A DNA stretch of 59,791 nucleotides, filler included, from Squatina squatina (Eukaryota): NCBI GenBank assembly GCA_031763465.1. It is 4 parts of 4 records of this genome, joined end to end, with 100 filler letters (N's around TTAATTAATTAA, not from the genome) between each part and the next. Parts side by side here need not be neighbours in the genome. Positions count along the whole stretch, not along the records: positions 27,858 to 46,582 come from JARFOE010000001.1; 3 more parts are not named here. The stretch is one strand, 5' to 3'. Shown one piece after another: positions 1 through 59,791 of this stretch. The notes below the pieces were generated by a model. The model worked only from the letters and a program-made list of their open reading frames with translations. It made no database searches and was not told the DNA's origin. Numbering within the stretch: position 1 is the stretch's first letter; the number at the start of each line of letters is the position of its first letter. The position numbers and the translations under genes are program-made.

Positions 1-329
1 TTACCAATTACCAGGGGAACATAATCCCTGTAGTTTATAATCTGTCAGAGAGAAGTCAGAAAGTAATTATTAAACATTTTGTAAGTGACATGTAAACAGC
101 TTTCGTCATTAAAGTAGTGACCACAGATCCATTATCTTTAATTTCTCTCCCAACAATTTTTCTTTTCTTTTCTCACTATAATGCCACATCCTGTGCTCCC
201 AAATGGGAGGCACACTGGAACGAGCATGGGTTTGATATAGGGCTGCAACATTGCAGCCCTAATTCTTAGAACTGTACTGCAGCTGGGAGTATGGGGTTAT
301 GGAACTACACCTAATATCTCATCATCTCT

Positions 330-612
330 CCCAATTTTGCAATTTCCTCCAGCTAAACATTGGCAAGACTGAAACCATCATCCTGCCACAAACTTCACAC
401 CCTTGCCCACAAGTCCAACCTCCCTCACTGGCCAGTGTCTCAAGCTGGACCAAACTGTTCACAGCCTTGGCGTCCTATTCGACCCTGAGCTGAGCTTTCA
501 ACCCCATATGCTCTCCATCACATAGCTTCTGTAACGTTGCCTGCCTCTGCTCCTACCTCAGCTCATCTTACACTGATAGCCGGTTCCTTGCCTATGTCAG
601 CTCCAGACCTGT
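330..612 (+). mobile_element. L2-clade LINE reverse transcriptase fragment (degenerate)
   Basis: ORF 299-493 contains NFLQLNIGKTETII, typical of the L2 RT C-terminal region; frameshifted and cut by a gap. Confidence 0.65.
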
Positions 613-3600
613 NNNNNNNNNNNNNNNNNNNNNNNNNNNNNNNNNNNNNNNNNNNNNNNNNNNNNNNNNNNNNNNNNNNNNNNNNNNNNNNNNNNNNNNN
701 NNNNNNNNNNNNTAGGTATTTTGTGAGGCTCTCTGACAGTAGAAGCAAAGTGGATTCGTCTGTCTCTCAGTTTGAGATGGGCTGTGTGCATTCATGCTTC
801 TGGATGTTATGTTGCATTTATACAAATATTTCTTCTGTGGGAAACTTCATTCAAAAATCAATTCATTCTGAGCCATAGAATGGCAGAACTATAAACAAAG
901 GTAGCTCCTCAAGCCAACATGAGCTGTAGATATAAAATCACCATTACTGAATGAGAGTGCACTGTTCTTTATTGTGTATCTTGCAAGTTTCCAAATAATC
1001 AAGGTTTCAATTTCCATACAATTAAGTTTTTACAGAAACAACCTTTTCGAAAGGATAGTTCTAACAATCCGTTTCCCACTGGATTAACCTACTGGGTTCT
1101 TATTAAGCTGCTGACCCAGCCTCTTTACAATTGCTCATTCATAATATTCAGAATGTGAATTACAGACATTTTGTAATTTGACAGGTACTGATCAGTCCCT
1201 TTATACCCACATTATTAATTGGCCCTAATCAAAATTTTGAATGACAGGTTAATTGAGAATGTTTTAAATCAGACAAATCCAGACATGAAATGAATATAAA
1301 CAGGAGAGATTTTCTTCAGTGTTTTACCTTTCCCAGAATTGGTTACTAGTAACACGGAGCAACAGTCTGCAGGCAGACATTGAAGGTGCAGAGCAGAGAA
1401 GGGCAGGACCCACAGCAATCAGTGCTGCCAATGGGATCCCATAGAGTCAGGACAAGACCCACAGTCATTGATCTAACTTTAAACTCTTGATTAACCTGCT
1501 GATGGGGCATTTGTCACAGTGTAAATCTAGACATTGTACATCCATTAATTAAATTTTTTTGGATAGGAGTAGCCATGAAGGAGAGTTCTCGTTGGCCAAG
1601 AGCTGTCACATAGCCTCTGTCAAAGCTGCTGCTGTGAAGCTCGTTCGATGGCGGGTCACAACAGAAAATACATAAAAATGGACAGTCATACATGAGAGTG
1701 GATCCATAGCTCAATGAGCATAATGAATTCAAATGAGAGCTTTTCTTTCTAATGTTTAACAGCAGTTGGGGTTTAAACCCCTCAGAATCACTGCCTACTA
1801 ACAATGTTCAGTTATTGGCAACATAGGATTGAGGCTGTGGATTCAGAGAGTCTGATTATAGTAGATACAATGACTGACCATTGTGTCCTTATCAACATTA
1901 AGGTCTCAGTTCACCCCAAATGATCAGCTGCTTATACTTCCCTCATGCCCTATTCATCTATACNNNNNNNNNNNNNNNNNNNNNNNNNNNNNNNNNNNNN
2001 NNNNNNNNNNNNNNNNNNNNNNNNNNNNNNNNNNNNNNNNNNNNNNNNNNNNNNNNNNNNNNNTGGCAGAAAATTCAATATTCTAACTACCTTCTGTGTA
2101 AAGAATTTTTTCTAATTTCCTCTGAAACTCTTTGTGTGATTATTTTAAATATGTGCTCTCATTAATATATCACTGACCAGTGGAAACAAGCTACCACTGT
2201 TTACCTCATAACTCTTTGTAATCTGGAAGACCTAAATCATGTCAATTTTTAACCTTTTCAGCTTCACTAAAAATAAAGTCTAGTCTCTGGATACAAAAAC
2301 CCAGAGATTCACCTTTCATTTCATTCTGAAGCAAAGATAGTCAAGACAACAATTGCTAAATGTTAATCATAGTAAAATATGACTAATGACCTGATCCAGA
2401 GCTAATCAATCAGGCCAGGACTAGTTTACATGGACAGTTTCTGGCGGGCAAGGCCTATGTTTTCTTGCCCCACCAGTCACGATGTTGACTTCCAGCGGGT
2501 TATCATGCCCTCAATCAGGCAAAGCTGTGGCTGATTAGATCTGAATCTGCTGAGACATTGTGCAAAGTCTCCTGACCAAAACTATATCTCTTAGTTCCAT
2601 TGAATGTACAGTGTGTGACTTGGATGGACCTTTTTAATTGCTCCTGTAGGCAGTTTGTGTAAAATATATGGTATGTAAGCTGGTTATCATGCCCTCCATC
2701 AGATGGAGCTGTGATGGTATAGATTGCTCAGTAACTGTGCTTTTAACACTAATTCATTAACTTGCTGGAAAGCTCACATGAGCTAACGCAGGAACAGGTG
2801 ACCTCTATGAGATGCAGCAACATCAAAGTACAGTGTATTCTCCCACAATGTGTACTTATTCGTGTTTGGACTCTTTCACACATAAGGGAGCCAGGAACGT
2901 TTNNNNNNNNNNNNNNNNNNNNNNNNNNNNNNNNNNNNNNNNNNNNNNNNNNNNNNNNNNNNNNNNNNNNNNNNNNNNNNNNNNNNNNNNNNNNNNNNNN
3001 NNTGTAACCCTCCCAGGTCTGAATTTCCACAACCTTTTTGAGGCACGTGGCTCCCCATGGGGTCGGGCCTCAGCTAATGTGGGCAGGTTCAGGTCAGGTC
3101 AAGCACACCTCACACTTCCCTCTTCCCCCTTTCCAGTGTCCAGATGTAGGGCGACAATGAAGGAACGGCGATACATTTCTAAGTCAGGATGTACTTATCT
3201 ATTGTACTTAGTAGTCACTTAATAGTAACTTTTTTTAATTAATCAATCATATTTGTAACGAGGCTTCTTTAACGTGTCAGTGCAAAGATCTCATTCAATC
3301 TATTTACTCCCTGAGGTTGTACTCAGAATGAGACAGATCTGAGGAATTGGGTCTCTTACCTGGAAGGGATCCATCAATCTGACACAGGAAAAACCCAGTG
3401 AGGAGCACGCCCAGGACCCAAACAAGCATCATTCTGAAAAAAGCAAACATATTCAGTACATGAGTCAGGCTGAGAGTTCAGAAAATTGAGTTGAAAATAA
3501 CAGAAATTTAGTTGATTTTGGAATTAAAATAATTAATTGAGAAACTTAAAAAAAACTGACTCTTCATTTCCAGTTCTAGGTGTCCTGACTCTAACTCTAA

Positions 3601-3773
3601 AACTAACCCCAAGTGTGAACACAGAATTTAAGCTCTTCAGATTCCTAGCATGAATGTCATTATTCCAGCTGTCACCCTAAATTCTAATATCGATATAACA
3701 AGGGCCTGCGGGTGGTCAGCGAGTGACCTACACAGCCCCCAGACTGGGAGCCAGACTGTCACTCACCTCAGGT

Positions 3774-3827
3774 TTTCAGAATCTCTCTGAACATGTTTCA
3801 GAATCTCTCTGAACATGTTTCAGAATC
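3774..3827. repeat. 22-bp tandem duplication (TTTCAGAATCTCTCTGAACATG x~2.5)
   Basis: Read directly from the sequence. Confidence 0.8.
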
Positions 3828-4533
3828 CCAGCCTTTTAAATAGCTTAGTCCCTCACGCAATTTGCATAATGTGGTCTCTTTCTGGCTTGTCACTTTACAT
3901 AGTGAGTTATATGGGTTTATACAATGCCAGGCACTGAGCGGAATCAATCGCTCAGTGTCACCAACTTTAGAGGGACCTTTCACTTGTAAAATAGCATATT
4001 ATCTAATTAAAGGCAACTCTAAATAATTCTAATTAAAAATAATAGCAGCATACCATAATATTAATAGCCAATGAAACATATAGTAATCCTATTCAAAGTG
4101 TGTTGCAAACTTTCGTGCCTCAAAATTGCTACCACAAAGATATCTGTGTCAGCTGAACTCTTCACACTTTATAAGAAAGAATGCAATGAGTCTGATGATG
4201 CAGTTAACCTAACCAATGCAATTGTTCCAAACACCTCTCTGTTTGTTAGTACTTGGTCAGTTGGTCTTTGATGGAGTGTTCTATTCATGCACCCTTTAAA
4301 CTTGGCACTACATGAAATGGAAATGTCCTGCTTTCCTGGATTACAAAAAGCCCTGCATGAAACTTTTAAATATAAGTAGCTCAGGTATAAATTGAGAAGT
4401 ATGGCTGATGTGACGGAATGTTGGGCGTTAGGTGCTGTGTGGAGTAGTGTCCAAGAAGTTGCTACAATTCCAGCTCACTTCACCTGCTTTTTCCTTAAGG
4501 CCAACATAAAAGTCTGCTTTAAGGAGCGTCTTA

Positions 4534-4670
4534 ATACTTACCAGCAGCCTCTGAGGAGTCAGAGCGTGGAGACAGAGGCTGCTGGTAAGTATAAAGCGCG
4601 GGGTTTGTTTACAGGCCCATTGAGAGTCGGGAGCGGAGACAGAGGCTGCCGGTAAGTATAAAGCGCGGTC
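4534..4670. repeat. 20-bp perfect inverted repeat plus ~45-bp direct repeat (probable LINE 5' UTR)
   Basis: 4534-4553 ATACTTACCAGCAGCCTCTG is the reverse complement of 4573-4592. GGAGACAGAGGCTGCYGGTAAGTATAAAGCGCGG occurs at ~4568 and ~4635. Confidence 0.75.
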
Positions 4671-5182
4671 TGTTTTTGCCCATTTCATGGACAGAGGGCA
4701 GCATTCCAGAGCCACGTCACATTTCAAAAAGTGACGCGGACAGGAGAGGGCAGCTGATTGGTGAGTATTTAAACTGTTTAGCTGGTGGTGAAGGTTAATA
4801 GTTAATAACGTGTAGATGATCTTCAGTTTTCAGCTATAGTTTCTAAGGCCTCTTGAGTAGCGGGGAGTGCGAAGGGCCCTTAAGTAATTAATCATCAGTG
4901 GNNNNNNNNNNNNNNNNNNNNNNNNNNNNNNNNNNNNNNNNNNNNNNNNNNNNNNNNNNNNNNNNNNNNNNNNNNNNNNNNNNNNNNNNNNNNNNNNNNN
5001 NGACCTAAGCAGTGTCTGTGTGTGGGAGAAGAGCAGCTTTAAGCAATGAAGTGGGCTGTTAGGTAGTTGGAAGCAGTTCAGCCAACTGAGGTGAAATTCG
5101 GCGCTTAGCACTAGAAACGCAAAAATTGCGAATTGCGTGACCTTTATGTCCCCCTCGCAGCTTACTTTCCCCTTCGCCCTGC

Positions 5183-5247
5183 CATCTTTGTATTGTCAGC
5201 AAACTTGGATATAGTACACTCGATTCTCTCATTTAAGTCATTGATCA
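5183..5247 (-). mobile_element. CR1 LINE RT fragment
   Basis: Minus strand reads INDLNERIECTISKFADNTK, a decayed CR1 FADD motif. Confidence 0.6.
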
Positions 5248-5370
5248 GTGTGTGCGGCCTGTAGCACTGAGCTGTTTATTGTAACACGGTGTCAGTGCAC
5301 CTTGAGTTTATATTCATGAGCTGAATTCCTGACTGTTATCTCCATCTAATCTGAGCCTCTCCTCTTCCAG

Positions 5371-5546
5371 CCAAAAAGAGCGGCTGAGCAAAAGATCCAT
5401 AAACCCAAGTGACCTACTGCGCTTCTTCAAGCAGCCTATGGCAGAGACCAGGATTGCAGTGCGATCTGCGGAGTACATGGAAACTGCACTGAGCCTCATC
5501 CAACGCAATGTCCACCGAATCCACAAACGCTCACTGAATGCATCAG
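5371..5546 (+). CDS. Heme peroxidase (MPO/EPX/LPO family), propeptide exon
   Basis: ttccag| ... |gtcagt; encodes QKERLSKRSINPSDLLRFFKQPMAETRIAVRSAEYMETALSLIQRNVHRIHKRSLNAS, matching the MPO propeptide ([21 protein letters not shown]). Missed by the ORF track. Confidence 0.92.
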
Positions 5547-6222
5547 GTCAGTTTAGAAGCAGATGAGGGAAACCCAGAGGAAACACTCACTCCTTTCGTC
5601 AGCCCAGTCTCCTTGTCTCATGAACACTGAGCTTTTTCTCAGATGGGTTGGTCCTGGATATTGCTGTGAATTTTCAGATGTGTAACAAACTAAGCCATGT
5701 GAAGATGAGTTCCACTCATAAAAGCAGGGGTGCAGGGGGTGGTGCAGACAGGGGCCAGGGTGGGGCTGAGACAGGGCAGGATAGCGCTGGTGATTGAACT
5801 CAGTATAATCGAGAGTTTCCTGTACTGCCCGACCTCGGAGAAAGTCGCCCAGCATTTTACTGATTTCTTCAGTTTAAGACTTGCCTTCATGTTTCAGATT
5901 CCTGACCTGATGCTCTGCTCATTAAGAACAGCCTGTTTATGAATAATTGGGTGGAGCAAAGATCAAACCAGCCAGTGCCACACAACACCAGGCCGTACTG
6001 CAGCTCAAACACACAATGTGGTGTGTAGTGAACATCTGCACTGCTACACCACCAGGACTTGGGGTTATTATCAACACTGACAGATGATTGGGGCAGGAAT
6101 TTACCAACTGTAACGGTTGGTGCTCCTGTTGCAACAGGAAGTGAGATTGTTGTTTAACTGGTGCAGCTTGTGTGTGAATTTGTCAGTGATTGGAACTGAG
6201 AATGAATGTATGTATCCTGCAG

Positions 6223-6355
6223 ATTTGCTAACAGCAAGTGACCTGGACACCATTGCACGCGTCACAGGCTGTCTAGCCATACGTCAGCCCCCAGTCTGTA
6301 AAGACGACTGTTGGTCAAACCGATACAGGACCTCCACCTCCGAGTGCAACAACAG
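6223..6355 (+). CDS. Heme peroxidase exon
   Basis: ctgcag| ... |gtagga; DLLTASDLDTIARVTGCLAIRQPPVCKDDCWSNRYRTSTSECNNR (family motif YRT.TG.CNN); phases fit both neighbours. Confidence 0.93.
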
Positions 6356-7918
6356 GTAGGAACTGATGAGGTTGGTGAGCACTGTCTACTCCACTTCGGC
6401 GATTAAATGCTAAACAAATATAGCCATTCACTAAATGCTTCTATCTTCATTCTGATTAATATTTATTAATGGTAAAGTGTGGGCCGTGTCCACAGAAGAA
6501 TTCAGTCAATTCTGTTTGAAGAATCCAGTGAAAAAAGACCCATGTCCACTCCTGATTAAATAAAGTGAGTGTGTTCCAGTCTCTGTGGGACATTGTCAAC
6601 ATCTTTTTATCATGTGACAATTAGAATATCGTCCAGGCTTCCAGACACAAATGAAGGTTGACCTGAGTCCTAAATAATGAACGAAGGATGGGCTAGGATC
6701 CTTAATGACGGTAGGATTAACCCCAGTGCCGAAAGATCGACCAAGGACCCAAATGCTAGAAGAATCGATTAAAAGCTTGACCTCACTATCTTGTCTGATC
6801 TCAGATGGAAGTCTGACAATTCCTCCATTACTGAAGCTGCTTTTACAAAGCATGGCTTCCACCTTTGTGCCAAACAGTTATTTTTAACTCAAAAATTCTT
6901 AACTTTGTATAAAACCTAAGTTTGTAAGATACTTGGGAAAGCTCTTCCAGGACCTCTCACACTCCTGAACAAGGAAAAGATTGTCGTCTAATTGGTGTCC
7001 CTTCCCTCACTACTAGGTTTGAACATCAGTCTGTCTCATAACCTTTTCAGCCTTTCTTATTTTATCAATACAACGGTCAACGATCCTTTAACCTTTCCTC
7101 TTGTTCTTTCTGAGCTCCAAATACATCATCCACACAGTCTTCCTCCTCAGTGTGTTGAAATCCAGACTCAGTCATTTACTCTAACATATTCTTTTTCCCC
7201 TCAAAGTTATGGAAGCCCTTACCTTTCTCCTTTTTATATAATCTACAGGCTTTCAAAATCTAAGTTTGACATCAGTAGATGACGATTTCTTGATTCCTCT
7301 CATCCTCTTTCCTATTCTTTTCACCCTTGGTGAATATCGTCTTGCAGGCCTTGGTCCTTCACTTGGGATTCACAATAATAATAAAAATCAAGTTCACTGT
7401 TGAAGCATTTTCAATATTTGGGAATTTTAATGTCTCAGAAAAACAATAAATGAGTTGAAGTTTCAGGCAAGACCATCAGACGAATTTGATCGAGGCTCAT
7501 TTCTGTTACTGTCTAAACTATCAGGTTTGGACGCGGGTGGAAAACGTGCAGTTGCAGATCGGTCTCCCATTACACAACCTACCCGATTCTCCTTTCCATT
7601 GAAGTCAATGAAAAGCAAAATAAGATGAGGTGTATAACAGTGCCCAAATTGAAAATTAGCCCCAGGGTGTTTACACCAGGGGTAATAATTATTTCCCAAT
7701 TTTAATTAATTCCACTTTTATTAATTAAGTTAAGTGAAAGGGACACCTCCTGCAGAAAACTTCCAGCTGCCATTCTGTGAAGCTGAAATTCAAATGTTAC
7801 TGTCAGTCCTGCGCTTATAGAAATGTCACTTGTGTGAGTTTTATTCAGACTTAGTTATATTTTTGGGTCGGGTTCATTGGGGAAAAATAAATCAATGTTC
7901 TGTTTTCCTGATTTCCAG

Positions 7919-8048
7919 GAGGAAGCCTCGCCTGGGAGCGTCCAATACAGCGCTCGCCCGATGGCTCCCAGCTCGCTATGAGGATGGAATTTCAACTCCA
8001 CTGGGCTGGACTCCAAACAAATTACATTCTGGATTCCGTCTGCCGCTG
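7919..8048 (+). CDS. Heme peroxidase exon
   Basis: ttccag| ... |gtaact; [43 protein letters not shown] (GASN...RWLPA.YEDG...P.GW). Confidence 0.94.
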
Positions 8049-8070
8049 GTAACTGTTCACACATCAGACA

Positions 8071-8722
8071 GAAACAAGTTTTGGTCTCCGTACCTAAGGA
8101 AGGATATACTTAGTGGCAGTGCAAAGAAAGTTTACTCGATCGATTCCTGGGATCAGAGGGTTGTCCTATGCAGAGAGATTGAGTAGAATGGGTGTATACT
8201 CTCCGGAGTTTCGAAGAATGAGAGGGGATCTCATTGAAACATATAATATAATGAGAGGGTAGATGCTGAGGGACTGTTTCCCGCTGACTGGAGAGTCTAG
8301 AACAAGGGGGCATAGATTCATGATCAGGGGTCGGATATTGAGGACTGAGAAGAGTGAATCTTTGGAATTCTTTACTGAATGCTCATTCATTGAGCATATT
8401 GAAGGCTGAGATCGATAGATTTTTGAATGCGAAGGGAATCAAGGGGTATGGGGATCAGGCAGGAATGTGGAATCATAGAATCATTGAAATTTACAGCACG
8501 GAAGGAGGCCATTCGGCCTATCATGTCCGTACCGGCCGACAAAGAGCTTTCCAGCCTAATCCCACTTTCCGGCTCTTGGTCTGTAGCCCTGTAGGCCACA
8601 GCACTTCAAGTGCACACCCAAGTACTTTTTTTTTAAGTAGAAGATCAGCCATGATCATATTAAATGGCGGAGCAGGCTCGAGGTACTGTATGACCTACTC
8701 GTCCACCTATTTCTTATGTTCA
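8071..8722 (+). mobile_element. CR1 LINE 3' end with a nested antisense CR1 3' tail (~8471-8637)
   Basis: [11 protein letters not shown] and RMRGDLIETY-type RT C-terminus, 3' tail ...TTCTTATGTTC; the internal block starting ATCATAGAATCAT is a reversed CR1 tail. Confidence 0.8.
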
Positions 8723-9252
8723 TAGAAACAAATCAGTGACTGTGGTGAGAAAAGAGGTTTCTGATTAGCTGTCAACTGCACTGAGCCCCACGATACTGGG
8801 GGATGGCAGTGAGTTACATTAGTACAGTGTCCTTTCACCGAGGGCTAAACCCAGCCCAGTCAGATAGGGTGAAGCCCTCTGCTCTCTTTTCATCCTATAA
8901 CATTCCTTTATGGGTTATCTTTGCACAGAGTTCTGAGTGGGTGCATAGCATAAAAGAGCTCCTGAATGTAGTGGCAATTGGTTGCAAGTTGGCAGCCTCA
9001 CTTGGAAAGGCTGCAATGCTGATTGGAGTATGAAATAACCAATAGGTGAGACAGGATAAAAAACATCTCCATATCCAATTGGGTATCTCTGGAGCTGCAC
9101 TGTTCTTTGTTGTGTTAAGATGTCTTCAGCCTTACTCAGTGTCCTCTAAGTGCTGACATGTCACAGACAGGCAGGTGAGAGTGCAGCAAAGATGGGTCAA
9201 TGTTGGATAGCCTTGCCTTGATTGTATTGAATGTTTTACACTCCTGCTTCAG

Positions 9253-9453
9253 GTCCGAGCAGTTTCCAACAGAATTTTGAGAACATCCAACGTGCGCTCG
9301 GACTCAGAAACGAGTCATTTGTTTATGCAGTGGGGTCAGTGGATTGATCACGACATGAGTTTAAGCCCTGTATCTGGCAGCCTTCAAACCTTCAATGATG
9401 GCATCAACTGTGAAACCACTTGTGTTCAGCAAAGTCCTTGTTTTCCAATTAAG
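9253..9453 (+). CDS. Heme peroxidase exon with distal His (QWGQWIDHD)
   Basis: cttcag|VRAVSNRILRTSNVRSDSETSHLFMQWGQWIDHDMSLSP...CETTCVQQSPCFPIK. The homologous donor position reads GA, not GT (see findings). Confidence 0.93.
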
Positions 9454-11759
9454 GACACTTCAGTCATGAAACAGTACTGAAATTCTGACACTGAATACAC
9501 ATATGAGCCAAGAGACCTTGCTTTGGGCACAGTCAGCGATCCGGGTGCAAATTGCACTCAAAATTGCACTAGTTTTGTGAAGTGAATCTTTTGNNNNNNN
9601 NNNNNNNNNNNNNNNNNNNNNNNNNNNNNNNNNNNNNNNNNNNNNNNNNNNNNNNNNNNNNNNNNNNNNNNNNNNNNNNNNNNNNNNNNNNNNNNNNNNN
9701 NNNNNNNNNNNNNNNNNNNNNNNNNNNNNNNNNNNNNNNNNNNNNNNNNNNNNNNNNNNNNNNNNNNNNNNNNNNNNNNNNNNNNNNNNNNNNNNNNNNN
9801 NNNNNNNNNNNNNNNNNNNNNNNNNNNNNNNNNNNNNNNNNNNNNNNNNNNNNNNNNNNNNNNNNNNNNNNNNNNNNNNNNNNNNNNNNNNNNNNNNNNN
9901 NNNNNNNNNNNNNNNNNNNNNNNNNNNNNNNNNNNNNNNNNNNNNNNNNNNNNNNNNNNNNNNNNNNNNNNNNNNNNNNNNNNNNNNNNNNNNNNNNNNN
10001 NNNNNNNNNNNNNNNNNNNNNNNNNNNNNNNNNNNNNNNNNNNNNNNNNNNNNNNNNNNNNNNNNNNNNNNNNNNNNNNNNNNNNNNNNNNNNNNNNNNN
10101 NNNNNNNNNNNNNNNNNNNNNNNNNNNNNNNNNNNNNNNNNNNNNNNNNNNNNNNNNNNNNNNNNNNNNNNNNNNNNNNNNNNNNNNNNNNNNNNNNNNN
10201 NNNNNNNNNNNNNNNNNNNNNNNNNNNNNNNNNNNNNNNNNNNNNNNNNNNNNNNNNNNNNNNNNNNNNNNNNNNNNNNNNNNNNNNNNNNNNNNNNNNN
10301 NNNNNNNNNNNNNNNNNNNNNNNNNNNNNNNNNNNNNNNNNNNNNNNNNNNNNNNNNNNNNNNNNNNNNNNNNNNNNNNNNNNNNNNNNNNNNNNNNNNN
10401 NNNNNNNNNNNNNNNNNNNNNNNNNNNNNNNNNNNNNNNNNNNNNNNNNNNNNNNNNNNNNNNNNNNNNNNNNNNNNNNNNNNNNNNNNNNNNNNNNNNN
10501 NNNNNNNNNNNNNNNNNNNNNNNNNNNNNNNNNNNNNNNNNNNNNNNNNNNNNNNNNNNNNNNNNNNNNNGTGCATCTGGATTGGCCACAATTTTCGAGC
10601 AGATTCCTAGGGGTGTGTAATGCAGGCTAGGTCCCCTCATTGTCCACCCTAATCTGTGCTTCAGCCGATTATTCCATTTTCCATTCATAAAAGTGCATGG
10701 TGCACGTGACCACCAGTGCTCTCTGACTGACTACATCCGGATCTCGTGCACACCCTTGAACGGTGCATTGAAACTCTGTTTCAATTCTTCTTGGACAGTT
10801 TTAAAATAATCTGCAATCCAGCTGTGAGTTTCTATCTCTTCCCTTGCAGCTGCACCCTTTTTTTTTGTTCATCCCTCACTCTCTTCTATTTTCCTCTTGT
10901 GCGTTGAACACTTCTTTTCTCAAGTCCATCCAAGACTGGAACACTATTCCCCATCAGGGGTGGGGGAGGGGCGCAGGGGAGCAGCAGCAATTGCGGAGGG
11001 GAGGTGGTCAGCAACAGCAGCCTTCTTTGAATGTGGGATCGGGAGGAGCACCTGTGCTTCTCCTGGCTCCACATTCAGATAAGTATATTTTAAAAACTTA
11101 CCTTGTTTGCGGCTTAACAGTCAGTCCCTTTAAGCACAGCCTGGTAGGCCGCATGTAGGCCTGGTTTTCCTGAGTGCTGCTGGTGCTGGCTGCCTCAGGG
11201 CAGACCAACTATGCAGTGGGAGCATCAAACAGGCGTCGGGCCCCTTACTTGCATATGCAGTGGGTCTGGCTCCTGTTTCAGGTGTGGGCACTGGCCCAAT
11301 GCTTCCTCTAAGGGGCGCGGCCACACACCAATCTGGAGGGTCCGCGCAGACCGCTCACCAGCTGCTGCCACTGGAAATGTACTGCACAGCAAATTTCAAG
11401 GGACCGCGCACCAAAAAGAGGGAACTTTGCACAGCACACCGTTTTTTTTAGCCTTTATTAATATGGCGGGCAGTGCACATCTGGGTTGTAATTAACTCGC
11501 TTTCTGCTGAACCTATTAGAGGCTTAGTGCCTGAAAAACCAGAGCTGTGTGGCCGACTTTCTCACCCAATGACTGCTGACAGAGTTTCTTCCATTTACCA
11601 TCAGACTCTGTGTTCCACTGCTAAACCAGTTTACAGTCTAACCAGCTAACCCGCCACTAATCTGATGAGCCTTAATGTTCTTTATCTTTCTCCTGTAAGT
11701 GTTTGCAGAAGCATTTGTGACAAACTGTTTCTAAACATGTTTTGAACCCTTACTGACAG

Positions 11760-12114
11760 ATACCTCGAGGTGACCCCAGGATCAAGGATCGTAATGCATG
11801 TTTGCCTTTCTTCCGATCGGCTCCTGCGTGTGGCAGTGGTGAGCTGGGCTCGTTGTTTGGAGATGTTAACACTCGTCAGCAGGTCAATTCCCTCACCGCT
11901 TTCCTTGATATGAATGAAGTCTATGGCAGCACAGGGTGTCTGGCCAACAAACTCAGAAACCTCACCAATGAGCTTGGCCTTTTGGCTGTCAATGAAGAAT
12001 TCTCTGACAATGGACTAGAATATTTACCATTTAACTCCATTTCAAGCAACCTTTGTGGAAGAATGGAGGAAGGCTGTGTCACCAGTCAAAATTCAACTCC
12101 ATGTTTTATAGCTG
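11760..12114 (+). CDS. Heme peroxidase exon with Ca-binding loop
   Basis: tgacag| ... |gtgagt; IPRGDPRIKDRNACLPFFRSAPAC...RQQVNSLTAFLDMNEVYGS...LRNLTNELGLLAVN...PCFIAG. Confidence 0.95.
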
Positions 12115-12251
12115 GTGAGTAATGGCTGGATGAAGAAATCCTGCCACGTGTCACCTCCAAACGGCTCATTCCTTTCACATGCATGGCTGCACCCCTGCAG
12201 TTGTTTAAGACACATCCAAGGACCTTAAATTGAATGGTGTTAGGAGATATT

Positions 12252-12389
12252 GGCCTAAAAATTGGTGGACAGGTTAAAAACTGGCACCAAAGCATCCAAT
12301 ATGGCGAGCTGAGAACACATTCCATGCCAGAAGTGTGCCAGCTGCCATATTGGTAAAGGCAGAAAAACAGGCGTGCCAATTTCTAGGCT
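12252..12389. mobile_element. Short MITE with ~14-bp TIRs, ATT flanks
   Basis: GGCCTAAAAATTGG ... CCAATTTCTAGGCT, with ATT on both sides. Confidence 0.6.
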
Positions 12390-12392
12390 ATT

Positions 12393-12492
12393 GTCCCCTA
12401 AATTCCACAGTGATTCTACCGGTCTCTCACTATAACTCTGTTTTCAGCTGTTTAATGCTGTTTCTCAGGATCCCCTGTGGAATTTCAGGGCC
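12393..12492. mobile_element. Short MITE with ~18-bp TIRs, ATT flanks
   Basis: GTCCCCTAAATTCCACAG ... CTGTGGAATTTCAGGGCC, with ATT on both sides. Confidence 0.6.
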
Positions 12493-23098: not shown

Positions 23099-26000
23099 NN
23101 NNNNNNNNNNNNNNNNNNNNNNNNNNNNNNNNNNNNNNNNNNNNNNNNNNNNNNNNNNNNNNNNNNNNNNNNNNNNNNNNNNNNNNNNNNNNNNNNNNTG
23201 GAAAAGAGGCGTCTTGCATCAGCTGAATATAATTTGAGCTGTTCTCCATCAATTCAGCACTATTTCTGGGGCACAGCGGAAATGAATTTGACGTGAATTG
23301 TATAAATATCTGCTGGCTTTCATCTGATGCTGCTGAATAAATTAATGATATAAGAAGAACACATTGATGCCCTGGGGAAGGGCAAGAAGCAGCAGAGTTA
23401 AAATGATTTGCCTTAAATTAATATTCACTGCACTCTTTGCTCTCACAAAGACTTCACACATCTTTTCTGTATCTACTTCATTGTACCTAAAAGGAGACTG
23501 GCATTCCAGAGTCACGTTGTCAACCAGAATTCTGATTTGAACTGGATTGGGTCAATGAAGTCTTATTAACTAACTACTTTAGTTACAGATAAAATCCTTG
23601 AGAGAACTGCAGAATGTAGAATATGAATTGCTTAAATATTACTCATTGTGAATTAACATTTTCTCAGCAACTAGCAAATCAGGCTTTCTCCAAAATGTAA
23701 ATGGTATATATCTGTCTGTATACGTGGTTTTTTTCTTATGAATTTTCAGAAAACTGGAAATTCAATTAAAGTGGCACTTTCTTTCATGAAAAAGTGTTTG
23801 CAAACCTTATTTGCTTGATTACAATACATGAGTCAATGATGTAAATCATGCTGAGATACATGTTGGAGCACATATGTGTAATTTAATTGTGACAAAAATG
23901 ACTCATTACATCATGGTTAATTAAGATGATGTTTGCCTAATTTATAGCATTCTTTCCTGCATAACTTTCCCTGAGTTCCACCCTGAATGTTGGGCTCTCA
24001 TTCCAGTTCAGTGAAGTTCAGATTTGAAGAAACAGATCTTCACTTTTAGATCCAACAGTCAAACTTCCTGCTATTTCAGCAAAGGAGGACTGATATCACT
24101 TTTGGTTTCAGAGTTTTTGCCATTGAGATATCTTCTATCCTCATATCTTATGACAGTCTTTGATTGAAGGCTTTGAAAGTCTCTAGACTTCTCGGACACT
24201 ATTTGAAGAAGAGTAGGGGAGTTCTCCTAGTTTCCTGACCAACATTATTTATTTTTTAACTGTAGTAACAGTAGTTGGAAACTCCCGCCCATCCAGTTTG
24301 AGTTAAAGGCCTATGGAAAATGCCTTGGTCTGAAAAGTGCGCTCACTTTAAGTTGAACTGGAAGAACATCTGACGAACCTGCTTTTCATTCCTGGCTTCC
24401 TGTCAACAGACATCTGCATCAACAACATTTCCCACTTAAGTACAAACATTGAGCCCAAGTAGCATATGGCAGCCCATCTAATTGAAATAATTGACAGGGA
24501 TTTGGCAGGAATAGTTAAACCCTTCCAATAATATCATTTGCAGCGTCAGGTGAAGACTGGCTGTCAGGATTATTAACTAGCCACTCATAACCATATCCAA
24601 TTTGTCAGACTTTGTAATCTATAATGTAATTAATACGTGTACAATACATAACGTACCAGGACATTCCGTAATTATAAACATTTGCAAAACAAAATATCAG
24701 CTTAAAAGTAGAAAAAGAACATCTTTACCCATGTATAGATTACCTTCTTGCCTATATTTTTCATATTTTCTAATTTGATTGTGTTCGTTTTGTAGATTTT
24801 GCTGACTGATATTTATGCAAAACAGAAGTAATATAATTAATAAAATACTGTTTACTTCCTGACCATCATGACCATCCTCTTCTCATTAATGAAATTGGAG
24901 ACAGTGGTAAACCTGTTCTCGAGAGCAGTGAGGTCAGTTTGGTGAGCTTTGCTCTATCCCAAATTTCCATCATTTTCTTTCACTTGGTATTGGTTTCTTC
25001 TTCATATAGATCCAGATGTTTAGCCACCATCAAACAGTCAGCTTCATTTTTTTTACCTGAGAGATGGCAATATTGCCATAATTCTTTTTGCTAGCCCTTA
25101 TCTTTACTTTTGGATTTGAACCCTTGTAGGATTTCATATAGTTTTGTTCTGCTCCCTGAGCCACTGTCTTCTGTATTGTTTTTTTAATTCAGATTATCCT
25201 GTGAATCCTTAGTGTGAAGATTGGCATGTTGAATATATTAACTCCACGAGGGTTGTGATTGACCAGCACTTAGCTGTGCTGAAGTAGTTTGCACTGGATC
25301 ATAGTGGAGAATACCATTTCATTAGTAAAGGGTTTGCATGCATGGTGTAAATGAGATTGCTGTCCATGACCTAAATGCTTATTTACAAAGGCNNNNNNNN
25401 NNNNNNNNNNNNNNNNNNNNNNNNNNNNNNNNNNNNNNNNNNNNNNNNNNNNNNNNNNNNNNNNNNNNNNNNNNNNNNNNNNNNNNNNNNNNGTTCTCAT
25501 TTTCAAGTTTCTTCATTGCTGCCCTTCACTTTCTGGTATCTTCTGCAGTCCTAAGCACCAGTACACACCCTCTGCTCTTCCAACTCGGGGCATACTGTGC
25601 CTCCTCCTTTCCTTGGTTCCACCGGCAGTAGCAGCGCCTTTAATAACCAGACTCTCTGCACTCTGAAAATCCATTCCTAGAACTCTCTGCTTTGCCAGTT
25701 TTCTCAAAAGTCATAGCAAACCGTACATTTTTGTCCAAGTCTTGAAATAATACCCCCCGTTATTTCTCTCTCCTATTTCCTGCTTGGTCTCCTCTGATCT
25801 TCTGTGAAGCACCTTGGGATATTTGCTTTGTGAATTGTGTTGTACAAGTGTACGTTGTTGTTTTTTACGTGCCAATGGAATAGACCCCTCCCTCTGCTAT
25901 AAAACCTATCAAAGAAGGGAAATCAACCCTCAGTATAACTGAATCATCACATGAATTTCTTTTAGACATAAAAGTGGTTCACTCAACTTATTTGTGAAAT

Positions 26001-27335
26001 AATTGTTATTTCTTCATCATTGCACATTTATAAATTTTAATTGACTTCCGAGAGATGCACATTTCAAATGCTGAAAGAGAAGTGAACAAGTTCAAAGTCA
26101 TATACCCCATGAGACTAAACTTCAAATATGCCACAGATATTGTATGTGAAGTGTTTCATTTCACTCATAGAAAATAGTGCTTTTAAATAAATAAAGAGAC
26201 GGAAAGCTGAAAGCTGATTATTCTAGTATTGCTTCAAGCCTTTTTCGACTATTTTTTCCCTCATGAAAGAAAATGAATGATCAAGCAAATAGCTGACTTT
26301 CATTTTGAGGGACAATTAGCCAACAATGTATATTCAATAATGAAAGAAGTGTAACTTCATTAAATGAGAACTTCTACATTGAAGACATGGGACTTTTGGT
26401 TTGTAAGTCTGAGTAACTAAGAAAGTGTACGAGGGGCTTTAGAAATGCTGAAGGATCACAGCAACAGAGAAAAGTGCCCAGTTTTGTAATCCTGTTGTTT
26501 CCAAGTTTGTGGATTGTTTGAACTTCAGTTTAGCGTAGACAATTTAGAGTTCTATTTTGCAGAGGTTGACAAAACCAGAGTAAGCTTTCTCTTCNNNNNN
26601 NNNNNNNNNNNNNNNNNNNNNNNNNNNNNNNNNNNNNNNNNNNNNNNNNNNNNNNNNNNNNNNNNNNNNNNNNNNNNNNNNNNNNNNNNNNNNNGTCTCG
26701 CTATAAAAAAAATTGCTTCATTCACTCACTGTCCATATTATCTGCTATCACCTGAGACTATCCATCATTTACAATTCAGTAGTTTTCTTCTCTGATAATC
26801 TGATTACATCCTGCTGCTCCTCTCATCTGTTAGCATATTAAAGTATGATCATATCATTCTCTCCTACAAACCCTGAACCATTACATTTTTTCAGGCTGAT
26901 ACTTCCCATATTGCTTTGTCAGAATGATTATACATGACCTCGTATCGTTTTATTACTGGCGTGCAAACTATAGATGGCACTGTTACCCCACAACAAGGGA
27001 AGTCTGCTGCTCCACTCAGGTCCTTGTTGAATATGATTCAGAACATAGAGAGGAGAGTGCTGTTATTGTTACTATCAGAAATTAACCTTGTTTCCCATGA
27101 GGCTCTACGTCATGAAGGTTATATGCTGTGAGCTCCTACATCATGCAGCACTGGTTTAATGAAGATGCCTGCAGCATCAAATATTTATTAAAAAGTATCA
27201 AAAAATCCACTAACCCCTAAATATTATTAATAATACTGGATGGTTGTCAACGCCAAGGTTTCCAACATTAACCGAACTGCTCGATTGGATTACAGTCTTT
27301 TAATTCACCGAGAGCCTTCCAGTATCCTTCATGTG

Positions 27336-27757
27336 ACAACTTGCATTTATAGAGTGCCTCTAATGGAGTAAAACGTCCCATGGCGCTTCACAGGAGCGAT
27401 TATCAAACATATTTTGACACCGAGCCACACAAGGAGATATTAGGACAGGTGACCAAAATCTTGATGAAAGAGGTAGGTTGTAAAAAGCATCGTAAAGAAG
27501 GAGAGAGTGGAGGAGAGGTTTAGAGTGGGGTTTCCAGAGTTTAGGGCCTCGGCAGCTGAAGGCATGGACCTTAATGGTGGAGTGAAGAAAATCGGGGAAC
27601 CGCAAGAGGCCAGAATTGGAGGAGCGCAGAGATCTCGGAGGATTATAGTGCTGGCTGGAGGGGATTACAGAGATAGGAGCAAGGAATGAAGGGATCTGAA
27701 AACAAGGATGAGAATTTTAGAATTGAGGCGTTGCCGGACCGGGAGCCAATGTAGGTC
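27336..27757 (-). mobile_element. L2-clade LINE 3' end
   Basis: Reverse tail ACAACTTGCATTTATAGAG...GTCCCATGGCGCTTCAC; AFSCRGPKLW-type motif on the minus strand. Confidence 0.75.
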
Positions 27758-27801
27758 NNNNNNNNNNNNNNNNNNNNNNNNNNNNNNNNNNNNNNNNNNN
27801 N

Positions 27802-27813
27802 TTAATTAATTAA
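27802..27813. other. Artificial scaffold linker (six-frame stop)
   Basis: TTAATTAATTAA between two runs of 44 N. Confidence 0.97.
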
Positions 27814-28740
27814 NNNNNNNNNNNNNNNNNNNNNNNNNNNNNNNNNNNNNNNNNNNNCATCAATTCCTTTTAACATCACACTTTCCACAGCTGCATTAAT
27901 TACATTTATACCAATAAAGTGGCTTGATGGCTGCTTGAGAAGTTTGAATGTGAAATATTCTGCCAAACTCAACCAAGGACATTCAATTGATGAAGCCTTC
28001 ACAAGAAGGTGCACATCAGCCAATCACCATCAAGCACAACAATACAAAGATCTCCTTCAAAGGAAAAGATACTTATTTTGTACATTTATCAAGAAGCCAG
28101 AAATGTCTCAGAAGATGCAAAATATATTTATCAGAGAATATTGGTGAGTTTGCCCAGATTTCTAAATAACTAGAATAAAAATAGACTCCACATATATTGT
28201 ACCAAAAAAATTAAATGCAGCAAACTGATTGCAAGACTCATGCTGCAGCCTTATGTTTAAGTGAGACGTGACTGTTCTCAGCGCAGTGGAGCAGTACAGG
28301 AGTTCATCTGTCACTATGTAAATACAGAATATTGCTCTCATCGTACATTTTACAGCAATGCGAACTGCACTTTTACAGGACAGTTTTTTTTGCTGTAACT
28401 AAATGAATGCTTTGGTAAACTGTATATGTACTTTAACATTATCCTGGCGGGTGGTCAAATGACTCGCGATTAGTGTTGAGGTTTTTCAGCTGCACTGATT
28501 ATAAAATCTGGATAGCTGTGCAGTTCAAGACTGATCCTAATGACAACCAAAGGGTGAGCCTCCCCCAGAATGCCAATCGATATACCGACCGCAAACTGTT
28601 AGGAATTGCAACTGCACTCCTCCCCAGTAGTCTGCTGTAGATTGATCCTGTATTTCCCTCCGTTCCCGCTTCCTCAAATATGACTGTCAATCAGCCAGAA
28701 AGAATGGCTCCATATCAGCACAAAATCACCAGAAAATAAT

Positions 28741-29384
28741 GGGGCAGAAATTCCGGTTCCGCCAGGTGCATACGAAGATCGAACTCATCCCCAGGAGAAG
28801 GGCCTGTGTGGGCGGAGAGTTGGGCGATATGCCCAGCAAAAGCCCTTCAATGTTACGCTGTTAAAAGCAGGAGTACAGGCCTGCTTACAGCAGCATAAGA
28901 GGTTTAAAAAACTTAAAAATAGAATTCAAACACTTATTTATTAATTAAAACCCCGGGCCAGTAAGGTACGCATTTTTACAAACTTTAAAATGTTTGAAAA
29001 TATTTTTGAAAAAAATAATTTTTTGTGTAAAATATTTAATTATATAGCATCTTAATTAATTTTAATATTTGAGGTGTTTTTAAAAAGCTTATTGTGAAGT
29101 GCTTGTGGGTTTTTTACTATCTCCATTCATACTTCTCTGTTGATCTCTGTATATTCAATGGAAGTATGAATGGGGAGACCCGTACCTTGATTGACTGGGG
29201 TCTCGCACGTGATCCTAGCAGCGTCTGCGAACCACATGCGCTGCTGGGATACCTGGGCCTCTCCGCTGGCGTTCGCACAGAGGCCCAGGAACGCCAGGCT
29301 GAGAACCTACCGGACCGCCAGGTAAAAATCTTTCCGGTCGGAGGCCTGCGCCCACGGGAAGGCTCCGACCGGAATTTCTGCCCC
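28741..29384. mobile_element. 644-bp non-autonomous DNA transposon (MITE) with perfect 17-bp TIRs
   Basis: GGGGCAGAAATTCCGGT ... ACCGGAATTTCTGCCCC; flanks AAT/ATT; GC-rich arms and an AT-rich core. Confidence 0.85.
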
Positions 29385-31289
29385 ATTTTATGTCCTTCAC
29401 GAGATTATTAGGATTCGGTTTTAAGGGAAGCTGGGTGCAAACTCTGACATGACGTCGCATGGGATTAATCTTCCAATCGGACTTCCCTGCACCATATGCT
29501 TCAGCACGTGCACAATTTCAATGAAAAAAAAAATCGGTGAGAGTATGAAACAGGAAATCCCGTTTTGTACTTGTGCCAACTTTACATCCCCAGGAATGCA
29601 AATCTATATCAGAAATTAGTTGAGCAGCTCTGAACCATTGCTACTCTGCTGATTCAACTTCTTTTTGATTGACATGTGTATGTGAAAATAGCTTTGATAT
29701 TTATGGTTGTGCTATTGGTTACGTTCAGGGACAACAAAATACACCAATCAGTAAGCTACCCAGGTACTTGGTTAGCTTAGACATTTTTAGGTGCTGCTCT
29801 GGAGCAGTGTTAGCTCTGTTTAATGCAGTTTGTTTTATTTCAGTGCTGGCAGCTGCTGTATTTGCTTTCAGAGCAGAGAACTTAATGGAGGCAACATCAC
29901 TTGCTGCAGCTGAAGTAAGGAGTTCTAACTTGATTTTGGAATGACGGAGGGACCATACTTTCTTGTGGGGGTAGGATCGTGGGCAGGGGGGGGTGGAGCA
30001 GCTGTTGCTTCTCCAGCACTGATTGCCAATCTCAGCCACGTCACTGTGTGGAAGCAATGGGAAGATGCCAGTTTCTTCCTCACAAAGAGAGAGGGAAAAT
30101 CAGTGAGAGNNNNNNNNNNGATGTCTCCTTCCAAAGGGGAGGAGGGTCACATTAAGACAGCTGTTGAGCACTTTCTAGCTCTGAGGGCAGCTGGCAATGG
30201 CCATTTTGCAGGTGGCACACAGCCTGAGGAACTAAAGAGGACTAGAGAGAAAATAAAGAGAATTACAAATATTTACAAAAACAACCAAAAACATAAATAC
30301 AGCAATGAATTTAGATTGATTGGTTCGTTGATGTTTTGTAATACTTGGTTCCAGATTTAAAATGTTTCTTATTTTATTTTAAATCTTCTTATTTTAAATT
30401 AGTGTCATTAAAACATTTAATTATTGACATGAAGAAGAGTGTTCAAAAATGAGGGATAATTGTCAAGGCCAAAGGCATCTGATTTTCATTCACTTTACAC
30501 AGATCTCTGGATACTCTATTTTACAAGAGGGAAAAAAAAATTGTTCAGAGCATATAGGGTAGATTTTCCTGGGTCTGGATTGCGTGAGTGCAGCAAATAT
30601 CGGAAAACCAGGTGGGTAGGAACGCATACCTGTAAAGGAACCCGCACAATCTTCCAATATTTCAATTAATCAGCCTGGTTTTTTTCACAGGCATGCATTC
30701 TGACCCGCCTAATGTTCCAATATATGCTGTGCCCAGGTGATCGTCTTTGTAGTTGTGATCTTCTCTAANNNNNNNNNNNNNNNNNNNNNNNNNNNNNNNN
30801 NNNNNNNNNNNNNNNNNNNNNNNNNNNNNNNNNNNNNNNNNNNNNNNNNNNNNNNNNNNNNNNNNNNNTGCGTTGGTAAGGAGCCAGAGGAGCTCCCAGC
30901 AGTCTGTAAAATGCAGACAAGAAAACTGCACAAGCCGCCTGCAGCCAAGCCTGTATCAACAGCTCCAAGTGGCAGCCCCACAGGAGATGTTGGCACTGTG
31001 GAGGTAATCATACCTCAGCCTACTGCAGATTCAAAGAGCGACCATGCTTCAAATGCTCACAGATAGGCCACACTAAAAGCCAGAGTGCAAGCCTTTAAAA
31101 GAAAAGGCACAGAATGCAGCTCATCGCCTAGAGGATGAAGACTTAGATGAGGAAACATCAAAAGCCCAATTAAGCCATGTCACAGATGGATCTGTGAACA
31201 AGATGTTTCGGGGTTTCGGGGCCTGGCGCCGATGAGAAATTCCATCAGAATGGAGATCGGCTAGGACAGGATTGCTCCACATTCTTGAG

Positions 31290-33325
31290 CCTCCTCGACA
31301 CACCTAATAGGGTCAAGGGCCAAATGCCTCTTTCAGCGTCTCGATGGTTTTGGCCGTAAATGGATGCCGTGCCAGGTCATGCGCTGTGCCAGCTCTTCTG
31401 GCGACATCCAGCCTGCTCCTCCGGCATCAGGTACATTCCTGGCCCTGGTCACCTTGCCAGCAAGGTCCTCCCCTTCACCAATCACCTAAAATGGATTCCT
31501 GAGCAGCAGCTCCCGGAGGATGTCTGCCACTCCTGACGGGGGACACTCTGGCTGGAGGTGACCATATACCAGATCCTGATCAGTTCCTGGTAAAAGACAG
31601 GTGGCTCTTGCAAGGAGGTATGGCCAAACCCCAGTTTTACAAACAGGAGCTGCATATTGTAATTGAGGCCGTGAAGCTGGCAGAAGAAATACGTCACCAG
31701 CGTATGTCATCTGGGAGGACCCTCAACATACAGGTATCACTGCAGGGTCTGAAGTCGAAAGGGCGCAGCCTGACCACCCTCCTTAAGCGGGAGTCTCAGA
31801 ATTACAGCAGAGACCCAATGCTTCCTTTTGTCCCAGAAGAAGTCAACAAGCTTCTTCTGTATCTTGGCAACAAAGTCAGGGGGAGGGATCAAAGTGAACA
31901 ACTGATACCACGGCATAGCGGCCACCAGTTGATTTATGACCAGCACTCGACCCCTGTACGAAGGCACTCGCAACAATCCTGTTCAATGCGCTAGGCCAGC
32001 GGTGACTTTGGCCTCCAGCTTTTCCCAGTTCGCTAGCCAGGCTTCCTCAGCAGAGCTAAGGTAGATTCCCAGGGAGAGGAGATGAGTGGTCATCCAGGCA
32101 AAAGGTCNNNNNNNNNNGGAGTCCATCCACCACTGACCCACCTGGAGTCCGAAACACTTCTCCCAGTTGATTCTTGCAGAGGACATGGCAGAGTAGACCT
32201 GCACTCACTCGCGCACCCTCTGCAAGTCAATGGGATCCATGACCATGAGGAGCACGTCATCGGCGTAAGCTGAGAGGACGTTCTCCATGCCTGGTCCTTG
32301 CAGACCCAGTCCCATCAAACTCCTCCACAAGAGGCACAGGAAAGGCTCTATGCAGATGGCATAAAACTGGCCGGACATGTGGCACCGCTGATGCATCCCT
32401 CTCCAGAAGTGAAGGGGCACCATCAAAGACCCGGTAATCTTAATCAGACACTACGTGGCGGCGTACAGAAGTCGGATCCAGGCGACAAAACGTGTCCCGA
32501 TCCTGAATGTGCACAGAGTCTTGAAAAGGCACTTGTGATCCACCCCGTCGAACAACTTCTCTTGATCCAGGGAAAGGAAGGTGACTGACAGACCAGCCCT
32601 CTGGGAACAGTGGACAAGGTCTTGGACCAGATGGATGTTGGCATGGTGGTCCGGCCCAGGATCGTATAGGACTGGTCGGGTAGATCATGTGGGCCAGCAC
32701 GGTGCCAAGGCGAGCAGACATTGCCCTGGCAAAGATCTTGTAGTCTGTGCCGAGGAGGGAGACCGGGCACCAGTTCTTAAATAGGCAGAGGTCGCCCCTC
32801 TTTGACAGCAGGATGATAACTGGCCTGCGGTAAGAGAGGGGCATCTCCACAGTCACCAGACATTCCCCCAGCACCCATGCATAGTCGCCCCCCAGGATGT
32901 CCCAGAATGTCTGGTGGAACTCAACAGTTGGTCCGTCCAGCCCCAGGGACTTGCCTCTCGAGAGCTGGCTGAGGACACCGGTCTGCTCCGCCCAGCTTCG
33001 CGGAGCAATTAGCTGTTCAGAGCCCTCTGGGCTGACCTTCGGCAGGTCCTCCCACCAAACCTCTGTGACCATCCTCGCTGGACGGATCTGGATAGAACAG
33101 AGCCCCGTAATAGGCCCGGCCTCGGCACTGATGGCCTCTGGATCAGAGACCAGGGATCCGTCATTGACCAGCAGCCCCAAGAGCCGCTTCTTCCAGTGAG
33201 TAGAAGGGGGAGCTGCAGTCCAAGTCCTGGGGGAACTGGATCCGCGACCTCACGTAAGCGCCTTGGGACCCGACGAGCTGCATGTCCTTCAACGTGCCCT
33301 CCTCTTCATTGAGGGCCGGGTCTTC
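31290..33325 (-). mobile_element. Tx1-type L1-clade retrotransposon ORF2 (degenerate)
   Basis: KSLGLDGPTVEFHQTFWDILG, KNWCPVSLLGTDYKIFAR, DQSYTILG, LSAYADDVLL and SYRGRVLVINQLV, spread over frameshifted ORFs. Confidence 0.88.
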
Positions 33326-34144
33326 NNNNNNNNNNNNNNNNNNNNNNNNNNNNNNNNNNNNNNNNNNNNNNNNNNNNNNNNNNNNNNNNNNNNNNNNNNN
33401 NNNNNNNNNNNNNNNNNNNNNNNNNAGTCTTTGCGGGTTCCTGGGAGACTGGCAGAGCCCTTGTGGAATTTCAGGGTCACTTTCTTTATCCATATTGCAT
33501 ATAAAGATCTTGAGTAGATTTTCAACTTGCCACCCAGTTGTAAAACTGGTTTTGTAGATTGGCTGACCATTATATAAAAACGAAAAATTGATCTTAATTT
33601 CTGTTGAAATAAATGCGTACATTATAACTTTTTCATTTGTGAATTCCTGTGTTTTATATTTGTAACGGTGACCACCAATGTTCTCAAATCATAACAGGGG
33701 CCTGCGCCGCTGACTTTTCAATAGGAAAAATGCACCAGTGCGATATTTTGAATGGACCGTGCGGCCCCCCCCAAATATTACAGGGGATGTTGGTGACCAC
33801 CTATGTAAACTTGCCATGCTTGAATCACAAACCCCCACCCCGGTAGAAGTGCTGTAATAGAAGTATGTAATTACAGTGCAATAAGTTTACATAGTCATTT
33901 TCTATTATAAATGTGGACATATAAACTTATAATAGAAATACATGGATAGAATGAATGACTGACATTAAAATAGGAACTGAATTACATCTGCGAGTCCAAG
34001 TCTTCTGCCTTCTAACCTGAAGACTACATTTGATCTTGACTCTTTATGTGCAGCATCATGGGAAGTCGATTAACATATAAATAATCTTACAACCTGTATC
34101 CTTATTTTAAGATCATGTTCTAATTTCTAACTCTTTAATTATAG

Positions 34145-34275
34145 ATAACTGCACTACATTGAACCCAGCATGCCTGAATGAGGATGATCGATACTGCCTT
34201 GAGGCTATTCGAATGATACACAAACAGATGGATGATGACGATGATGGGGATGTTGATGTAGAGGAGAGTCATGAG
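34145..34275 (+). CDS. STIM2: Stromal interaction molecule 2, EF-hand exon
   Basis: ttatag| ... |gtaaac; DNCTTLNPACLNEDDRYCLEAIRMIHKQMDDDDDGDVDVEESHE. Missed by the ORF track. Confidence 0.92.
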
Positions 34276-34577
34276 GTAAACCAAAATTATAAACATGGAA
34301 TACTCTAAAGCTATCATTGCTGAGTTTTTGTAACTTGTATGTTTCATATTCTACTTGTAAACTTTTTACTTCCTTTTGATAAAACATGCAGGGCACCCAA
34401 TTGGCATTTTTATAGCTGGTATGCCAATAGGTGTGATTTTAGCGCCCTAATAGAGCTGTCCCTTTAAGTCAGGGCATNNNNNNNNNNNNNNNNNNNNNNN
34501 NNNNNNNNNNNNNNNNNNNNNNNNNNNNNNNNNNNNNNNNNNNNNNNNNNNNNNNNNNNNNNNNNNNNNNNNNNNNN

Positions 34578-35795
34578 TTAAACTCACAGAATCTTTCGCT
34601 CTTTATACTCACAGAATCCCCCGCTTTGTATACTCACAGAATCTCCCACTCTTTATACTCACAGTATCCACCACTCCTTATACTCACAGAATCTCCCAAT
34701 CTTTATACTACAAAACTCCCACTGTTTATACTCATATAATCTCCCGCTCTTTACACTCAGAGAATCTCAAGCTATTTATACTCACGGAACCCACTGCTCT
34801 TTATGCTCACAGAGTTCCCGACTTTTTACACTCACAGAATTTACACTCACAGAATCGCCCGCTCTTTACACTCACAGAATCTCTCGCTCTTTACACTCAC
34901 CCAATCCTCTGCCCTTCACACTCACAGAATCTCCCGCTCTTTACACTCAAAGAATCCCCCGCTCTTTATACTGACAGAACCCCGCACTCTGTACACTCAC
35001 AGAATTTCCCGCTCTTCACACACATATAATCTCCCGCTCTTGACACTCCCAGAATCTCCAGCTATTTATACTCACAGAACCCATTGCTCTTTATGCTCAC
35101 AGAGTTCCCCACTTTTTACACTCACAGAATTTACACTCACAGAGTCGCCCGCTCTTTATACTCACAGAATCTCCCACACTTTATACTACAGAATCTACCG
35201 CTCTTTACCCCTCTTAACACTCACAGAAACTCCTGCTCTTTATCCTCACAGAATCTCCCGCTCTTTTTACTCATAGAATATCCCGCTCTTCGTACTCACA
35301 GTATCTCCTGCTCTCTTTACTACAGAATCTCCTGCTCTTTACCCTCACAGAATCTCCCACTCTTTACTCTACAAAATCTCCCGCTCTTTATAGTCACAGA
35401 ATCCCCTGCTCTTTATACTCATGGAGTCTCCTGCTCTTTACCCTCACAGAATCTCCCGCTCTTTATACTCATGGAGTCTCCCGCTCTTCATACTCGCAGA
35501 ATCTCCTGCTCTTTACACTCACAGAATCCCCCACTTTTTACACTCCCAGAATCTCAAGCTATTTATACTCACAGAACCCACTGCTCTTTATGCTCACAGA
35601 GTTACCTGCTTTTTACACTCACAGAATTTACACTCACAGAATCTCCCGCTCCTTATACTCACAGAATCTCCCGCTCTTTCCATTTATATAATCCTCCGCC
35701 CTTTACACTCACAGAATCCCCCGCTCTTCACACTCGCGGAATCTCCCGCTTTTTATACTCACAGAATCTTCCGCTCTTCACACTCACAGATTCTC
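34578..35795. repeat. 25-bp minisatellite (~48 units) with a higher-order cassette
   Basis: Unit ACTCACAGAATCTCCCGCTCTTTAT/AC; a variant block recurs at ~34765, ~35055 and ~35551. Confidence 0.93.
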
Positions 35796-37163
35796 CTGCT
35801 GGTTATGCCATTTTTCCAGGATTTCTGCCGCTCTTCCACCAAATTTATGGCGGAAGAGTGGGAGATACCCCTGCAGAAATACAACAACCGTATCTTTGAC
35901 TTACTACGAGCAATGCCAGGGAAAGTCACTAGTATGTCATTGTTTTTATAAAGTTTCATGTTTTCAGCAAAATGCACTTAAAGTGGTCACCAAAATAGTA
36001 TGTCAATTGTTGAGTTCTTTTCTGTTAAGACAAAGGCTACAAATTAAACTTAATGAAAATGTTCATTTCTCTATACTCCTTTTAAGAGAAGCGGTTTTGT
36101 AGTACTTGTTTTCAAATAGCACAACCATATCTACTTCCTGAAAAATGTTTGGATCTTATCTATGTTCAAGAGAACATGTTCAAGAGGTCCTGAAAACAAG
36201 AATTAGAAATTAGCTAGTATTATTCATCCAGGAATAATCTACAGACTATTAAAATAGTGCATGGTAGGAAGATGAAAATCACCTGTATGTACAGTGCCAG
36301 ACAGGAAAAAAAATAAACTGGGGAAAAATGAGAGAAAAGGAGTTGATTCCTCTTTCTGGTCTGGAATGGGTCCCCACGGGTTCTTTTACAACTGTAAACA
36401 GTGTGCCTTGAAATCACATTTTTCAACTCTATATATCTGAATAATATGTTGCCTAATTTAAATATGTTAACTAAACCCTGAAAGCAAGTTCTACAAAATG
36501 TTCTTATCACATCGTATCATTGGAAAAACAACATTGTTTCAAATAATTTAAGTAAACTGAAGGGAGGAAACTATTAAAATTAAAGTAGAAAGGGCTAAAA
36601 GAAAATCTCAAATGAACACTACTTAGATGAACATGTAGCAATTATTTAAGTGCATTCATAGCAGGCAGAATTTTAAAGAAATTCTGGCCCTCAGGGATGA
36701 GATTTTTTTAAAAAGATTGTATTATCAATCTGTGATCAATTTGACGGACTATGATATACAGCAAAATATAACCGTTAAGAAAAATAGCTTTAAGAAAATT
36801 AAGATTTTTTTCATTCTCAAGATATGGGCATCGCTAGCAAGGCCGGCATTTATTGCCCATCCCAAGTTGCCCTGAGAAGATGGTGATGGGCCACTTTCTT
36901 GATACAAGTGAGTGGCTCGATTCAGAGGTCAGTTAAGAGTCAACCCCGTTGGTGTGGGACTGGAATCACCTATAGGCCCAAGTGGATAAGGATGGCAGGT
37001 TTCCTTCCCTGTAAGCCATTAGTAGGGATACAGGAGAGAGACAAAAAGATTTGTACAGGTTCAGAATATTTCCGCATTGTTGATGCTAATTAATATATTG
37101 ATCAAACACCTTGTTTTTGTTGAGTTGAATTATATTGGATTTTTCATTGTCTTTTTCTTGCAG

Positions 37164-37275
37164 TATACAATTGGACAGTAGATGAAACGATGGACTGGTT
37201 AGTCCACTTTGTGGAATTGCCACAGTATGCAAAGATTTTCCAGGAAAACAACATTCGAGGAGTCGGCCTACCCAG
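37164..37275 (+). CDS. STIM2: STIM2 SAM-domain exon
   Basis: ttgcag| ... |gttagt; VYNWTVDETMDWLVHFVELPQYAKIFQENNIRGVGLPR. Confidence 0.93.
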
Positions 37276-38156
37276 GTTAGTTTTGCTGAAAGTTGATCAC
37301 TGTTGGGTTTTCTGTTCCTCTGAGTATAATTTGAACACCCGTAAAACTGGACATTTACTTAAAGGCTGACAGAGATGATATGAAGTTTTCCTACAAAAAG
37401 AACAGTGACTGCACTTGGAAGGTAATTCATTGGCTATGAAGTGTTTTGGGACATCTTCCAAGATATGAAAGGCACTATACATAAAGTTATCACTTCCCTA
37501 AGTTTTAACCTGATCTGAAATTTGAATTGTTTCTGAAAAGTAATAGATTTTACCAAACAATCCTTAACTGTTACTGCTGGGCAAGAATCTTCCAGAATCC
37601 AGAGTTAACCAACCATCTCTAGGCAGTCCGACGACATGAATGTGGATAATAACCTGCATATTGGAACACATCTCCTCTGATAGATGACATGATCTTTTCC
37701 AAGTTTTTAATGTTTATTTTTTGAAAGGCAGCTTTTATGGTCTGAAGTTTAGATTAAAAATGGAGACACAGCCTTCCTGTGTTTGATATTTACAGCGATT
37801 TAGGTGTGGTTTCCCCAATAATGTGGTATTAAAGGCACCATCCAGTGTAGTACTAAGCAGTATAGATCAGAGGGCCTCTGGTTTGATTTGTGGTCTATAC
37901 TGAGTTACCTGTTCCTAGCTGGGACAGTAGTGGGTGGGGGAGCTACAGTTGATCTCACCACCCTTGGGTCAGGATGGAAAAACTTAACCAGAGTTCTGGG
38001 GGATAATTTTAACCCCCTGGCGGGGGAGGAGGCAGGTGCAGGATTAAAAATGCAAAATTGGGAAACCCGACTCCAACTCACCTCCATCCTACCCACTTCC
38101 CGTCTGAAAATCCTCATTTCCTGGCTCCGAGTTATTATCGCGCCTCTGGTCCCTGA

Positions 38157-38672
<516 letters not shown>

Positions 38673-39281
38673 TGAGTTCGCAATGGGGATTCATTTGTCC
38701 TCCATCACATCTCCAGCCACTAGTCCTACCAATTAATTAGCAGTTTGCCAATCTAAAGCACCAAGTTAAAGTCTCGGTCTGGGTTGGCAGATAGCGACTA
38801 GGAATGGGAACTTAGGCTGTTTTTTTTTTCTGTTTCATAACTCAGGGGAGCTGAGGTCAATTGTAATGTTCCTATTGCTGCCATGGCTGACATTATTGAA
38901 TCTGGGAACATGCTGCTCTGACTCGGCTACTCATTGGTTAACCATCAGGGTAGCTTAAGGTTTATTATTGAGCACTCATTGAATCTAAGTCTTTGTGATA
39001 GATTCTGGCTGTTGCATCTGAGGGAGAAGGAAATCCAGGGTTATGCTGATGAGAGTGAGACGAGGAAAGATGGGAGGAGGCTCGAGTGGAGGATCAACGC
39101 CGGCGTAGACTGGCTGGACTAAATGGCCTGTTTCTGTGCTGTATATTCTCTGTAACATGCATCCTGAGAGAGGCTGAAAATGAACACTGGTTAGTTCAGT
39201 CAGGGTAATTGCTTCCCCATTAGGTGGCACTGTTGCTACACATCTAGTACTTTTGTGGCGCTTGGGCCCTCTTGATAGAAT

Positions 39282-39409
39282 GGGGTAGAATTTCTGCAGA
39301 CCTCCCTTTGTTGTTTTTGTGAAGGATTGGTGGAACAGCTGTTACACCATTTCTCTAGCGTTTCAACCAAAGTGAAAATTGGGAGAATCCCTGCAAAAAT
39401 TCAATCCCT
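39282..39409. mobile_element. Short degenerate MITE
   Basis: GGGGTAGAATTTCTGCAG ... CTGCAAAAATTCAATCCC imperfect TIRs. Confidence 0.45.
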
Positions 39410-39811
39410 CAGTGTTAAGTTCATGTTGGCATGTTGATAATAGATTGACCTTTAACGGCTTTGGACTGAGAGGAGTTTTCAATGCATTCAGAAACAGAAT
39501 GTTGTGAACCATTCAGCATTTTTAATGTGTGATGGATGTGTATGGTGAATCTTTGAAATTTTGATTCAACAAACTGTATAAGAATGGTGGAGTGCAACTG
39601 CTATGGCGTTTGGGAATTACATAAAATTTGTGTTAAATTACCTCTATAGTAGCTGAACAAGACAAACCTGGATCAATGGCCTTCTAATTTTCCTTCCTCC
39701 TCCACCCTCCTNNNNNNNNNNNNNNNNNNNNNNNNNNNNNNNNNNNNNNNNNNNNNNNNNNNNNNNNNNNNNNNNNNNNNNNNNNNNNNNNNNNNNNNNN
39801 NNNNNNNNNNN

Positions 39812-40178
39812 GCCTTGATCTCATCCTTGTTTTCAAATCTCTCCCTGGCCTCACCCCTCCCTATCTCTAATCTCCTTCAGACCTACAACCCTCCCGAAAT
39901 GTCTTCACTCCTTTAATTCTGCCCTTGTGAGCATCCCTGATTATAATCGCTCAACCATTTCAGCTGCCGAGGCCCTACGCTCTGGGATTCCCTGCCTAAT
40001 CCTCTCTTTCCTCCTTCATGACGCCCCTTAAAACCCCCCCTCTTTCCTGCCCTAATTTCTCCTTATGCAGCTAGGTCCCAATTTTTTTTTATTTTTTATT
40101 TTTTTAAGCTCAATACTCCTGTGAAGCATCTTGGGGCATTCGACTACGTTAAATGTGCTATATAAACTTAAGTTGTTA
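39812..40178 (+). mobile_element. L2-clade LINE 3' end
   Basis: LILVFKSLPGLTPPYL motif; tail GTGAAGCATCTTGGGGCATT...GCTATATAAACTTAAGTTG. Confidence 0.72.
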
Positions 40179-41318
40179 CTGTAATACTGTTAGAACCTTG
40201 AAATTGCTCAGCATTTCTTTTTAATACATTAGGTAGTACAGGGCATATAGATGCTAGTCTTGCTTTCTTGCAGCCAGAAAAATAAAGCTGCTTTTCAGAT
40301 TTCAGCACCCACATCGCAATTTACTACTAAATCTGCACCCTTTTCCTGGTAGCTGACTTGTCAAACCCACAAATGCTTGGGTCTACAAATTTGCTGAGAA
40401 AAGGGAGAGGTATTTAGTAGCATGAATGCGAGGAACCAGTCTCCCAGAATCCTAATTGAAACAGCAAGAAAAAATATATTGGTTGTATTTGCTAATCCCA
40501 GCTGCAATTTTTTTTTTTTTTAAAACTGGGTCTTCCCAAGTGTTGACCATAGGGAATTGGGCAACCTTACTTTGGTGTACTTTTCCAAATGGTTCATGCA
40601 TTTGGATCGGTACTACCTCAGCACATTTCTATTGCTAGGAAATTCAATTTACTTTTTTTCTATGCTTCTAATAACAGAATTATCAAGCAACTTTCATGCC
40701 CACAAAATGTGTGAATTCCAGTTGCTTTTGATAATATGCTGCCTATGGGCTGCAAAGTGAACAAATGTAGTACTTTTGCACATTTAATGCAGGATATTTT
40801 AAAATTTAATTATGAATGAATGAGCAGGGCTGTTTAAAGAGTAATGAGAAAGGAGATATAATTAAATTCTGAATAACTATTCAGATAGAAGGATAGGCAA
40901 AGGATTGCCTTTGGATCAACTATAGTTAACGGTGCAAAATAAACATATTTTTCTTCCAAGTTAGGGGCCTGTATTCAAGGTGTCCTTCTCCTTTATGAAG
41001 ACTGGAGACATGGCTGTCCATGCTTGGTTGCTTCCCTTGAGATATCCTTGAACACTGTGGGAAGGAGTCCTCCCCTTTCCATTAGATGATCATTTCCAAG
41101 CTTCGCACAAGTATAAGGAGTGTTCAAACATTCTTGTTAACTAAGCACTGTGACTCATAGCCCCTCTCTCTATTATTTCAAGTGCCTCATCTTGTAGTGC
41201 ATTTATCCACTAAGCCATTGGGAACCTTGCATTAAAAAAAAATGCTTTAAGTTGGAAATAATAAATTGTTTTCATCAGGCAATTTATAATTTTTGTTTCC
41301 TTTGCATCTATATTGCAG

Positions 41319-41557
41319 ACAAGCATTATCTGAGGTGACAGCAGCCTTGCGTGAACGGCTACACCGCTGGCAGCAGATAGAGATAATTTGTGGTTTTCCA
41401 ATCGTGCACAATGCAGGGATGCCGAGCCTAACCTCCATTCTGTATTCTGAGCACAGTTGGGTGGTCATGCCACGTGTGTCTGTTCCACCATATCCAATCG
41501 CTGGTGGAGTCGATGACTTGGATGAAGACACGCCACCAATCATTCCACAATTTCACC
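41319..41557 (+). CDS. STIM2: STIM2 exon: end of SOAR/CAD and inhibitory acidic domain
   Basis: ttgcag| ... |gtaagt; QALSEVTAALRERLHRWQQIEIICGF...HSWVVMPRVSVPPYPIAGGVDDLDEDTPPI. The tail is STIM2-diagnostic. Confidence 0.95.
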
Positions 41558-41861
41558 GTAAGTTACAAATCCCATCTCCTGACGAGGGAAAACAAGCAAT
41601 TGAGACCTTGACATTTTAATTCTGAACATTTGAGCTTCACATTCAGCTAAGGAAGAGGATAGGGCCAGACCGAAGCTATTAGTTTCCACTCTGCTACTCC
41701 CAGACAATTCTTAGCCAGTTGAACACCTGACATTTGCAGGACCATTTTACATTTCAGAATGNNNNNNNNNNNNNNNNNNNNNNNNNNNNNNNNNNNNNNN
41801 NNNNNNNNNNNNNNNNNNNNNNNNNNNNNNNNNNNNNNNNNNNNNNNNNNNNNNNNNNNNN

Positions 41862-42617
41862 CCACCACTGCAAAAGCTGATGTGTTGCCTCGGCCTGTGC
41901 CGCCATGGATGATGCCACCTCGTCCATGAGAGCTCTCATGGCTGCTGGATCATGATGCTTGATATGCGACTGGAGGAGGGAATGCAAGCTCTCCAACACA
42001 AGTCGTACAGTCTGCATGATGCGGGAGGCGGACTCCTCCGCCTTCTTCAGCACCTCGGAGAAGATCTCTGGCAGTCTTGCTATCGACGCCATCGTCTGCT
42101 CATGCATGGCCATGACCGTTTGTGGTACATTGACCTTGCCGAGGTCCTCATCCGAACCGTCGCCAGCAGTGCCGAGTGGCCAAGTGACCCTACGGCCACT
42201 TGCCACACCAGCATCCCTCGGCCTTTCTCCATCCTGCACCCGGCTGGGACCCAGTACAGAACCCTGTGCAACCCAAGTTTGATCACTACCCTGCACTACA
42301 CGTGAAGTGAGCATCTCTGAGCTGGCACGTGAGGCAGCAGTATGATGTGACGTACTGCTTGAGTCACTGAGCACTCCTGTCCAGCCCCCCTCTTCCCCAT
42401 TCTCCTCAACCTCCCCACCCTCCCCAACCTTCCCCAACCTCTCCTCCAGCAAGCTGGTGCCGTGGCCCCAAGTGCTCCTCCTCCTCCCACCACTCCTCCT
42501 CAGTAGACTCAGCCTCTCCAAGCAATTTCTCCATTGGAAGATCAGGAGGCGGGGAGGCTTTATTGTCCTGCCTGGCCACTTGTGATGGTTCCAGCACTGA
42601 CACAGAGGAGGCAATGT
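41862..42617 (-). CDS. Myb/SANT-like (Harbinger-type) gene, exon 3 (runs into gap)
   Basis: Acceptor ttttgtctttcag| at 42618; frame of ORF 41754-42647 is open to the gap; acidic/low-complexity region followed by a helical C-terminal region. Confidence 0.6.
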
Positions 42618-42767
42618 CTGAAAGACAAAATGGAAGAAAAGGCACATAATGCTGGTGCCATGCCCGGCACGTTTAAAAGCTCAAAACTACATTGTCCCAC
42701 AGCTAAGGCATTGATGGAAGACAACAAGGAGGAAGAGTGATGTTGAAGTCAGTGGAGCGTCACTCAC

Positions 42768-42932
42768 CATCATCATCATCATCATCGGGGGGAAGGACGA
42801 CAGGGTCACTGGCTCGCCCATCTCTGCCCCAATAATCCTGGCTACTTCCTCTTCCAGCTGATTCATCTCTGGCAGCTCCAGTATGTCACCATCAGGACGG
42901 CTCCTAAATGCCCTGATTGTCACCAGTTTAGC
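42768..42932 (-). CDS. Myb/SANT-like (Harbinger-type) gene, exon 2
   Basis: ctccttgtttctgcag|AKLVTIRAFRSRPDGDILELPEMNQLEEEVARIIG...|gtgagt; resembles the RTGGG....L..LEE.V..I.G motif that follows the trihelix. Confidence 0.65.
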
Positions 42933-43139
42933 CTGCAGAAACAAGGAGAAGTGCATGATGGCCAACCCTTTTCTTTCAACTTGTCATTTGATGGAATTGG
43001 CAAAAAGCGTGCCATGCCCATTGTGCACGATTATACAGAGTTCCAGTGTAAACAGCTCAGCAACTCTCTCAAGATTATTGCAATGTACAAAGGAGAGAGT
43101 TCACGATGGGGCGGCCATTGTTACAAGGGAGACACTCAC

Positions 43140-43385
43140 CTTCACAACTCGCATGACATCATTAAATTTTTTATGGTATTGATTGCCGTCCCTTGGAGTT
43201 ACATCCGTGGAAGCCACTTCCCTCGCCACGTCCCTCCAGGCTCGCCTTATCATCTTGGCTGTGCCCCTTCTTCCTGCAACAGGGAACAAGGTTCCAATCC
43301 TTCTGTCAACTGCAGCATTGAGTGCCTCAAGGTTTGCCTCCAAGAAACGGGAGGCCCTCACTCTTCCGGCCTGCGCTTCTGACAT
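43140..43385 (-). CDS. Myb/SANT-like (trihelix, NAIF1/Harbinger-type) DNA-binding domain, exon 1
   Basis: MSEAQAGRVRASRFLEANLEALNAAVDRRIGTLF...AWRDVAREVASTDVTPRDGNQYHKKFNDVMRVVK|gtgagt; pattern R..RF...LE.L...V...LF, W..VA..V, R...Q..KKF.D. Confidence 0.78.
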
Positions 43386-44337
43386 CTCGCCTGTACTTAA
43401 CAGCAGCCAATGTTCTGATACAAATCACTGACACCACCTCCAAGACTGACCTGAGCAGTGGTTGTCTGTGGGAAAGGCCCCCCTTTAAGTGCTGAGGAGG
43501 CCTGAGTGCTGATTGGTACCAGTTAGGCATTTACTGCAATTGGCCTGCAGAAATAAACTAAGATAATCAGCGCTAAGTAGGGGTCCTTTAGCGCTGAGAT
43601 TAGCACATTTTTTTAAGCTGTCAGAATTCTTTTTTCTATGTTTCAAATTGCAGGCCTTAAAGGGAGAGTTCCGAAACCGGAACTTTGCACTCAACAATTC
43701 GACCATTAGTGCCAGTAACTCAGTGAAGTTGAATTGGGTGCCCTTTGTCTTGCTATTAGATAGGTAATCAACACACTTTGCTCAAATGTATTCCCAGGGA
43801 GAAGCCGTTCAAACTAATGGTATTAGGAGTGCACGAGCAAATGGAGTAAACGATCTAACTCCAGAAATGATAGCCTTTGTGTATTTTCTTAATTAATGTA
43901 TCTCTGTAAAAGATACCCAGAGCCATTGCACACAAGGAAGTAAGATTTAAAAAAAACACTAGCTGTCATGTTTGTAAAGACAAAATTCTGAAATAGCCCC
44001 AATAAATTATGACAGAATTTCCAGCCATTATGCAATGTTGGAATCAGAGAAAGACACTGTGAAAGAAAAAGATTTACTCACATAGAGGAGTCCTCCATTA
44101 GTCTCACAAATTCTTTGCTGCAACATAGAATGTGAGAAAGATAGCCAATGTCGGGTGAACAAGGATTTGTTAAGTAGAGGTAGAAGCAAAATTTACTGCT
44201 TTAAGATGGAGAATTTGGGGATGACAAATAGTTCATTTATAAACTAAATTATTCTTACTTTATCACACTGACTTAAATATTTAATCATACATTCAAGAAT
44301 ACCAATACAAATTTGAAAGCCATATCTGAAACATACT

Positions 44338-45064
44338 GGCCCAGAATTTGTGGTCAGTGGCAAATGAATAGCGCTCACCGTTCATTAAACTTACAGCTGC
44401 CCACAGACTTTTTGTCAGCTTTTGAATGGCAATTTACGGTCATTGGAAGTCCGATACAGTGCAGGGGATCTGGGACCTGTATGGACAGGGAAAGCAACAG
44501 CGTATCACTTCAACCAATCAGATTGAGGCACGCAGTCTAAACCACGAAGTGTAAGTTAGAATATTTAATTCAATGTAAAATCAGGTACAGAGAGCAAAAT
44601 AAGAGAGGGAAAGATAGGATTAGAGAAAAGGATAATAGGGACAGAAAGAGAAAGTTAAAAAAATAAATAATTTTTAAACACCAACGATTATTAAAATCTG
44701 CAGGAATGAAACTCCACAGTTGTAAAAGTAAATTTTCAGGGCCAGAGAGGTTATTTGATAGTAATTAAGACTCATCACACCATTAAAAATTCACTTACAT
44801 TTGAATGGACAAACCCTAACTTTTTCTGGCTAGTTTAGTGGGTGTCGAGGGGGGGGGAAGTACAGCAACTTTGTATATTTAATGCCGAATATCTCAGTGA
44901 GTTACTGGTGTGGTGAAGCTTGTAGGGAAGCAGGGCAACTTGGACAGCAACTTCTGGGTTTCCGCATTTAACTGCGCATGTGCGGATGCAAGAAATTGTT
45001 GTCCAATTTACTCCACAATGTTGAGCGCTGTTAGCCTCACTGTTATTAATGTAAAATCTGGGCC
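44338..45064. mobile_element. ~727-bp MITE with TIRs
   Basis: GGCCCAGAATTT ... AAAATCTGGGCC; flanks ACT/ATT. Confidence 0.65.
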
Positions 45065-45595
45065 ATTGCTTTTTGTTCAATAAATTATCATTTTCATGTA
45101 CTTTACTATGCCATGAATTTCTTGAAGCTTTTAAAGTAAGATGTTTGAGAACTTGGGGAGATGGCAGGAAACACAGAGAAAAATGTATTGATAAATTTTT
45201 AAGAAATGAACACAGTAATTTCATTAAAATTTTCATTGCCTGCTAATGAAATTATTACTGTGTGGGTAGAATCTGTGCTCTTTGAGTCATAAGTTCATAT
45301 GGAAGAGATACTGAAATTAAGAATGTTTACAAGGTAAGTTGAAAGTAGAAAGTTGGTGTGGCTGGGAGCTTAGCTGCTTTATGCATTTAAATGTTAATGA
45401 TNNNNNNNNNNNNNNNNNNNNNNNNNNNNNNNNNNNNNNNNNNNNNNNNNNNNNNNNNNNNNNNNNNNNNNNNNNNNNNNNNNNNNNNNNNNNNNNNNNN
45501 NCTTTCTGGTGAATGATATTTGCTTAGTGGTATTTTAGATTTAAAAAGTAAATCCCTGTTTCTAAATGTTTGTGTGTGTGTGTTTTTTTTTTCAG

Positions 45596-45797
45596 CAGTA
45601 GCTCATAGTAAACTCACTTACAACTTACCAAAAAGCAGTAGCCAGGGTCGCTGTCGGCGGCCCAATGTGATCCCTTCTGGAGTTTCACCTTCCTTGCAAT
45701 CCTCCACTTCTGACATCTTTGTAATGAACAGCTGTTCAACCCTTCATCGCGGTGAGGAGGAGGAAGATGCCATATTCTTCACAGCGGACAAGAATTG
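45596..45797 (+). CDS. STIM2: STIM2 C-terminal exon
   Basis: tttcag|cag (NAGNAG) ... |gtaact; ...LPKSSSQGRCRR...DIFVMNSCSTLHRGEEEEDAIFFTADKNW, matching human DILSVSSCPALYRNEEEEEAIYFSAEKQW. Confidence 0.9.
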
Positions 45798-46504
45798 GTA
45801 ACTAGATTGTTGTGTGTTATGGACTGAATTGAAGCAAATTAAATTGTATTTTTTCCTGCCGCAGCTTGTTCAGCATTCTCACAGCCACGAGAGCACTGTG
45901 GAAATTGAATGATACTAAATTACTTTACCTTTAGTTAGTTATAAACCCCAGAAACCTGAACCATGCAAGCTTACTGCCAAAACAATGTGCAAAATGGATT
46001 AAAAATAAACTTAGGTTCTGCAAATTTCTTAGTGGGACAATTCATCTGAATTAGGGTAAAATTTGGATTTTCAACAAATTTTTCCAATTCACCTTGGTGT
46101 GGATTTCAAAATCTCTTGTGGAGTTTATAGTATTGATTGCAGGTCAGGCTGGAAAATTTACATGTCACAAAGCCCAGGAGTTGAATCCACATCAACAGAT
46201 TTATAAAGGAAGAGGCTGGAGCTACCCCAGTTAACTAAACTTAGTTCTAAATATCAGTCTAGTTACGCACATGTCCATAATTAACCTGCAGCAGATATGA
46301 ATTAATAATCCAGATATAGCAGTAGTAGAAATGTCTCAATGAGAGTAACTCCTCTGATGAGTAAATCACCACCTTTTAATCACTTATTTCAATTAAGCAA
46401 ACATTTGGGGATAAACTGGAGTCTTTTGCAAAAGCATTTCAATTAAGAAATGTCTGTAACTGCAGGCAGCCAACAGCTGGCTTCTGGAGCTCTCCTGTTG
46501 TACA

Positions 46505-46582
46505 TAGTAAATGTAACCCCACTATTCCAGAAAGGCGGGAGAGGGAAAACAGGGAACTATAGGCCAGTTAGCCTGACATCAG
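46505..46582 (+). mobile_element. CR1 LINE RT fragment
   Basis: VNVTPLFQKGGRGKTGNYRPVSLTS. Confidence 0.8.
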
Positions 46583-46626
46583 NNNNNNNNNNNNNNNNNN
46601 NNNNNNNNNNNNNNNNNNNNNNNNNN

Positions 46627-46638
46627 TTAATTAATTAA
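46627..46638. other. Artificial scaffold linker (six-frame stop)
   Basis: TTAATTAATTAA between two runs of 44 N. Confidence 0.97.
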
Positions 46639-46682
46639 NNNNNNNNNNNNNNNNNNNNNNNNNNNNNNNNNNNNNNNNNNNN

Positions 46683-46790
46683 CCCACTAATTCTTCAACC
46701 TTGCCAGTTAAAAAAACAGATGATAGTTGCCATCTAACAATTGATTATCACAAGCTTGATTTGGTAAGTCCAGCTTGCACCCCTGCTGTT
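46683..46790 (+). mobile_element. LTR-retroelement / endogenous retrovirus RT N-terminal remnant
   Basis: PTNSSTLPVKKTDDSCHLTIDYHKLDLVSPACTPAV fits the NSP.WPV.K.DG.WRLT.DYR.LN.V.P motif. Confidence 0.6.
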
Positions 46791-47643
46791 CTGGAGAGGG
46801 TGGGAGTCAATAGGAAACAGCAGAAATTGACAAATGGCATATGGGAGAAAGGATAAATAGTTATGCAAGAATAAGGAGAAGGGGGAAGATGTTTCTTTTC
46901 TGATGTTCTACATTTTTTTTGTTTACAGTGTGAATGTTAATATCTTTTTACAAACATGTATGAATGTTTAAAAAGTTACAGTATTCTTTCTGTTTGAAAG
47001 CCTGTCTTTAAAAAAAAAGGTGCCTGTTGCGACTCCACCCACTTTCTGTGCATAGAATCCTGTTTAACTTTTGGTACTCTTGTCTTGAATGGTGGACAAG
47101 CGTGTTTGTTTAAGTTTGTCAGTGTATGCATACACATTAATGTTTCAAAGTTTTGTGAATGTGGTTGTTTAAGTCTTCACACAGTTATTATAAGCTTTAA
47201 CCTTGAAGTTACAACTGCGATTGAAGATGTGTAGCCTCGGTTTAAATCAATTCAAAATTGTGACTGTCTTCTTAAATTGGTTACTGAAAGTCCGAAAGAG
47301 CCAATCTTTAAGTTTTGATAAGGAAGAAGTAATCAGTAATTATAAATTGGGTTGGAAAAAAAATTATAAATTTGTCAGACAATGAAATTAGGAAAGGAAA
47401 ACGAAAAAAGATTCTGTCCTGTTGCTATTTTCACTGTAGTGTTCTGTGGAGAAAATCCTGTATGAACATTTCAATGCTACACGCTGAGGGAAGCTCTGCC
47501 CTCTTTTCCCTTTTTGTGTAGCATGTTAAAAGAGGAATATTAATTGGTTATCGAAAGCATGAACCATTTTGTTTTATCTATATTGGACTTAATTGCACTG
47601 ATACAATTGGTCTGCAATAAATTGAAGTTAAAAAAATACTTAC

Positions 47644-47779
47644 CAGAGCTGGGTACCGTGAGGTCTTCCTTTTGTCTCCATTAGTACACTCTACACAGAC
47701 AATTTTACCAATTAATTCATCACTTAATCGTTGGTCTTCATCATCATCACTGGATGAAGATGACTCTTCTTCGTCAGGG
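47644..47779 (-). CDS. ARID4B: AT-rich interaction domain 4B, internal exon
   Basis: cattgtag| ... |gtaagt; PDEEESSSSSDDDEDQRLSDELIGKIVCVECTNGDKRKTSRYPAL (human PEEESSSSSSDEDEDDRKQIDELLGKVVCV...WFPAL); head-to-head with GGPS1 as in human. Confidence 0.9.
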
Positions 47780-49521
47780 CTACAATGAAATGAGACACCA
47801 GACAATGGCTGAAATTATCTGTTCACAAGTACATCGAGAGACTCAGGTCAGGAGAAAAAAAAAGATAAAGATCACAGTGCACATCCAGATATTACAAAAA
47901 AATACGGTATGATCTGTGTGAATTTGGGACAATGGAAGTAGCAAGTACATTATGACACTAGCTAAACAATGTGCACAAAAACCAAACAGTCAAAAAGTCA
48001 CCACACTGTGTGTTGTGGCAAGTGCTTTGTTTAAAACGAGGAACTTTGAATGACTTAGCAGGCGATGCAGTGGGAGAAAAACAGCTGAGCTGAACTCAAG
48101 TGGTTTCCATGCAGAAAAGGGCATGCACAGGGGGAAGTGGGTCTGCAAAGGCATTTTTGGGTGGGGAAGTGCAGTTGGTCAGGTAAAAACTCCATGCGAT
48201 GGTGGGGAAGGGCTTTGTGCTGAAGCAGATGCCAGTCAGTGAGTTTTGCCTGGTTGGGCCGTCTTAAAGTGGCCAGAAATGTTTTGAGAACATGACTTGT
48301 AGTGATGGCTTTCTTTTAACGTGCAGTGGGAGTAGTGGAAGAACAGCTGAGAATTTGTACATAGGATTAGCGCTCCTCAGATTTCAGAAATGAAGTGTCT
48401 CGCTGATTCATTGATTTCAGCTCAAATATACCAGCTCTGGTTTTGAAAGTGCAAATGAGGCACCATTTGTGCTTGTATGTGCAGTTTTATATATTCAATG
48501 TATATTCCATAGTAACTTTTGTTGTGAAATTGAGCACCTTCCCTGCTAAAATAAACCCCCAAACATGCTAGTGATTTTTTTTTTAAGCATAACACAACCA
48601 CAATGCTTTGACTGTGCTGCAATTCACTTTAGAAATTTGATTAGCTCAATGATTTGAAAAAGCAGTCCACAGACAAACATTTTGCATCCAATGAGCGTTT
48701 CACAACCCATGGAACAAAAGTGCAACACAGGGACATATTTACCAGGAGNNNNNNNNNNNNNNNNNNNNNNNNNNNNNNNNNNNNNNNNNNNNNNNNNNNN
48801 NNNNNNNNNNNNNNNNNNNNNNNNNNNNNNNNNNNNNNNNNNNNNNNNAGAAGAACTGTTTCCAACCATTCTATGCAGCCACAGAATAACCCTGCAGTGT
48901 GTTGCACCACTACCCTCAGCCACTGCAATTATGGACACACAATACCATAGTCCTGCAAACTGCAGTGACATACCATAGTTCCAATTGTGTGACTCAATAG
49001 TTGGAGCTTTGCCATCCATTACTGTCTGCCATGACACATACCACCAGGAAATACAAAGGCATCGACAAAAGAAGTGCAGCCCCCTTCCTGACACCATGCT
49101 TCAAGTTCATAACACACCCCACTGCTTATGATGTCACCTGACCCCCATGATGCATTCTGCTTACTCTCTATTATCCTATAGCAAGTGGACTGCAAGGAAG
49201 GCAGTAAAAAGGTTTTTTTTGATCGCAACAATATTTCAATAAAATCGCCTATCAAAGGTGCACTTTCAAAAGGTTTATAAAAGTCAAATCATTGGATTAC
49301 ATTTAGACAACTGCTTCCACCCCACAGTGGAAATTAATAGAGCTAGCTATTGTGATATCTATTTATCAATGTGTATATCAATACATATACACACATATTA
49401 CACATTGCATACACACGAGGGNNNNNNNNNNNNNNNNNNNNNNNNNNNNNNNNNNNNNNNNNNNNNNNNNNNNNNNNNNNNNNNNNNNNNNNNNNNNNNN
49501 NNNNNNNNNNNNNNNNNNNNN

Positions 49522-49700
49522 CAGAGATCTCGGAGGGCTGTCGATCTGGAGGAGGTTACAGAGATAGGGAGGGGCGAGGCCATGGAGGGATTTGAAAACA
49601 AGGGTGAGGGTTTTAAAATCGAGATGTTGCTGGAGCAGGAGCCAATGCGGGTCAGCGAGCACAAGGGTGATGGCTGAATGGGACTTGGTACAAGTTAGAC
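49522..49700 (-). mobile_element. L2-clade LINE fragment
   Basis: ITLVLADPHWLLLQQHLDFKTLTLVFKSLHGLAPPYL. Confidence 0.78.
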
Positions 49701-50004
49701 AACTGTGTGGGTGTCTGTCTCCCTCTGCCCCTCGTGCTGTGGGGAATTGGGGGGTGGCGGTGGGGGTGTTAACAGGCATCCACTCAGCAGCTCCCATGAT
49801 AACAAAACTGCAATGAGTAATTCACCCCGTGGAGAAGCACACCATGGTTAAGATCAGTTAACTCACCCTGAGGATCACAAATGCCAAGCAAACACTGAGC
49901 ATTCGGACAAGCATCGTTAATGTGTGTAATGTTTCTGTTACCACAGTCCTAGTATACAGCCAGAAAGTGCCCAGAACCTTTTTTGCATATTAAAGAAATT
50001 ATAT

Positions 50005-59791: not shown

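Follow-up and report, generated by a model that had tools for sequence, protein, structure and literature searches.

What is a stop-free spliced reading frame with a Myb-like domain doing antisense to STIM2 in Squatina squatina? The window under study (the whole stretch of DNA analysed, 59,791 nucleotides in four joined parts of assembly GCA_031763465.1) contains this three-exon frame, and the transposable element that carries it, in the part spanning positions 27858-46582. The preliminary description had left the choice between a fairly young autonomous Harbinger and a host gene being domesticated, with the caution that paired compensating frameshifts might mark a decaying copy. The evidence below leads us to consider it very probable that the window copy, antisense to STIM2 within one of its introns, is the left part of an abundant PIF/Harbinger element. 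On this reading it is likely a dead copy under neutral decay, whose spliced frame has no stops because a 7-bp deletion and a 16-bp insertion cancel each other, likely by chance.

A three-exon Myb-like frame within one STIM2 intron

The host intron is delimited by two plus-strand exons. The upstream exon (41308-41556) encodes the end of the SOAR domain (PF16533, E 1e-7), and all 120 listed matches to it are STIM-family proteins, the best showing 95-97% identity to shark STIM2. The next exon (45598-45798) closes the intron, with shark STIM2 resuming there at residue 498/499 in tblastn. Since the two encode consecutive residues of shark STIM2, the element lies antisense within a single STIM2 intron, as had been proposed. 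An assembly gap of 100 N (41762-41861) cuts the element within exon 3, where a full element would continue for another 2.6 kb. STIM2 introns in the window hold other features as well: on the minus strand at 30869-33325, in an earlier intron, a broken reverse-transcriptase-like reading with a YADD motif, which we take to resemble a Tx1/L1-type non-LTR retrotransposon, and at about 34578-36000 a long degenerate tandem repeat array.

To place the window copy within its family, it was aligned with 19 sibling copies, those returned as loci out of 39 other matching contigs. All features of the element lie on the minus strand. Sibling alignments start at the left terminal inverted repeat (43726-43743, about 17-18 bp), so that the element end falls at 43743, one base from the TIR-like end reported earlier at 43732-43744. 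The subterminal arm and 5' leader of the Myb-like gene (43386-43725) also align with the siblings, and 23 of the 359 sites between 43744 and 43386 differ from the sibling majority. The three exons (43385-43140, 42932-42768 and 42617-41862) are bounded by GTGAGT donors and pyrimidine-rich CAG acceptors and splice into 389 codons (82+55+252) with zero stops; the exon coordinates, splice sites and stop-free frame first described were thus all reproduced.

Exon 1 is free of indels and matches Pfam Myb_DNA-bind_5 (PF13873) with E 5e-5 and 23.5 bits, above the cut-off of 21.7, which bears out the suggested Myb/SANT trihelix N-terminus. Intron 1 (42933-43139) is phase 0 and common to the family, its donor GT being present in 16/19 siblings and its acceptor AG in 19/19. 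Exon 2 (42768-42932) carries the 7-bp deletion, which is absent from the family majority. Intron 2 (42618-42767) has conserved splice sites (donor GT in 16/17 and acceptor AG in 16/16 covering siblings), and it is here that the earlier statement that all introns are phase 0 holds only in part: it is correct for the damaged, frameshifted window copy, but in the family, where the majority exon 2 measures 172 nt, intron 2 is phase 1. Exon 3 (41862-42617), truncated by the gap, comprises an acidic linker followed by a helical region; from about 42428 down it matches Myb-like proteins of sawshark and sevengill shark (best E 1e-19), with one weak alignment running on to 42494. Pfam matches of exon 3 to PI_PP_C, Phasin_2 and RHA1_ro05818_N were weak, below their own cut-offs, and were set aside. 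The exon structure as such is real and recurs in the siblings.

The repeat family is a PIF/Harbinger transposon

One sibling, L021, is a full-length element of 4,499 bp flanked by ATA on both sides. Its inverted ends match at 14/18 positions, and it is the one sibling with both ends read, hence the one in which the 3-bp target duplication ATA/ATA is seen; the window copy shows the left end only. On the opposite strand, convergent with the Myb-like gene, the far half of L021 holds a DDE_Tnp_4 transposase gene that is broken; this half is itself multi-copy, with 39 other contigs at 77-87% among the scored matches. Two further siblings, L026 and L027, retain the full DDE_Tnp_4 domain at E 1e-26, and L026 has a 360-aa stop-free transposase stretch. 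The inverted ends and convergent DDE_Tnp_4 transposase of L021, along with the ATA duplication seen in this one sibling, identify the repeat family as PIF/Harbinger. Together with the PF13873 match, the inverted ends and DDE_Tnp_4 domains of the siblings uphold the initial assignment of the frame to the Myb-like second gene of such elements. The transposase sequence P0121 gave no meaningful PDB match. In the domain search of the genome with DDE_Tnp_4 (32,675 candidates, 150 scored), a 1,216-aa "open frame" around one match was rejected, as it consists mostly of a run of N.

The alignment of the window copy with L021 covers the first 1,842 bases of the latter, and the 3' half of L021, on the transposase side, has no match anywhere in the window. 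The remainder of the window copy (the rest of exon 3, the transposase and the second end) is therefore either hidden in the 41762-41861 gap or deleted. A genome search with each edge of the gap found no contigs extending the window copy past either one, and four low-coverage DNA runs over 41200-44600 listed no piece bridging the gap. In these runs the depth over the element is far above that of its flanks, which cannot be read as a number of copies.

A young, still autonomous Harbinger with an intact transposase in the 41762-41861 gap would account for the intact left end and for the position of the gap, which sits where a full element would continue, and the stop-free transposase stretch of L026 lends it some further plausibility. 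We nevertheless regard this possibility as highly improbable, since even the full-length sibling L021 has a broken transposase and since the age and damage of the window copy, described below, speak against it.

Three observations concern other Harbinger sequences. A second, more distant Harbinger-like Myb fragment (L021:6348-6994, 66%) lies head to head with L021, about 70 bp from its left end. The right arm of L021 (L021:1813-2073) contains an 81-bp unit about three times at 96-97%, with apparently fewer units in other copies. On another contig, a DDE_Tnp_4 sequence of a different Harbinger family (L057:1240-2577, G000:C1) is open over about 400 codons up to a gap.

Abundance of the family in the genome

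Searching the genome with 41862-43760 gave 13,936 candidates, of which 40 were scored and all match: the window itself plus 39 further contigs with 76-89% identity. With a 150-base piece there were 2,384 candidates, and the 39 scored matches outside the window lay at 89-93%. A 20-mer at the junction of intron 1 and exon 2 has 209 exact matches in the genome, and its reversed control has 0. As the same 20-mer is present in 7/19 aligned siblings, these matches suggest a family of several hundred copies, roughly 570, a rough figure given that the siblings are the closest copies and the assembly is fragmented. The copies are dispersed, the window copy and 10 siblings having differing flanks at the left end. 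With 209 exact matches to its 20-mer, the sequence departs from the single-copy state of domesticated genes. Short Harbinger-related fragments (75-87%) also occur in other parts of the window, at 22989-23084 and 5002-5058.

Cancelling frameshifts and the origin of the open frame

The sibling majority is open across 390 codons, the exon lengths being 246, 172 and 753 nt. Relative to this majority, the window copy carries indels of -7, +16, -12 and -1 bp. The 7-bp deletion in exon 2 lies at about 42804, in columns where 16-18 of the 18 covering siblings have bases, and turns the acidic DDDDD tail of the exon into MMMMMM; a distinct loss of 7 bp occurs in L020, at about 42807. The 16-bp insertion in exon 3 (42424-42439) is private to the window copy, being absent in 9/9 covering siblings, and it cancels the exon 2 frameshift, so that about 77 codons are read in a frame other than that of the family. 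The third indel is an in-frame deletion near 42019 (site 42014-42020) of 12 bases that are present in 7/7 covering siblings. The open frame of the window copy thus departs from the family frame between about 42803 and 42424, and again in its last 11 nt, while exon 1 and 43 codons of exon 2 are still in the family frame. The matches of exon 3 to distant shark proteins lie mostly from about 42428 onward, the point at which the family frame resumes. The -7 and +16 indels and the conversion of DDDDD into MMMMMM vindicate the earlier caution about paired compensating frameshifts in a decaying copy.

The departure in the last 11 nt results from a 1-bp deletion at about 41873 (41862-41874), a third frameshift at a base present in 5/5 covering siblings. 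Lying 11 nt from the gap, it may be a contig-end error. If the loss is real, the sibling sequence beyond it reaches a stop within 7-125 codons in five of six cases, the sixth having 19 codons available, whereas the family frame of L054 offers 224 open codons.

This single-base loss, and an assembly as fragmented as this one (1.15 million contigs), raise the question of whether the open frame or some of the indels could stem from the chimeric joining of repeat copies. The divergence is even along the copy, at 5-9% per segment, no near-identical sibling segment was found among the scored matches, and both compensating indels lie several hundred bases from the gap; an assembly artefact is therefore extremely improbable.

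How the frame can remain open across the shifted segment follows from the family itself. The shifted frame contains 0 stops in 71 majority codons and is stop-free in 8 of the 11 siblings with at least 50 codons scored, so the openness of the window copy needs no selection. Some observations speak against a chance origin: the window copy has no nonsense codon in the family frame, an outcome with a chance of about 7%, it keeps exon 1 and the 43 codons of exon 2 in that frame, and it has no stop in its spliced frame, whereas each of the 19 siblings has at least one stop in its own. In a simulation with the substitution rates of the window copy and the indels of the siblings, a stop-free frame arose in about 0.36% of 20,000 trials, a low chance per copy. 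Multiplied by about 570 copies, this gives roughly two stop-free copies expected in the family, provided that all of these cover the region from end to end; many of the assembled fragments fall short of that. Such a lucky copy is what a search for open frames would select.

Divergence, selection and the case for domestication

About 7% of the exon sites of the window copy depart from the family majority, its exons and introns being alike in divergence (5-9%), and CpG sites are changed at 18% compared with 6% elsewhere. Its closest sibling among the 19 is 89.4% identical, and none of 188 sibling pairs exceeds 91.1%, so no recent burst is seen in the sibling sample. Whereas an active autonomous element would have both genes intact and near-identical copies, we observe three frameshifts and a closest sibling at 89.4%. 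The suggestion of a fairly young autonomous element does not agree with these values.

Compared with the leave-one-out majority, the window copy has accumulated 21.5 synonymous and 60.5 non-synonymous changes, giving a pN/pS of 1.02 and a p value of 0.53 for purifying selection, where domesticated Myb genes are under such selection; this ratio averages the whole history of the copy, and selection begun recently would be missed by it. The pN/pS of the siblings ranges from 0.40 to 1.24, and four of them (L004, L008, L015 and L017) are significantly below 1. These four are among the siblings most distant from the window copy, and their low ratios probably reflect time spent in active sub-lineages. 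Within the Myb domain, codon 70 is Cys in 18/19 siblings and Tyr in none, and Cys70 is also found in distant shark and ray relatives; the window copy has Tyr. It has also lost three further sibling-fixed residues (S15L, A18N and L77V).

These results bear on a domestication in progress, in which the host would have begun to use the antisense Myb/SANT gene and selection would have kept the frame while tolerating the frameshifted linker. Several features are in line with such a scenario: the window copy is the only stop-free one among the 20 aligned copies, with the low simulated chance given above, exon 1 is without indels, and the frameshifted part is a poorly conserved linker. Harbinger Myb genes have moreover been domesticated repeatedly, as recounted in PMC9392472, and a related single-copy candidate exists in the same genome (see below). 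Against it stand the pN/pS of 1.02, the loss of the conserved Cys along with S15L, A18N and L77V, the retention of an inverted end, the hundreds of relatives, and the third frameshift near the gap, which would end the frame within 7-125 codons in most of the siblings' sequence. The preliminary suggestion of a host gene being domesticated sits poorly with this copy number and this ratio. Domestication in progress is thus quite improbable, and we think it just as doubtful that the locus captures a Harbinger Myb gene at the onset of domestication, with recent selection acting through the compensating frameshifts to yield a Myb domain joined to a new 77-residue linker in another frame. If true, the locus would offer an uncommon view of a gene being born with a segment that a frameshift produced. 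For the window copy, youth and domestication are both unlikely; it is probably an ordinary fossil of its family and not a new host gene.

Distant Myb-like relatives and a likely domesticated locus

Word-indexed protein searches with exon 1 and part of exon 2 gave no matches. A full HMMER search with exon 1 retrieved 12 relatives, and the 10 that were looked up come from sawshark, sevengill shark, rays and sturgeons. The annotated Myb-like proteins of sawshark, sevengill shark and rays (P0122-P0132) share 34-51% identity with the window copy in the Myb domain and resemble it in the C-terminal helical region, and several carry an acidic DDD run after the Myb-adjacent helix; they are distant relatives and not members of the family in the window. 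Among the ray proteins, the cluster P0132 (Hypanus LOC132391429) shows 96-98.5% identity across four species of ray and behaves like a conserved host gene.

When P0132 was compared with the genome, one match stood out among 102 scored: L068, with 67% identity over 181 residues and no stop, the next best match having E 4e-26 and four stops. Its stop-free exon (L068:4-549, G000:C634264, minus strand) starts at a phase-1 acceptor. L068 has no close DNA relative, only partial ones at 66-79% among 39 others scored. These features make L068 a likely case of a Harbinger Myb-like gene that was domesticated by the host and is common to sharks and rays. L068 looks as a domesticated gene should, and the window copy does not.

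Comparison with known systems

Vertebrate PIF/Harbinger elements, as outlined in PMC9179366, combine a DDE_Tnp_4 transposase with a Myb/SANT-like partner, usually have inverted ends of 25-50 bp and generate a 3-bp target duplication. In established Harbingers the inverted repeats are bound by the Myb-like protein, which recruits the transposase so that the element can be excised and inserted (PMC9179366, PMC9392472). By analogy with these systems, the ancestral Myb-like protein of the family would have attached to the inverted repeats and delivered the transposase to the nucleus, allowing insertion by cut and paste. The window copy would have inserted during a past expansion, ceased to contribute after insertion, and decayed since, and its antisense orientation may have spared STIM2 splicing, allowing it to persist.

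The presence of Harbinger elements in sharks is already known. PMC9179366 reports that none was found in elephant shark. PIF-Harbinger appears in the repeat annotations of whale shark (PMC8455134) and grey reef shark (PMC12498223), and PMC12498223 places Harbinger among the commonest DNA transposons of grey reef shark. The present family belongs to the same superfamily, the comparison with the elements of PMC8455134 and PMC12498223 being made at the level of the superfamily name only. A literature search found no description of this Harbinger family or of an elasmobranch-specific domestication, a point on which the repeat tables of PMC8455134 and PMC12498223 may bear.

Being a single fossil copy from a known superfamily, one whose occurrence in sharks is already on record, the window copy matters little in itself. 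It does caution that, in a repeat, a long spliced frame free of stops can stem from cancelling frameshifts and from being the luckiest of hundreds of copies. The description of the family, with its 4.5-kb element, three-exon Myb gene and convergent transposase, adds a small datum on the diversity of Harbingers in cartilaginous fish.

Set against the vertebrate elements of PMC9179366, the family likewise has two genes, inverted ends and many dispersed copies, with an ATA duplication seen in one sibling, but its matching ends are short, at about 17-18 bp; unlike such elements, the window copy is damaged and shows no transposase half. The domesticated genes NAIF1 and MSANTD1-4 each exist in one copy, keep their synteny across vertebrates and evolve under purifying selection (PMC9392472). 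The window sequence shares with these genes the Myb/SANT class PF13873, whereas it is multi-copy and has a pN/pS of about 1.
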